Source: an uncultured Rivularia sp. | GTDB lineage: Bacteria; Cyanobacteriota; Cyanobacteriia; Cyanobacteriales; Nostocaceae | Direction: 5' to 3' | Length of the DNA stretch: 64,000 bases | Assembly: GCA_963665115.1 (NCBI GenBank) | Contig: OY762007.1 | Location: forward strand, 1,088,001 to 1,152,000 | Shown: positions 1 through 64,000 of the stretch, in pieces | Position numbering within the stretch: position 1 is the stretch's first letter | How the letters are laid out: every line of letters starts with the position of its first letter | Program-made: the position numbers and the translations under genes | Notes under the pieces: model-generated | Database searches by the model: none | Told to the model about the DNA's origin: nothing | Seen by the model: only the letters and a program-made list of their open reading frames with translations

Positions 1-180
1 CTTGTTCGCTCGTTACGATCGGGGAGCGAGACGTTGCTACTACCAATAATATTACCCATCAAAATAAAAAAATAATGCTGGGTTGAGTAGAAGTTATATT
101 CCTTTCTCAGCCCACCTAAAGGCTGCATCAAAGTTGCCACAAAATTAATTAGAAGTCGATTATTACTTGCACAACTGTTT

Positions 181-612
181 ATGGAAAACTTAAGCGTATC
201 GGGAACACTAGACTCTTTGAAAGCAATTGCAGACTATGTAGTCGAAGCTGCAAAAGCTGCTGGTTTGGATAAAAAATCCACCTACAGATTACGTTTAGCT
301 GTAGATGAAGTTGCTACTAATATCATTACGCATGGTTATGAAGAAGCAAATTTGTCAGGCAAGTTAGATTTATTTGCTGATATTAATGACTCAGCTTTAA
401 CTCTTTCAGTAGAGGATACTGGAGCTAGATACGACCCTTACAAAGAGCGTAGCGTTGAAGAAGATTTTGATAAGCCTTTAGAAGAACGTGCTATGGGTGG
501 TTTAGGAGTATATTTAGCAATTCAAGGTGTCGATAAGTATTTTTATGAGCGGGTAGGAGAGCGAAATAGAAATATTTTTGTGGTAAATTGTCCAGCCGCT
601 GTAGCTATGTAA
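181..612 (+). CDS. RsbW-like anti-sigma factor / Ser kinase (HATPase_c_2)
   Basis: LAVDEVATNIITHG (N-box), VEDTG (G1) and GGLGVYL (G2) motifs; adjacent to a PP2C phosphatase. Confidence 0.85.
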   Translation: MENLSVSGTLDSLKAIADYVVEAAKAAGLDKKSTYRLRLAVDEVATNIITHGYEEANLSGKLDLFADINDSALTLSVEDTGARYDPYKERSVEEDFDKPLEERAMGGLGVYLAIQGVDKYFYERVGERNRNIFVVNCPAAVAM

Positions 613-913
613 TGTCCTGGGTTGGATACAGTACAAATTTTGTTTGTAAAAATTAGGACGGGCAGGGATGCTCATCATCTCACTAATATTGTTGAATAAG
701 AGTGAAATTTGTTCTAGATCCTTCCCCGTAAATATTCCGAGCGACTTTAATCTTTGTAAAACGCCTGTCAATGCGGATTGCATTTAAAAAATCTCTTCTC
801 AAAATTTGTATCTAGGTGCGTTTCGAGCTTAAAGGGGATGGATATTGGGCATTCTCGCATAATTTAAGTTTTTGAGTTAAGTTGATTGTTTTAAACATTG
901 TTTGAAGGGGAAT

Positions 914-2359
914 ATGGGCGTTAGAAATCAATACGAAAAAGTCGATTATACAGAATTACAATTACTACGTCGGGAAATAGCAGAACTTAGAAATGAAGCT
1001 GCTGCTTTCAAGGCACAAAGTAAACTGCTGGAAAACTTGATATCAATAGCGGGTTCTTCTACAGAAGGGGAAGTATTAAAAGCAGCATTACAAACTACAT
1101 TAGATGTTGCTACAGAACAAACTAACTCGGAGAAAGGAAGTTTATTTCTACTTAGTTCTTCTGGAAAGGTGACTGACGCAATTTTATCGCGCACGGAAGT
1201 TACACCAGAAACGCGAAAAAAACTAATTGGTAATGTATTAGATAAAGGTTTAGCTGGCTGGGTAATTCGCAATCGTCAAATCGGATTAATTACAGATACC
1301 GAAGAAGATGAGCGCTGGTTAACTTTACCCAATCAGCCTTATGTTGTGCGTTCGGCTTTAGGAGTTCCTATTCTTAGTGGTAAAGAATTATTAGGTATTA
1401 TCAGCCTATTACATTCAGAACCAAGACATTTTAGTGAAGAAACGGCTCGTCTGATGCAGCTAACTGCCAATCAAATGGCTTTAGTAATAGAAAATGCTCG
1501 TCTTTACTCCAAACTCGATAAATATTCCAAAGCACTCGATGCCGAACTAGAAAAAGGACGGCAAATTCAAATTGATTTTCTGCCTTACGAAATTATTCAA
1601 AAACCTAATTTGGAAGTAGTAGCTTGTTTTCATCCCGCTCGTCAGGTGGCTGGAGATTTTTATGATACTTTCGAGATTGACAACAATCATGTAGGGCTGG
1701 TAATCGCCGATGTATGTGATAAAGGTGTAGGTGCGGCATTATTTATGGCATTGATGCGTAGTATAATGCGTATTTTTTCATCGCAGAATCAATTACTAGA
1801 AATTCCGTTAACTATCTTAGAAGAAAATCAACCTGTTCAGGCTGAATGGATTGGTGATTTGCATACAAAATTGGTTCATTATAAAGCTCTACAAGCAGTT
1901 TCTCAAACTAATGAATATGTTGCCCAAAATCATTGGCAAATGAGTATGTTTGCTACAATGTTCTTCGGAGTATTAGAGCCAAAAACTGGAGTCCTTACCT
2001 ATATTAACGGAGGGCACGAGCCGCTTTTTATTATCAATAATTCTGGAATAAAGCAAACTCTCAAATCCACGGGACCAGCGGTAGGAATGATGCCCGGAAT
2101 GGAGTTTAAAATGGGGCAAATTCAACTCGAAGAGGGGGACATATTAATTGGTTATACTGACGGTGTAACTGAAGGAAAAAACCCCGAAGGTAAGTTATTT
2201 ACAGATAAAAGATTGCAAACACTTTTAGAACAGCCATCACCTTCTGCTTCTGAATTACTTGAACGTGTTAAAAGCAATTTATTTAATTTTATTGACGACG
2301 CACCACAGTTTGATGATATTACGATGTTAGCAGTGCGATGGACTCCATTCACAAAGTAG
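914..2359 (+). CDS. GAF + SpoIIE/RsbU-type PP2C phosphatase
   Basis: GAF region followed by VAGDFYD, IADVCDKG, YTDGVTE and DDIT motifs. ATG at 914 (ORF track starts at TTG 902). Confidence 0.9.
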   Translation: MGVRNQYEKVDYTELQLLRREIAELRNEAAAFKAQSKLLENLISIAGSSTEGEVLKAALQTTLDVATEQTNSEKGSLFLLSSSGKVTDAILSRTEVTPETRKKLIGNVLDKGLAGWVIRNRQIGLITDTEEDERWLTLPNQPYVVRSALGVPILSGKELLGIISLLHSEPRHFSEETARLMQLTANQMALVIENARLYSKLDKYSKALDAELEKGRQIQIDFLPYEIIQKPNLEVVACFHPARQVAGDFYDTFEIDNNHVGLVIADVCDKGVGAALFMALMRSIMRIFSSQNQLLEIPLTILEENQPVQAEWIGDLHTKLVHYKALQAVSQTNEYVAQNHWQMSMFATMFFGVLEPKTGVLTYINGGHEPLFIINNSGIKQTLKSTGPAVGMMPGMEFKMGQIQLEEGDILIGYTDGVTEGKNPEGKLFTDKRLQTLLEQPSPSASELLERVKSNLFNFIDDAPQFDDITMLAVRWTPFTK

Positions 2360-2397
2360 GAGTTAGGAGTTTTCATATTTTATTTTTAATCATTAAT

Positions 2398-2428
2398 AAA
2401 CCCGGTTTTTTGAAAAGCCGGGTTTTTT
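2398..2428. terminator. Probable bidirectional intrinsic terminator
   Basis: aaacccgg-ttttttgaaaag-ccgggttttt between convergent genes. Confidence 0.6.
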
Positions 2429-2446
2429 AATATTTCAGAGTTTAGA

Positions 2447-5400
2447 TTAGTTTTCCGCAGAAAATCTTTCACAATCAACGGAAGAAAGCATAGAACTTTG
2501 TGAATTATTCTCAGGCATTTTCGCAACAAATATCACATTACCTTCATCATCAACTACCCATCCAGTAGCTTCGACAATTTGATTTGTTTGATTATCAGTA
2601 CTAACATTGCTAAATTCATTCCTAATATTAGATGAAGATTCTTCTGTTGGTACTAAATCAAATAAGTCTGTATATGTTGTTTCCCCGTTAAATAAATCAT
2701 CGGGGTTTTGTGGTAATCCACCCTTTCCACTAACGACAAAATTGTTTCCGTTGCTAGCAGCACATCCAGCTTTAATTCCAGTTGCTCCGACTAAAGTTGA
2801 CGGTAATTCTACCAAACCAGAAGCAGGATTTACGTTAAGTTGATCTACCGTGACTTCTCCGTTTAAACCAAATTTTGAACTTGCTGTAATATCGCTTTTA
2901 GACGTATTTTGCTCGCGAAATACTAAGCCAAATATATTTTGAGTGGTAATATCAATATCACCACCATTTCCTTGATTTGCATTTGCAATAATATCGCTAT
3001 TTTCAAACGGTAATCCAATCACAAAACCTTGGGAATTATTAATAGTAATATTACCACCGTTAGCAGTATCAAAAGCTGCGGCAGAAATTAAACTATTGTT
3101 TCGCATCAGCAACAAATCTTTGATAGAAAGTGTGATATTAGCACCTTCGGAACCGTCTCCAATTCCAGTTTCGGCTGTTAATTTACCTTGATTTATAAAT
3201 AAATTTTCTGCTGTAATATTTAAGTTTCCTGCTTGTCCTTTTGAACTGCTTACCGTTACTTGAGCTTCATTACTAATTGTAAATTGACTGGTTTTAACTG
3301 TTGCCGAGCCAGCAATTCCACCTTCACTCGATTGTACTGAAAAACCACCTTTTCCAGTTAATTCGATAGATTCTGCGGCGTTAATATCTATATCTCCTGC
3401 AACACCATTAAGAGTAGAAGCAGAAATTTCACTGTTATTTAACTTTAATGAGTTTAAACCATCTAAAGTAATGTTTCCACCATTTCCTGATTCTGTAGTT
3501 GCAGATATTATTCCTTGGTTAGTCAGATTTACATCCGACACTTCAATAAATATAAACCCTGCATCTCCGCTACCTTTACTACTAACTGTTACTTGCCCTT
3601 TGTCATTTAATGTGAGTTTGTTCGCAGTTAGTTTAACAAAGCCAGCATTACCTTGACTTGAAGCTTGGGAACCCAAAGCACTACCACTCTCAATCTGAAT
3701 CGAATCCGTAGCATTCACAGTTACATCTCCTGCTTCACCATCTTTTGTAGAAGCAGAAATAAGACTATTATTACTAACTAGTAAGGATTTTATATTCAAA
3801 AAATCAATTTCCCCACCACTTCCTGTTGGAGTCTCAGCAATAATTTTTGATTGATTATTAACACTCACAGCACCACCCGTGACTTTTAAATCTCCCGCTT
3901 CTCCATTTCCTTGGCTGCTAACTGATACTAATGAATCATTATCAATTGAAAATATTGGTGTAGAAATATTCAAATTTCCAGCTTCACCATTACCTTTTGA
4001 TTCTGCCGTGAGTTTACTACCGCGATTGACAGTTACTGATTCAGTTGCATTAATAGTAAAATCTCCACCTTCACCATCTTTTGTAGAAGCAGAGATTGAG
4101 CTACCGTTATCCAATTCTAAGGTTTTTAAGTTTTGTAAGTTAATATCCCCACCATCATCTTTTAATAGAGTTTCAACTTGGGTTTCAGCAAAGATTTTGG
4201 CTCCATTATCCAGTTTCATATTACTGGCATTTACTTGCAATTCCCCTGCATTTCCAGTACCTCGATTACTGACAGATATTATTGCATTATTATCAAGATT
4301 AAATTGTGATGTTGTAATAGCGATATTACCTGCTTTACCAACTCCCGTAGCTTCTGCTATTACACCACTGCCGCTATCTATATTTATGGATTCAGTGGCA
4401 CTAATATTGACATTTCCACTTATACCATTAGTTGTTGAAGCAGATATCAGGCTACCATCACTTAACTGCAAGGTTTTTAAATCTTCTAGTTCAATATCTC
4501 CACCATTTCCAGAAACAGTCGTCGCGAATATTTCTCCTTTGTTAGTAAGAGTAACATTGTTAGCTTTAATTGAGATAAAACCTGGTTGTATCGTGTCTAA
4601 GCTACTGACGGTAACTTGGGATTTATCGCTAATGCTTAATTTATCGGTGAATATGTTTATAAAACCAGCTTCCCCTAAACCGACTGCTCCTGATGCAACT
4701 TTACTATTATTAGCAATTTTTACCTCATCAGAAGCGTTAAGAATAATATCACCTGCTTCGCTATCTCGTGTAGTCGCAGAAATTTCACTATTATCTAGGA
4801 TAATTGAAATCGCATTAAGATTGATGTTACCTAGTAGGACTAAATTTCCACCAGGATTTCGATCGGATTCACTTTTAAGACTAGAACCATCGACTACAGA
4901 AATAATACCACCACTATTAAGAAAGATGTTACCGCTAGATAATGTTTGTGAATTAGTTGTAATTTGACTGCTAATAATGTCAATATTATTTCGTGAATCA
5001 AAAATAATTTGTCCCGCATTTCCTAAAATGCTATCGGTATTAATATTTCCTTCAACTCTAATATTTCCCCCAGTTAAACTACTGTTAGGATTATATTGAT
5101 TGCTTAAAAACACTAAACCATCAGCACTATCAACTCTAATATTTCCACTAATAACTATATCGCTACTGCTTCCACTTCCCCCCGTATTCGGATTCCTCGG
5201 AGAAAAACGACCATTTCCAATAACACCAGGAGTACCAAATGCAGTAGTACCCGCTCGAATATCTAAAGTTGCTTGATTTTTTCCATTAATATCTAAACTT
5301 TCACCATTAGAAAGAGTAACCGTTTCTTCCAAACCATTCGCACCATCTGCACCCGTAATCGTCACATCACCCGCAATATTGACGCTTCCCCCAGCCAAAA

Positions 5401-6403
5401 TATGCAATGATGCACCAGTATAACTATCAAAACTGACATTACCACTAGCTCTTATTATTGGATCTTTGGGACTTTCTAAATCCCCCAAACTTCCATTTAA
5501 TTTTTCAATTCTGAAACTTCCACCACTAAAATAGCGAGCATCACCAAGTACTGGATTTGAGCTTCGTAAAATTAAATCATTTCCAGAAAATAAACCACTT
5601 GAAGGATGATTTAATGCAAAAATATCTACAGTTTGATTTGCTTGTAAGAATAAATCAGAACCAGCATCAGCGATAAAGGGTGAGGTTTCATTATCGCGAA
5701 TTTCTAAAGTATCGCTTGCTTGCAATTTCAGGTCAGAATCAGCATTCAACTCTCCGGTTAAATTAAGATTTTTTCCTATCAAGTTTAAATCTTTCCCAAC
5801 AGTTAAATTACCTTGATTAATAATATCTGCTTGTTGAGAGCGAGGATATTGTAAACCAGGAGTAAGATTTACCTTTAGTAACGGTACAGAAGACGGATTT
5901 GTTGCGCTAAATTCAAAACCATTATTAAATAAAATACTCTCAGCGGTGGTTGCAGTAAACGAACCAGAAATATCTAAACTTGCACCTTTACCAAAAATAA
6001 TTCCATTGGGATTGAGTAAAAATAAATTAGCATTACCTAATACTCCCAACTTACCAAAAATCTGAGAGGGATTTTTTCCAGTAACCCGAGTCAGGATATT
6101 TTCTATTGCAGTTGGATTGCTAAAATAAACGCTTTTACCGCGATCAATATTGAATTCTTTAAAACTATGAAATAAATTAGAGCCGCGAATTGTACCACCA
6201 TCAATTCTTTGCAACAATTTGGAGGGATTAACTATAGAATTTTCTTTTCCCAGAGTATTATCTGGTGTTAATTGTGCATTTACGGGAAATGCTGCTGGAA
6301 GTAATAATGTAACTGATAAACCGAATAATATACTATAGCGATGAAACATAAAGAAACGGTTCCCGAAAACTCTTTGACTAACCAATTCATTCAAAGGCGA
6401 CAT
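2447..6403 (-). CDS. Filamentous haemagglutinin-family (TpsA-like) beta-helix exoprotein
   Basis: Signal peptide, TPS domain (NLFHSFKEF, NLFLLNPNGIIFG), GxAGxIxI repeats and the cyanobacterial C-terminus (GKGGLP...IVEATGW). Start uncertain (6418/6403/6349). Confidence 0.9.
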   Translation of the reverse strand: MSPLNELVSQRVFGNRFFMFHRYSILFGLSVTLLLPAAFPVNAQLTPDNTLGKENSIVNPSKLLQRIDGGTIRGSNLFHSFKEFNIDRGKSVYFSNPTAIENILTRVTGKNPSQIFGKLGVLGNANLFLLNPNGIIFGKGASLDISGSFTATTAESILFNNGFEFSATNPSSVPLLKVNLTPGLQYPRSQQADIINQGNLTVGKDLNLIGKNLNLTGELNADSDLKLQASDTLEIRDNETSPFIADAGSDLFLQANQTVDIFALNHPSSGLFSGNDLILRSSNPVLGDARYFSGGSFRIEKLNGSLGDLESPKDPIIRASGNVSFDSYTGASLHILAGGSVNIAGDVTITGADGANGLEETVTLSNGESLDINGKNQATLDIRAGTTAFGTPGVIGNGRFSPRNPNTGGSGSSSDIVISGNIRVDSADGLVFLSNQYNPNSSLTGGNIRVEGNINTDSILGNAGQIIFDSRNNIDIISSQITTNSQTLSSGNIFLNSGGIISVVDGSSLKSESDRNPGGNLVLLGNINLNAISIILDNSEISATTRDSEAGDIILNASDEVKIANNSKVASGAVGLGEAGFINIFTDKLSISDKSQVTVSSLDTIQPGFISIKANNVTLTNKGEIFATTVSGNGGDIELEDLKTLQLSDGSLISASTTNGISGNVNISATESINIDSGSGVIAEATGVGKAGNIAITTSQFNLDNNAIISVSNRGTGNAGELQVNASNMKLDNGAKIFAETQVETLLKDDGGDINLQNLKTLELDNGSSISASTKDGEGGDFTINATESVTVNRGSKLTAESKGNGEAGNLNISTPIFSIDNDSLVSVSSQGNGEAGDLKVTGGAVSVNNQSKIIAETPTGSGGEIDFLNIKSLLVSNNSLISASTKDGEAGDVTVNATDSIQIESGSALGSQASSQGNAGFVKLTANKLTLNDKGQVTVSSKGSGDAGFIFIEVSDVNLTNQGIISATTESGNGGNITLDGLNSLKLNNSEISASTLNGVAGDIDINAAESIELTGKGGFSVQSSEGGIAGSATVKTSQFTISNEAQVTVSSSKGQAGNLNITAENLFINQGKLTAETGIGDGSEGANITLSIKDLLLMRNNSLISAAAFDTANGGNITINNSQGFVIGLPFENSDIIANANQGNGGDIDITTQNIFGLVFREQNTSKSDITASSKFGLNGEVTVDQLNVNPASGLVELPSTLVGATGIKAGCAASNGNNFVVSGKGGLPQNPDDLFNGETTYTDLFDLVPTEESSSNIRNEFSNVSTDNQTNQIVEATGWVVDDEGNVIFVAKMPENNSQSSMLSSVDCERFSAEN

Positions 6404-6471
6404 TTTTAGAGTTCCCAAATGTAGAGAGAAAGTAACACCGTTTTAATACGAGTTATAAGATATTCTCTAAA

Positions 6472-9400
6472 TTATCTTCTTTGATATTCACCGACAGCAG
6501 AAAATCTTTCACAATCAACGGAAGAAAGCATAGAACTTTGTGAATTATTCTCAGGCATTTTCGCAACAAATATCACATCACCTTCATCATCAACTACCCA
6601 TCCAGTAGCTTCGACAATTTGATTTGTTTGATTATCAGTACTAACATTGCTAAATTCATTCCTAATATTAGATGAAGATTCTTCTGTTGGGACTAAATCA
6701 AATAAGTCTGTATATGTTGTTTCCCCGTTAAATAAATCATCGGGGTTTTGTGGTAATCCACCCTTTCCACTAACAATAAAATTGTTTCCGTTGCTAGCAG
6801 CACATCCAGCCTTGATTCCAGTTGTTCCAACTAAAGTTGATGGTAATTCGATCAAACCCGAAGCAGGATTTACGTTAAGTTGATCTACCGTTACTTCTCC
6901 GTTTAAACCAAATTTTGAACTTGCTGTAATATCGCTTTTGAGTGTTTTTTTCTCGCGAAATACTAAGCCAAAAATATTTTGAGTGGTGATATCAATATTT
7001 CCGCCATTTCCTTGATTTGCATTCGCTGTAACATCGCTATTTTCAAACGGTAATGCAATGATAAAACCTTGGGAATTATTTATAGTAATATTACCTCCAT
7101 TCGCAGTATCAAATGCTTCTGCGGAAATTAAACTATTGTTTCGCATCTGCAACAAATCTTGGATATAAAGCATGATATTAGCACCTTCCGAACCGTCTCC
7201 AATTCCAGTTTCGGCTGTTAATGTACCTTGATTTATAAATAGATTTTCTGTCGTAATTTCTAAATTTCCTGCTTGCCCTAACTTACTACTAACAGTTACT
7301 TGAGCTTCATCCTTAATGTTAAATTGACTGGTTTGAACTGTTACCGAACCTGCTGTTCCACCTTCACTCGATTGTACTGAAAAACCACCTTTACCGATCA
7401 ATTCTATAGATTCTGAAGCGTTAATGTTTAAATTACCAGCTGTACCGTCAACTGTAGATGCTGAAATTTCACTGTTGTTTAATTTTAATGAGTTTAAACC
7501 ATCTAAAGTAATATCACCACCATTTCCTGATTCTGTAGTAGCCGATATTGTTCCTTGATTATTTAAGTTTACATCGTTGGCATTAATTAATAGATAACCC
7601 GCATTACCACTACCTTTACTACTAACTGTTGCTTGAGATTTATCGCTGAAGCTTAATTTATTGGTGGTTACTTCTAAAAAACCTGCTTTACCGTTACCAG
7701 TTGCAGCTGATTCGAGTTTACTACTACTTTCAATTTTCACTTCATCGGAAGCATTAATTGTGATAAAACCAGCTTTACCATCAACTGTAGAAGCGGAAAT
7801 GTCAGCATTATTACTCAAAATTAGCGAATTTAAATTATCTAGAGTAATATCACCGCTAATACCATTATCTGTAGTAGCAGATATTTTTGCTTCGTTATTA
7901 AGATTTACACTACCAGCTTCGATTAATATATAACCTGGAATTTGACTATCCTTACTACTTACTGTTGCTTGGGAGTTATCGCTTATAGTTAACTTGTTAG
8001 TAGTAATCTCTAAAAAACCGGCTTCTCCATTACCAATTGCAGCTGATTCAAGTTTACTATTACTTTCAATTTTTACTTTATCGGAAGAATTAATTGTAAT
8101 ATTACCTGCTTTACCATCAACTGTAGAAGCGGAAATGTCAGCATTATTACTCAAAATTAGCGAATTTAAATTATCTAAAGTAATATCACCGCTAATACCA
8201 TTATCTGTAGTAGCAGATATTTTTGCTTGGTTATTAAGATTGACATTCGACGCTTTAATCAATACATAACCTGCATTTCCACTACCTTTAGTACTAACTG
8301 TTACTTGAGAGTTATCGCTAATATTTAACTTGTCGGTGGTTATGTCTATAAAACCTGCTATTCCTGTACCAACTGCTCCCGATGCAATTGTACTATCAGT
8401 TTCAATTCTTACTTCATCTTTAGCGTTGATAATAATATCCCCAGCTTCTCCATCAACTGTAGTGGCACTAATTAAGCTATCTCCCTTTACTAGCAAGGTG
8501 TTTAAGTTTCGTAATTCAATATCTCCACTAATACCATCATCTGTTTCTGATGTAAGTTTGGCTTGGTTATCAAGAATGATACTATCAGCAGTAATTATCA
8601 AATCACCTGCTGATTTCTTACTATTAACACTAGCTCGTGACTTATTAATAATGTTAAGTTGTCTGGTGGTGATTTGTAATTCTCCTGCTATTCCTTCACC
8701 TGTTGCTTCTGATGTTATATTACTTGCATCAAAAAGGTTAATGTCTTTCGCATCGATAATTACATCTCCTGCTTTTCCATCAACTGTTGATGCAGAAATT
8801 TGACTATTTTGGTTTAATTGTAGCGATTCCAAGTTATCAAATCGAATATTTCCGCTAATGCCAGATTCTGTTTCAGTTGCGATTTTTGCTTGATTATTAA
8901 TATTTACAATTTTTGCATCTACTAATAAATTACCGGCGTTACTATTTCCTTTACTACTAACAGTTAATTCTGCACCATTGGCAATATTTAATTGTGGTGT
9001 ATTAATCTCAATATTTCCTGCGTTCCCAGTTCCTTCAGTACGGGCAAATATTCCGGAAGCTGCACCAGACGTGACAGTGCTTGTAGCTATACTTGGAGTT
9101 TCAAGAGAAATTTGCAACCCATAATTAATACCGTTAAAAGAAGTAGGAATTCCACTACCATCAGCTTGGTTAACTTTAATCAAATAAGTACCAGGCTCTG
9201 TAAAAGTATATCTCAGATATGGATCTAATCCACCGTCAAGTGACCAACTACCTCCTGCACCTAAGTTATCAGAAGAATTATCGCTCGATGTCAATTCATT
9301 GCCTTGCTGGTTGAAGAGAGTTAGTTTAGCATCTAAATAGTCACTACCTGCGTAATCTACGTCAAAAACTGCTCTTGTGCCAGCTTGTTTTATTTCAATT

Positions 9401-12400
9401 GCGTAATAATCAACTGAATTATCTCCACTTGCGCCGATAGAAACATAAGGAATTCGGGTGGAGAATTCCACGTTTTGATTAAAAATATTAGGAGTATTAA
9501 TAGAAAAATCTTCTTTAGTAATCTTCTGTGCGGTATTTATAGAATTATTTGGTTCTTTTTCGGGTAATGTTTGAAGACAATTTAAAAATGTATCGCAGGA
9601 ATATAAGTTAACATCAAATTTTTGCTCGTCTATTTTGCTTGCAGTTGGACGATTCTCAAACTCAGAGTCAACTCCAGCAATATTAACATTGCCTGTGGCA
9701 TTAACAATAATTTCACCTGCTTCTCCCACCCCAAAGGTATTATTTAATATCTGTCCGCCATTTTGCACGGAAACAGTATTAGCATTAACAGTTATGTCTC
9801 CTCCATCCGATTGACTAAAAGTTTGGGCACTTAATACCCCACCATCAGCAATATTTATAATACCTGTTTCAATAGTTATATCTCCTCCTTGACCGCTATT
9901 AATTCCTTCACTAGAAGTAAAAACACCACTTAAAGAACCATCATTTCCAATGCCAATAATATCAATTGTATCGGTGACATTAAGATTAATATCACCAGAT
10001 ATACCTGCACCTTGAGTTAATGCTAATAGTTGAGAACCTCCTAACAGGGAAAAGTAATTTGAAGTGATATCAATATCACCACTATTTCCCGTTGAAGATG
10101 ATGTTGCAGCAGTCGCAATCTTGCTTTGATTTGTTAAATCAACTGCGTTAGTGACTTGCAAATTGATATTTCCGGCATTTCCCTTATCAGTTGTAAGGCT
10201 AAGAATACTGCTATTGTTATTCAGAGAAACATCTTCTGCGCGAACGTTTACATTACCTGCATTACTTGTACTATAAGTTCCGGTATCAATTAAAGAAAAG
10301 TTTTCTAATTGCAGCTTTTGAGCATCAATTTCAATATTTCCACCCTTGCCATTGGAACCAGGTTCTAAAGCTGTTAACAAACGTGAATTATCAAGGTAAA
10401 TAAGATTAGTAGAATTAAGGGATATATCACCACTATTTCCACTACCAGGGGCAGTACTAGTGATATCAGTTTGGTTTAATTCAATTGAAGGAGCTTGAAG
10501 AGAAATATTACCTGCATTGCCATTATAATCAGCATTAGCACTAATAAAACTATCAGTCAATTGCAGGGGTTCTATTAAACTTGTGAGGTAGATATCACCA
10601 CTTTCTTGAGTGCCAGAGGTAATTATAGAATCTACATTAATACCATTATTCGCTTCAAGTTTTACTGTTCCACCGCTACCTTCAGCAGATTCAGAATTTA
10701 AGGAATCGGTAGAAATATTGCCACCAGCAGTTATTGTAATTGCTCCAGCATTGCCTTGTTCTCCAGCAGAAGAATCAATATCAGCAGTTTGAATATTCCC
10801 AGCAGCAGTTAAGATAATAGAACCATTGTTACCGAATTCAGTTGAGTTCTGAATAGAATCTCTACTGTTAATAGAACCTTCAGTACTGGTAAGATTAATA
10901 TTTCCATTTCCCTCTCCACTTGAAGAAAAAATAGAACCAGATTTTGGTATATTAATATCACCAGCAGCAGTTATATTAATATCACCAGTTTTTGATGATG
11001 CTTCAGATCTTAATTTTCCTATAAAAATGTTACCATCAGTACTCGTGATGTTAATTTTTCCGGAATTTTCAGTGCTAAAACGATCTCCTGTTTCAATTCT
11101 CCCTACATCGATATCACCTTTTGCTGTAATTGTAATATCACCGCTATTAGAGCCTGAAGAATACAAAATTGGAGCTATAATACCACCTTGAGTACTGGTA
11201 AAATTAATATCTGCACCATTTGATCTAATTGTTGAACAACAGGAGGAGGAAATCTCTTGAATATTACCTAAAGCTTCAATAATTATAGAACCACCTCTTA
11301 TATCAATATCTCCTGCTAATTGAATATCTCCGCTACTTAAACTACTGTTAGGGTTATATTGATTGCTTAAAAACACTAAACCATCAGCACTATCAACTCT
11401 AATATTTCCACTAATAACTATATCGCTACTGCTTCCACTTCCCCCCGTATTCGGATTCCTCGGAGAAAAACGACCATTTCCAATAACACCAGGAGTACCA
11501 AATGCAGTAGTACCCGCTCGAATATCTAAAGTTGCTTGATTTTTCCCGTTAATATCTAAACTTTCACCATTAGAAAGAGTAACCGTTTCTTCCAAACCAT
11601 TCGCACCATCTGCACCCGTAATCGTCACATCACCCGTAATCTTGACGCTTCCCCCAGCCAAAATATGCAATGATGCACCGATATAACTATCAAAACTGAC
11701 ATCACCACTAGCTCTTATTATTGGATCTTTGGGACTTTCTAAATCCCCCAGACTTCCATTTAATTTTTCAATTCTGAAACTTCCACCACTAAAATAGCGA
11801 GCATCACCAAGCACGGGTGCAGCACTTTGCAAAATTAAATCGTTACCAGAAAATAAACCGCTTTGATGGTGGTTTAATGCAAAAATATCTATTTTTTGAT
11901 TTGCTTGTAATAATAAATTATTTCCAGCATCAGCAATAAAGGGATTGTTTGAATTATCCCTAATTTTTAAATTGTTCTGTGCTTGTAAATTTAAATCTCT
12001 ACCAACTTCTAACTCTCCAGTTAAATCAAGATTTTTTCCTATAAGGTTCAAATCTTTGCCAACAGTTAAATTACCTTGATTGCTAATATCTGCTTGTTGA
12101 TTGCGCGGATATTGTAAACCAGGAGTAAGATTTACTTTTAGTAACGGTACAGAAGACGGATTTGTTGCGCTAAATTCAAAACCATTATTAAATAAAATAC
12201 TCTCAGCGGTGGTTGCAGTAAACGAACCATAAATATCTAAACTTGCACCTTTACCAAAGATAATTCCATTAGGATTAAGTAAAAACAAATTAGCATTACC
12301 CAATACTCCCAACTTACCGAAAATGTTCGACGGATTTTTTCCAGTAACCCGAGTCAGGATATTTTCTATTGCAGTTGGATTGCTAAAATAAACGCTTTTA

Positions 12401-12636
12401 CCGCGATCGATATTGAATTCTTTAAAACTATGAAATAAATTAGAGCCGCGAATTGTACCACCATCAATTCTTTGCAACAATTTGGAGGGATTAACTATAG
12501 AATTTTCTTCTCCCAGAGTATTATCTGGTGTCAATTGTGCATTTACGGGAAATGCTGCTGGAAGTGATAATGTAACTGATAAACCGAATAATATACAATG
12601 GTTCTGGATTAAACCCCAAGGTTGGCGATCGCGCAT
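6472..12636 (-). CDS. Filamentous haemagglutinin-family exoprotein with inserted PPC-like domain
   Basis: Same TPS N-terminus and C-terminus as the neighbour. Internal segment DAKLTLFNQQG...DPYLRYTFTEPGTYLIKV resembles a pre-peptidase C-terminal (PPC) domain. Confidence 0.9.
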   Translation of the reverse strand: MRDRQPWGLIQNHCILFGLSVTLSLPAAFPVNAQLTPDNTLGEENSIVNPSKLLQRIDGGTIRGSNLFHSFKEFNIDRGKSVYFSNPTAIENILTRVTGKNPSNIFGKLGVLGNANLFLLNPNGIIFGKGASLDIYGSFTATTAESILFNNGFEFSATNPSSVPLLKVNLTPGLQYPRNQQADISNQGNLTVGKDLNLIGKNLDLTGELEVGRDLNLQAQNNLKIRDNSNNPFIADAGNNLLLQANQKIDIFALNHHQSGLFSGNDLILQSAAPVLGDARYFSGGSFRIEKLNGSLGDLESPKDPIIRASGDVSFDSYIGASLHILAGGSVKITGDVTITGADGANGLEETVTLSNGESLDINGKNQATLDIRAGTTAFGTPGVIGNGRFSPRNPNTGGSGSSSDIVISGNIRVDSADGLVFLSNQYNPNSSLSSGDIQLAGDIDIRGGSIIIEALGNIQEISSSCCSTIRSNGADINFTSTQGGIIAPILYSSGSNSGDITITAKGDIDVGRIETGDRFSTENSGKINITSTDGNIFIGKLRSEASSKTGDINITAAGDINIPKSGSIFSSSGEGNGNINLTSTEGSINSRDSIQNSTEFGNNGSIILTAAGNIQTADIDSSAGEQGNAGAITITAGGNISTDSLNSESAEGSGGTVKLEANNGINVDSIITSGTQESGDIYLTSLIEPLQLTDSFISANADYNGNAGNISLQAPSIELNQTDITSTAPGSGNSGDISLNSTNLIYLDNSRLLTALEPGSNGKGGNIEIDAQKLQLENFSLIDTGTYSTSNAGNVNVRAEDVSLNNNSSILSLTTDKGNAGNINLQVTNAVDLTNQSKIATAATSSSTGNSGDIDITSNYFSLLGGSQLLALTQGAGISGDINLNVTDTIDIIGIGNDGSLSGVFTSSEGINSGQGGDITIETGIINIADGGVLSAQTFSQSDGGDITVNANTVSVQNGGQILNNTFGVGEAGEIIVNATGNVNIAGVDSEFENRPTASKIDEQKFDVNLYSCDTFLNCLQTLPEKEPNNSINTAQKITKEDFSINTPNIFNQNVEFSTRIPYVSIGASGDNSVDYYAIEIKQAGTRAVFDVDYAGSDYLDAKLTLFNQQGNELTSSDNSSDNLGAGGSWSLDGGLDPYLRYTFTEPGTYLIKVNQADGSGIPTSFNGINYGLQISLETPSIATSTVTSGAASGIFARTEGTGNAGNIEINTPQLNIANGAELTVSSKGNSNAGNLLVDAKIVNINNQAKIATETESGISGNIRFDNLESLQLNQNSQISASTVDGKAGDVIIDAKDINLFDASNITSEATGEGIAGELQITTRQLNIINKSRASVNSKKSAGDLIITADSIILDNQAKLTSETDDGISGDIELRNLNTLLVKGDSLISATTVDGEAGDIIINAKDEVRIETDSTIASGAVGTGIAGFIDITTDKLNISDNSQVTVSTKGSGNAGYVLIKASNVNLNNQAKISATTDNGISGDITLDNLNSLILSNNADISASTVDGKAGNITINSSDKVKIESNSKLESAAIGNGEAGFLEITTNKLTISDNSQATVSSKDSQIPGYILIEAGSVNLNNEAKISATTDNGISGDITLDNLNSLILSNNADISASTVDGKAGFITINASDEVKIESSSKLESAATGNGKAGFLEVTTNKLSFSDKSQATVSSKGSGNAGYLLINANDVNLNNQGTISATTESGNGGDITLDGLNSLKLNNSEISASTVDGTAGNLNINASESIELIGKGGFSVQSSEGGTAGSVTVQTSQFNIKDEAQVTVSSKLGQAGNLEITTENLFINQGTLTAETGIGDGSEGANIMLYIQDLLQMRNNSLISAEAFDTANGGNITINNSQGFIIALPFENSDVTANANQGNGGNIDITTQNIFGLVFREKKTLKSDITASSKFGLNGEVTVDQLNVNPASGLIELPSTLVGTTGIKAGCAASNGNNFIVSGKGGLPQNPDDLFNGETTYTDLFDLVPTEESSSNIRNEFSNVSTDNQTNQIVEATGWVVDDEGDVIFVAKMPENNSQSSMLSSVDCERFSAVGEYQRR

Positions 12637-12769
12637 TTATTTTCTCTGAAAACTCTTTTACTAGCTTATTCACCTATTAGGGTGATATTTATAGAGTTCC
12701 CAGATGTAAAGATAAACTAACATAAGGGAATAGAGAGCAAGCAATGGGAACAAGCCTTTTGACGCAAAC

Positions 12770-12807
12770 AATCATCCCAAGATAAAAATAATTACCTTGG
12801 GATGATT
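12770..12807. terminator. Inverted repeat / terminator downstream of small ORF
   Basis: Perfect 12-bp stem aatcatcccaag...cttgggatgatt. Confidence 0.55.
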
Positions 12808-12859
12808 AGAAAACTATAAATTTAGAAATAAGTCAAATGCATCAAGTAGTCATTTGCTA

Positions 12860-13015
12860 TTACAAACATCCATATTTATCGTCACATTTGATTAGCTCGG
12901 ATGAAGATTGAGAACTGACAGATTCTCCTGCTGAATTATTTTGAGCGCTGGCTACATTTGGCATTAAGAGTAGCATGGATACGCCCACTAAAATTGATAG
13001 TTTAATTTCTTTCAT
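12860..13015 (-). CDS. 51-aa putative secreted peptide (not in ORF track)
   Basis: MKEIKLSILVGVSMLLLMPNVASA-QNNSAGESVSSQSSSELIKCDDKYGCL*. Upstream AAGGA ribosome-binding site, Sec signal with ASA cleavage site, downstream hairpin. Confidence 0.65.
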   Translation of the reverse strand: MKEIKLSILVGVSMLLLMPNVASAQNNSAGESVSSQSSSELIKCDDKYGCL

Positions 13016-13496
13016 TGTAATTTCCTTCTTTTTAAAGTTTTTTAATAGGACTCTTAAAAATCAGATATATAGTTAATGATTTCAATAAATGTTTCAGCCC
13101 TATTATTTTATTTTTATAACACTATTATTTTCTAATGAGTGTTGAACTCGCTTATTTATTTCAAATAAAGCCTAAATTTTAACTAAGGTTTATCAGCATT
13201 ATAAATAATCTAAGACAAAGACTATTACAAGTAATTTTAAAACCGAAATAATACTTAAATTATACTTTTAAATTTTAATTACATCTAGATATTTTCTCCC
13301 GATCATTGTCGAAAAATTGAGTTAAATAAAATAGCAATTATAAGTAATTAAACGGATATTTGCTTGATGCGTTGCAGCATTTCGTGAAGATATTCAGATT
13401 TTACTTCTAATTGAATTGTATTTATTTCTTGCATAAAACCTCTCTAAAACTAAAATACTTCTTATGTTATTTTTATTTCATTAATTAAAACAATTC

Positions 13497-13592
13497 GTAG
13501 GTTGGGTTAGACACGAAAGTAAATTGCTTGATGATGAGTAAATTAATTTATCGTGTCGTAGCCCAACATCGGTATTTTAGGAAAACGGTCGA
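13497..13592. repeat. REP-like palindromic element (GTAGGTTGGGTTA...CCCAAC)
   Basis: Imperfect hairpin with GTAG end; homologous pieces at 15419-15452, 16037-16098 and an inverted copy at about 16146-16214. Confidence 0.7.
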
Positions 13593-13593
13593 G

Positions 13594-14328
13594 TTATATT
13601 TCCTGCAATATCCAATCTAAACCACCACATCTACCATATTTTTCATATATAGTTTTTAGAATTTCTTTTGTTTCTGCTTTAGTACAATTTTTGAAGTCAG
13701 TCTCAGCAATTTCTATCCAAGATAGCAACATATCTGTAAGACTTAGCCATTCAATTTTAGGTATGAATTCGCTATCAAAAAGCATAATAACAGGTGAGTT
13801 TTTCTGCTATTTTTCACTACCAATTACAGCTAATAACATATCTTCAAATATAGAAATCGGAAACCATTTTGGATTAATATCATGCCCATACTTTTCTCTA
13901 CATTCATTGAACGCTTGATATATCCTCATTGATTCTCTTAAACCAATCAAAGGAATTTCATAATTAGGAAATACAAAATAATATTTATATATATTGAAAT
14001 CATTTTCTGGAGGATGATTTAAACCAATAGGAAGTAAACCATTACCTCTTTGATATAGCTCATACATTTCTACAGGAAGCTCGAATGGGTAATCTTTTGT
14101 TATCTCATTAATTTGTTCAATAGTTAATGTTGGAGGTGAATTTGATAATTCTTTCTGTAATTCTAATTCATATTCTTTACCAACTTCTCTAAATTCGTCG
14201 ATATTTCTAAATGAAATATAACCGTTATTCGGCGCAACTGCTGCTAATGTAAAGTCATATAAAGAACGTTGGGATTTTCGTTGTGCATAAATTGCAATTC
14301 TATCAATTGCTTCTGTCATCAAAGACAT
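13594..14328 (-). pseudogene. SMI1/KNR4-family (immunity-like) protein with in-frame TAG
   Basis: LTIEQINEITKDYPFELPVEMYELYQRGNG motif. TAG at 13807-13809 is followed in the same frame by QKNSPVI-MLFDSEF... (ORF 13594..13785). Confidence 0.65.
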
Positions 14329-14371
14329 AATATTTTATTTTTATAAAGTAAATATATTGTAGGGTTAATTT

Positions 14372-14596
14372 TTATTCGACTTCAAAAAGAGTACGAGGAA
14401 GCCCTGATTGACGGATAATAGAACGTAAAGTACCCGTTTTTAATTCATCGTAATTTGGTACAGGAATACTTGTAGTTGAGTCTTCGGTTTTGAATTGCAT
14501 GATAATATGGCTACCGCGTTGACGTACTTGGATAAAGCCATTTTGTTCGAGGATTTTACAAACTTCTTTAGCAGAAAGAACGCGCAATTTACCCAA
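14372..14596 (-). CDS. hicA: HicA-family toxin
   Basis: 74 aa with RQRGSHIIM and IPVP..ELKTGTLRSIIRQ motifs; overlaps hicB. Confidence 0.9.
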   Translation of the reverse strand: MGKLRVLSAKEVCKILEQNGFIQVRQRGSHIIMQFKTEDSTTSIPVPNYDELKTGTLRSIIRQSGLPRTLFEVE

Positions 14597-14816
14597 TGCT
14601 CACCTCTAAGCGCGTTACAAATACTTCTGTATGTAATCTGTCTTCAATTTCAGATGGAGATGCAACTTCAAAAAATAGTTCTACTGCTTCGACTAAATTA
14701 TCCCTTGCTTCTTCAATTGTTTTACCTTGACTAGCAATATCTAATTCCGGACAAAGTGCTACATACCAATCGTCTTCAGGGTTGATAATTGCTGTTAGCT
14801 GTTTTTTTTGTTTCAT
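14589..14816 (-). CDS. hicB: HicB-family antitoxin
   Basis: YVALCPELDIASQGKTIEEARDNLVEAVELF motif. ATG at 14816 preferred over 14843. Confidence 0.9.
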   Translation of the reverse strand: MKQKKQLTAIINPEDDWYVALCPELDIASQGKTIEEARDNLVEAVELFFEVASPSEIEDRLHTEVFVTRLEVSIG

Positions 14817-14839
14817 ACTTGTTCTCTTCATGTAGTGAT

Positions 14840-15112
14840 TCACAACCTTTGAAGTAACTCGTCATATTTATCATGCGAGCCAATCCAAAACCAGTAAATA
14901 TGTTCGTCTGACTCTAACAAACCTAAAACACGATAATTAAGACTGATACGAGCAGAATAAATCGGTTGTTGCTGGCTTACTCGTTTAAACTGTAGGCTAT
15001 TATGATAAGGGTCTTCACGCCATAATTCATAAGCTTTTTCAGCTTGCTGTTGTACTGACTCAGGTAGTTTATCAAGCTGCTTACGGAAACTTTTAGTTAC
15101 ACTTGATTTCAT
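14840..15112 (-). CDS. RelE/ParE-superfamily toxin
   Basis: 90 aa, FRKQLDKLP...SLQFKRV...YSARISLNYRVLG...WFWIGSHDKYD. Confidence 0.75.
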   Translation of the reverse strand: MKSSVTKSFRKQLDKLPESVQQQAEKAYELWREDPYHNSLQFKRVSQQQPIYSARISLNYRVLGLLESDEHIYWFWIGSHDKYDELLQRL

Positions 15113-15115
15113 CGT

Positions 15116-15340
15116 TTAACTTGGAAAGACATCATCAAGTGGAGAAGTTTCACCATCTGCTATTTCCTGTCTTACCATTTGCGCTAATTTATCCCATTGC
15201 TTATTAGTAGTTGCTGCAAAGCGCTTTTCCCAAGCTTGCTCATCTTTTAGTTCCGTAAGAAGACGAGTTGCGATCGCATCTTGTTGTTCATCTGGGAGTT
15301 TTTCGATTTCTGCAACAACTTGGCGAAGTAGTTCAGTCAT
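15116..15340 (-). CDS. Putative cognate antitoxin
   Basis: 74-aa acidic protein 3 bp upstream of the RelE-like gene. Confidence 0.65.
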   Translation of the reverse strand: MTELLRQVVAEIEKLPDEQQDAIATRLLTELKDEQAWEKRFAATTNKQWDKLAQMVRQEIADGETSPLDDVFPS

Positions 15341-15486
15341 TTTGTAGAAGGTTCTGTATTAAATTGACTTTCCGAATAATTTTATTTTAATGCAGCGCTG
15401 GTTGATTATGATTAGCAGTTAGGTTGGGTTAGACATGAAAATAAAATGTTGAAATCGCGAATAACGAATCGATACATTATTTCATG

Positions 15487-16035
15487 TTATCGTCTTGCAA
15501 CCCATAATTCAGAAGTATTTAAAATACTGCGATTAAATTTAACACCAATTTCGCCATTAGAAGCAGTTGAAACTGCTTGACTATCTATTTTAATTTCCAT
15601 AATTTTAATTCCTGAATAAACTCCATCATCACAGACAATAATTTTCGCTCCCTTATGTAGAGTAATATTCTCAATTTGTAGTATGGCAACTGTTCCCTTG
15701 TGATGAATTTCTTGCGGAAATCCTATCCTATCTGCATTCGAGGGTTGAAACCTTACAAGTCCATGTTGCAACAAAGCTTTTCTTGTATCTTCTTTTGTAA
15801 CAAAACGTGCTTCGATATTACGATAGAGCTTAAACAAACAATATGTAGTTAATAAACCTCTCTTTTCGTTTTTGGCATCAGTAATTCGTTGTTCGCTAAA
15901 AGGAGGATTTTTTCTCGCTTTAGGTAGTAAATATCGTTGATGATTGACTAAATATAAAGCAGAAACATCAAAACTTCCTCGTTGTTCTGCTCTTCTGAAC
16001 TTAATCGTGTTGATCTGTGAACAATCACTATTTTT
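15487..16035 (-). pseudogene. 5'-truncated gene fragment of unknown function
   Basis: The frame stays open upstream of TTG 15837 (SDCSQINTIKFRRAEQRG...VNHQRYL...PPFSE...RGLLTTY) with no ATG, then runs into a palindrome half. Confidence 0.55.
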
Positions 16036-16370
16036 AGATGATGAGAAAATTAGTTTATCGTATCGTAACCCAACATCGATGTTTTGGAAGACGACCGATA
16101 TTGTACTGTTAATTTAAGATGCGTAATTATTCACAAACTATAATATTGGGTTACGACGGAATTCAATTATTTGCGTTTATGCTTAATATTATTTATTCGC
16201 CTAACCCAACCTACAAATACAAATAATTTCAAGTAGTGCGTTAGCTTAGCGTGTCTGAAAGACAAGCTTCTAGCTCGCTTGAGAAAAGTAACGGGCAAAG
16301 TTTTAATAATTCCCAAGCGGGCAAATACGAAAAATTCCCCAAGCGGGCAAGATGCCCGCACTACAACCAA

Positions 16371-19013
16371 TCAACCCAAACTAGCTTTCAAATCACCTTT
16401 GGCTTTCTCCAATGCTTCGGGTAATTTACTCGCATCTCTTCCCCCGGCTTGAGCTAAATTAGGTCTTCCACCTCCACCTCCACCGCACATTTTGGCAACT
16501 GCTCCAATAAATTTACCTGCCTGCACGCCTTTTTTGTTAATATCTGCACCGAATGCTGCTACTAAGCTGACTTTTCCGTCGTCAATTGCGGAACCCAAAA
16601 CCACTGCTGCGTTATTACCGATTTTCTGCTGCAATCTTTCGGCTGCTGTTTTCAAGGATTCTGCGTCAACTCCTTCCATTTTGGCAACCAGATATTTATA
16701 TTCTCCTACCGATTCAGCGGTTTCTAATAAACTATCGGATTTAGCGATCGCCATTTGTCCTTTTATCTTCTCAATTTCTTTCTGCGCGTTTCTAAGTTCG
16801 GTTTGCAGTGTAGTTATTCTATCGGTGATTTCTTCTGGTTTTACTTTGAACCTTTCGCTCAAATCTTTGACTACATTATCCCTAACGTTGAGATAATCTA
16901 ATATTGCGGGACCGGAAACGGCTTCAATCCTTCTCACACCTGAAGAAATCCCAGCTTCGGAGATGATCTTAAAAATTCCTATCTCCGCAGTATTACTTAC
17001 GTGTGTCCCACCGCAAAGTTCCATTGATACGCCTTGAAAGTCGATTACTCGCACTTCCTCGCCGTATTTTTCGCCGAACATTGCCACCGCTCCTCTAGCT
17101 TTTGCTTCTGCTAATGGTAAAACTTCAAGTTTGGCAGCATGAGCTTCTGCTATCCAGTTATTAACTTGTGATTCAACAGAAAGTACTTCTTCCGGTGTCA
17201 TGTTGCGGGGACAGTTGAAGTCGAAGCGCAATCTATCGAAGTTAACTAAGGAACCTGCTTGAGATATGCTGTCATCGACAATTTTTTTCAACGCTGCTTG
17301 TAACAGGTGAGTTGCGGTGTGGTTGGCTTGAGCGCGACGACGACAAGCGCGGTCGATTTGAGCGGTAACTAAATCTCCTACTCGGATTGTACCGCGTTCG
17401 ATGCGTCCGAAGTGAACAAAAAAGTCGGATTCTTTTTTCACGTCTTCAATTCTGACCACAATTCCATCACCGCTGATGTAACCTCTATCCCCAATTTGTC
17501 CCCCAGATTCAGCGTAAAACGGGGTTTTGTTGAGAACTATCTGTACGTCGGTTCCGGCTTCTGCTGCTTCTGTTGAAATCCCTTCTACTAATATTGCTTC
17601 AATTTTTGATGTTGCTGTGGGTTCGGTATAGCCAACAAATTCAGTGACTTCGATATTTTCTGCTAATTTATCAAGTTCGCCTTGAACGGTTAAATCGATG
17701 GTTTGGTGTGCGCCTTTAGAACCTTTTATTTGCACCTGCATTCTCTTGTTGAAACCGTCAACGTCAACCGTTAAACCTTCTTCGGCTGCAATTTCTTGGG
17801 TTAATTCTAAGGGGAAACCATGAGTATCGTATAAAGTAAAAGCGTCATCACCGCTAATAACAGTTTTATTTTCCTGCTTTAATTTAGCAATAACTTCTTC
17901 AAGCAGTTTCTCTCCACGCTCCAAAGTTGTGAGAAATTGAGACTCTTCTCGCTGTAATTCTGCTTTGATTGCGTCTTCCCTTTCCCTAACTCTGGGATAA
18001 GCACCTTCGGAAAGAGCGATCGCCGTTTCTGCAACCTGAGTAGTAAATTCCCCTTCAATGCCAATCAATCTGCCGTGACGCACTACCCGACGAATCAACC
18101 GACGCAATACATAACCTCTTCCTACGTTAGAAGCGCGGATTTCATCAGATATCATATGTACCACAGCGCGAATGTGGTCGCCAATGACTTTTAAAGAAGT
18201 TTTGGCTTTTTCGTCACTTTTACTGTAGTCAATTCCGGCAATTTCACCAGCTTTGGCAATAATTGGGAAAATTAAATCGGTTTCATAATTATTAGGAACC
18301 TGTTGGAGAATTTGAGCCATTCTTTCCAAACCCATCCCGGTATCAATATTTTTATTCGCGAGAGGGGTTAAATTACCATCAGCATCGCGGTTGTATTGCA
18401 TGAATACCAAATTATAAAACTCGATAAACCTGGTATCATCTTCCAAATCTATATTTTCATTGCCGCGTTCTGGGTGAAAATCGTAGAAAATCTCCGAACA
18501 TGGCCCACAAGGTCCCGTAGCTCCAGAAGCCCAGAAGTTATCTTCATCTAATCGTAAAATTCTAGCTTCCGGTACGCCAATTTTATCTCTCCAGATAGCA
18601 TAAGCTTCGTCATCTTCGTGATAAACGCTAACCGCAAGTCTTTCGGGGGGTAAATTAAAAACTTTTGTAGAAATTTCCCAACCCCAATTTATCGCTTGCT
18701 CCTTAAAATAGTCCCCAAAGCTGAAATTACCCAACATCTCAAAAAACGTGTGATGTCGCTTGGTAACTCCGACATTTTCAATATCGTTAGTCCGAACGCA
18801 CTTTTGAGAAGTGGTAGCGCGGTTAAATTCCGGGGTGCGCTGTCCGAGAAATATCGGCTTAAACGGCAGCATCCCCGCGATTGTCAGCAAAACCGTAGGA
18901 TCTTCCGGTACCAGAGAAGCACTAGGAAGCGGTTGATGTTCCCGTTGCGCGTAAAAGTCGATGAATTTTTGCCGGATTTCGTTACCGCCGAGATGTTGGG
19001 GATTTACAGACAT
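16371..19013 (-). CDS. alaS: Alanine--tRNA ligase
   Basis: 880 aa; RHHTFFEMLGNFSFGDYFK, HTATHLL, ELCGGTHV and GGGGGRPNLAQAGG motifs. Confidence 0.99.
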   Translation of the reverse strand: MSVNPQHLGGNEIRQKFIDFYAQREHQPLPSASLVPEDPTVLLTIAGMLPFKPIFLGQRTPEFNRATTSQKCVRTNDIENVGVTKRHHTFFEMLGNFSFGDYFKEQAINWGWEISTKVFNLPPERLAVSVYHEDDEAYAIWRDKIGVPEARILRLDEDNFWASGATGPCGPCSEIFYDFHPERGNENIDLEDDTRFIEFYNLVFMQYNRDADGNLTPLANKNIDTGMGLERMAQILQQVPNNYETDLIFPIIAKAGEIAGIDYSKSDEKAKTSLKVIGDHIRAVVHMISDEIRASNVGRGYVLRRLIRRVVRHGRLIGIEGEFTTQVAETAIALSEGAYPRVREREDAIKAELQREESQFLTTLERGEKLLEEVIAKLKQENKTVISGDDAFTLYDTHGFPLELTQEIAAEEGLTVDVDGFNKRMQVQIKGSKGAHQTIDLTVQGELDKLAENIEVTEFVGYTEPTATSKIEAILVEGISTEAAEAGTDVQIVLNKTPFYAESGGQIGDRGYISGDGIVVRIEDVKKESDFFVHFGRIERGTIRVGDLVTAQIDRACRRRAQANHTATHLLQAALKKIVDDSISQAGSLVNFDRLRFDFNCPRNMTPEEVLSVESQVNNWIAEAHAAKLEVLPLAEAKARGAVAMFGEKYGEEVRVIDFQGVSMELCGGTHVSNTAEIGIFKIISEAGISSGVRRIEAVSGPAILDYLNVRDNVVKDLSERFKVKPEEITDRITTLQTELRNAQKEIEKIKGQMAIAKSDSLLETAESVGEYKYLVAKMEGVDAESLKTAAERLQQKIGNNAAVVLGSAIDDGKVSLVAAFGADINKKGVQAGKFIGAVAKMCGGGGGGRPNLAQAGGRDASKLPEALEKAKGDLKASLG

Positions 19014-19185
19014 GGGGCTAAGCCTTGATTAACGTTAACTCGAATTAAAACTATAAAATACCAAAAAAATCATGTATAGGGAGTGGGAATTGGAGAGGGG
19101 GGAGAGAAGCCACTTGCGTGCGGAGGTTCCCTCCGTTGAGCAAAGTGGCGTGGGGTAGATGGGGAGGCAAGGGGACAAGGGGACA

Positions 19186-19338
19186 TTATTAAAGTAGTGA
19201 GTAGTGAGTAGTGAGTAATAAGTGGCGAGTAAAAATAGATGTAGTTAGCAGCGGCATTTATCCGAATAATAGTAAAAAGCGATCTACTTGCTACTCTCTA
19301 CTCTCTACTTGCTACTCACTACTCCTAACTCCTAACTA
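19186..19338. repeat. Composite STRR element (heptamer arms flanking a conserved core)
   Basis: ATTATTAAAGTAG end, then (AGTAGTG)n, core, then (CTACTTG/CTACTCT)n. Copies at about 24303-24488 (inverted) and 34512-34860. Confidence 0.75.
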
Positions 19339-19470
19339 TTTCCAATGCCCAATCCCCCATCCCCAATTACCAATTACCAATCTTATTTCTTTAGGATATG
19401 CTTTTTTTCTTTAAGAATAGGTAAAATTCAAGGAGAACAATCAAGTGAAATCTAGAGAGTGAGATAGTTT

Positions 19471-19674
19471 ATGGCGCTCAAATTAAAAGTTAGTAATATG
19501 AAGTGCGACGATTGCGCTGGCAAGATTAGCGAAGCGATTAAGGTTATGGAGCCTAATGCCAAAGTTGAAGCGGATGTGGATTCCAAAACCGTTACCGTTG
19601 ACTCCGGCGCTTCTGACGAAACGATTAAGCAGGCGATCGTTGCTGCTGGCTATCACGTTGAAGGTTATCAGTAA
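19471..19674 (+). CDS. Heavy-metal-associated (CopZ/Atx1-like) metallochaperone
   Basis: 67 aa, MKCDDC (MxCxxC) motif, ends IVAAGY. Confidence 0.88.
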   Translation: MALKLKVSNMKCDDCAGKISEAIKVMEPNAKVEADVDSKTVTVDSGASDETIKQAIVAAGYHVEGYQ

Positions 19675-20698
19675 ACCCGTCAGCCTTTCTTGTGAGTTGA
19701 GTGTTGCACGACAAGTAAATTTTGGTTTTTAAACTCCCCCTATGGATAGGGCATTAAAGTCAAGTTTTATTTATACAACTTACGCCACAAGATATTAGGA
19801 GTCCGGTTTCTATATAGGTCGCTAATCCTAAAAATGCGATTCTTAAAGAAACCGGGCTTCTTTGTATTAAGAATTAAATCGAGTTCTATCTGCTTATAAC
19901 GTATATTTGCTTAAGTAAATTCCGCATCCTCTAAGCATTACTTAAGTAAATATACGCGCGAAAAAAACAATTTATCTGAGATTAATTTAAATTTTTGATT
20001 CACTTAAAAAAAATACAATATTCTCAAGCCATTTTTTTTATCCTTAAAGCCAAACTTTAGAAAAATCTTAAAACTTCCCCCTTCCGGTGGACTCATAGGT
20101 TATCAATTGATATCGAAAAATATCAAAATGTCTTCAATAATAGTCGTTAGTAACCAGAAATAATACTGAGAAAACATTTATTGCCGGTACTTTTATGGCT
20201 ACTACGCTATCTATATATTTGGATAAGTATTCAAAACGACTTACTTGGTGGAAATCACTGCTATATTTAAAGACTCCTTTATATGATTCCGTATTTACAC
20301 TGTTTGAAATATATGCTTTTAAGCAGAAATTAGGTATCAGGAATATTAGTTTTAGAAATTGTAGTTAAAGATGCAGATGCAATAAAAAAAAGGAGATTAC
20401 TTTGAGTTTGTTCGCTAAGTTAACAGGATGGAAGCAAGGTGTGGGGTCTCACCCCCTTGGCACGAATACATATATAACGAGTAAAAATTAGAAGCTTCAG
20501 TATATTTCATTGAAGTTTTACCCTATCTTCTTTTGTATCACTTTTGGAAAACACAAGCCTGCGGAAATACAGTAAATTTAATTGACTTAAAATTTAAAAT
20601 TTTATTTATTAAAGGAAAGTATTGTTTGTACCGTTGAACTTTTCCAGGCTGATAGAAGAAGATAACTAAGTTAAAAAAAATAAGCGAAGAAAAAAACC

Positions 20699-21856
20699 AT
20701 GAACATTTCCATTTTGGTTTTTGGAAATGACGAATTCCTAGCCACACTACCATCTCAAATAATCGACGCAGATGATTTTAGCATCGAAGCAATAGCTAAC
20801 TTGCAAATGGCAATATCGCGCATTCAACTTGACTCGCCGGATGTGATTCTTGTGCAGTCGAGCCAGAATGATAGTATGCAACTGTGCAGTTGGTTAAAAG
20901 AACAAACGAAACTTTCTTGGATTTATTGCATTCTTTTAGAAGATAGTCCCGAGCTAATTGCCGATAGAAAAAATCAACCCTGGGAATGGGAGCTAGAGAT
21001 GACTTCTAGAGCCTTGAGACTTGGGGCTGATGCCTATATTTGGTATGGAGATACTCAATTGGAGGGATCTATTCGACAAAGAAAAACAGATTCTGTTCCA
21101 AAGCAGTTAAGTGCTAGCCATCGTTTGCTGCTGTCGCAATTAACTGTAGCTTTGCGTAAAGCCCAGAAATATCAGGATTTAATCAAAACTAATGATTTGT
21201 TATCGACAATAGCTTTGGCTGATTCGTTAACAGAACTAAATAATCGTCGTGCTTTGGAATGGGATTTACCCAGACAAGTAGAAAAAGCTCGCAATGAAAA
21301 TTCTCCCCTAAGCTTGATTATTTTAGATGTAGACTATTTCAAAAAAGTTAACGATAACTACGGACATTTAGTCGGCGATAGACTATTAAAATTATTATCG
21401 AGTCGCATACGTAACAATTTGCGGGTTCAGGATACAGCTTTCCGTTACGGCGGAGAGGAATTTGTGATTATTTTGGGTGACACTACTTCCCAAGAAGCCG
21501 ATGCGGTAGCCCATCGTCTCAAAAATCTAGTCGAAGAAAATCCCTTCGCAATTGACAGTACTTTAAATATAAATGTCACTATCAGTTTAGGAACCGCTTG
21601 TTTGCTTCCAAGTGATGATGGGCATGGTTTAAACTTGCTTAATCGCGCTGATACTTTCTTATTACAAGCCAAATCTAAAGGTAGGAACCGCGTAGTTAGC
21701 TGTTGCAATACTATGCAAGGCAATACCTACGTTTCAAATTCTACGAATAATTGTTTACGAAACGAAGTTAATTGCAACAGTCAAAATCAAAGCGGTAGCT
21801 ATATTAGTCATAACCGTATATCACAACTATCTCATTTAAAAATTGCGACTGGATAA
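20699..21856 (+). CDS. Diguanylate cyclase with N-terminal receiver-like domain
   Basis: DSLTELNNRR, DVDYFKKVNDNYGHLVGD and RYGGEEF motifs. Confidence 0.92.
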   Translation: MNISILVFGNDEFLATLPSQIIDADDFSIEAIANLQMAISRIQLDSPDVILVQSSQNDSMQLCSWLKEQTKLSWIYCILLEDSPELIADRKNQPWEWELEMTSRALRLGADAYIWYGDTQLEGSIRQRKTDSVPKQLSASHRLLLSQLTVALRKAQKYQDLIKTNDLLSTIALADSLTELNNRRALEWDLPRQVEKARNENSPLSLIILDVDYFKKVNDNYGHLVGDRLLKLLSSRIRNNLRVQDTAFRYGGEEFVIILGDTTSQEADAVAHRLKNLVEENPFAIDSTLNINVTISLGTACLLPSDDGHGLNLLNRADTFLLQAKSKGRNRVVSCCNTMQGNTYVSNSTNNCLRNEVNCNSQNQSGSYISHNRISQLSHLKIATG

Positions 21857-22023
21857 TATAAATTTGCGCTTGAGTAAAAATTTAAATAGTTTAGAATTAT
21901 AAATTTTTATAGTTCTCCTGTTACTTCTATGCTGATTTTTTTGTAAGCAACGATTATTGCTAACGAAACTATACTAAGATACTTTGTTATTACTTCCCCA
22001 TTCCCCATTCCCTATTCCCTCAG

Positions 22024-22716
22024 TTAACTTTTTACTAACACTCCTTCTTCGATCAAAATTTCCTGACATTGTTTCACCGTCGCACGTTCTCGCATGGTAT
22101 CAACTAAAACTTGATATGCAGACCAATTATTTTCTAAAAGCGTTTTCGCTTGGAGAATGCTAAAACGTTTTTTTTGATTGCAAACAGATTCACTACAGCC
22201 TAAAGACTTTAAAACTTCCATAAGTTTGTTTTTATCATCTGCTCCACCAGAAGCATTTTCATAAACAAGTGTTTCCGCTGCAATACCAGCCATCCAAATC
22301 GTATAGTAGCGCTCTAAAATTCGAGCAGTAATTGCACCCTTTTCAATTTGAGATAACAACTCAACATCATCAAAAGTCACACCTGCAAATCCCTTTTGTT
22401 TTTGCTTGAATGCTTCCCAAGCGCTCAAAGTGTACCCCGTCACCGGAACTCCTAAAACATGAGCCACAAGGAAATGTCCTGCTTCATGATGAAGAATCCG
22501 TTCCCTATATTCCTTAGAAAATCTTCCAACTAAATCTAAAAATAAAGTTCCTCCCCTACCTTCCAAACTCCAAGAATCAAAAGTTGCTATTCCCAAAATT
22601 GCAAAAGTAGCCACAGCAGGAACCGCAGGGGATAAATCAATTAAAGGCCCCAACAGCGTTGAAACAGTTATCAAAAATATTGATATTGCAACCAAATTTA
22701 AAGTTGTTTTATTCAT
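22024..22716 (-). CDS. M41-like Zn protease (membrane-anchored, no AAA domain)
   Basis: Two N-terminal TM segments; HEAGH zinc motif and AGIAAE. Confidence 0.8.
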   Translation of the reverse strand: MNKTTLNLVAISIFLITVSTLLGPLIDLSPAVPAVATFAILGIATFDSWSLEGRGGTLFLDLVGRFSKEYRERILHHEAGHFLVAHVLGVPVTGYTLSAWEAFKQKQKGFAGVTFDDVELLSQIEKGAITARILERYYTIWMAGIAAETLVYENASGGADDKNKLMEVLKSLGCSESVCNQKKRFSILQAKTLLENNWSAYQVLVDTMRERATVKQCQEILIEEGVLVKS

Positions 22717-22755
22717 TTTATTTTTTGAACAATGCTTAATCCTTTTTAATGTAGC

Positions 22756-22969
22756 AGTAGGGGGTAGGGAGTAGGGGGTAGGGAGTAGGGAGTAGGGAGT
22801 AGGGAGTAGGGAGTAGAAAGTAGGGAGTAGGGAGTAGGGAGTAGGGAGTAGGGAGTAGGGAGTAGGGAGTAGGGAGTAGGGAGTAGAGAGTAGGGAGTAG
22901 GGAGTAGGGAGTAGGGAGTAGGGAGTAGGGAGTAGGGAGTAGGGAGTAGGGGGTAGGGAGTAGGGGGTA
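22756..22969. repeat. STRR heptamer tract (AGTAGGG)n, about 30 units
   Basis: Direct inspection. Confidence 0.95.
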
Positions 22970-23216
22970 AAGAGTAATGAGTAGTGAGTTAATCCCCTTG
23001 TCCCCTTGTCTCCCCATCCCTTGTATCAAAAAATCGGGCAATAATGTGATTTAACATACATAATAGATATTTGTACCAGTAAACTTACTTGATAAATATA
23101 GGAAAACTATTTGAATGCAGGAAAACTACTCAGTGCATCTGTCCTCTGTTCCCCGTTCCCCATTCCCTATTCCCTCTCTGAACGAATTTTTACTAAATCT
23201 TTGTGGAGAGCTATAA

Positions 23217-24320
23217 ATGAAAACTAATGTACCATGTCATATTCTTGCTCTTGATGGTGGTGGAGTTCGTGGGTTGGTAACGGCGATAATTTTGGAAAGC
23301 TTGGAAAAAAAGCTGCAAAAATACAACCCGCATAAACTACTTACCGATTATTTCGATGTTATCGCTGGTACTTCTACAGGTAGCCTTATTGCTTGCGCTT
23401 TATCTAAAGGTTTGAGTGCTAGCGAAGTCAAAGATTTTTATATTCATAATTCTCAGATCATCTTTCCCCCAAGTAAAATACTTGTTCACAGCATTTTAAA
23501 CTGGATTCGCTTGGGTTCATCTCACCCGATTTATAATGATGAAGGTTTAAAGATGGTACTTAAATATATTTTTGGAAATTTTAAGTTCGGGGAATTAAAA
23601 AAACCCACCATAGTAACCAGTTACGATACTTATAATCGTCAGGCAGTCGTATTTAAAAATACCAAAATAGCTCATCAAGATATCCCGATATGGGAAATTT
23701 GTCGTGCTTCTTCAGCTGCACCAATCGGCTTTCCCGGTTACGAAATGAAACACCAAGCTTTTTTAGAAGATTTGCGTTCAAAGGGTTATGCAATACCGAA
23801 AAACAGTGGTATTCCCTTAATAGATGGTGGCGTATTTGCGAACAACCCAGCATTGTGCGCGATCGCAGAACGTTTGCGATGGAACGATCGGTTGCCAGAT
23901 AACCCTAAATGGAATCCTTCGATACCAGAAAGCGTCGAACAAAAGAACATTATAGTTGCCTCTTTCGGTACTGGACAACAAGTCAAAAAAATTGGTGCAA
24001 AGCAGGTGAAACACTGGGGAGCAATAGAATGGTTAAGTCCCCGCAATGACTTACCTCTTTTAGACGTACTCTTCGATGGTGCTGGTGATGCAGTATGTTA
24101 TATCGCCGAGCAAATTTTTGGGAATTATTATTTTCGCTTCCAACCGCATTTCAAAAAAAACATCCCTACCTTCAGCGCAAAACAAGAAAATCTTGATGCA
24201 ATGATCGAGTGTACCGAAGAATATTTAACACAGCCCGAAGTCGATATTAAGCTGAATAAATTGGTAGAAATGCTTAATCCTCTATCAGTCAACAGTTACC
24301 AATTAGGAGTTAGGAGTTAG
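23217..24320 (+). CDS. Patatin-like phospholipase
   Basis: DGGGVRG, GTSTG and DGG catalytic motifs. Confidence 0.92.
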   Translation: MKTNVPCHILALDGGGVRGLVTAIILESLEKKLQKYNPHKLLTDYFDVIAGTSTGSLIACALSKGLSASEVKDFYIHNSQIIFPPSKILVHSILNWIRLGSSHPIYNDEGLKMVLKYIFGNFKFGELKKPTIVTSYDTYNRQAVVFKNTKIAHQDIPIWEICRASSAAPIGFPGYEMKHQAFLEDLRSKGYAIPKNSGIPLIDGGVFANNPALCAIAERLRWNDRLPDNPKWNPSIPESVEQKNIIVASFGTGQQVKKIGAKQVKHWGAIEWLSPRNDLPLLDVLFDGAGDAVCYIAEQIFGNYYFRFQPHFKKNIPTFSAKQENLDAMIECTEEYLTQPEVDIKLNKLVEMLNPLSVNSYQLGVRS

Positions 24321-24488
24321 GAGTAGTGAGTAGAGAGTAGAGAGTAGAGAGTAGCAAGTAGAGAGTAGAGAGTAGCAAGTAGATCGCTTTCTACTATTAT
24401 TGGGATAAATGCCGGTGCTAATTACGTCTATTCTTACTCGCCACTTATTACTCACTACTCACTACTCACTACTCACTACTTTAATAAT
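24303..24488. repeat. Composite STRR element, inverted copy
   Basis: Reverse complement of the 19186-19338 element; ends CTACTTTAATAAT. Confidence 0.75.
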
Positions 24489-24619
24489 ATCCCCCTCTCT
24501 CCCCCTCTCCCCTCTGCTGGTTTCGGAAATTACAGCAGAAATGTTCGCTTATGTCTGAATAAAAAATCCGTTTCCTGTAACGTCGTAGGCAAAACCAAAT
24601 ATCATAAATAGATAGAAAT

Positions 24620-25151
24620 ATGAAAATTTGGGCTACTACACTTTTTTTAGCTTTTTTTGGATTCATTTCCCCAGTGAAAGCAACTGAAGTCGTTATTGCT
24701 TACGAAGGTTCCAACGCTGCTATAAAATCAAAGGCGATAATATCAGACAAACCAATTATTGTTAAAAAAGCTGAGTTTGGAGTATTAAGAACGGAAAAAA
24801 ACGGTAAAGCTACATTTATTCCAACTACGAAAGTACCTTACGAAGAGGGAAAAGTATACGGATGGCGCATCGAACTTCAAGGATACGAAGGTAAACTAAC
24901 ATGGCAGGAAGTATTAACTTTACCAAAACCCCCTTTAACTTGGGGAACAGATAATGGAGAACATTTTTTTCTATCTCCTGATGGTACCAAATCAGTTATC
25001 AAACGTACCGCTTTAATCAAAAAAGGTGTCGTTAATAATTTTTGGACTGTTTCTTCAGGGGACCCCCGCTGGGCTTCATGTAATGGAAGTTTACGCAGGT
25101 AAACGTCGGATTGCAACTTTTAAGTTTGAGGTTGTTCGACCTTCTATTTAG
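24620..25151 (+). CDS. Secreted hypothetical protein (apparent +1 frameshift near 25062-25066)
   Basis: Signal peptide. Removing one C from ccccc gives GDPAGLHVMEVYAGKRRIATFKFEVVRPSI*. Confidence 0.65.
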
Positions 25152-25513
25152 GAAAGTTACCACCCTGAAATTTATATCATGGATTAGTGACATTATTGAA
25201 CTAAAGCCCTCTCAATCTACAGTAATTAGAGGGTTTTTTACTGCGATAAAATTAAAATATATTCAATAAATCGATTGATCCTCATGTATGTAGACTTTAT
25301 TTGCAAAATATTTGAGTCAAGTAGAAATAATATATAATCTTGGTAAAAATATAATCTATTCTAAAATAAGTATGAAAAGTAAATAACGATTGTTACTGTT
25401 TTCTTAATTCGCTACTTGAAGTAATATTATAAGCATCTTGGTACAATCGCGTTTGTATTAAGTAGACATCTTTCGCTTCTTTCATACAGGGTTGAGAATG
25501 GTTAAAATGCTTT

Positions 25514-25659
25514 AAGGTACTTCCAAAAAATAATTTATCTTAAATAATTGTAGTGCGTTAGTGCAGCGTGTCCGTAAGGACAAGCATCTTGCTTGCTATA
25601 TCTTAAGAGAGAAAGATGCTCGCATTAAAATTGGATATTTTTTAATTTGGAAGTCCCTA
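25514..25659. mobile_element. MITE-like element with GG(G/T)ACTTCCAAA terminal inverted repeats
   Basis: Left aggtacttccaaaaaataa and right tttttaatttggaagtccct; contains a nested small dispersed repeat. Confidence 0.6.
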
Positions 25660-26074
25660 ATGTCACTTTAACTACTACCTTTCGCAAAGTTAAATAATTC
25701 TTACTTACTTACCCTTTAAAGGGGAAAATGAAAGTGAGATTGCGGAAGCTAACGCATATAAGTGTACTACCTTCTCAAATGTCCCGAGCGGTATTATCAC
25801 ATAAAATAGATCGGCTATACTTTATGCTCTTGCAGCTAAAAAGGAAATTAGCTGTGTAGCATCATAAATTGAAGTTTGTAATAATTTGTATAAAATATAG
25901 ATAAAAGTATATTTAGCAAAATAAAAATAGTTTGTATGTTATTCAATTCTGTCATCAGAAATAAATAAGCATAGTGCTTCTTACAAGTATCTGTAAAACT
26001 ATACTTGTTGAAGGAGCTAAGCTTTATGATTTGTGTCGTTGATAATTTACTAAGAGGTATAACAAGTCAGAACC

Positions 26075-26347
26075 ATGATCGAAGCAGTTCTAACTAATTT
26101 GGTAATTGTATTTTATTTAACAATGGCTTGTTGTTTCTTTATGCAGTGGTTGGGTTTTTTTATAGCAGATAAAGAAATGAACTCAGCGCAGCGCTATTTT
26201 TCTATACTAATTTTAATTACAGGAACTATTTTATGGCCTGTAGTTGTGCCTTTAGCTTATTTGGAGTTATTGAAGTTTCACAAGAAGCATAAGCAAGTAA
26301 TTGATTTACTTATAAGTTTGTCCGATCCAAAACTATGCGATGAATAA
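26075..26347 (+). CDS. Small membrane protein of cyanobacterial type
   Basis: 90 aa, two TM helices, LWPVVVPLAYLELL. Confidence 0.7.
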   Translation: MIEAVLTNLVIVFYLTMACCFFMQWLGFFIADKEMNSAQRYFSILILITGTILWPVVVPLAYLELLKFHKKHKQVIDLLISLSDPKLCDE

Positions 26348-26432
26348 TACATTTTTGTTTAAATTTTAATTAAGATATTATTTATTTATTTTTACAGGTA
26401 GGGAGTAGGTAGTAGGGAGTAGAAGAATATTA

Positions 26433-27290
26433 CTAATCTTTTGTTGGGGCTGAGGGTGGGTTTAGAGTTGGTGTTGGTGTTGGGGTGGAATTATTTGGTG
26501 TTGGTGTAGAGGTTGGCGTTGGAGTTGGTTTTGGGGCTGGGGTGGAATTATTTGGAAGAGTTTTTGGTGTTGGGGCTGGGGTGGAATTATTCGGAATAGT
26601 TTGTAGATTTGGATTAATTGGAATCGGATTGATGGTTGGAATGGCTGGGGTAGTTCCGGTAGTTGGAATAGTAGGAGTTACAGTGGGGTTTGGAGTGGTG
26701 GTTATTTGATTATTTTCTACAGCTTTCCATTCCGAGAGCGAGCGGTTAATTGCATCTTTAAATTTTTGAGATACTAAAACAACTTCAACATTTCCATCTG
26801 GTTTGGTCGTAAATTGATTTTGAGCGTAAAGAAAACGGTTATCAAAACTTTGTTTACCTAAAACCAATTTCGATTGTTTTTGATTATTTAAGGTGATATC
26901 AATCGTAGCTTGGGGTTGTTTCAAACCGAACTCTGTAAGTTGAGATGGTGTTGCTGATAAAGTGCGTTCGCTCTTTTCTGTTTCCAGCAAATTTAATAAA
27001 TAAGCTACCGTACCATCATTAGCAGGTACGGTATCGGGAGATTTCATCAGCCATTTAGTTTTATCCGGTTTTGGAGAACGTTCTAAAGCGATCGTTTCCG
27101 ACGGAGTAGTTATTTTCAAGCTTTTGACATCTTCTTCTTTAAAAGAGAAAAGTTGCTGCTGTTTTTTCTTCACTGCCTCTTGTTGAGTTTTCAACTGAAA
27201 CTCGTAGAAATAAACAAAACCACCCAACAAGATTGCTATCAGCACTAAACCCAAAGTTGTTCGCTGTAATTTCATAAAATAAATTATCAA
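26433..27290 (-). CDS. DUF4340-domain protein with Pro/Thr tail
   Basis: N-terminal TM, FGLKQP motif, last gene of a Gld-like ABC operon. Confidence 0.8.
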   Translation of the reverse strand: MIIYFMKLQRTTLGLVLIAILLGGFVYFYEFQLKTQQEAVKKKQQQLFSFKEEDVKSLKITTPSETIALERSPKPDKTKWLMKSPDTVPANDGTVAYLLNLLETEKSERTLSATPSQLTEFGLKQPQATIDITLNNQKQSKLVLGKQSFDNRFLYAQNQFTTKPDGNVEVVLVSQKFKDAINRSLSEWKAVENNQITTTPNPTVTPTIPTTGTTPAIPTINPIPINPNLQTIPNNSTPAPTPKTLPNNSTPAPKPTPTPTSTPTPNNSTPTPTPTLNPPSAPTKD

Positions 27291-27356
27291 TTATCAATTA
27301 TCAATTATCAATTATCAATTATCAATTATCAATTATCAATTATCAGTTATCAATTA
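27283..27356. repeat. STRR tract (ATTATCA)n
   Basis: About 10 tandem heptamers. Similar tracts at about 31020-31100, 31285-31335, 36590-36632, 39145-39190, 41330-41368, 47797-47850 and 48990-49040. Confidence 0.9.
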
Positions 27357-27381
27357 CCCTTCATTGTTCATTGATAATTGT

Positions 27382-29013
27382 TTACCGTCTTTGGAACCAA
27401 AGAACTGCTGCTGCTGCAAAAGCAAGTATGGGTAAAACGAATACAGAAGATAATGCGACAAGATTTGCTTGTGCTTGGGAAAGGTTGAGACGACGATTTT
27501 TGGCTTGTTTTGGACGAATTGAAAGAGGTTGCGAATCTTGTTTGCTCAACCAGGTAATTGAGTTGAGAAATACGTCTCCATTTAATTGCTGACTAAATAA
27601 GCCGTCTGTAATAAAGTCTGAATCTCCGAATACTACCATTCTTGATTCGGTGGGTTTGTTGTTTTGTGAAGTTGTAGGTGTAGGGGAAGGAGTCGAGGAG
27701 GGGGGAGAGGGGGGAGAGGGGGTGGGAGTTGGAGTGGGGGAAGGTGTTGGGGTTGGGGTTGGTGTTGGTGTTGGTGTTGGTTGTGCTGTGATTTTTCTTG
27801 TTAAAGCAACACCCAAAGTGAGAGGTCCTGGGATATCTTCGTTTTCGTTGTATGCCAATTCTTCACTTTCCCAGTCGCTTTCACCCCAACTTGCGGGTAA
27901 TGGTTGAGTTCGTAATAAAGGTGTACTTTCAATACCATTAACGGTAATTGTTTCAACAGGACGCGCTAATTTATATATAGATATACCATTTTGAAACTCT
28001 TTAGTTATGGGATGTTCCCCGTATTCCGTCACAATTGATATACCGGGTGGTTGTTGTTGAGCGCTTTCTGAAGCATTAATTACCAAACGATTATCTAAAC
28101 CGACTCCCCATTCTTGCAATAAAACATCTAATTTCGGGTCAACACCAGGGTCAACCATTACTAATAAATTACCACCACCATTGGCATAATTTTGTAAAGC
28201 TTGAATTTCACCTTCTAATAACTCCCTTTGCGGCCCTGCAAGAATCACAGCATTTGCATCATCGGGAATTTTAGCAGTTTGAGTTAAATTCAAAGGTTGG
28301 GCAATATAGTTTTGATCGGCTAAAGCTTGGACAGCTTGAGAAATATTACCTTCTCCCCTTTCTAATTGACGTTCGCCGTGACCTTGGAGAAAATAAATTT
28401 TAGACGTAGTGGGGTTATAAATTTGCGCCAAACGATTAGTTAATCTTGATTCAGAAAGACGTTCCCGTGTATTAACAACCTGTACTAATTGTTGATTTTT
28501 GCCAGATTCTAAATAAACTTCACCATCATCTTTGACACCAAATTTCTTTGCTAAATCGAGTCTAATGCTAGGATCTATATATTCAAACTTAAAATTATTA
28601 CTTTGTCTGGCATAATTTTGCAGTAAATCTTCATCTAAAGGATTTTTATTCGCATCAAACACAAAAACTTTCGTAGGCTGTTCTAAATTTTTTACTACTT
28701 CTCGGGATTGAGGAGCCAGAGTAAATAAATTAGTCTCAGTTAAATCGTTCCGGACATTGTAACGAGTACCTAAAAAATTAATTAGCCCCAAAATCGCCAC
28801 TACAGCCAAAGTTGCAATTATTGCATTAGTACCAACTTGAGTAGAGCGACGACTCCACCATTTAGTAGAATAGCTTTGCCATATTAACCAAATTGCAGCA
28901 ACAGCTAATCCCAAAATTATCAACACCAGCGGAATAGTTCCCCATTCCGAAACTAAACCCACCGTTAAACCCGCAGTTATTAGAAACGGTGCAAACCAAA
29001 TCAAATACTTCAT
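27382..29013 (-). CDS. GldG-family ABC auxiliary component
   Basis: DLT..LFTL, YFLQGHGE, GGNLLVMVDP and GDSDF motifs; PT linker. Confidence 0.88.
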   Translation of the reverse strand: MKYLIWFAPFLITAGLTVGLVSEWGTIPLVLIILGLAVAAIWLIWQSYSTKWWSRRSTQVGTNAIIATLAVVAILGLINFLGTRYNVRNDLTETNLFTLAPQSREVVKNLEQPTKVFVFDANKNPLDEDLLQNYARQSNNFKFEYIDPSIRLDLAKKFGVKDDGEVYLESGKNQQLVQVVNTRERLSESRLTNRLAQIYNPTTSKIYFLQGHGERQLERGEGNISQAVQALADQNYIAQPLNLTQTAKIPDDANAVILAGPQRELLEGEIQALQNYANGGGNLLVMVDPGVDPKLDVLLQEWGVGLDNRLVINASESAQQQPPGISIVTEYGEHPITKEFQNGISIYKLARPVETITVNGIESTPLLRTQPLPASWGESDWESEELAYNENEDIPGPLTLGVALTRKITAQPTPTPTPTPTPTPSPTPTPTPSPPSPPSSTPSPTPTTSQNNKPTESRMVVFGDSDFITDGLFSQQLNGDVFLNSITWLSKQDSQPLSIRPKQAKNRRLNLSQAQANLVALSSVFVLPILAFAAAAVLWFQRR

Positions 29014-29159
29014 CAGTAATCAGTGAACAGTGAACAGTGAACAGTTATCAGTAGGGAGTAAAGAGTAGCGAGTAGCGAGTGAGGAGTTAATTAGTTTCCT
29101 TGTCTCCCCTTCTTCCTCCTCTCTCTAACAACTAACTACTAACAACCAACAACTAAAAA

Positions 29160-29972
29160 TTAATTCCGTTGAAAGCGAAATGCATCAATCGATTGCGCCG
29201 TAAGAAAGATACCCAAAATAATGTAGCTGAAAAATAAGATCAAACTACTAGTGTCAAATATTCCTTGTATCATGTTGTTGTAATGTTTTAACAAGGATAA
29301 ATGAGCTAAAGTTTCTCCAATGGGGCCGCCGATTACTTTGGCTACTAAATCTATAAATAACAACATTAAAATTACTGCAAAAGTTAGTACGGCAGATAAT
29401 ATTGTGCTGTTAGTTAAAGATGAAATAAACATTCCCAAGGATAAAATTGATCCTGCTAGCAAGATTAATCCCAGATGACCTAGTAAGGGAATTGTGACGA
29501 CGGCTGCTGGTTCTGATGCGCTCAAAACTACCGCTTCTAATACCATCAATGGTAAAATTAATGTTATAAAAAACGTTAATACTCCTAATAATTTTCCTAC
29601 GGCTACAGCCCAGTTAGTAATAGGAGATGTGGCCAATAGTTCCAAAGTTCCCCGCTTGCGTTCTTCTGCATAAAGCCCCATAGAAAGAATGGGCAAGATG
29701 AATAATAAAAGCCATCCCATTCTGTCTAAAAATGCTTTGATAAATTCGTAGGGAACGTCAATAGGTGGTATTGCTAATCCACGTCTTTGTGCTTCTAACT
29801 CGATGTTGGCAACTGCTGCTAAAATTCCATCGGGGCCGAGCAAAATTAATACAAAAAATAATCCAGCTAAAAACCAGAATATGCCAGCAATCGCATAAGC
29901 TAATGGCGATACAAAATAAGTTTGTAATTCTCGACGATAAATGGCAATTATATTACTCAGTACTATACCCAT
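29160..29972 (-). CDS. ABC-2 permease (GldF-like)
   Basis: RELQTYFVSPLAY and AEERKRGTLELLATSP motifs; six TMs. Confidence 0.9.
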   Translation of the reverse strand: MGIVLSNIIAIYRRELQTYFVSPLAYAIAGIFWFLAGLFFVLILLGPDGILAAVANIELEAQRRGLAIPPIDVPYEFIKAFLDRMGWLLLFILPILSMGLYAEERKRGTLELLATSPITNWAVAVGKLLGVLTFFITLILPLMVLEAVVLSASEPAAVVTIPLLGHLGLILLAGSILSLGMFISSLTNSTILSAVLTFAVILMLLFIDLVAKVIGGPIGETLAHLSLLKHYNNMIQGIFDTSSLILFFSYIILGIFLTAQSIDAFRFQRN

Positions 29973-30983
29973 TTACGCAGCTTCTCCAAGATTTACTTCT
30001 TCGTCTTCTGTTTGAGTTTCCAAAGTTTTTTCTTCCCTGGTCAACTGTAAAAATACGTCTTCTAATGTAGCGTTAATTCGTCGCATTTCGTGTAAACCAA
30101 ATCCTGCTTGCAGCAAAGAGTTGGCGATCGCGTTTCCCGGTTCGGTTTCTGGTTGCGATACTACCCGCATTCTGAAGCGATTTTCTTCGAGTTGTTTACC
30201 TTCAGCAACTAACATCGGAATTGATTCTACCAGATTCACACCGGGTAAATTCTGTAGCATTTGTTTTGCTAAAGCAGCTTCCCCTTCAACTTCTAATTCA
30301 TAACCCGAACCACTAGTCAGTTCGCTCATTAAATTATCTAGGGTATTTGTTGCTACAATTTTGCCGCTATTAATTATTGCTACGCGGTTACAGGTCATGC
30401 TGACTTCTGGCAAAATATGCGTAGAAATAATAATCGTATGACTACCAGCGAGGCTTTTAATTAAATTACGTACATCTATAATTTGTCGGGGATCTAATCC
30501 TACGGTGGGTTCATCAAGAATAATTGCCGGTGGATCGTGGACAATTGCTTGAGCAATGCCAACTCTTTGACGGTATCCTTTAGAAAGTTTGCGGATTAAG
30601 ACATGACGCTTATCTGTTAAATTACAGCGTTCCATCGCTGCTGCTACCTTACTCTTTCTGTCTCCAGCACTAATTCCCTTAATACGAGCGACAAAAAACA
30701 AAAAACCTTGCACCGACATTTCCGGATACAAAGGCGGATTTTCCGGTAAATAGCCGATTTTCTGCCTTACTGCCAAAGAATCTTCGTGAACATCTAAACC
30801 AGCAATCCTAGCCGTGCCGCTAGAGGCAGGTAGATAACCAGTTAGAATCCTCATGGTAGTAGTTTTTCCAGCACCGTTAGGCCCTAAAAATCCCAGAATT
30901 TCCCCTTCTTCAACATTAAAAGTTACATCCTCGATCGCCGAGGTAGAACCGTATACTTTATTCAGATGTTCAACTTCAATCAT
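29973..30983 (-). CDS. ABC transporter ATP-binding protein (GldA-like)
   Basis: GPNGAGKTT, LSKGYRQR and ILDEPT motifs. Confidence 0.95.
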   Translation of the reverse strand: MIEVEHLNKVYGSTSAIEDVTFNVEEGEILGFLGPNGAGKTTTMRILTGYLPASSGTARIAGLDVHEDSLAVRQKIGYLPENPPLYPEMSVQGFLFFVARIKGISAGDRKSKVAAAMERCNLTDKRHVLIRKLSKGYRQRVGIAQAIVHDPPAIILDEPTVGLDPRQIIDVRNLIKSLAGSHTIIISTHILPEVSMTCNRVAIINSGKIVATNTLDNLMSELTSGSGYELEVEGEAALAKQMLQNLPGVNLVESIPMLVAEGKQLEENRFRMRVVSQPETEPGNAIANSLLQAGFGLHEMRRINATLEDVFLQLTREEKTLETQTEDEEVNLGEAA

Positions 30984-31350
30984 AAAAATGCTACCTATAA
31001 CGTGACAGATTTATCTTAATACTATTGGGAATGGGTAATGGGTAATTGGTAATGGGGAATAGGGCATGGGGCATAGGGCATGGGGCATGGGGCATGGGGC
31101 GTAGGAAAAATTAGGAGTTGGGAGTGATATTTAATATGCAGATCTTTAACCTTATTAGCTGTTTTTGTTACTAAAAAAACATAAAAGCTGAGTAGAAAAC
31201 ACTATTTTATAGATAGTTACATATAACACAGAAAAAAATTAGATTATAGGATATATAAATATTTTTATTTTTATTTTTATTTTCAATTACCAATTACCAA
31301 TTACCAATTACCAATCCCCCATGCCCAATGCCCAATTCCCTTTTTAAACA

Positions 31351-33445
31351 ATGGTAAATTCAACAGACGCTACCACAGTTTATGTCAACCCAGTCACTGG
31401 CAGCGATACCAATAGTGGTTCGAGGTTGTCTCCTTTTAAGAGTCTCACTCGTGCTTTAAATGACTTACGTTCACCTGCTATTGTTCAATTGGCTGATGGA
31501 CTTTATCATGCTGCTAATGGTGAAGTCTTTCCGGTAATTATTCCCAATGGTGTCTGGGTGGTGGGTAATGAAGCAACCAAAGGTCAAAATATTCTAATTG
31601 AAGGAAGCGGCGATTATCAAACTAAAAACTTTGGCTTGCAGAATATTACGTTAATTCTTGCCTCGGATGCTCAATTAATGGGTGTCACTGTTACCAATCC
31701 TATTAATAAGGGAACTGGTGTTTGGATTGACTCAACTTCACCTACTATCGCGAATAATACGTTTATTAAATGCCGTCGGGAAGGAATATTTATTAGCGGT
31801 AATGCTAAACCGGCAATTTTAGATAATGTTTTTGTGCAAAATGCTTCCGCTGGGTTGGTAATGGCGCGTAATGCCAAAGGCGAAATATTGCGAAATGTCA
31901 TGCAACGAAATCCGATTGGTATTGCCATTAGCGATTTTGCCGCTCCTTTGGTAGCTAATAATAAGCTGTCGGAAAACCGTACTGCAATCGCTTTATCTAG
32001 GGAAGCACGTCCGGTACTTCGATACAATCTAATTGCTGATAATTCTTCTGGTGGTTTGCTGCTTAACGGTAATGCCAATCCCGATTTGGGTAGCTCTCAA
32101 GATCCTGCCGGTAATATCTTTCGCGACAATAATGAATACGATATCCAAAATGCTACGTCAATAAAAATAGTCTCGGCGGGTAATTTATTAAATGCGACTT
32201 TGGTAAAAGGATTGGTAGACTTTGTTGCAACTACTGTAGATAATCCCCGAGAGCTAGCCGTCAATAGCAGTTTTCCCGATTTAAACGGACATTGGGCAGC
32301 ACCTTTTATAGAAGCAATATACGAAAAAGGATTGATTAGCGGATTTCCCGACGGTACGTTTGCGCCAGAAGCACCAATTACTCGCGCTCAGTATGCGGCG
32401 ATAGTTTCAAAGACTTTTCAACTACCTTTAAGAAATAAAACTAGAATATTTACCGATATTAATTCTAAGTTTTGGGGCCGCTTCAGCGATTTATCGCGGT
32501 GCCGGTATGGGCTTTATCACCGGCTTTCCCGACGGTTCGTTTCGTCCCAATCAAAATTTAACCAAAGCTCAAGCAATAGTCTCAATAGTTAGCGGTTTAA
32601 AACTCAAGGGCGGAAATCCGAACGTTTTGGCAATGTATGGCGATCGCGCTCAAATTCCCAGTTACGCTACTAATGCAATGGCTATAGCGACACAGAAATT
32701 ATTGGTGGTAAATTATCCGCAAACCGAACAATTAGAGCCTTTACGAGAAACTACCCGCGCTGAAGTGGTGGCGTTAATTTATCAAGCTTTAGTAGCACTG
32801 GGCAAACAAAGAGCCGTAATTTCCCCCTACATCGTCAAACCCGATGGGGATACTATGCCTTCCTTTAGTGATTTGACGGCACATTGGGCCGAACCATTCA
32901 TCCGCAGTTTAGTCAGCCTAGATTTGACTAGTGGCTTCGCTGACGGTACATATCAACCGGATATACCCATGACACGCTCTCAATACGCGGCGTTAATCGT
33001 TAAAGCTTTCAATCCCACACCAAAACGTTTGGTAAATGACTTTTTCGACGTTTCAGTTAATTCCTGGAACTATAAACCCATCAAAGCAGCAGCACAAGCC
33101 GGTTTTGTCGGAGGATTCAGCGACGGTACCTTTCGTCCCCAGGAAAACGTACAGCGACTACAGGTAATTGTCTCCTTAGTCAACGGACTGGCATTAACAG
33201 CAGCTCACGGCTCGGCATTACAAAACTTTACAGATAGCCAAACCCTTCCCAAATATGCGCGGGCGGCTGTTGCAACTGCTACACAGCAGAGAATTGTGGT
33301 AAATTATCCAGACCCCAAGAAAATGGAACCAAAGCGTGAAGCAACCAGAGCTGAAGTAGCAGCTATGGTTTATCAAGCACTGGTAGCCATTAAACGTGTG
33401 TCTCCTATTAACTCGCCCTATATAATTTTTCCTACTGGCCATTGA
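31351..33445 (+). CDS. DUF1565 beta-helix + S-layer homology (SLH) protein (apparent +1 frameshift near 32474-32477)
   Basis: YVNPVTGSD..G....PFKSLTRAL start; repeated GFPDGTFxP/TRA SLH motifs. Removing one G joins the two ORFs (FWAASAIYRGAGMGFITG). Confidence 0.85.
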
Positions 33446-33629
33446 TTAGTAGAATATACTCATCTACAATTCGTAATCTGCCCTCCGGGCTGGCTGCGAA
33501 GATCGTTATTAGCTAGATTTTATCAATTGTGGCGAATGCAACTTTTGTTTAGAGGGAAGCTACCCAAGAAAGACTTATAATACTTGGGAACAGTTCACCG
33601 TATCAAAAGGTACTTTACTTTTTTTAAAG

Positions 33630-34505
33630 ATGGTAGCAGAATATATGCCCATCACCTCCAGTTTCCAACCCATGTTCACTCAAGCATCGAACGTGACTAA
33701 CAACTTGGCAGTATCGCTATTAACACATTATAGTTTTGACCTCGGTGGATATAGCGCCAGCGAGTTGGTTAAACGTTGGGAAAATCAATATCCCTCGAAC
33801 TGGGTACATTTGGCAATAATCGAGGCTTTATACCAAGGGCGTTATAAAGCAGTTTCGGCACAGCAAATATTAACTCTTTGGTTGAGAAGGAATCATCCCA
33901 GCTACCATTTCAACATGGAGTTTGAACGATTAATTTGCAACAAGCTGCCCGAAGATTTGAAATGGAATAACAGCTTGCCACCGCTGCCACCAGCATTACC
34001 AAGCGTAGGTAGCAGCAATCCTACGATCGAAGACGTAATGAGGAACTACGAATCCTCCAATTCCTCATATTACAGAAATCTCGAAACAGAGCAAGTCGTA
34101 GAAAAGCCTGTTGAAGAAGACAATTACCATACAGCAGAATTAGCGAGTACGGCATCCGAAGATTCCATTGCTAGAAACCCATCAAAAGTACTTCCCACTT
34201 CAACTAGCATGGTTTTCGTACCCAACACGCAATCTCAGGCATCCGTCACCCGCAGTACCGCATCAAGAACTTTAACAGAAACGAAATATTATATTGAGAA
34301 AAATTCCGAATTTAAGAAATTCAAGGAATTAAAGCAATCTGAAGAATCACAACAATTAGAACAATCAGAAAAAGCTTTCATTTCCGAAAAGCGAGTAAAA
34401 CTTCTCCCCCCAGAAAGGAATCATCCACCCATCGAACAATTTACCCCAGACAAGAGTGATTCGAGCGACAGCTTTACCTCGAAGTTGAAAGGGGTGATGG
34501 GGTGA
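33630..34505 (+). CDS. Conserved cyanobacterial hypothetical protein
   Basis: LLTHYSFDL...IEALYQGRYKAVS.QQIL motif; low-complexity C-terminal half. Confidence 0.75.
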   Translation: MVAEYMPITSSFQPMFTQASNVTNNLAVSLLTHYSFDLGGYSASELVKRWENQYPSNWVHLAIIEALYQGRYKAVSAQQILTLWLRRNHPSYHFNMEFERLICNKLPEDLKWNNSLPPLPPALPSVGSSNPTIEDVMRNYESSNSSYYRNLETEQVVEKPVEEDNYHTAELASTASEDSIARNPSKVLPTSTSMVFVPNTQSQASVTRSTASRTLTETKYYIEKNSEFKKFKELKQSEESQQLEQSEKAFISEKRVKLLPPERNHPPIEQFTPDKSDSSDSFTSKLKGVMG

Positions 34506-34511
34506 GGGGGA

Positions 34512-34860
34512 GATTATTAAAGTAGTAAGTAGTAAGTAGTAAGTAGTGAGTAGTGAGTAGTGAGTAGTGAGTAGTGAGTAGTAAGTAGTGAGTAGTGAGT
34601 AATAAGTAATAAGTAATAAGTAATAAGTAATAAGTAATAAGTAGGGAGTAAAAATAGACGGGCAGCTATGAGCGACATTTATGACAATAATAAAAAGTGA
34701 TTTACTTGCTACTCCCTACTTGCTACTCCCTACTTGCTACTCCCTACTTGCTACTTGCTACTTGCTACTTGCTACTTGCTACTTGCTACTTGCTACTTGC
34801 TACTTGCTACTTGCTACTTGCTACTTGCTACTTGCTACTTGCTACTTGCTACTTGCTACT
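34512..34860. repeat. Composite STRR element with expanded arms, including (CTACTTG)n
   Basis: Same end and core as 19186-19338 with much longer heptamer arms; lies between convergent genes. Confidence 0.85.
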
Positions 34861-36449
34861 CTTCAATTCTGGCTTTCAATCCGTTGTTTTTGAATATTTT
34901 TACTAAGTTATTGGCTTTGCCGCGATTATCGAATATTCCTGCTTGCATGACTCTTCTTCCACGTCTGTTGGTGCGGAATGCGTCGGGTACGATGAATTTT
35001 ACTAGTTCCTGCTGTTTTGGGGTAACTGCTTCGACTATCACCCGGTAGCGCAAATCTGTTCGTGTTGCTGTTGCTTGCCTTTGCGGTGGATTGCTTCGTA
35101 CTCTGGGTGCTGGCATATTTATGTTGCCATTTTGAGTTACGGGAATTCTAGCTGTAGGTACGGCTAAAAGGGCTGATTCTCCTGTAGGGGCTGGTTGTAA
35201 TGTTGGTAATGATGGTGTATTCGCTGGAATCTGTGATGCTTGTGGTGCAACAAATTCGATTGTATCTGGCTGCACCTGCACGAAATTTAATTGTTGTTCT
35301 GTTTTTGGTGTTGCTGGTTTTGGCAAAGAAGCGGTATTTTGACGGATTGCTCTGGGTTTGAGTAATGTTGGCGATGTACGCCTTGGTTGTTGAGATATTT
35401 GAGCCGTTGCTTTTGCTGGTGCTGCCGTTGCTGTTAAGTTGACAATTCCTGCAATGCGACTTTCGGTTAATGTGTTGCCGTAAGCAGCTACTTCTTGTTT
35501 GGCGGCTTCGGCGTTGATATCGTAGCGCCCGTTAGCGTTAAATTGATTGCCGCCTGGATTGGATGAATTACCTAAATCTGGTGATGCTTTAGCTATTACG
35601 ACTAAGCCGTCTTCTTTGTTGTTAAAGATAGAATTATTTCGCAAAACAGGGCGAGAAGCAGCTTGAACTACAACGCCGGTTCTATTTTGTGAAATTTTGT
35701 TGCTAATTATTTGAGGAGATGCATTTTGGGCAATATTTATCCCAAAGCCGGTATCTTGAAAGGTATTTCCCTTGATTTTGGGTTGAGATTTTCCTGAAAC
35801 TGTAATCCCATTTGCGCCATTCTGATAAAAATAATTGTTGTGAATTTTGGGGGCAGCTTTACCAGTTACTGCAACTCCATCTTGGGTAGAAACCTGCAAA
35901 GGTGTTGTTTTCCACTACTGGTTGGCTTGATTCAATCCACATACCGTAACCGCGAGGATTGGGATTCATTACCGTTACACCAGCTAATTTAGCCTTGCCA
36001 GTAGCAACAATCCCAATGTTTTTACTGCCGTAATAGCGGCTGAGATATTCACCACCCCCTTGAATGATAATTTCTTTACCTTGACTACCGATATCTCCTT
36101 GAATAGAAACGCCTTTTTTGAGGATTAAGGGAAATTGTTCTCCCGTTTCAGCGCTGTAAGTACCTTTGGCAAGTCGAATTACCGTATTATCCTTAGCAAT
36201 TTGTAATGCTTGAGTAATTGTTTTTAACGGAGTATTTTCGCTGCCATTTGTCTTTTGGTCATTTCCGACACTTGGGTTGACAAACAGTACATTAACCTGA
36301 GAAATTGAGTTCTCACTGAGGATTAAATCCTCTGACATTGACGATATCTGAGCGACGGCAATATTTGAGCTTGTGCTTGGTAAAGCCGTAGTAATGGTGG
36401 TTAAACCAACCGTAAGAAATAAGACGGAATAGATAGAAGAAGTACGCAT
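34856..36449 (-). CDS. DUF1565 beta-helix protein (apparent +1 frameshift near 35889-35892)
   Basis: FVNPSVGND..NGSE..PLKTITQAL. Removing one T gives NNTFAG-STQDGV, joining the two ORFs. Confidence 0.82.
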
Positions 36450-36901
36450 ATGAGATTCTAGGTAGGAAATACGATTGAAATGCTTTGATAATCTACTTTA
36501 GCGGCGGAATATGATTTGTCTTGAATTGAGATAGATGAGAATTTTTAAGTTTTTTTTTACACTTTTCCCATCTAAAATTTTCAAAAAACTTTAGATTTTA
36601 GATTTTAGATTTTAGATTTTAGATTTTAGATTAAATTATCAATGGTTTCAAACTCCTAGCTTCAGCTATGGAAAAATCTAAAATCGTCAATCCAAAATTG
36701 GCTAACTGTCTCCGGGTGTATTCTAGATTTTAATTTATAAAAACAAGTATATTGTGATACATTTTTGGTGGATTTGAATTAAACATAGCCATCGATTCAC
36801 AATCTGAAATTGCAAAGCCGAAATACCATGAACACGGTATTACTTTTAATACAAGGCAATTTAAGAAAAAAATCAACGATGAAAACAACATTATTAGAAA
36901 A

Positions 36902-38033
36902 ATGAAACAGGCTGACTGTTACGATGAAAGCAATAATGGAGTTGTTGTAATGGTCGAGCCATACAGCCAGAAAGAACAAGTACAGCAAGTTGTTCTGCGA
37001 ATATTAGATGCGAATTTAGACCGTACTCGTGAAGGTTTGCGGATTATCGAGGAATGGTGTCGCTTTGGTTTAAACAATAGCGAATTTACTCGGGAATGCA
37101 AGCACTTACGCCAAGAGGTTGCTAAATGGCATACAGCCGACTTAAGAGCGGCTCGGGATACACCAGGTGATACGGGTACGGAATTAAGCCATCCGCAAGA
37201 AGAACAGCGTGAAAGCGTCAATTCCTTGTTGCAGGCTAACTTCTGTCGGGTAGAAGAAGCTGTACGGGTGCTTGAAGAATACGGAAAGCTTTATAGTGTC
37301 GGTATGGGTAAAGCATTTAAGCAAATTCGCTATCGAGTTTATACGCTCGAAAGTAATTTGATGGGTTTTGCTCGATACCAGCAACTTTTGCGATCGCGCT
37401 TGTATTTAGTCACCTCGGCAAGCGAACATTTACTGGAGTCTGTAGAAGCAGCACTCAAAGGTGGGTTAACGCTGGTACAGTATCGCGAAAAGACAGCCGA
37501 TGATACTGTTCGTTTAGAACAAGCTAGGAAACTTTGTCAACTATGTCACGATTATGATGCATTATTTTTGGTCAACGACCGTATAGACTTAGCTTTAGCT
37601 GTAGATGCCGATGGCGTGCATTTAGGACAACAAGATATGCCCATATCCGTAGCTCGCGATTTACTTGGTCCTCATAGGTTGATAGGTCGTTCTACCACAA
37701 ATAGTGACGAAATGCAAAGGGCAATTACCGAGGGTGCCGATTATGTTGGTGTGGGGGCCAGTATACGAAACTCCGACAAAAGAAGGTAAACCAGCAGTTG
37801 GTTTGCAATATGTCAGCTATGCCGCAAAAAATTGTCCGATACCCTGGTTTGCGATTGGTGGAATAGATCCCAATAATCTTAATGATGTGGTAGAAATTGG
37901 AGCGAGTCGCGTAGCGGTAGTGCGAAGCATCATGCAAGCAGAACAACCAACTTTAGTCACGCAATATTTTTTATCTCAACTGCACCGAGTTCAAACAGTA
38001 ACTAGTAAATCAAAGGTGTATGAACAGTCTTGA
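36902..38033 (+). CDS. thiE: Thiamine-phosphate synthase, cyanobacterial long form (apparent +1 frameshift near 37753-37757)
   Basis: RILDANLDR N-domain, QYREK, NDRIDLA, GVHLGQQD and AIGGI. gtgggggcca should read VGP. Start at 36902 or 36950. Confidence 0.93.
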
Positions 38034-38229
38034 ATTGCAAGTAAACGGAGAAACCCGCACCTGTTTTGAGAAAACAAATTTACCAGGCTTGCTCGTGCAA
38101 TTAGGATATAATCCTCGTCTTGTTGCTGTCGAGTATAATGGCGAAATTTTGCATCGTCAATATTGGGAAGATACAAGAATACAGCCAAATGACCGTTTGG
38201 AAATAGTTACTATTGTTGGGGGGGGGTGA
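38020..38229 (+). CDS. thiS: Sulfur carrier protein ThiS
   Basis: VAVEYNGEI and EIVTIVGGG C-terminus; overlaps thiE. Confidence 0.95.
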   Translation: MNSLELQVNGETRTCFEKTNLPGLLVQLGYNPRLVAVEYNGEILHRQYWEDTRIQPNDRLEIVTIVGGG

Positions 38230-38265
38230 ATCAATTATCAATTATCAATTATCATTTATCATTTT

Positions 38266-38333
38266 GTAGGGTGCATTACGGCATGAGTTAATTTGAATTG
38301 AAGCGATGAATTTAAATATGCCGTAACGCACCA
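38266..38333. repeat. REP-like palindrome (GTAGGGTGC...GCACCA)
   Basis: ggtgcattacggcat...atgccgtaacgcacc stem. Confidence 0.65.
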
Positions 38334-38513
38334 TTCTTTTATTCTTATAAAAACTTTAAGCTTCAACAACACGATTCCACCTTCAGGGCAATACTACCTG
38401 AAGAAGTAATAGCTAATGCGAGTCTTGGAAATACACATCCACCATTTTTGAAATCTTTGCCAAGCGGATTTTTTTCAATCTGCACAAAAGCTTGTCCGTG
38501 TAATTCTGATTGT

Positions 38514-39122
38514 TTACTGTGCTGCTTTCTCTAAGCAATTCACTAAGATACCCATTATCTTCCCCAGGTTATCAATATAATATTCCTGATTGTCAATATA
38601 AACGGTCTTCTCTTCTAACTTTAAAAACAACCAGGAAGTTCCAGTTGTAACTACTCCGTAAATCGTTGACAGATGATTATCTTGCTTTTTGTTAAAAATT
38701 TGTGCTGCTACCATTTCGGCTATGCACTGCCCTATCCCCGACGTAATTAAATCGTTTTTAGCTTCAACTAACGTCACAACAGGAGAACTTATTGCGTACA
38801 TTTCCTCACTCAATGTAATCAAAAAATCAACATAACCAGTCAAGCCTAAAGAAATATCAACATTAAAAAGACTCCCAGAAAATAAACTGATTTTTCTGAA
38901 AAGAATTTTTCTAATTTCTACCAATATTGGAATTACCAATAATTCAGACTTGGCTTTTTCTGTACTTATTGCCCTCGCTAATGGTAGGTATTCTTCTAAC
39001 AATTCGATTAATAAAGCAGTTGGTTCTATACTGCCAACATCTTTGAACAAGTTTTCTGACTCGACTGTAACTAAATCAAAATCCTTCTTAACTTTACTTA
39101 AAGTGAAATTATTGTACGCCAT
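38514..39122 (-). CDS. Putative PD-(D/E)xK restriction-fold protein
   Basis: SEKAKSE, GYVDFLI, LVEAKN, GIGQCIAEM and YGVVTTG motifs. Confidence 0.65.
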   Translation of the reverse strand: MAYNNFTLSKVKKDFDLVTVESENLFKDVGSIEPTALLIELLEEYLPLARAISTEKAKSELLVIPILVEIRKILFRKISLFSGSLFNVDISLGLTGYVDFLITLSEEMYAISSPVVTLVEAKNDLITSGIGQCIAEMVAAQIFNKKQDNHLSTIYGVVTTGTSWLFLKLEEKTVYIDNQEYYIDNLGKIMGILVNCLEKAAQ

Positions 39123-39199
39123 CTTAAATCAGGGAGAGTTGGTAATTGATAATTGGTAATTGGTAATTGTTAATTGGTAATTGGTAATGGGTTCTCTCT

Positions 39200-40813
39200 T
39201 CAATACGCTATGTTTTTGATGATGTTTTTTATTGTTTTCGGTAAATTACTCAGTCGATTCCCACGTAAGTTGAGGATTTGTAAATTGGTGAGTTGTCCTA
39301 TTTCTGCTGGTAAACTACTCAGTTGATTATTATGAAGGTAGAGAACTTGCAAATTGGTGAGTTGTCCTATTTCTGCTGGTAAACTACTCAGTTTATTCTG
39401 TGAGAGGTAGAGGGATTGCAAATTGGTGAGTTGTCCTATTTCTGCTGGTAAACTACTTAGTTGATTAGCGTTGAGGCAGAGGGATTGCAAATTGCTAAGT
39501 TGTCCTATTTCTGCTGGTAAACTACTCAGTTGATTCTGTGAGAGGTTGAGGGATTGCAAATTGATGAGTTGGGCAATTTCTGCTGGAAAACTACCCAGCT
39601 TATTGTATTCGAGGTAGAGGGATTGCAAATTTGTGAGTTGTCCAATTTCTACTGGTAAATTACTCAGTTTGTTATAGCTGAGGTCGAGGGATTGCAAATT
39701 GGTGAGTTGTCCTATTTCTGCTGGTAAACTACTCAGTTGATTACTGCTGAGTTCGAGGGATTGCAAATTTGTGAGCTGTCCTATTTCTACTGGTAAACTA
39801 CTTAGTTGATTTCTTATGAGTTCGAGGGATTGCAAATTGGTGAGTTGAACAATTTCTGCTGGTAAACTACTCAGTTGATTGAAACCGAGGTTGAGGAATT
39901 GTAAATTGGTGAGTTGTCCAATTTCTGCTGGTAAACTACTTAGTTGAGTGTTCCAGAGGTGGAGGGATTGTAAATTGGTGAGTTGGACTATTACTTCTGG
40001 TAAACTACTCAGTTTATTTCCACTGAGGTGGAGGGTTTGTAAGTTGGTGAGTTGGACTATTTCTGCTGGTAAGCTACTCAGTTGATTACCGTTGAGGTGG
40101 AGGGATTGTAAATTGGTGAGTTGGACTATTTCTGCTGGTAAACTACTCAGTCGATTACCAACGAGGTGAAGGGATTGCAAATTGGTGAGTTGGACAATTT
40201 CTGCCGGTAAACTACTCAGTCGATTACCACCGAGGTGGAGGGATTGCAAATTGGTGAGTTGGGCAATTTCTGCTGGTAAACTACTTAGTTGAGTGTTGCT
40301 GAGGTGGAGGGATTGCAAATTGGTGAGTTGGACAATTTCTGCTGGTAAGCTACTCAGTTGAGTGTTGCTGAGGTGGAGGGATTGCAAATTGGTGAGTTGG
40401 ACAATTTCTGCTGGTAAACTACTTAGTTGATTACCACCGAGGTCGAGGGATTGTAAATTAGTGAGTTGTCCAATTTCTGCTGGTAAACGACTCAGTTTGT
40501 TATCGCTGAGGTCGAGGGATTGTAAATTAGTGAGTTGTGCTATTTGTGCTGGTAAACTACTTAGTTGGTTGTAGCAAAGCTTGAGAAATTGCAAATTGGT
40601 GAGTTGTCCTATTTCTTTCGGTAACTCCCTCAATTGGTTGTCCATATAACGATCGTTTGTTTCATCGTATTTACCCAGAATCAACTTCTTAAGGTGAGTT
40701 AACTTACCAATTTCAGCAGGTAAAGCAGTTAACTCTTTACCAGAAAGGTCTAATTCCGTCCATCCCTCTGCTGCTGCTTGTTCGATTATCTCTAGCAATT
40801 CTTTCTCAGTCAT
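39200..40813 (-). CDS. LRR-only protein with 20 near-identical 23-aa LRRs
   Basis: LTNLQSLxLxxNxLSSLPAEIxQ repeats. Start MTEKELL at 40813, by homology to the upstream paralogue. Confidence 0.92.
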   Translation of the reverse strand: MTEKELLEIIEQAAAEGWTELDLSGKELTALPAEIGKLTHLKKLILGKYDETNDRYMDNQLRELPKEIGQLTNLQFLKLCYNQLSSLPAQIAQLTNLQSLDLSDNKLSRLPAEIGQLTNLQSLDLGGNQLSSLPAEIVQLTNLQSLHLSNTQLSSLPAEIVQLTNLQSLHLSNTQLSSLPAEIAQLTNLQSLHLGGNRLSSLPAEIVQLTNLQSLHLVGNRLSSLPAEIVQLTNLQSLHLNGNQLSSLPAEIVQLTNLQTLHLSGNKLSSLPEVIVQLTNLQSLHLWNTQLSSLPAEIGQLTNLQFLNLGFNQLSSLPAEIVQLTNLQSLELIRNQLSSLPVEIGQLTNLQSLELSSNQLSSLPAEIGQLTNLQSLDLSYNKLSNLPVEIGQLTNLQSLYLEYNKLGSFPAEIAQLINLQSLNLSQNQLSSLPAEIGQLSNLQSLCLNANQLSSLPAEIGQLTNLQSLYLSQNKLSSLPAEIGQLTNLQVLYLHNNQLSSLPAEIGQLTNLQILNLRGNRLSNLPKTIKNIIKNIAY

Positions 40814-40884
40814 CAGCCAGCGCTCATAATAGATTAGACACAATATGTAATAGGATTAATTTAATAGAACTTATTCACTTTTTA

Positions 40885-41313
40885 TTACTGTGCTGCTTTC
40901 TCTAAGCAATTCACTAAGATACCCATTATCTTCCCCAGGTTATCAATATAATATTCCTGATTGTCAATATAAACGGTCTTATCTTCTAACTTTAAAAACA
41001 ACAACGTAATCAAAAAATCAACATAACCAGTCAAGCCCAAAAAAATATCAACATTAAAAAGACTCCCAGAAAATAAACTGATTTTTCTGAAAAGAATTTT
41101 TCTAATTTCTACCAATATTGGAATTACCAATAATTCAGACTTGGCTTTTTCTGTACTTATTGCTCTCGCTAATGGTAAGTATTCTTCTAACAATTCGATT
41201 AATAAAGCAGTTGGTTCTATACTGCCAACATCTTTAAACAAGTTTTCTGACTCAACTGTAACTAAATCAAAATCCTTCTTAACTTTACTTAAAGTGAAAT
41301 TGTTGTACGCCAT
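40885..41313 (-). pseudogene. Duplicate of 38514-39122 with in-frame 180-bp deletion
   Basis: Near-identical DNA; lacks the 60 aa between FLITL and LFLKLE, including VEAK. Confidence 0.8.
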
Positions 41314-41392
41314 ATTAAATGAGGGAGAGTTGATAATTGATAATTGATAATTGATAATTGATAATTGAAACGAAGCCCAAAAATCAACTTTA

Positions 41393-44300
41393 TCAAGAAT
41401 TTTGTTTCAATCCATCTAAAATTATTCCATCTTTAGCTCGCATATAAAGTACTGGTGTACCAAAGTCGCGTTTATCTAATCCCACATCTTGAGAAATAGC
41501 ATTGCGGGTTGATTGAATGGCTGCATCTACGGGATTCCCTTGCGCTAAGTTACGGTAAAATTCGTCTGCGAAAAGTTTTGCTGTAGAATCAAGAATCGTA
41601 TATTGCATCGCTACTACTGCGGGGATTCCACGACGCACAAGATTGGATACCGTACCTGCGAAAGCTTGATTTGCTGATACTGTAGCACTACGACAGCAAT
41701 TTAGAATAACTAACCCCAAATTGCGATCGCCTAAAAAGAAGTTGGCGAAATTTTCATCATCTAATAATTTAGCTTTACCATTTTCATCAACAAAATAAAT
41801 GTAGCCTTTGTTGCTCTCAAAATCACCATGTCCGATGAAGTGAAAAACGTTGTAAGGCTTATCGCGCAGCTTTTGTCTAATATTGCTGGTGGTAGCTTCT
41901 TTTAATACATCTAATTCTATTTTCCCTGTGTCTATATGTTTTTTCAGTGCTTCGCGAATTAGCTTTTCTTCACCATTTGCGTCTAATGTGGCTAAATCAG
42001 TAGGAGTAGAGATGACTAACAGGACTTTCAAAGGTAAACTAGCGGCTTTGATTTCGCGTTTTTTTAGGGGAACATCAATATAGCGGGAGAGTACGGTTTG
42101 AGTGTCGTTTCCTAAAAAAGTGTTGGTTCTTTCATAGTAAAGGAATTCCCAAGGTAATGAAGCTAATTCGGGAGATTCAAATATTAAACGCAAACGAACG
42201 CTGTGTTTGTTCTCTTGTGCGGCTGCTACTGTAGCTTTGAATTGAGCATTAATATCGTTGGGAAACAATGCTTGATAGAGTTTTTGACCTAATCCTTTTA
42301 GTAATCCGCTATTGGTTTTTTTGAATTCAATTAATTGTAAAGTCAGATTAATTTCGTTAATATCCAAGCGTAATTCTCCAGATTCATCACCTTGTTCTGA
42401 GGAAGCGCGAATATTATTATTTTTATCAACTAATATTTGAAAATCTTGGTAGTTATAATTCATTGTGTTTTGATTTTGATTAAAAGATTTCTCTTTCTCG
42501 CTTTCTAATTGCTGTTGTAATTGTGTATTTTGGATTTGCGACAAATTCACATCGTCAATCAATCTTCTGACATCTACCATTTCATAGCTATTCCCACACT
42601 CAATCTGAAATTTGCTCTTGCTTAAACGTTTACGCAAATCTTCTAAAGCATAAGCAAAAGGATTTTCACTTTCTACACATTCTCGACAGTTACAGGGAAC
42701 CCAAGTTTTATATTGTAAACGCTCAAAAGAATTATGGATTTTTTCTAATTCATGGGTGACGACTGCGAGCAATTCTTTTTTACGGCTTCCCGATACCCTT
42801 ACTTTAATTTCCTTTTGATTATAATTTTCGATGACTTCAGCGCGAGTTTCGTCTTTGTTGAGAACAACTCCGCTTCTCCAAACGAGTTTTTGTTCTTCTA
42901 TAAAAGGATGTGTTTCTACAATAAAACGGGTGAGAATCCCTTTGGGCATGAATTTGTATTCGTAGCGCAAAATGAGATTATGGGATTTATCCGGGTTGTA
43001 TTCGTCTGGTGGATCGATTTTGAGTAATTGTGGTGCAATGTACTTACCGGGATTATTCGGAATTGGATAGCAAAGTTTAAACTGCATCATTAATTGCAGC
43101 AGTTTCATCTTGCATATCGCTGTATTCGCGATCTTTCCAAATATCAGCGAGTTCTTCTTTGGTAAAACATCCCCGATTATTTATGACGGTTTTATTATCT
43201 AATACCTTATAAACCGCAGTTGTCGCCCATTCGGGTTTGAGTATTACATAATGTTTTAATGTCGGATCATCTTGGAAGTGCAAACAAACGCCCAAATCGT
43301 GTAAAAAGCTACTCAGCCGTAACATATCTTTACGGTCAGTTAATTGATTAATTTTACAAAATTCGTAATATTCATGAAGCTCGATGTAATTGCGAGAATA
43401 ATTATCTAAAGCTGCTCGCACTCTCACCCAAATTTTTGGTAAAGGTGATTTATCTCCAATGTGATCGAGATTGCTGATGTAGTTTTGAATCTTATCTTTA
43501 ATTTCTGCTAAACCGCGATTTGTTTCTAAATTAGTTGCTAAAACTTCTTTTAAATGTAAAAATTCCGATCGTAACTGTCGTTCATTGACTTCACACTGAC
43601 GGTTTTGTTTTTCGTTTTTGATAATCAAAATCGGGCTATTCTCACTTAAAAGTTCTGCAACCTTCATCCACCAGTAAAAGTCAGTGTTTTCTCTGCGAGT
43701 ATCAGCAACTAAAACATAAAGAGAACGTTTAGTGAGGAAAAACTGGTGGGTTTGATGATAGATTTCTTGTCCGCCAAAATCCCAGATATTAACGCGAAAT
43801 TCTTTACCATTGGGTTGTGTAAATTTCCACTGAATTACATCAATTCCTTCCGTTGATTCCTCATTTGATTTAAGTTCGTAGTCTTCATCTTCAATTTTCT
43901 TAGCTAAAGAGGTTTTACCCGCTCCTCCTTCCCCAATAATTAATAATTTTGCTTCGTAGAGAGGTTCTGTTTCTGATGGATCTTGTATTCGGAAATAGAA
44001 ATCAAGGATTTCCGAGACATCTCCTGGATCTTCCAATAAATCTTTTGGTCCTAAAATTTCCGGTGGAATGGGGACTGGATTCCTGCGTAAATCGAGTTTT
44101 TTAAGTTTGGTGAGTTTTTTAATTGTTTCTGGTAAACTACTCAGTTGATTGCCACCGAGGTGGAGGGATTGCAAATTGGTGAGTTGGACAATTTCTGCTG
44201 GTAAACTACTCAGTTGATTGCCACCGAGGTGGAGGGATTGCAAATTGGTGAGTTGGACAATTTCTGCTGGTAAACTACTCAGTTGATTGTTGTAGAGGTA

Positions 44301-45165
44301 GAGGGATTGCAAATTGGTGAGTTGGACAATTTCTGCTGGTAAACTACTCAGTTGATTGCTGCTGAGGTAGAGGGATTGCAAATTGGTGAGTTGGACAATT
44401 TCTGCTGGTAAACTACTCAGTTGATTGCCACCGAGGTGGAGGGATTGCAAATTGGTGAGTTGGCCAAATTCTGCTGGTAAACTACTCAGTTGATTGCTAC
44501 GAAGGTTGAGGGATTGCAAATTGGTGAGTTGTCCAAATTCTGCTGGTAAACTACTCAGTTGATTGCCCCAGAGGTGGAGGGATTGCAAATTGGTGAGTTG
44601 GACAATTTCTGCTGGTAAACTACTCAGTTGATTGCCCCAGAGGTAGAGGGATTGCAAATTGGTGAGTTGGACAATTTCTGCTGGTAAACTACTCAGTTGA
44701 TTGCCCCAGAGGTGGAGGGATTGCAAATTGGTGAGTTGGACAATTTCTGCTGGTAAACTACTCAGTTGATTCCTGCTGAGGTTGAGGGATTGCAAATTGG
44801 TGAGTTGTCCAAATTCTGCTGGTAAACTACTCAGTTGATTGTTGTAGAGGTCGAGGGATTGCAAATTGGTGAGTTGTCCAATTTCTGCTGGTAAACTACT
44901 CAGTTGATTATCGACTATTTGAAGTTCTTCAAGTTGAGTTAGCTTCCCTATTTCTTTCGGTAATTCACTCAAATTGTTGCCGATATAACCAACTATACGT
45001 CCATTTTCGTCAAGTTCATATTTACCAAGAATCAGCTTTCTGAGTTGAGTTAACTTCCCAATGTCAGCAGGTAAAGCAGTCAACTTGTTACCAGAAAGGG
45101 TCTAATTCCGTCGCTCCCTCTGTTGCTGCTTGTTCGATTACCTGTAGCAATTCTTCCTCAGTCAT
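41393..45165 (-). CDS. LRR-Roc-COR-CHAT (Roco GTPase with caspase-like CHAT domain); two apparent +1 frameshifts (about 45098 and 43104)
   Basis: 11 near-identical LRRs; GEGGAGKTS and WDFGGQ (Roc); COR; CNCREC; HFIGHG and VILNCC (CHAT His/Cys). The paralogue reads agaaaggtct where this gene has agaaagggtct. Confidence 0.88.
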
Positions 45166-45523
45166 CAGCCAGTACTCAGATATACAATATGTATTAGAGT
45201 TATTTTAATAAAACCTACGCACTTGTGATGTGAATGACTCCTTAAGAGTCGCAAATCAATATGTTTAAAAGAATAAAATAATTATCTGTAACCCAGTCCA
45301 CGCAGGTGGACTTCGCTTGTGTAGTCGCGGTTTAAACCGCCAGATTTCTCCCATCTAAACCAGTCTCAACCGCCAAATTTCTCGTATTTCAACCAAAAGT
45401 CAGAGTTCCATCATCAAAAATCTCACCCTTCCCAATCAATTAACTTCTACCGAAGGAAAGTTATATCTGTTGACGAAAATCAATTAAAAATAGAATGCTA
45501 AATCTACAGGTAGAAAATATTCA

Positions 45524-45952
45524 ATGAAATCAACATTTTTAACCTCAAAGCTTACTAAGATTGGACGTTTCTTAGCTATAGCAATGTTTTGCTTGACTGC
45601 GACATTCGGATTTTTCGCTAATAACCCTGCAATGGCAGCAAACAACCCTACTTTAGCTGCATTTGGTTTGGGTGGTGAAGCTAAAGAGAAAGCAAGCGAA
45701 GACGCTGCAAACACCAAGGGTTTTATCGAAGACGTAAAAGATCAAGTTAAGCGCACCGCTAAGAATAATGCCGAGCGAGTTGAAGACGCAACAGATGGAA
45801 GCGGCAATTTCTTAGAGCGTAAAGCGAAAAATGACGCACAAACAATTCAAAAACGCGCTAACGAAGATGCAGCACGTACTAAAGAAGCGGTAGATTCTAC
45901 AAAGAATGCTTTTAAAGATGCTGTTAATAATGTGAAAGATACTTTGGATTAA
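45524..45952 (+). CDS. Exported hydrophilic helical protein (LEA/CsbD-like)
   Basis: N-terminal signal/TM and a K/D/A/E-rich amphipathic tail. Confidence 0.6.
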   Translation: MKSTFLTSKLTKIGRFLAIAMFCLTATFGFFANNPAMAANNPTLAAFGLGGEAKEKASEDAANTKGFIEDVKDQVKRTAKNNAERVEDATDGSGNFLERKAKNDAQTIQKRANEDAARTKEAVDSTKNAFKDAVNNVKDTLD

Positions 45953-45972
45953 TTGTTTACCGTATTTTTACA

Positions 45973-46108
45973 ACCTCACCCCGTCCTAACGGACACCCCT
46001 CTCCAAGTTAGCGGAGAAGGGAAGATAGCGAATCATTACACCCCTCTCCTTGATAAGGAGAGGGGAAGGGGGTGAGGTTTTACGCTAAGGAGAGGGGAAG
46101 GGTGAGGT
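45973..46108. repeat. Palindromic dispersed repeats (CCCCTCTCC...GGAGAGGGG, ACCTCACCCC...GGGGTGAGGT)
   Basis: Nested inverted repeats in an intergenic region. Confidence 0.65.
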
Positions 46109-46139
46109 TTTTATCAACAAACTCCGAAAATGACGGAAA

Positions 46140-46643
46140 ATGGTTGAGGTAATTAATTCAACCTTGAGGAGTATTTTCTTAATGTCACTTATATCTCGTT
46201 TAATCTCTATAGTTTGCGTAATTTTTCTAAGCTTAACTAGTATTTTCATTTTTCCTAATCCGACTTTAGCGGTAGGAATTACCGAAAATCATCTTACTTC
46301 TTGTCCAACTTCCCCGAATTGCGTTGTCAGTCAAAATGGTGACGAAAAGCACGCGATTAAGCCGATTCCCTATAATGGCGATCGCGATCGAGCCAAAGAA
46401 ACTTTACTTAAAGTTATTACAGTTGTTCCCCGTACAGAAGTTGTAGAGCAAACTGATAATTATATTCACGCTCTTTCTAAAAGCAGAATTTTTAAGTTTA
46501 CTGACGATGTAGAATTTTACTTTCCTACCGATGAAAACGTAATTCATATTCGTTCGGCATCTCGCGTGGGAGATTCCGATTTAGGAGTTAATAGAAGGCG
46601 GATGGAGCAGATTCGGTTAGCTATGCAGGATTTAAAAGTTTAA
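46140..46643 (+). CDS. DUF1499 family protein
   Basis: CPTSPNCVVSQ, FTDDVEF and RSASRVGDSDLGVNRRR motifs. Confidence 0.9.
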   Translation: MVEVINSTLRSIFLMSLISRLISIVCVIFLSLTSIFIFPNPTLAVGITENHLTSCPTSPNCVVSQNGDEKHAIKPIPYNGDRDRAKETLLKVITVVPRTEVVEQTDNYIHALSKSRIFKFTDDVEFYFPTDENVIHIRSASRVGDSDLGVNRRRMEQIRLAMQDLKV

Positions 46644-46693
46644 ATTAATTCTTGTAGTACGGGCATCCCTGCCCGTCCCAGTTATAATTCATA

Positions 46694-46900
46694 TTACTGT
46701 TTATCTTTCGCAGCACAGGGGTTTTTCTTGCCAGCACAAGGATCTTTACTGGCGCAAGGATTCTTACCAGCACAAGGATCTACTTGATCTGTAGTTTCTG
46801 TATCGGTAGTCTTACCAGCGCAAGGATTACTACATCCAACCACAATTCCCAAACTTAACAAAGAAACTGCTGTCAGCGTAGCCAAATAATTAACTTTCAT
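46694..46900 (-). CDS. Small lipoprotein with five [N/D]PCA[G/S/A]K repeats
   Basis: Lipobox IVVG-C; repeats NPCAGK, DPCAGK, NPCASK, DPCAGK, NPCAAK. Confidence 0.75.
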   Translation of the reverse strand: MKVNYLATLTAVSLLSLGIVVGCSNPCAGKTTDTETTDQVDPCAGKNPCASKDPCAGKKNPCAAKDKQ

Positions 46901-46994
46901 TTCTTTTTTCCTTTACTAGTAAATTGTCATCCATTAGTTATACAAGACTAAAGTCTAAATGGATTCATTTTTTTTAAAATAGGGCAACTATAAT

Positions 46995-47600
46995 TTAAAA
47001 ATTTGTTGCCGTACAATTAATTGGGTCAAATTCATAACGCCGCTCGTAGTTAGTTTCCCCATATAAATTAAAACTAACTGTTAGTTCATCACCCATAACT
47101 TCTACGTTATGAATAGCATCAGACGTAAGACTAATAATGTCTCCAGGAGAAAGGATTAATTCCCCTGCTTTTTCAATTCGTTTATCATCTTGATTTACTT
47201 TCTTCCAAAAAGTATTTTTTTCCTCTCCGCTCAAAATAGCAACAACTCCCCAAGTTGCATGATTATGAATTGGCGAAACAGAACCCGGTAGCCAAACTAC
47301 CGTTTGCACCGTCAGGGGAAAATCCGGCTCGTCATAAAGAGTTGTTACCGAGAAACCTGTATCAGGATTTGGCTCTAAATATTCGTAATGCAGCCATTCC
47401 GAGCTATTGAGCAAGCGACGTACTATAGGACGAATTTTTTCAAGTCGCTGTTTATCGTCGCTAATATTTATGAGAATATCTTCTAAATCAGTTAGAAAGC
47501 GAAATAATCGGTAGGGATTTTCTGATAATTCCGTTTCCGTTCTAATTTCGCTAGCTTCACGATGTCCATCGTCTGTTATCAACCAATCTTGATTAGCCAT
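46995..47600 (-). CDS. Cysteine-dioxygenase-like cupin
   Basis: WLPGSVSPIHNHATWG and AIHNVE (3-His cupin motifs). Confidence 0.8.
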   Translation of the reverse strand: MANQDWLITDDGHREASEIRTETELSENPYRLFRFLTDLEDILINISDDKQRLEKIRPIVRRLLNSSEWLHYEYLEPNPDTGFSVTTLYDEPDFPLTVQTVVWLPGSVSPIHNHATWGVVAILSGEEKNTFWKKVNQDDKRIEKAGELILSPGDIISLTSDAIHNVEVMGDELTVSFNLYGETNYERRYEFDPINCTATNF

Positions 47601-47671
47601 TCGATTTTGGATTTTAGATTTTAGATTTTATAGTCGTTTAAGATAAAAAATACATGATAGTGGTAATTGGT

Positions 47672-47785
47672 AACTAGTACAGTACGGCGTAAATAAAGCA
47701 CCCATTTAAAAAGTTTGAAAGCCTTATCATATAATACTTTTTACTTCTTACTTTTGACTTTTTACTTCCGCGCAGCGGTACTAGT
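47672..47785. mobile_element. MITE-like element with ACTAGTAC terminal inverted repeats
   Basis: actagtacagtacggcgtaa ... ttccgcgcagcggtactagt. Confidence 0.5.
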
Positions 47786-47847
47786 AACTGCTCGCTGATA
47801 ATTGATAATTGATAATTGATAATTGATAATTGATAATTGATAATTGA

Positions 47848-48960
47848 TTACTGATGATGGCTTAAATAACAATGACAATCTGGCCTTTCAATTAACGAAC
47901 CAACTAAAGCATTTAAAGCTACAGCTGCTAACAATCCTCCACCAAGGGTTCCCACAGTGGTAATATATTCTACGCTCGAATGCATTAAACGGCGTTTCGC
48001 TGCTGGAGCATGATTAAAGCCGATGGGCATTCCTATAATTAAAGATGGTTTTAACTGTTCTTGCTCTACAAGTTTCAACGCCGAAGTTAATAGCGATGGC
48101 GTATAACCTATTACTAAAATGCAGCCGGGATTTAGCTGTTTTAACTTTTCGAGCAGTTCTTTATCTTGGCAAAACTTTCTTTCCGCTTCATCAACGCTAT
48201 GAATGTGGGGGTCGTCAATTAAAGTCTTGACTTTAGCACCTAAATGTGCAATTCGTGTATGGTCGAGTGCTGCGACAACTGGGGAAACGTCGGCAACAAT
48301 TTCTGTGGCAGCTTTGAGATTATGTCTGGCTGCAACTATTGCATCTTTACTTAATCGGACAAAGTTTACCAAGCTGACATCACCACAAGCAAACACCAGT
48401 TTGGAAAGCAAATCTCTTTCAATTTCGTTTTTCTTTGATAAATCCGGCAATATTTTTTGCAATGACTCGCTAAAATCTTCAGGTTGGACATTATGTGCTG
48501 CATCCAAGCCATCCCAAAGTTGATCTAATTCTTGCAATCCAAAAGCTGATTCTATTTCTACTTTTTTTAATTGTTCTAACGCTTGCAGTTGCGTATCTTG
48601 ACAACTTTTATCCCTTTGCAAAAATTCTTCCAAAGCCGACGCTGTTTGTCGCAATCGCGCTAATTGTTCAGTTACCGAATGATATTGTTGCTGCAATTGG
48701 GAAGACAAAGCATCAAAACTCATTACCTCCGGAGAATCCAACAATTGACGAATATCGTCTAATTGAAAACCCTGAGATTTCAACGCCAAAATTCGCCGCA
48801 ACTGCTGCACGTCAGCATCAGTATACAGACGATAATTACCGGAGGAACGTTGTGCTTCTGGTAGTAACCCCAACTTGTGATAATGCCTAACCATCCTGGG
48901 AGTCAAACCACCGCCAACAGTAAGCGTAAGTTGTTTGATTGTTAGGTGTTTGTTTGCCAT
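47848..48960 (-). CDS. coaR: MerR-family regulator fused to precorrin-8X methylmutase-like domain (CoaR/CorR-like)
   Basis: N-terminal MerR HTH (VRHYHKLGLL..RSSGNYRLY); C-terminal CobH-like region (IGMPIGF, GTLGGGLLAA). Confidence 0.8.
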   Translation of the reverse strand: MANKHLTIKQLTLTVGGGLTPRMVRHYHKLGLLPEAQRSSGNYRLYTDADVQQLRRILALKSQGFQLDDIRQLLDSPEVMSFDALSSQLQQQYHSVTEQLARLRQTASALEEFLQRDKSCQDTQLQALEQLKKVEIESAFGLQELDQLWDGLDAAHNVQPEDFSESLQKILPDLSKKNEIERDLLSKLVFACGDVSLVNFVRLSKDAIVAARHNLKAATEIVADVSPVVAALDHTRIAHLGAKVKTLIDDPHIHSVDEAERKFCQDKELLEKLKQLNPGCILVIGYTPSLLTSALKLVEQEQLKPSLIIGMPIGFNHAPAAKRRLMHSSVEYITTVGTLGGGLLAAVALNALVGSLIERPDCHCYLSHHQ

Positions 48961-49229
48961 TCATGTATTTTAACTGAATTGGGGGATTGGGCATTGGTAA
49001 TTGGTAATTGGTAATTGGTAATTGGTAATTGGTAATTGGGTATTAAGCGTAATTTCCCGGCTAATAGCTGGCATTCCTATGAATAGGACTAAAAAAATTA
49101 TTATAATTAATCTCGAAAAGTATTAGCCCACGTAGGTGGGCTTTGTAAATATAGCCCCAGGCTTATAGCCTGCGGGCTTTTACGCGGATTAAAATACTTC
49201 TCCTAATCCCAATTCTCAATTCCCAATTC

Positions 49230-50904
49230 TCAATTCCCAATTCTTAATGCCCCATTCCCAACACTCAATTCAGCATTAATTTTATCGTATTCAACTTTAC
49301 CGTAATCTAATTTGATTATTCTATCTGCAAGGTGAAAATAATGGTCGTCGTGACTGATAACTAATACTGTTTTATTGCGTTTTTTTAAGTTAACTAATAT
49401 TTCTTTGTAAAAAATGTTTCTAAATATTGGATCTTGATCTGATGCCCATTCATCAAATAGGTAAATCGGACGGTTTTCTAAATAGGCTGTTAATAATGCT
49501 AGACGTTTTCGCTGCCCCTGGGAAAGACTGGTGGTTGATAAATTACCGTTTTCTATTGTTACTTTATGATTGATTTTTAATTGTCTTAGATATTCTTGGG
49601 CTTGTTCGTCTAAAGCTGGTTTATCCATTCCCAACAGTTTTTCAAACAAGTAAAAATCGGAGAAAATTACTGAAAAATGTTGGCGATACCATTCCCGGTT
49701 ATCATCGGTAATGACTTGTTCGTCTAATTTAATTTCTCCATCTTCGGGAATATATAATCCTGTAATTAGTTTGGCTAAAGTAGATTTTCCGCTACCGTTA
49801 CCGCCAACTATAAATACAATTTCTCCCGGTTTAAAGCTGAGATCCATAGGACCTAAACTAAAGCGGTTTTCTTCGTCTTCTCCTGGATATGCATGAACGA
49901 CTTGCTTTAACTCTAATTTTGAAAATGTTTTTGTATCTTTATTCTTTACTTCTAGATAGCTTTCTTTATTCCCAGCTAATATTAAACCCATTCTTTCGAT
50001 TTTCTGTAGTGCTACGGTAGCTTTAGATAAAGCCTGTAACTTATCTAATATGCTCTGCATGGGCAACATTAAATAAGTAACTGTAAGTATATAAGCTGAC
50101 AGAACGCCGGGGGAAATTGGTGCTATTTGGGGTAATACAAATAGCAGCGAACCGACAAGCACGAAAAATAATAAATTTCCCCATCCAGTCGAAACCGAAA
50201 AGGTTAATAAAGCCGCTGAATTTTGGTCGCGACATATCGCCGCACTATGCTGTAATTCGTCTTCAAAAAACTCTTGACGGCGAGCGCTATGAAGTTTAAG
50301 CTCTTTAATCCCTTCGGTTATGGCGCGAAAATGCTTGAGTAAACGATCTTGTTCGTCTCGCGCTGTAATTAGAAAGACTTGCGCTCTGTTAATTAACAGT
50401 TGAATGCTACCGACAGCTATCATTACAAAGCCGACGGTAAAAGTAAATACCGTACTCGATAGGAATGATAAATAAAGCAAACACCCGGCAATAATGGCAA
50501 GATCGACGGCAATAAAAGGAATTGCGTAGACTGTCGCGGTTAGGGTTGCTACATCTTCCGTCAGGGTTGCTAATAGACGCGACGTACCTAACTTTTCTAA
50601 ATGCCGCAGTTGAGCAGATAATATTCCTCGACTCAAACGCAACCGTAATTGATAGACAGCTTCTTGAGAAAGATTGATCAGTAAAACTTGCGAGATAATG
50701 CTGTTAACAACTACTATCAATGCCAAAGTTGGAAACTGCCAAGCCAAGTCGCCGAAATCATTTGACGCTTGAAACCCTCCGCTAATAGCCTGATTTATCA
50801 ACGCAATTAATCGCGCTGTAGTTTCCACCGCTTAGCAAACCCGTGAAAACGGCGATCGCCACTTGCATCCAAGAAGCCTTTAATAAAAGCCAGATTAAAT
50901 TCAT
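49230..50904 (-). CDS. Cyclic-peptide export ABC transporter (PvdE/SyrD/YojI family; apparent +1 frameshift near 50822)
   Basis: GIKELKL, GGNGSGKST, LSQGQRKRLAL and FDEWASDQDP. True start MNLIWLLLKASW at 50904 overlaps the upstream stop (ATGA). Confidence 0.9.
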
Positions 50905-51557
50905 TCACTGCACCGAGTCGCTGGTTGTAATTTGGGTTTTAATGCAATTAGTAGCGCTAATTCTAGCCACTTCCAATAACAGTCCACATCTTCAAAGCCA
51001 ATGTTTCGCAACCACTTTAACTGAGTTTCTACGTCTAAAAGCTGGTTGGATGGATCGTCTTCTGATGGTGTTCTACCTATCGCTTTGAGAAACTTTTCAT
51101 GCAAACGAACCGTTGGTGAAGCAACGTGTTCTAAGTTGCAGAAAATACCTCCGGGCTGCAACAAATTAAATATTTCTACATAAAGCGAACGCTTGCGATG
51201 GTGGCTGAGGTGATGTATAGCAAAACTGGAAACAATAGCATCAAAAGTGCCTAACTCAGGTAAAGTTTCATCTAAATTGTGGTCAATAATTTCTATCGTA
51301 GAGTCATCTTGAAAGCGAGTTTTCACCGCTTCTAACATAGTTGGTGAAAAGTCTACGGCGACGCATGATACCGCTGGACGTTCAATTTTTAGTAATGCTA
51401 GCAAGCGTCCATCCCCTGTTCCCAAATCGAGAATACGCTTCACCGTTTTAGGAATTTCCTCCAACAGCACTGCTTCACCTTCAGTACGATGAGGAATATT
51501 ATCCGCTTGTTCTAAGTAGAATAAAGCGTGTTCGGCAGAAGTCCATAGATTAGGCAT
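50901..51557 (-). CDS. Class I SAM-dependent methyltransferase
   Basis: ILDLGTGDG, VDFSPTML and SSFAIHHL motifs. Confidence 0.9.
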   Translation of the reverse strand: MPNLWTSAEHALFYLEQADNIPHRTEGEAVLLEEIPKTVKRILDLGTGDGRLLALLKIERPAVSCVAVDFSPTMLEAVKTRFQDDSTIEIIDHNLDETLPELGTFDAIVSSFAIHHLSHHRKRSLYVEIFNLLQPGGIFCNLEHVASPTVRLHEKFLKAIGRTPSEDDPSNQLLDVETQLKWLRNIGFEDVDCYWKWLELALLIALKPKLQPATRCSE

Positions 51558-52477
51558 ATAAAAATTACAGAAATTGCGGGCAAGAAAATAATCCTACAAG
51601 AGCCTGCATTATGCTTATTTTACCTTAGTATAGCGTATCAATTTATTTAGTAAAAGCGCGAGCAATTGTATTATTTAAGACTTAATAAACTGTTCTAAAT
51701 ATAAACATCAAAATATATTTTAGTGTTGCGATAATTACTAACAATCTCAGTGTCAATCTGGTAATTTAGCTCTGGTTTGATATTTATAATTTGCCATGAT
51801 TTATTTTAACTTCAATTAAAATATCGCTGTTACAGTAAGCTCACAACCCTAATGATAGTAGTCCTGCTGGCTTGTTTTTTCTATCTTAGACTATAAAAGC
51901 TAAAAGCTTGACACCCAACTAGTTTTAAATAGCATAGTTAATGGAGAAAAATCGTCATTACTTTAGTGCAAGAATTCAAATAGTAGATATATAATATCAA
52001 ACTCAGTAATTTTTCTCTCTTCGCAAAAAATATGAAAATTATTTATACTTTTGAGGTAAACAAGTTACTAAAGTTACTTTTATTACAAAATACTAACGAT
52101 TATTTTTTCTAATTTTATAAATTTATTTGCTCGATATTTTTTAATGTAATGTAATTTTATTTTGCTGGCTTTGTCCTTTGATACCCCGTCGCGATAATTA
52201 TCGGATGCTTCTTATACTCGGTGTAAATCAAAAATTATAAATTTTGAATTGGAATTGGGCATAGGGGATTGAGCATTGGATATAACAACGCACCATGAAA
52301 GCCGTCACATCGTTACTAATGGTCTGTTTCATAAAATATGATAGGTATGTAGTGAGGACTTTAGTCCTAAATCTAAGCGATAAATCGCTTACTACGAACC
52401 TTTTTACCGATCGTAATTAATGTGGTTGAGTACTGGGAACGAACTTTCAGAGGCTCTACCTCAAGTTAATTAAATTA

Positions 52478-53096
52478 ATGACTCATTTTACAGCTTTAGT
52501 TATTTTACCTCCAGATACAAATGATATTCAAGTGAAAGTCGGAGAAACTTCTTCTTCCTTATTATTCAGAGCTAGATGTTGAACCATATAAGGAATATTT
52601 GAACCAAGAAGATTTTCAAAGGGAAATTAAGCAGCTATCAAATTTGCCAAAAGATGAAATTTATCAAATGGCAATAGAATATGAGCTTTTAGGTGAAAAT
52701 ATAATCGAATATTTGGCTAAGATCAATCTCTATTGGGATGAAGAAGATGTAGCTGGTGTTGACGAATATGGGGAATATCAAATAACAACTTATAATCCTC
52801 AAAGTAAATGGGATTGGTATAGATTTATTGAAACAGAACCCAGGGAAAGTGAAACACCTATTAATTATCCGTGTAAAGTAAAAGATTTACCTGATATTGT
52901 TCCCTATGCTCTCATAACTCCCGATGGTAAATGGTATGAATTAGGGTTTGATTTAGGTATACAGGCTTTTATGAGAAATCACTTGAATAGCAATACAAAT
53001 ATTGCTGAAGGAGAAATAAACTGGGAATTGAAAGTTAAAAAAATTATTGCTTTCTATTCAGATTTTCTTGCTGTTGCTTTAAATTGTCATATCTAA
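52478..53096 (+). CDS. Hypothetical protein (apparent +1 frameshift near 52545-52547)
   Basis: MTHFTALVILP... joins LLLPYYSELDVEPY...YNPQSKWDWY...ALITPDGKWYE...ALNCHI after removing one A. Confidence 0.65.
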
Positions 53097-53111
53097 AATT
53101 TACTTTTTCTC

Positions 53112-53639
53112 TCAACACTTTATCCCGTAAACAAAAGGCTCCCTTAATCCATAAACAACTTTCTTCCGAATTATTTCCCGTACTCTATAGGAATTAAACA
53201 GCCATTTTAAACTGTGTGAATAAATAAACCATTTATCTTCACTATATTCTATCGGGAAATTAGCTAGACGATCAAACTTTAAAAAACTCAAAGCATCCAT
53301 CATTTTAATAACAATTGGATTAGCACTCGAAGCATATATATGCTTTCGTCTTTCTAAACCTTTTTCTACAGATGCGTAAAATAAAGATTTACCAATTCCT
53401 CTTCCTCTAAATTCTTCTAAAACAAATAAGGCTGCTATTTTACACCATTTCTCATTTAGATCGTAATTTAAGCAGACTCCCGCTAAGTTACCATTTTCAT
53501 CTTCAGCAGCCACAATGTTTTTAGCTGTCAACCATTCTTTCAAGGTATAGCCCATGATGTATGGTGTTTTTTTGATTCTTTGAATTAGTAATTTAGCTTC
53601 AGCTTCACTTATTTGCCTTTGGATTATTCGGAAAATCAT
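53112..53639 (-). CDS. GNAT-family N-acetyltransferase
   Basis: LFVLEEFRGRGIGKSL acetyl-CoA binding motif. Confidence 0.85.
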   Translation of the reverse strand: MIFRIIQRQISEAEAKLLIQRIKKTPYIMGYTLKEWLTAKNIVAAEDENGNLAGVCLNYDLNEKWCKIAALFVLEEFRGRGIGKSLFYASVEKGLERRKHIYASSANPIVIKMMDALSFLKFDRLANFPIEYSEDKWFIYSHSLKWLFNSYRVREIIRKKVVYGLREPFVYGIKC

Positions 53640-53651
53640 TCGTAAGTCCTG

Positions 53652-55766
53652 TTAACTTGTAAGTATCGTCAAAACATTAAAAATAAATAAGATTACCATC
53701 AGATAAGTATTAAATTGACAGCGAATAATTTTTAATAAAACCTTGAAAAGATTGTTGTCTGCTTCAAATTTACTTGTATTTGCCTGAAGCTTTGATAAGC
53801 AATAGGAAGTTTTAGTTAATGCTTGTTGATAGAGCGAGAAATTCCACACAATTATAATTAGACAACTACTCAAACTAACTAAGTAGGCTAAAATTGTCCA
53901 TTTTTGACCGCTGGAAGACATGGTTTCAAGTCCATATCTAAATTCAAAGTTTCTCACAATTTCTATAATAATCAAAATACTAACATATGGAGCAATGTCA
54001 TTAATAAATCCCCATGTATATTTTGTATAATTTTGGTTGATAATTTTGACGATTTGAGATGTTTTATCTTGAAGTATATTAAAATTATTTTCTATTTCCT
54101 TTAATCGATAATTTAATTTGATGGTTCGTTTCAGACTTTGATTGTAGGCTTGGAAAGCAGCATAAACGCTAACAAAGCAAAAAGGTACGGCTACGAAGAA
54201 GTATAAAATAAAAGAGCAAGGAAAATATAAAATTATTGGTAAATGATAATCTCTAAATTTTTGATTGCTGTTTTCATATCCAGAAATCTGATATGGTAGT
54301 GAAAAAATTATATGATAAAGTAAAAATGAAAATATAAAAATCGACAAAGATATTGCTGCAAAACGGTATATTTTTGCAGATTTGGCTTGACTTCGTAAAA
54401 TCTCTACAGCTTCTTTTCTCCATACAATACCAACTAAATAAAAGTGGTTGATTAGTAAAAAAGCGCTGCGAATAAATTCAATTAAGCTTCCATATTCCCC
54501 AAAATCTCGTATCCACGGTTCGCTGCCAGATAAATGATAAGCCGATCCAAGGGAGATACCGCAGATAATTAATAAAATTCCGTAGTAGCTTAAGATTTTA
54601 GCTAGATATGCAGTCGATGGAGGTAATCTAGGTTGTGTATCTAATTCTTTCCACTCCTGCTGAAAAAACCAAAATGAACCTAACTGTTTATCGATCCAGT
54701 TTTGATTGAAAATTTCTTGATAAATACGGTTAGCTATTTTCAGCTTTCCTTGCTGTTTAACTACTAATCCAGAAAGTCTTAATTCTACTTCTTCGTAACT
54801 ATTAGTAGTTTCGATTTCACCTTGACAATAAATTATTTGATACAGTTCTATTAATATTACAGCACGTTGTTTATCGTGAAGCAGTCGATCGCGTATTGTT
54901 CTTAAATGTTCTGGCTCATCCCGTGCTTCCCAGCTTTCAATGAGGTGGGTTTGCACTAACTCGGTAATATCGGGGTTTTCGGTTCCCGCGTCAACTACTA
55001 ATTGACATAATTTTTGAGTTAGAAACGGTTGTCCCCCCGTCCATAAAAGCACTTCTGATAAAGTTTTTTCGGGATTATCTACTTTGTTTGCAAATCCTTT
55101 TGTTAAAGATAATTTGGCTTCTTCTAGTTTAAAACCTTTTAACTCAATTGCTTGACCGATATTAAAAGGAGTGCGTCTTTTGTCTTCAATTAAAGTTGAT
55201 GGTGTTGCTACTCCGAGCAAGCAAAAAGTAAGACGGTTGTATTTGGGATTGTCGGCGCGTTGGTTGTAGCAACTGCGAATAAATGCGAAAAAATCATCGG
55301 TTGGAAAATCTAAACTAATAACGCTATCAATTTCGTCAATGAAGATGACAATGTTTTCCGAAATCGATTCTAATAATACTTCGTTGATGATTTCACTTAC
55401 TCGCTGTACCCCCGAAAGAAAATCGCGATCGCGCCACCATTGTTTCCAGTCAACTTTAATCGAACGTCCAAAAGTTCTAAATAAGCGATAGGCAATACCT
55501 TTGTACCATTGTTCTGAGGTAACTTGGCTGCCAGTTGCGGTTAAATCAATTGCAGCACAAGCAGTACCGTTAGCTTGCAACCTGTTCATAGTGCGGACTC
55601 GCAAGCTCGATTTACCCATTTGACGCGAGTTGAGTACGTAGCAAAATTTTCCAGCTTTCAAACTGCGATAAAGTTCGTCATCTGCTTTTCGTTCAACATA
55701 AGTAGGATCGTTTGCTGGTAAACTTCCCCCTTGATATTTATAAGCGTAGGTTGGTTCTTCTGTCAT
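53652..55766 (-). CDS. AAA_35 (AAA-like) ATPase with C-terminal multi-TM domain
   Basis: YVERKAD, NSRQMGKSS, IFIDEID, TPFNIG and GGQPFLTQ motifs; about 6-7 hydrophobic helices at the C-terminus. Confidence 0.85.
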   Translation of the reverse strand: MTEEPTYAYKYQGGSLPANDPTYVERKADDELYRSLKAGKFCYVLNSRQMGKSSLRVRTMNRLQANGTACAAIDLTATGSQVTSEQWYKGIAYRLFRTFGRSIKVDWKQWWRDRDFLSGVQRVSEIINEVLLESISENIVIFIDEIDSVISLDFPTDDFFAFIRSCYNQRADNPKYNRLTFCLLGVATPSTLIEDKRRTPFNIGQAIELKGFKLEEAKLSLTKGFANKVDNPEKTLSEVLLWTGGQPFLTQKLCQLVVDAGTENPDITELVQTHLIESWEARDEPEHLRTIRDRLLHDKQRAVILIELYQIIYCQGEIETTNSYEEVELRLSGLVVKQQGKLKIANRIYQEIFNQNWIDKQLGSFWFFQQEWKELDTQPRLPPSTAYLAKILSYYGILLIICGISLGSAYHLSGSEPWIRDFGEYGSLIEFIRSAFLLINHFYLVGIVWRKEAVEILRSQAKSAKIYRFAAISLSIFIFSFLLYHIIFSLPYQISGYENSNQKFRDYHLPIILYFPCSFILYFFVAVPFCFVSVYAAFQAYNQSLKRTIKLNYRLKEIENNFNILQDKTSQIVKIINQNYTKYTWGFINDIAPYVSILIIIEIVRNFEFRYGLETMSSSGQKWTILAYLVSLSSCLIIIVWNFSLYQQALTKTSYCLSKLQANTSKFEADNNLFKVLLKIIRCQFNTYLMVILFIFNVLTILTS

Positions 55767-55844
55767 TAATTAATATATTTATTTTTATAGAATAAACAGA
55801 TGTTTGTAGTACTCCGCCACATTAATTTTAAAGGGTAAAAAACT

Positions 55845-55960
55845 TGCATCTTGCACCAATGTCAGAAACCCGGTTTATTGCTGGTTAGATTAAAGGATAA
55901 TAATTTTTTCACGCATAGAAACCGGGTTTCTTTAGGCTTGATGAGAATGGTGCAAGATAT
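55845..55960. mobile_element. MITE-like element with ATCTTGCACCA terminal inverted repeats
   Basis: atcttgcacca...tggtgcaagat with an internal aaacccggttt/aaaccgggttt stem; related copies at 61268-61556. Confidence 0.65.
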
Positions 55961-55976
55961 CAATGAAAATCAATAT

Positions 55977-57296
55977 CTACGCTAACAAGCAATCGTGTAA
56001 ATACAAGCGATACAAATTACAGCGAGGTTCTATTTTGTTACCGCACCAATGCACTAATCCCATGCTGTGGAGTTTAAATGCTTCCTCCGAATCAATTCTT
56101 ACTGGCTGTTTTTCTTCAACTACATTTCTCATCGCTGCTATTAATTTAGAATCTTGCTGTAAATCCTGACTAATTTTTCGTAAATGATTTCTATACAGTC
56201 CAGCTTCAGTAGCTGCTGTTTGCAAAAATTCATCTATTTTTACGTATGGCTGGTTTTTAATATTAGTAAATGCTTTATGCAAAAGATAGGGATGTCCGCC
56301 TACTATTGCCATCAGTTTCTCAATTAAAATACAATCTTTATCGAGTTCGTATTGTTGGGCTAAATGCTGAACTTGCTCAATATTAAACTCGGGTAATTCA
56401 ATTGGTAATCCAACATTAAAAGGCGATTGGTTGATCTGTAAGGGAATATAAACTTCAGTTGAGTGGGCTACTATCAAACGCAATTTTTTCCAATCATCGA
56501 GAAACTTTGCATCTTCATACCAAGAGCGCAATAATCCGAAAAAGTCTGCTGCAACTTCTTGATACTTAAAAACTCTATCTACGTTATCTAAACCTAACAC
56601 TAAGGGAGTATCTATATTCGCTAAAATATAATCTTCAAAATAAGCGGTACAGTTATCATTACTGCTAGAATCTGCATCCCAGAAATCGGCTATATTATTT
56701 TTCAGTTTTAACCGTCTGCTGATGCTGCTACACAACCAACGTAACAATTTATCCAAATTTTTGATAGTACATTCATCCGCTTGCAATAGATTTAAATGTA
56801 CTGTTTTATAACTCTGCTTTGTCGCTGAATCAAAAATCTTGTTCATCAAACAAGTTTTGCCCATTTTCCAAGGAGCTTTGATCCGAATTAGCGCCCCTGG
56901 CTGCGAAATCTCTTGATAACACATAGATTCCACGGGAGGACGATTTATATAACTATCAGTAATAATTAACGATTCTTGCTTAGTAAAATTATCTGGTAAC
57001 GGTAAATTTTCCTTGGGAATAGAATTATCTTGCAAGCACCGTTTTAATGCTTCCTTGAAATTATTTTTTTTAACTTTTTCTCCCAAAGCTCCTGAAAGTA
57101 GCTTCCACAATTTAGGAGCCACATCTTGACTTATATAACTTAAGGTGTAGTTATTTTCCTCGGAAATCTTACCATAATCCTGTTTGTGCCAAGCCCCCCG
57201 GATGATTGCCGTTTCAACATCCGTTAAATTTCTCTGCGTTTTAGAGTAGATAAGATTATTCGCAATTTTTAGCGCTTCATCTAATACAAAGTCCAT
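55977..57296 (-). CDS. AAA_35 ATPase with N-terminal HTH-like domain
   Basis: N-terminal LTDVE.AIIRGAW..QDY..IS...APKLWKLLS; IKAPWKMGKT, LGLDNVD, SPFNVG and GGHPYL motifs. Confidence 0.82.
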   Translation of the reverse strand: MDFVLDEALKIANNLIYSKTQRNLTDVETAIIRGAWHKQDYGKISEENNYTLSYISQDVAPKLWKLLSGALGEKVKKNNFKEALKRCLQDNSIPKENLPLPDNFTKQESLIITDSYINRPPVESMCYQEISQPGALIRIKAPWKMGKTCLMNKIFDSATKQSYKTVHLNLLQADECTIKNLDKLLRWLCSSISRRLKLKNNIADFWDADSSSNDNCTAYFEDYILANIDTPLVLGLDNVDRVFKYQEVAADFFGLLRSWYEDAKFLDDWKKLRLIVAHSTEVYIPLQINQSPFNVGLPIELPEFNIEQVQHLAQQYELDKDCILIEKLMAIVGGHPYLLHKAFTNIKNQPYVKIDEFLQTAATEAGLYRNHLRKISQDLQQDSKLIAAMRNVVEEKQPVRIDSEEAFKLHSMGLVHWCGNKIEPRCNLYRLYLHDCLLA

Positions 57297-57370
57297 TTTT
57301 ATAGATTTTCTCACATAGGGAACCGACATTTATCCGCAGCAATACATCTAAGTAAAGCTCTAACTTTATA

Positions 57371-57420
57371 TACCTCAATTTACCTGAAGATTCCTGAAAA
57401 CCTCTGAAAGTTCCCGCATC
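57371..57420. promoter_or_regulatory. 10-bp-phased direct repeats in divergent promoter
   Basis: tacctcaatt/tacctgaaga/ttcctgaaaa/cctctgaaag/ttcccgcatc; CTGAA at 57384, 57394 and 57404. Confidence 0.5.
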
Positions 57421-57531
57421 ACAGTCAAATTACTTAGGTTAAAGTACTCCACAATTTATCTCAAGTTGTAAAATTATTAACCGTGCATACTTATAGATGT
57501 AAGCCAAACACACCAAGCGTGAGTTGAAAAA

Positions 57532-59100
57532 ATGAAACGATTGATAAGTCTTACTAGTGCGATCGCAGTTTCTACATTAAATGTAGCTGCTAGCGTACCA
57601 GTATCTGCACAAAGCAGTATTCAAGGGCCAATTAAAGAATTTGAACGTCCGATAAGTATCGATAAAGTAGAAGCTCCTATAAAAGGATTTGAACGTCCCA
57701 ATCCTGGTGAAGTAAGAATCAATAAAGCGCCTATAAATAAAAAGATTGAAAGCGTTCAAGTTGATAAGAGCCAAATTCAAATTATTAAGAAAAAGCCTAC
57801 TCAATTCAAAGCTTTTGACGTTAAAGATCCACAAACGGGTAAAGCAATACCTCCAAGTACAATACTAACGTTACCTAATGGAAAAAAGGTAAACGCTGGA
57901 GAATATTACGCTCAATTAAACAAGCTAGAAAGAGAATTTAACCAAATTGGTTATTCTTTACGTCAGCCTGCGGAAGAAGTTACCATCCAAAGTTCTACTA
58001 TTAATAAGCAGGAGTTACAAAAGCAGCAACAGCTTCTGCAAAAAACTCCAGAAAAAATCGACCGCAGTGTTGAGATTCAAAAGCAATTGGAGCCAAGTGA
58101 GGTTCTTAGAACTATTAATAAAGGACCAATACAGCAAATCGATCCTAAATTGCCAGGGGGAGTAATTAATCCGAGTCAACCACAACTCGATATTAAACCT
58201 CAAAGACCTCAAATAGAAAATCCTCAGATTAATCCGGGTACTATAAAGCCAATTAATCCACAACTCAAGCAAACCAAAGGTAACTTCAAACTAGCTCAAG
58301 CTTCCGGCTCTCGTACATATACCAGAACTTGGAATAAACAGGTTGGTAGAAGAAGTACTTTCGCTGCTTATCTCAGAGGAAAACTACAGTTAAAAGGCTC
58401 CAGAACTTATACCAGAGCTAATGCTGAAGGTAGTACTGGTGGCTATGCATTCAATCGCAATTTTGAATTAGCACGCGGCACAGCAACAGTATATGCACCC
58501 GTATCCGGTAGAGGTACAGTCAACACTAGTCTATACGTCGCCAGACAAAACGTCTATAATTTCCAAACCGGATTTGCAAATCGTTTTTCTAAGGGAGATT
58601 CCTTTTCTCGCTCCTTAGATTTCGGAGTTGCCAATATTAGATTCTTCGTCGGTCCAATTCCGATGAGTGCCAGGTTTGGCGTTCGAGGAAGTGCAGGCTT
58701 CAGATATAATATGGCGGCTTCGGGTGCATACAGATATGCTTATGCACGATTGAATCCCTTTGTCAATTCTAGAGCTTATGGACAGGGTGGTGCTGACATC
58801 GTAGTTGGTGGTGCTGGAGTAGGTGCTAACTTATTATTGCTCAAAGATAATCTTAACGCTTACGCTTCAGCTAGAGTCGGTTTTGCTTCAGGTAATCGCG
58901 CATATCTACAAAGTTACTACTCTGTTTACAACGATATGGAAGCTCTGAGCGGTAAAGCTTATGCTTACGCTTACGTCTACGTTCCCAGATTTGGTATTCC
59001 ACCCTGGAGAAAGAAGCAGTGGAATTGGAACATCTTTGACTGGACTGGCTTTAAGCAAAGAGGTTACTTACTCCGTGGCTCGAACAGAGTCTACTTTTAA
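57532..59100 (+). CDS. Secreted protein with P/Q/I-rich linker and amphipathic beta-sheet C-terminal domain
   Basis: Signal peptide (VSA-Q); PIK(E/G)FERP twice; Gly/aromatic/Arg-rich alternating strands in the last ~260 aa. Confidence 0.75.
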   Translation: MKRLISLTSAIAVSTLNVAASVPVSAQSSIQGPIKEFERPISIDKVEAPIKGFERPNPGEVRINKAPINKKIESVQVDKSQIQIIKKKPTQFKAFDVKDPQTGKAIPPSTILTLPNGKKVNAGEYYAQLNKLEREFNQIGYSLRQPAEEVTIQSSTINKQELQKQQQLLQKTPEKIDRSVEIQKQLEPSEVLRTINKGPIQQIDPKLPGGVINPSQPQLDIKPQRPQIENPQINPGTIKPINPQLKQTKGNFKLAQASGSRTYTRTWNKQVGRRSTFAAYLRGKLQLKGSRTYTRANAEGSTGGYAFNRNFELARGTATVYAPVSGRGTVNTSLYVARQNVYNFQTGFANRFSKGDSFSRSLDFGVANIRFFVGPIPMSARFGVRGSAGFRYNMAASGAYRYAYARLNPFVNSRAYGQGGADIVVGGAGVGANLLLLKDNLNAYASARVGFASGNRAYLQSYYSVYNDMEALSGKAYAYAYVYVPRFGIPPWRKKQWNWNIFDWTGFKQRGYLLRGSNRVYF

Positions 59101-59265
59101 AGGAAGTAGGGGGTAGGGAAGAGTTAGGAGTTATGAGTAGCAAGTAGTAAGTAGTAAGTAAACTATCATCGCTACTCGTTACTCGCTACTTTAATAATCC
59201 CCTTGTCCCCCATCTCCCCCTCTACCCCATCTCCCCCCCCTCTCCCCCTCTCCCCCTCTAAAACT

Positions 59266-61251
59266 ATGTCTTCCAATACTCATCGACAAATAAAAAGATT
59301 ATCTCAACGCTATAAATCGATTTTAATTATTTCTGGTTTACTGATTTTTGCCGTTCCGGGAGCAGTTGTTTACGGTAAACAATTCAATCAATTTGGTAAT
59401 GTTTTAACTTCTAGAGTTTTAAATCAACAAACATTACCAGCTTACCAATTTACTCCCGGTCAGCGTTTAGTTTACAATGTTGATTATCAAAATCATTCTC
59501 AGTCTGACCTCAGAGTTTTATTTCAAGATATAAAAACTAATAATTCTGCTGCCCCAGCGGGAGTTAATACTTTTACAAACGACTTTCAAGTTAGCCTTCA
59601 AGGTCAGTTAGTTATAACCGTTTTAGAACAAAAAAAAGATAAAATACTTGTTTCCTATAGTTTACCAAACTCCGCAGTAAAAATTACTTCTAGCGGACAA
59701 GAAGCGGTAGAGCAAGGGCAACTCATCCAAGGTGATTTAAAACAAGATATTTTTGCCGAGCTTAACCCTCAAGGTAAAGTAATTTCTGTTAGCTTTGACC
59801 AAAATGTCAGCGATATTGCTCAAAATTTTGCTCGTACTCTTTTAGGTATTAGTCAATTCGTCACCCCTAGTTCCGACCGCAATCCTAGCAACTGGGAAAC
59901 TAAAGAAGATGACCCCAACGGTAAGTATATTGCTCGTTACGAAAGTAGTTGGGGAAAATTTGAAAAAACCAAACTGCGTTATTTAGAATCAGTTAGCGGG
60001 AAAAAACCAGATGCATCAGATGTAAAGACTACAATCAAACCTGAAGGTAAATTAACCGCTAATTTTAATCTTAAAAACGGATACTTAACTTCTCTCCAAG
60101 GTACCGAGTCACAACAAATAATTATTTCTAAAAAGAATGTCGGACAAGTAAAAACTGATTTGGATATGACTTATGTCAGCCAAACTGTTTTAAATCCCCA
60201 ACAATTAACTCAACTGCAAAATGCTAGAACAGAACGCGATCGATTAGCACAGTCGGTAGCACTTTCTGCAACTCCCTCGGAAGCAGAAACAGAAGCCAAG
60301 ATTCAGCGTCAAGAATTAGGAGATGCTACCTTAAAAACCTTGCTTGCTGACTTAGAGAAAGCTGAAGCGTCATCAGATAGTAATCAAAATCATACTCCTT
60401 TATATCTTAAGTTAAAAGCTTTAGTATATTTACAGCCAGAGACGAGTCAAACTTTAGGAAAACTATTACTTGAAGCCGATGCTCAAAGTTTGACAATGCA
60501 AATTCTATCGGGAGCATTAAGTGCTGTAGGTAATTCTCAAGCACAAACCGCACTTGTTAATACTATTAATACTCGCAGTCAAGATTGGGATGCAATGTAT
60601 GTATTAGTTCCTAGTTTGGGTTCGGTAAATAATCCTACTCAAGAAACAGAAAATATTTTAAATCAATTAGCATTTAATTCTAAGGACGAACGGATTGCTT
60701 CTACCGCTCAACTGGCTTTAGGAACAGTAGCGTATAACTTAACTCAAACATCGCCGAATAGAGCCAATCAAATTGTCAAACAGTTTGCACAAAAGCTGTC
60801 AAAAACAGAATCCGAAGAACAAACTAGACAATATTTATTAGTTTTAGGAAATACTGGTTCTGCAAACGCATTTGATACCATAGTTTCATTTACAAAAGCT
60901 TCCGCACCGAAAATTCGTGGTGCTGCAACATCAGCATTACGGTTAATTGATAACAAGCAAGTTGACAAAGTAATTACAACAATATTAACTGGAGATGCAG
61001 ACGATAGCGTTAGATTAGAAGCCGCAACAACATTAGGATACCGAGAAATAAATCCAGAAACTTTTAAAATCCAAAAGCAGGCATTTACCTCAGAAAAATC
61101 AGTTACAGTTCGCTTAGGGCTATTAAGAAATTTGTGGCAAGTTCGCGAACAGTTTCCCGAAGTCAAGAAACTTGCTGAAAAAGCCGCTCAAAATGATGCT
61201 TCTCCCGAAGTTAAAGAAGCAGCAGCAAGTATTCTTGAGACAGATTTTTGA
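59266..61251 (+). CDS. Exported beta-domain + HEAT-like helical protein resembling the vitellogenin/MTP N-terminal lipid transport module
   Basis: Signal-anchor; FTPGQRLVYNVDY, GKVISVSF...QNFARTLLGISQF, EDDPNGKYIARY, LALGTVAYNL, YLLVLGNTG and VRLEAA. ATG at 59266. Confidence 0.7.
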   Translation: MSSNTHRQIKRLSQRYKSILIISGLLIFAVPGAVVYGKQFNQFGNVLTSRVLNQQTLPAYQFTPGQRLVYNVDYQNHSQSDLRVLFQDIKTNNSAAPAGVNTFTNDFQVSLQGQLVITVLEQKKDKILVSYSLPNSAVKITSSGQEAVEQGQLIQGDLKQDIFAELNPQGKVISVSFDQNVSDIAQNFARTLLGISQFVTPSSDRNPSNWETKEDDPNGKYIARYESSWGKFEKTKLRYLESVSGKKPDASDVKTTIKPEGKLTANFNLKNGYLTSLQGTESQQIIISKKNVGQVKTDLDMTYVSQTVLNPQQLTQLQNARTERDRLAQSVALSATPSEAETEAKIQRQELGDATLKTLLADLEKAEASSDSNQNHTPLYLKLKALVYLQPETSQTLGKLLLEADAQSLTMQILSGALSAVGNSQAQTALVNTINTRSQDWDAMYVLVPSLGSVNNPTQETENILNQLAFNSKDERIASTAQLALGTVAYNLTQTSPNRANQIVKQFAQKLSKTESEEQTRQYLLVLGNTGSANAFDTIVSFTKASAPKIRGAATSALRLIDNKQVDKVITTILTGDADDSVRLEAATTLGYREINPETFKIQKQAFTSEKSVTVRLGLLRNLWQVREQFPEVKKLAEKAAQNDASPEVKEAAASILETDF

Positions 61252-61267
61252 TTGGTTTATAGTATTT

Positions 61268-61556
61268 ACATCTTGTACCAATTTTAATATTGCCGGGGAA
61301 TAGAATTAAAAGTCTCATAGCTAAAGTTGTCTTTAGACGGCTGGGTAAAATATTTAGTGCGTTTCAAGGTACTTTGTCTATGAGCCTGGGAATTTATTCC
61401 AAGGCGGTGTTGCGAATGGTGCAAGATGTCAGTTTCTATTTACATCTTTCAGCAGTGTCAGAAACCCGGTTTTTTGCTGGTTAAATTGCGAGATAATAAT
61501 GTTTTCACGAATAGAAAGCCGGTTTCTTTCAGCTGATTGATAATGCTGCAAGATAT
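61268..61556. mobile_element. Two adjacent MITE-like elements with ATCTTG(C/T)ACCA-type ends
   Basis: acatcttgtacca...tggtgcaagatgt, then a copy of the 55845-55960 element. Confidence 0.55.
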
Positions 61557-61636
61557 AAATAGTGAGGAATGCCTCTAAATCCGAGTGATAAATCGCTTAC
61601 TACAAACCTTAATTAACTATCAAAACCGATTGCAAT

Positions 61637-62020
61637 TTATCTTCCTTCACAACTCCTCACCTTCATCATCTCTGCTAACAGAGTAAATAAAACAATCCCG
61701 CAAAAATCCGCAGCTAAATCAACTAAATCGAAGCTACGGTTGGGTGAAAACATTTGCAAGCATTCTTCGATTAATACAAAAACGCTAATAATAATCGGTA
61801 CTAAAGGCAGGGAAAAATTTAAAATACTTATTTTACGTTTTTTAAATGCTAAATGTCCCAAAAAAGCCGAAAATCCCATTAATAGAAAATGTAAAATGGT
61901 GTCGTAATAAGGAAACTGCTTTATTTCATTGGGAATAATCTTTAAATAAGCTGATATAGATATTGATATAATCACTCCGATGTAAAACCAAAAGGCGATT
62001 ACCCAGTTACGATTAGTCAT
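61637..62020 (-). CDS. VanZ-family membrane protein
   Basis: DTILHF, EECLQMFSPNRSFDLVDLAADFCG motifs. Confidence 0.85.
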   Translation of the reverse strand: MTNRNWVIAFWFYIGVIISISISAYLKIIPNEIKQFPYYDTILHFLLMGFSAFLGHLAFKKRKISILNFSLPLVPIIISVFVLIEECLQMFSPNRSFDLVDLAADFCGIVLFTLLAEMMKVRSCEGR

Positions 62021-62224
62021 TACAAATTATGTATATAAAATAAAAAAGCGTCTGTTGATAGCTCCAAGCATAACAAACGCTTTTACGTAAATACCGATTA
62101 AAGCAAGTAGTAAAACAATAAATATTTACCTAGGGTAAGCGGCAAGTTCGCGCAATTTTGCTTTCAACTGTTCCACTTCTGCTTCTGCTTGTTCAGCAGG
62201 TTGCGAATTCAATCCAAAATCGTT

Positions 62225-62488
62225 CTACCCTCCTTGCTGATTCGCTTGCTCTTGCAGCCAAGAATCTACTGGTTGTCCATCTTTGCGCTTTAACTCAATT
62301 TCAACAACCATTACTTCTTTTGAACCGGGAGGTGCCGGTTTTTTGTGAAAAAGAATATCGTAATCAGCCGGATTTTGATTGCGCTCTTTTAACCAATCCT
62401 GCACTTTTGTTGTTGCAAAAAACGATTGCCCTTGCTCAAACATCGAGGTAATCTGCATTTGCAGGTTATAAGGATTTAGTTTGCCCAT
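62225..62488 (-). CDS. Conserved cyanobacterial hypothetical protein
   Basis: 87-aa ORF with normal composition and an AAAGG upstream. Confidence 0.7.
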   Translation of the reverse strand: MGKLNPYNLQMQITSMFEQGQSFFATTKVQDWLKERNQNPADYDILFHKKPAPPGSKEVMVVEIELKRKDGQPVDSWLQEQANQQGG

Positions 62489-62557
62489 TGTAAAGCCGCC
62501 TTTGTAAAGAAATTTTTAGTTTGGGTATTATCCCAGTTATTTTTATATAATAATTAA

Positions 62558-62677
62558 TGTACGGCAGGGAGTGCCGGAATCAACGCTTGAGGAGCTAGTT
62601 GCAAGACTAGGATAACACCGATACTAGAATGTTCGGTGTGCCCAAGAAGCTAAACCCTTGTGGTTTATGCACTTCAA
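62558..62677 (+). ncRNA. IS200/IS605 right-end / TnpB omega-RNA-like scaffold without tnpB
   Basis: acggcagggagtgccggaatcaacgcttga (tnpB-tail-like TAGSAGINA), several stems, subterminal hairpin taaacc/ggttta and terminal TCAA; TATAAT at 62546-62551. Confidence 0.55.
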
Positions 62678-62783
62678 AATTTTTAAGGATGGGCAGGCTT
62701 TTGTCTGCCCCCTAATATTTTTCAACTATTCCTCCATAGCACTTGTAAAACATTAATTTTATAGTGTTGTTTAACTTCAATCG

Positions 62784-63019
62784 TAAGAAGTCCCACACCT
62801 ATCTGTAAGAAGGTGTTGGGATGAATTAGTACCCTGGTTTATGGTATTATCAAGAATGTAGGTGTAATCCAATTAAATGCAGAAATGCAGCCTATAAACA
62901 CAAAAACAATCTGATAAAAAGTCCCTAGGGCGTAGGGCTTGAAAGCTCGGTCAATGTTCTCATAGAGGAGTCACCGAGAAGCCTACATCATAATCTGTGA
63001 TTTGATGTAGGTACGTCAC
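62784..63019 (+). mobile_element. Non-autonomous IS200/IS605-type mini element
   Basis: Left hairpin cccacacct...aggtgttggg; right hairpin cctacatca...tgatgtagg followed by TCAC; no transposase or tnpB ORF. Confidence 0.6.
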
Positions 63020-63460
63020 TAAAGAAATGGTGTTTTCACATGGTTGTAGACGTAGCAGTGCTACGTCTCTACAGCAGTTTTGTGTTTAATACAAAATATA
63101 GAGATGAAATTTTATATGCCTGATTTCGTAAAAGGAATCGGGTTTTTTAACTTGAAATAATATTTGTTTTTATAATTTATGTTTTCAAAATAAAAAATAT
63201 AAACTGTATTGCAAATAAAGAATTAACAAATAAAACCTTGAAATTAGCGGATAAATTGTCTAAAGCACATAATACACACCTTTAACCTCTAAATCTTGAC
63301 CTTTAACCTTTAACCTTTGACCTAAAATTATGTGGTTGTAAATAATTTTGTAGCTAGGGAATATTTTGCATAAAAGCTGTCAAAGATGACCCAGAATAAA
63401 ATAGAGCGAAATAGATTGTTTTTCAGCAATTCAAAATTTAGCTGCGCTCTTTTTTAATAT

Positions 63461-64000
63461 ATGGTATCAAAACTGTTCAGAAACATACGAAAAATTACCA
63501 TTCCGGCGGTTGATTCTATCAGTAAATTAACTATTACGAGGGTAAATAAATTATCTCGTAGAACTAAAAAAATTACTGCTATCACCTCCTTAGTAATGGT
63601 AATAATACTTGCCGGAAACTCAGTTTCGGCACAGCTAGCTCCATTTGGGCCATTGAGTTCAGTAAGCGTTCCCAGACCGGATAATATCAACAATTTCATT
63701 AAAGACAAAACATCTGCGATCGCGCTGGGCAAAACTCTGTTTTGGGATATGCAGGTGGGTAGCGATGGCGTGCAATCCTGCGCTAGCTGTCACTTTAATG
63801 CCGGTGCGGATAGTAGATCGAAGAATCAGATTAATCCAGGTTCTAACAATAGTTTCGATATTGCAGGGGCACCGAACTATCAATTACGGCCGGGAGATTA
63901 TCCATTTCATCGGTTAGAAAATCCTGATGACCGTTCTTCTACCGTGCTAAAGAGCGTAGATGATATTACGGGTTCTCAAGGTGTATTTAGAGCCAAGTTT
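63461..64000 (+). CDS. Di-haem cytochrome c peroxidase / MauG family (partial, runs off window)
   Basis: MVSKLF...signal/TM...ALGKTLFWDMQVGSDGVQSCASCHFNAGAD (CxxCH). Confidence 0.88.
   Translation, partial: MVSKLFRNIRKITIPAVDSISKLTITRVNKLSRRTKKITAITSLVMVIILAGNSVSAQLAPFGPLSSVSVPRPDNINNFIKDKTSAIALGKTLFWDMQVGSDGVQSCASCHFNAGADSRSKNQINPGSNNSFDIAGAPNYQLRPGDYPFHRLENPDDRSSTVLKSVDDITGSQGVFRAKF

Follow-up and report, generated by a model that had tools for sequence, protein, structure and literature searches.

Large lipid transfer proteins (LLTPs) have been described as animal proteins, their rise being linked to lipid transport in multicellular organisms (PMC12214520). The locus described here, from an uncultured cyanobacterium (Rivularia sp.), raises the question of whether two neighbouring bacterial genes can encode an LLTP relative split into two chains. 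The window analysed is a stretch of 64,000 nucleotides of contig OY762007.1. An initial annotation had read gene 1 (the sheet chain, or partner) and gene 2 (the LLT chain) as exported proteins, with the LLT/Vitellogenin_N module on gene 2 and the missing lipid-binding sheets on gene 1. Both open reading frames are intact and co-oriented at the coordinates listed in Table 1, with 165 bases between them, and all 13 peptides quoted in that annotation (13/13) are found in the order given.

Table 1. Coordinates of the two genes and their features within the window.
Feature	Residues	Coordinates	Strand	Basis or remark
Gene 1, sheet chain	522 aa	57532..59100	+	putatively exported partner; predicted source of two lipid-binding sheets
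Predicted cleavable Sec signal peptide, ends V-S-A	1-26	57532..57609	+	hydropathy scan; putative cleavage site
Conserved N-terminal alpha/beta domain	~85-200	57784..58131	+	119/143 homologues
Pro/Gln-rich disordered linker	206-257	58147..58302	+	pLDDT <50
Six short amphipathic strands, likely C-sheet equivalent	261-348	58312..58575	+	
Six long amphipathic strands, likely A-sheet equivalent	351-521	58582..59094	+	
Intergenic spacer		59101..59265	.	short low-complexity repeats
Gene 2, LLT chain	661 aa	59266..61251	+	homologue of LLTP N-terminal barrel and helical domain (Vitellogenin_N, PF01347)
Hydrophobic helix	19-36	59320..59373	+	hydropathy scan
N-terminal beta-barrel with central helix	~59-330	59440..60255	+	apoB barrel match
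Two-layer HEAT-like helical domain	~337-660	60274..61245	+	profile and structure matches

The ATG taken as the start of gene 2 agrees with the start positions in close homologues; an alternative upstream TTG at 59203 falls inside a low-complexity repeat. Repeats of the kind seen in the spacer recur many times across genomes of the source genus. No terminator above chance was found in the spacer, promoter and terminator scans remained at chance level (8 vs 11.2 and 6 vs 3.5, respectively), and an Rfam scan of 52000-64000 gave no match. The exported-type N termini claimed initially are present as a hydrophobic segment in both proteins, from which export itself is predicted. Among Met-initiated rows, a hydropathy scan detects such a segment in 33/36 LLT-chain homologues and 111/132 partner homologues. 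To judge by its sequence, the segment of gene 2 is a putative signal peptide or uncleaved membrane anchor. A lipoprotein signal was ruled out for the pair, with a lipobox in 2/36 LLT-chain and 3/132 partner homologues.

The proposal that gene 2 joins a beta-rich N-half to a HEAT-like C-half in the manner of an LLTP stands above chance. In a Foldseek search, every match at ranks 1-11 is MTP, lipovitellin, apoB or vitellogenin (E 2e-19 to 2.7e-8), and the first HEAT protein ranks below these 11 LLTP matches. The AF2 model of gene 2 aligns over ~630 columns to MTP and lipovitellin, and by VIA-align 547 of its residues match lipovitellin 17-624 (Z 17.7, rmsd 7.1). Beyond generic HEAT repeats, the structure search recovers the lipovitellin-type barrel: the barrel alone (model residues 59-341) matches apoB 43-314 (9bd8_A) with Z 17.9 and rmsd 5.0 over 243 aligned residues. 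With a profile of the barrel alone, lipovitellin 90-155 is matched weakly but colinearly (E 0.074); for the helical domain, a profile match to lipovitellin (E 8.9e-6) and MTP (E 7e-4) was obtained. As a control, the helical part alone also matches generic HEAT proteins. Bacterial HEAT_2, PBS-lyase and alpha-Rep proteins do resemble the last helices of gene 2, with helical-only structure matches up to Z 20, but they cover only residues 337-661 and lack both the N-terminal barrel and a linked sheet partner.

The Pfam check suggested by the initial annotation is borne out for the family and only in part for gene 2. PF01347 (Vitellogenin_N) is found at E<=0.01 in 30/40 gene 2 homologues; in some it lies above the curated cut-off over model positions 36-557, and scores reach 54-55 bits over positions 79-557. 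Gene 2 itself scores 43.2 bits against a cut-off of 24 in a genome search, in its helical part only, whereas a direct Pfam scan yields HEAT_2 as the sole match and does not report PF01347. HEAT_2, by which databases name gene 2-type proteins, corresponds to the last helices (E 1.4e-13). The peptide likened to the E-D-x-x-G-x-C motif is present, but its Cys is replaced by Tyr221 (Tyr in 37/40 rows, with Cys not among the listed residues). The LLTP barrel disulfide is accordingly absent from gene 2, and neither protein of the pair contains any Cys. The L-G-N motif of the helical domain (G528, N529) is invariant, and both C- and A-sheets are missing from the chain. We conclude that gene 2 is a true homologue of the LLTP barrel and helical domain.

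For gene 1, the claimed likeness to those missing sheets is only partly upheld: its six plus six strands, a Foldseek match to MTP, a late LLTP motif and predicted docking favour it, but all Z scores are below 8 and the profiles of the corresponding animal domains do not match. By Foldseek, the best match is MTP (E 7.5e-5), and the only two matches at E<=0.001 are both MTP chains. Model residues 261-519 align with MTP 613-877 over 217 residues (Z 5.7, rmsd 5.2), the longest alignment among the 50 matches listed, although porins equal or exceed MTP by Z. In a wide structure search, no chain reached Z 8, and 40 rows, mostly outer-membrane barrels, stand above MTP (Z 4.5, 217 aligned). The short strands (263-346) match bee vitellogenin 774-889 with Z 3.7. 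The long-strand region holds a G374-P375-I376-P377 turn and a motif at 409-429; Gly374, kept in 124/143 homologues, lies where long strand 1 turns into long strand 2, a position occupied in MTP by the conserved Gly746.

Of the LLT module motifs N1-N22 (PMC1783640), the early ones can be placed on gene 2 in their proper sequence and the final blocks on gene 1, as judged by eye with one counted by pattern. This pattern of 21 residues, which comes from the last of the LLTP motif blocks and was selected after the partner had been viewed, fits 41/143 gene 1 homologues (shuffles: mean 0.1, max 2) and 2/5989 long ORFs of the genome, gene 1 being one. By eye, it fits only 14/47 animal rows and 0/6 MTP rows, and the gene 1 motif is closer to vitellogenin and apolipocrustacein rows than to those of MTP. 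An N20-like pattern is weak (106 vs 67 shuffled) and missing from gene 1 itself.

At the profile level, neither PF19444 (MTP_lip_bd) nor PF09172 (Vit_open_b-sht) matched gene 1 or anything else in the genome at E<=10, and the DUF1943/DUF1944 profile found no match in the pair. No Pfam family is common to the members of the gene 1 family, its profile found no match among LLTP sequences in the PDB, and direct Pfam, NCBIfam and PDB sequence scans gave nothing usable. Matches to Med28 and CDI-toxin (E 0.013-0.018, under the cut-off) and to MspA (1/21 rows) were dismissed as chance. In the ESM Atlas, the sheet domain meets only unnamed clusters, under 0.9. The sheet-chain family comprises 2367 clusters at 50% identity. 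The N-terminal alpha/beta domain of gene 1 occurs in a single copy in the genome, and animal LLTPs have no counterpart of it.

The interface between the two chains is predicted with a complex score of 0.74, compared with 0.02 for the best control; gene 1 was entered without its N-terminal domain. The mark used for this score is passed by 116/157 solved pairs and by 2/215 mismatched pairs. Individual runs share at least 71% of contacts, with a partner pLDDT of at least 72. Both the score and the MTP-like geometry of the modelled complex may derive from the solved MTP and lipovitellin structures. A hairpin of gene 1 (336-347) is predicted to contact helices 476-529 of gene 2. Among hydrophobic-face positions, 17/23 in the half of the long sheet near the barrel fall in the predicted interface, compared with 1/27 in its far half and 1/21 in the short sheet. 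Conservation at the predicted interface positions does not exceed that of the other residues in the LLT chain (p 0.41) and barely exceeds it in the partner (p 0.04). The inward faces of the sheets hold 29-40% Ala+Gly, 7-10% aromatic and ~1% charged residues; since they are rich in small residues, they would suit a cavity better than a packed core.

The two genes are linked across phyla. Of the three outcomes named in the initial annotation as refuting its reading, none was observed. They are adjacent in 22/26 genome loci from several phyla, the remaining 4/26 being broken by contig ends or gaps, and in 11/14 metagenome loci retrieved from the partner side; where extra paralogues occur, the pair is adjacent in 3/3. 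The sheet gene usually comes first, with the order reversed in 3/22 adjacent loci. Both genes are present together in the same 5/61 relatives, and at the corresponding site of G419 both are cleanly missing. Their divergence is also matched (rho 0.80 over 300 pairs; 9/22 tree splits shared). Presence is patchy, with none in 400 other cyanobacteria sampled (0/400), and the family is frequent in Myxococcota and Bdellovibrionota-type lineages. No one-chain fusion was found among 150 partner representatives or 53 LLT-chain matches. A search of longer proteins for fused forms, which is weak evidence, gave only two short local matches, rejected as fusions (10% and 3% of the query, unrelated architectures). 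No third gene is conserved across distant loci; a scan of 50 ORFs that flank or adjoin the pair at other loci showed no recurring lipid-pathway gene, and no thioredoxin-fold gene was found among the neighbours scanned. The gene pair is an accessory module, acquired and lost together, that stands outside core envelope building.

MTP forms an obligate heterodimer with protein disulfide isomerase (PDI) in the ER. The human large subunit (6I7S, 8EOJ; PF01347 + PF19444) has the parts that are shown or predicted for the bacterial pair, namely a barrel, a helical domain and two sheets of six strands each, one short and one long; residues 24-615 align with gene 2 and 613-877 with the gene 1 sheet domain. 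Published work gives the MTP lipid domain six short and six long strands, and its barrel a conserved disulfide, C174-C194 (PMC6717300). In MTP, the long sheet docks in the barrel and the helices clamp it, and the same is predicted for the bacterial pair. Unlike MTP, the pair consists of two chains, and identity is ~15% over the front half but 7-11% over the sheets. It has no disulfides, no PDI partner evident from the neighbours scanned and no known client such as apoB, its sheet chain carries an added N-terminal domain and linker, and it is predicted to be exported from a bacterium, its lipid transfer being putative. Lipovitellin and vitellogenin (1LSH, 9ENR, 9ENS) share the front half, but the pair would lack the large funnel-shaped cavity, it has no vWD domain and no phosvitin, and its sheet region is far smaller. 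The beta-alpha-1 region of apoB-100 (9BD1, 9BD8) has a barrel like that of gene 2, whereas the long amphipathic belt has no equivalent in the pair, which therefore has no means of wrapping a lipoprotein particle. Of the two-subunit lipid carrier or lipoprotein-particle system first suggested, the heterodimer is retained as a prediction; a small MTP-like carrier is likelier than a lipoprotein particle, given that the sheet domain (~265 aa) is MTP-sized and not apoB-sized.

We consider it probable that the gene pair is a bacterial LLTP relative split into two putatively exported, mutually binding chains, which likely hold and move lipid or another hydrophobic molecule outside the cytoplasm. This is likely an exported heterodimer holding about one lipid. 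Both chains would exit via Sec; its N-terminal helix would likely tether the LLT chain to the outer side of the inner membrane, unless cleavage frees it. Gene 2 contributes, by homology, the barrel and the helical clamp, and gene 1 is predicted to supply the short and the long six-strand sheets. The tip of the long sheet would plug into the barrel pit, the helical domain would grip both sheets by their polar faces, and the leftover hydrophobic faces, closing on one another, would enclose an MTP-like pocket with room for about one lipid. In the periplasm or the sheath, the complex would then load and unload its hydrophobic cargo. The N-terminal domain of the partner may brace or cap the pocket, as PDI does in the case of MTP; relatives carry variable appendages (Ig, PAN, crystallin or propeller-like) that may aim the complex at surfaces or glycans.

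The same architecture could also serve without lipid cargo, the sheets packing together and the heterodimer acting as a structural scaffold, from which adhesive or glycan-binding modules are displayed at the cell surface or in the sheath. Appended PAN, crystallin, Ig, CARDB and TIG domains in 8/27 long gene 1 homologues, and also in locus L023, would fit such a role, as would the lack of lipid genes nearby and the patchy distribution among cyanobacteria. Nevertheless, we regard it as unlikely: gene 1 of this window and many other partners bear no appended module, and the small-residue inward faces would fit a cavity better. Less likely still is a function in competition or predation, with the sheet chain inserting into membranes or extracting lipid and the LLT chain shielding its hydrophobic faces, as a chaperone or protective partner, until release. 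The long amphipathic hairpins, the frequency in Myxococcota and Bdellovibrionota-type lineages and the variable, targeting-like appendages are consistent with it, and in L023 a ShlB/FhaC-type transporter gene follows the pair. That secretion gene is a single case, however; the partner is not polymorphic but well conserved and diverges in step with gene 2, and in the predicted clamp the inner hydrophobic faces are left facing one another, like those of MTP.

It is very improbable that gene 1 is an independent porin-like outer-membrane beta-barrel, with gene 2 encoding a periplasmic HEAT-repeat protein linked to it by no more than a common operon. Outer-membrane barrels do give the top Z (5-6.4) against gene 1, whose strands alternate and whose protein ends in Phe, but these matches are partial, spanning just 125-197 residues. 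The terminal Phe is not conserved: the last residue is Phe in 22, Trp in 8 and Tyr in 6 of 143 gene 1 homologues, among which no conserved C-terminal aromatic beta-signal was found at the chain end, and relatives in L015, L016 and L020 carry C-terminal extensions of 350-400 residues beyond the last strand. The unequal length of the two sheets, the complex score and the apoB-like barrel of gene 2 also argue for the split LLTP relative.

The LLTP design, so far described only from animals, thus likely exists in bacteria as two chains; no report of a two-chain bacterial LLTP-like system was found in the literature searched. Tentatively, and with somewhat less than an even chance of being right, the two-gene module may be the ancestral LLTP form, a working lipid carrier across many phyla, whose fusion, with the barrel-helix chain first and the sheet chain second, would have given rise to animal MTP, vitellogenin, apolipophorin and apoB. 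A bacterial two-chain family of this design would shift the origin of the fold and offer a simple gene-fusion route. The pair would also provide a small, cysteine-free, PDI-independent model of lipid loading by MTP-type pockets, which matters because MTP, a drug target, is difficult to express. Finally, it would indicate that the bacterial envelope has a system for handling lipids, masked in databases as 'HEAT repeat protein' and 'hypothetical protein'.

The two genes (table) lie intact in the same orientation, as the initial annotation had placed them, with a gap of 165 bases between them, and all 13 of the peptides it quoted were found in the order stated. Each is present as one copy in this genome, and the closest relatives that carry a name come from Rivularia and Calothrix, at 90–91% identity. 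Among homologues that start with Met, an N-terminal hydrophobic segment is present in 33 of 36 for gene 2 and 111 of 132 for gene 1, and a lipobox is rare (2/36 and 3/132, respectively). From these N-termini, gene 1 probably carries a cleavable signal, and gene 2 either a signal or an anchor. The spacer between the genes contains short repeats, some purine-rich and others pyrimidine-rich, whose inverted pairing is weak; similar stretches recur many times across genomes of the genus.

Gene 2 alone gave only HEAT_2 in Pfam and a sequence match to MTP at E 0.03. When 40 homologues, picked out of 51 hits, were aligned, PF01347 (Vitellogenin_N) was found at E≤0.01 in 30 of them, and several span model positions 36–557, barrel included, at 45–55 bits against a cut-off of 24. 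Given that helical-only PF01347 matches also arise on ordinary HEAT proteins (4 further places in the genome and 2 of 14 controls), the barrel was tested separately. With the AF2 model of gene 2 (pLDDT 85.5), Foldseek ranks 1–11 are all large lipid transfer proteins (LLTPs), MTP first (E 2e-19) and lipovitellin at E 1.2e-14; the alignments to LLTPs cover ~630 columns at 14–15% identity and TM 0.47–0.52. VIA-align places residues 59–341 on the isolated apoB barrel (Z 17.9, rmsd 5.0, 243 aligned) and 61–653 on lipovitellin 17–624 (Z 17.7, rmsd 7.1, 547 aligned), while HEAT proteins reach Z values of up to 20, yet on the helical half only. The structure search therefore goes beyond generic HEAT repeats to a lipovitellin-type barrel. 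A barrel-only profile matches lipovitellin 90–155 at E 0.074 with the previously noted motifs in register. At the Cys position of the E-D-x-x-G-x-C motif, gene 2 has Tyr221. It had also been proposed that gene 2 stops where the lipid-binding part would begin, and it does end at the start of MTP's lipid domain (MTP 24–615 aligned; domain limits from PMC6717300). In the ESM Atlas, bacterial clusters at score 0.96–0.97 carry PF01347 on 40–75% of members; databases thus already show this domain label. Gene 2 is homologous to the LLTP front half.

The gene 1 model (pLDDT 82.2, pTM 0.77, from 143 sequences) comprises a conserved N-terminal domain that a disordered linker joins to a domain at 261–521, which we read as six short strands (261–348) and six long ones (351–521). 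This layout resembles the MTP lipid domain (604–884), described in PMC6717300 as a C-sheet of six strands and an A-sheet, also six-stranded, of double length. The hydrophobic/polar alternation of the strands is kept across homologues. In Foldseek, two MTP chains are the only matches at E≤0.001 (7.5e-5 and 3.6e-4; rmsd 10–12), and VIA-align places residues 261–519 on MTP 613–877 over 217 residues, the longest alignment of 50 rows, at Z 5.7, with outer-membrane-type barrels tying at Z 5–6.4. In a wide search of 48161 chains every Z stayed below 8, and MTP ranked 41st (Z 4.5, 217 aligned), behind mostly outer-membrane barrels. The PF19444 and PF09172 profiles did not match gene 1. Because barrels tie with or outrank MTP and none reaches Z 8, the fold match by itself is inconclusive; in its predicted structure gene 1 looks like an LLTP back half. 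The N-terminal domain is conserved in 119 of 143 homologues, confidently folded and without a family, and is missing in four loci (L022 and L024–L026); it is a candidate lid or brace for a pocket.

The late motifs offer a further clue to this likeness. A supplement of PMC1783640 (file 2) aligns 22 LLT motifs across 47 animal proteins; by eye, the early blocks map in order onto gene 2, and those on the page labelled N20–N22 onto gene 1 at ~338, 374–377 and 409–429. By eye, the pattern P-x-[VILF]-x8-G-h-[DNE]-x5-[ASTV]-G matches 14 animal rows of the 47, none of them MTP. It occurs in 41 of 143 gene 1 homologues (50 shuffles: mean 0.1, maximum 2) and, among the 5989 long ORFs of the genome, in two, one being gene 1 at residue 409. 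A G-x-P pattern is found in 80 of the 143 versus 16 shuffled; the first of the three patterns is weak (106 versus 67 shuffled) and misses this gene 1. All three occur in order in 24 of 143, for patterns picked after the partner was seen and from concatenated blocks that do not give contiguity in the animal proteins. Gly374, conserved in 124 of 143, sits in the turn that joins the first two long strands, the position held in MTP by the conserved Gly746 (PMC6717300).

Complex prediction, with gene 2 residues 57–661 and gene 1 residues 256–522 as input, scored 0.74 versus 0.02 for the best control; the mark of this score is reached by 116 of the 157 solved pairs and by 2 of the 215 mismatched ones. 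The runs share at least 71% of contacts, with partner pLDDT of at least 72. In the prediction, gene 1 hairpin 363–381 contacts the central helix of the gene 2 barrel (187, 191) and 217–218, and hairpin 336–347 contacts helices 476–529, where it meets the invariant L483, G528 and N529. Of the hydrophobic-face positions, those at the interface number 1 of 21 in the short sheet and, for the long sheet, 1 of 27 in the far half and 17 of 23 in the half near the barrel, the boundary between the halves having been set after the interface was known. This is the arrangement described for MTP, and the pairing proposed in the initial annotation is predicted in MTP geometry. Since split-gene halves tend to pass via likeness to solved structures, the prediction is evidence of LLTP likeness and not proof of binding. 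Interface conservation adds little support (p 0.41 for gene 2 and 0.04 for gene 1).

The two genes are tightly linked. At 26 genome loci gathered with the gene 2 alignment, the partner domain is in the adjacent ORF in 22. Of the other four, locus L009 starts within the tail of a partner; L005 and L007 begin inside gene 2, the L005 genome holding a partner near another contig's end; and the L019 genome has, elsewhere, a partner and gene 2, the latter interrupted after its first half by a scaffold gap. The L007 and L009 genomes yielded no partner. Searching from the partner side, gene 2 is next in 11 of 14 metagenome loci, some of which are near-duplicates of genome loci, and the other three stop at a contig edge. 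By record title, the loci range over cyanobacteria, Acidobacteria, Nitrospirae, Deltaproteobacteria, Planctomycetota, Oligoflexia, Rubrivivax and MAGs that bear the label Clostridia; gene order is flipped in L024–L026. Three further paralogues are each paired. Both genes occur in the same 5 of 61 relatives, and in one relative's genome (G419) both are missing and the flanking genes abut; no partner was found in a sample of 400 other cyanobacterial genomes. Identity between loci, taken pair by pair, correlates for the two genes (rho 0.80, 25 loci), and their trees have 9 of 22 splits in common, which kinship alone could partly explain. Neither the 150 representatives of the partner nor the 53 hits of gene 2 include a fused form, and none was found, as weak evidence, among the longer proteins searched. 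At E≤0.001, representatives clustered at 50% identity include 2367 relatives of the partner domain; of the 27 long relatives scanned, 8 bear Ig, PAN, crystallin, CARDB or TIG domains.

Features of the window, and of loci elsewhere that hold homologues of the pair
Feature	Position	Strand	Remark
GNAT gene	53112-53639		ordinary neighbour
AAA_35 STAND-type NTPase gene pair	53652-55766 and 55977-57329	-	transcribed divergently from gene 1 and gene 2
Gene 1	57532-59100	+	intact ORF, 522 aa
Gene 1 N-terminal domain	57784-58131	+	no family
Spacer	59101-59265		repeats
Gene 2	59266-61251	+	intact ORF, 661 aa
VanZ-like gene	61637-62020		ordinary neighbour
Exported di-haem cytochrome c peroxidase/MauG-family gene	63461-64000	+	start only, cut by window end
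Partners with C-terminal repeat extension	L015:2939-5764, L016:2679-5840, L020:2561-5893, L009:3-971		350-400 residues
Exported ORF	L067:464-1621, L068:2097-3359		directly before the pair
ShlB/FhaC-type secretion gene	L023:7852-9696		POTRA + barrel; after the pair
Very distant partner	L069:5967-9371	-	1135 aa, stop to stop

One AAA_35 gene has a short N-terminal extension, by eye maybe helix-turn-helix, and the other a hydrophobic C-terminal half. The AAA_35 pair flanks the module in five other cyanobacterial loci, Brasilonema included, and could regulate it, although G419 has the AAA_35 pair without the module. The repeat extensions of four partners look propeller-like, with no firm Pfam match. 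The similar-looking ORFs of L067 and L068, paralogous loci of one Silvanigrellaceae genome with three pairs, have no Pfam match. Among the neighbours scanned, the L023 gene, in a Rubrivivax record, is the only one for secretion. The L069 partner has no Pfam match; its sheet-like part lies at the C-terminal end, and the gene 2 homologue with which it pairs is also distant.

That the pair shares its architecture with LLTPs is itself very probable. As to function, we consider a carrier of lipid or other hydrophobic cargo the likely reading of the models: both chains would be exported and form a heterodimer in MTP geometry, whose predicted inner faces are uncharged and small-residue (Ala+Gly 29–40%), and the pocket may hold about one lipid or hydrophobic metabolite, to be carried or transferred within the periplasm or sheath. 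No recurring lipid gene was found among the neighbours scanned. A scaffold of the same two chains that holds no cargo is unlikely, and a membrane-active gene 1 with gene 2 as its chaperone somewhat more so. Gene 1 as an independent porin, which the outer-membrane barrels among its structure matches would favor, is highly improbable.

LLTPs are described as animal lipid transporters tied to multicellularity (PMC12214520). The open-access literature surveyed, with subscription journals outside its scope, yielded no paper on bacterial LLTP homologues. The main text of PMC1783640 does not mention bacteria or prokaryotes; PMC12547972 reports split gut-microbe homologues of human proteins, and the relevant terms are absent from its main text, while its supplements could list MTTP. 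Unlike animal LLTPs, the module has two chains instead of one, and Tyr221 of gene 2 replaces the motif Cys; by the single-chain and disulfide criteria it is not a full LLTP member. Taken together, the module is a real variant of the LLTP design, built from two chains and widespread, with a predicted function. Three loci (L016, L017 and L020) come from MAGs deposited as Eubacteriales or Clostridia; if these labels hold, the pair is present in cells without an outer membrane.
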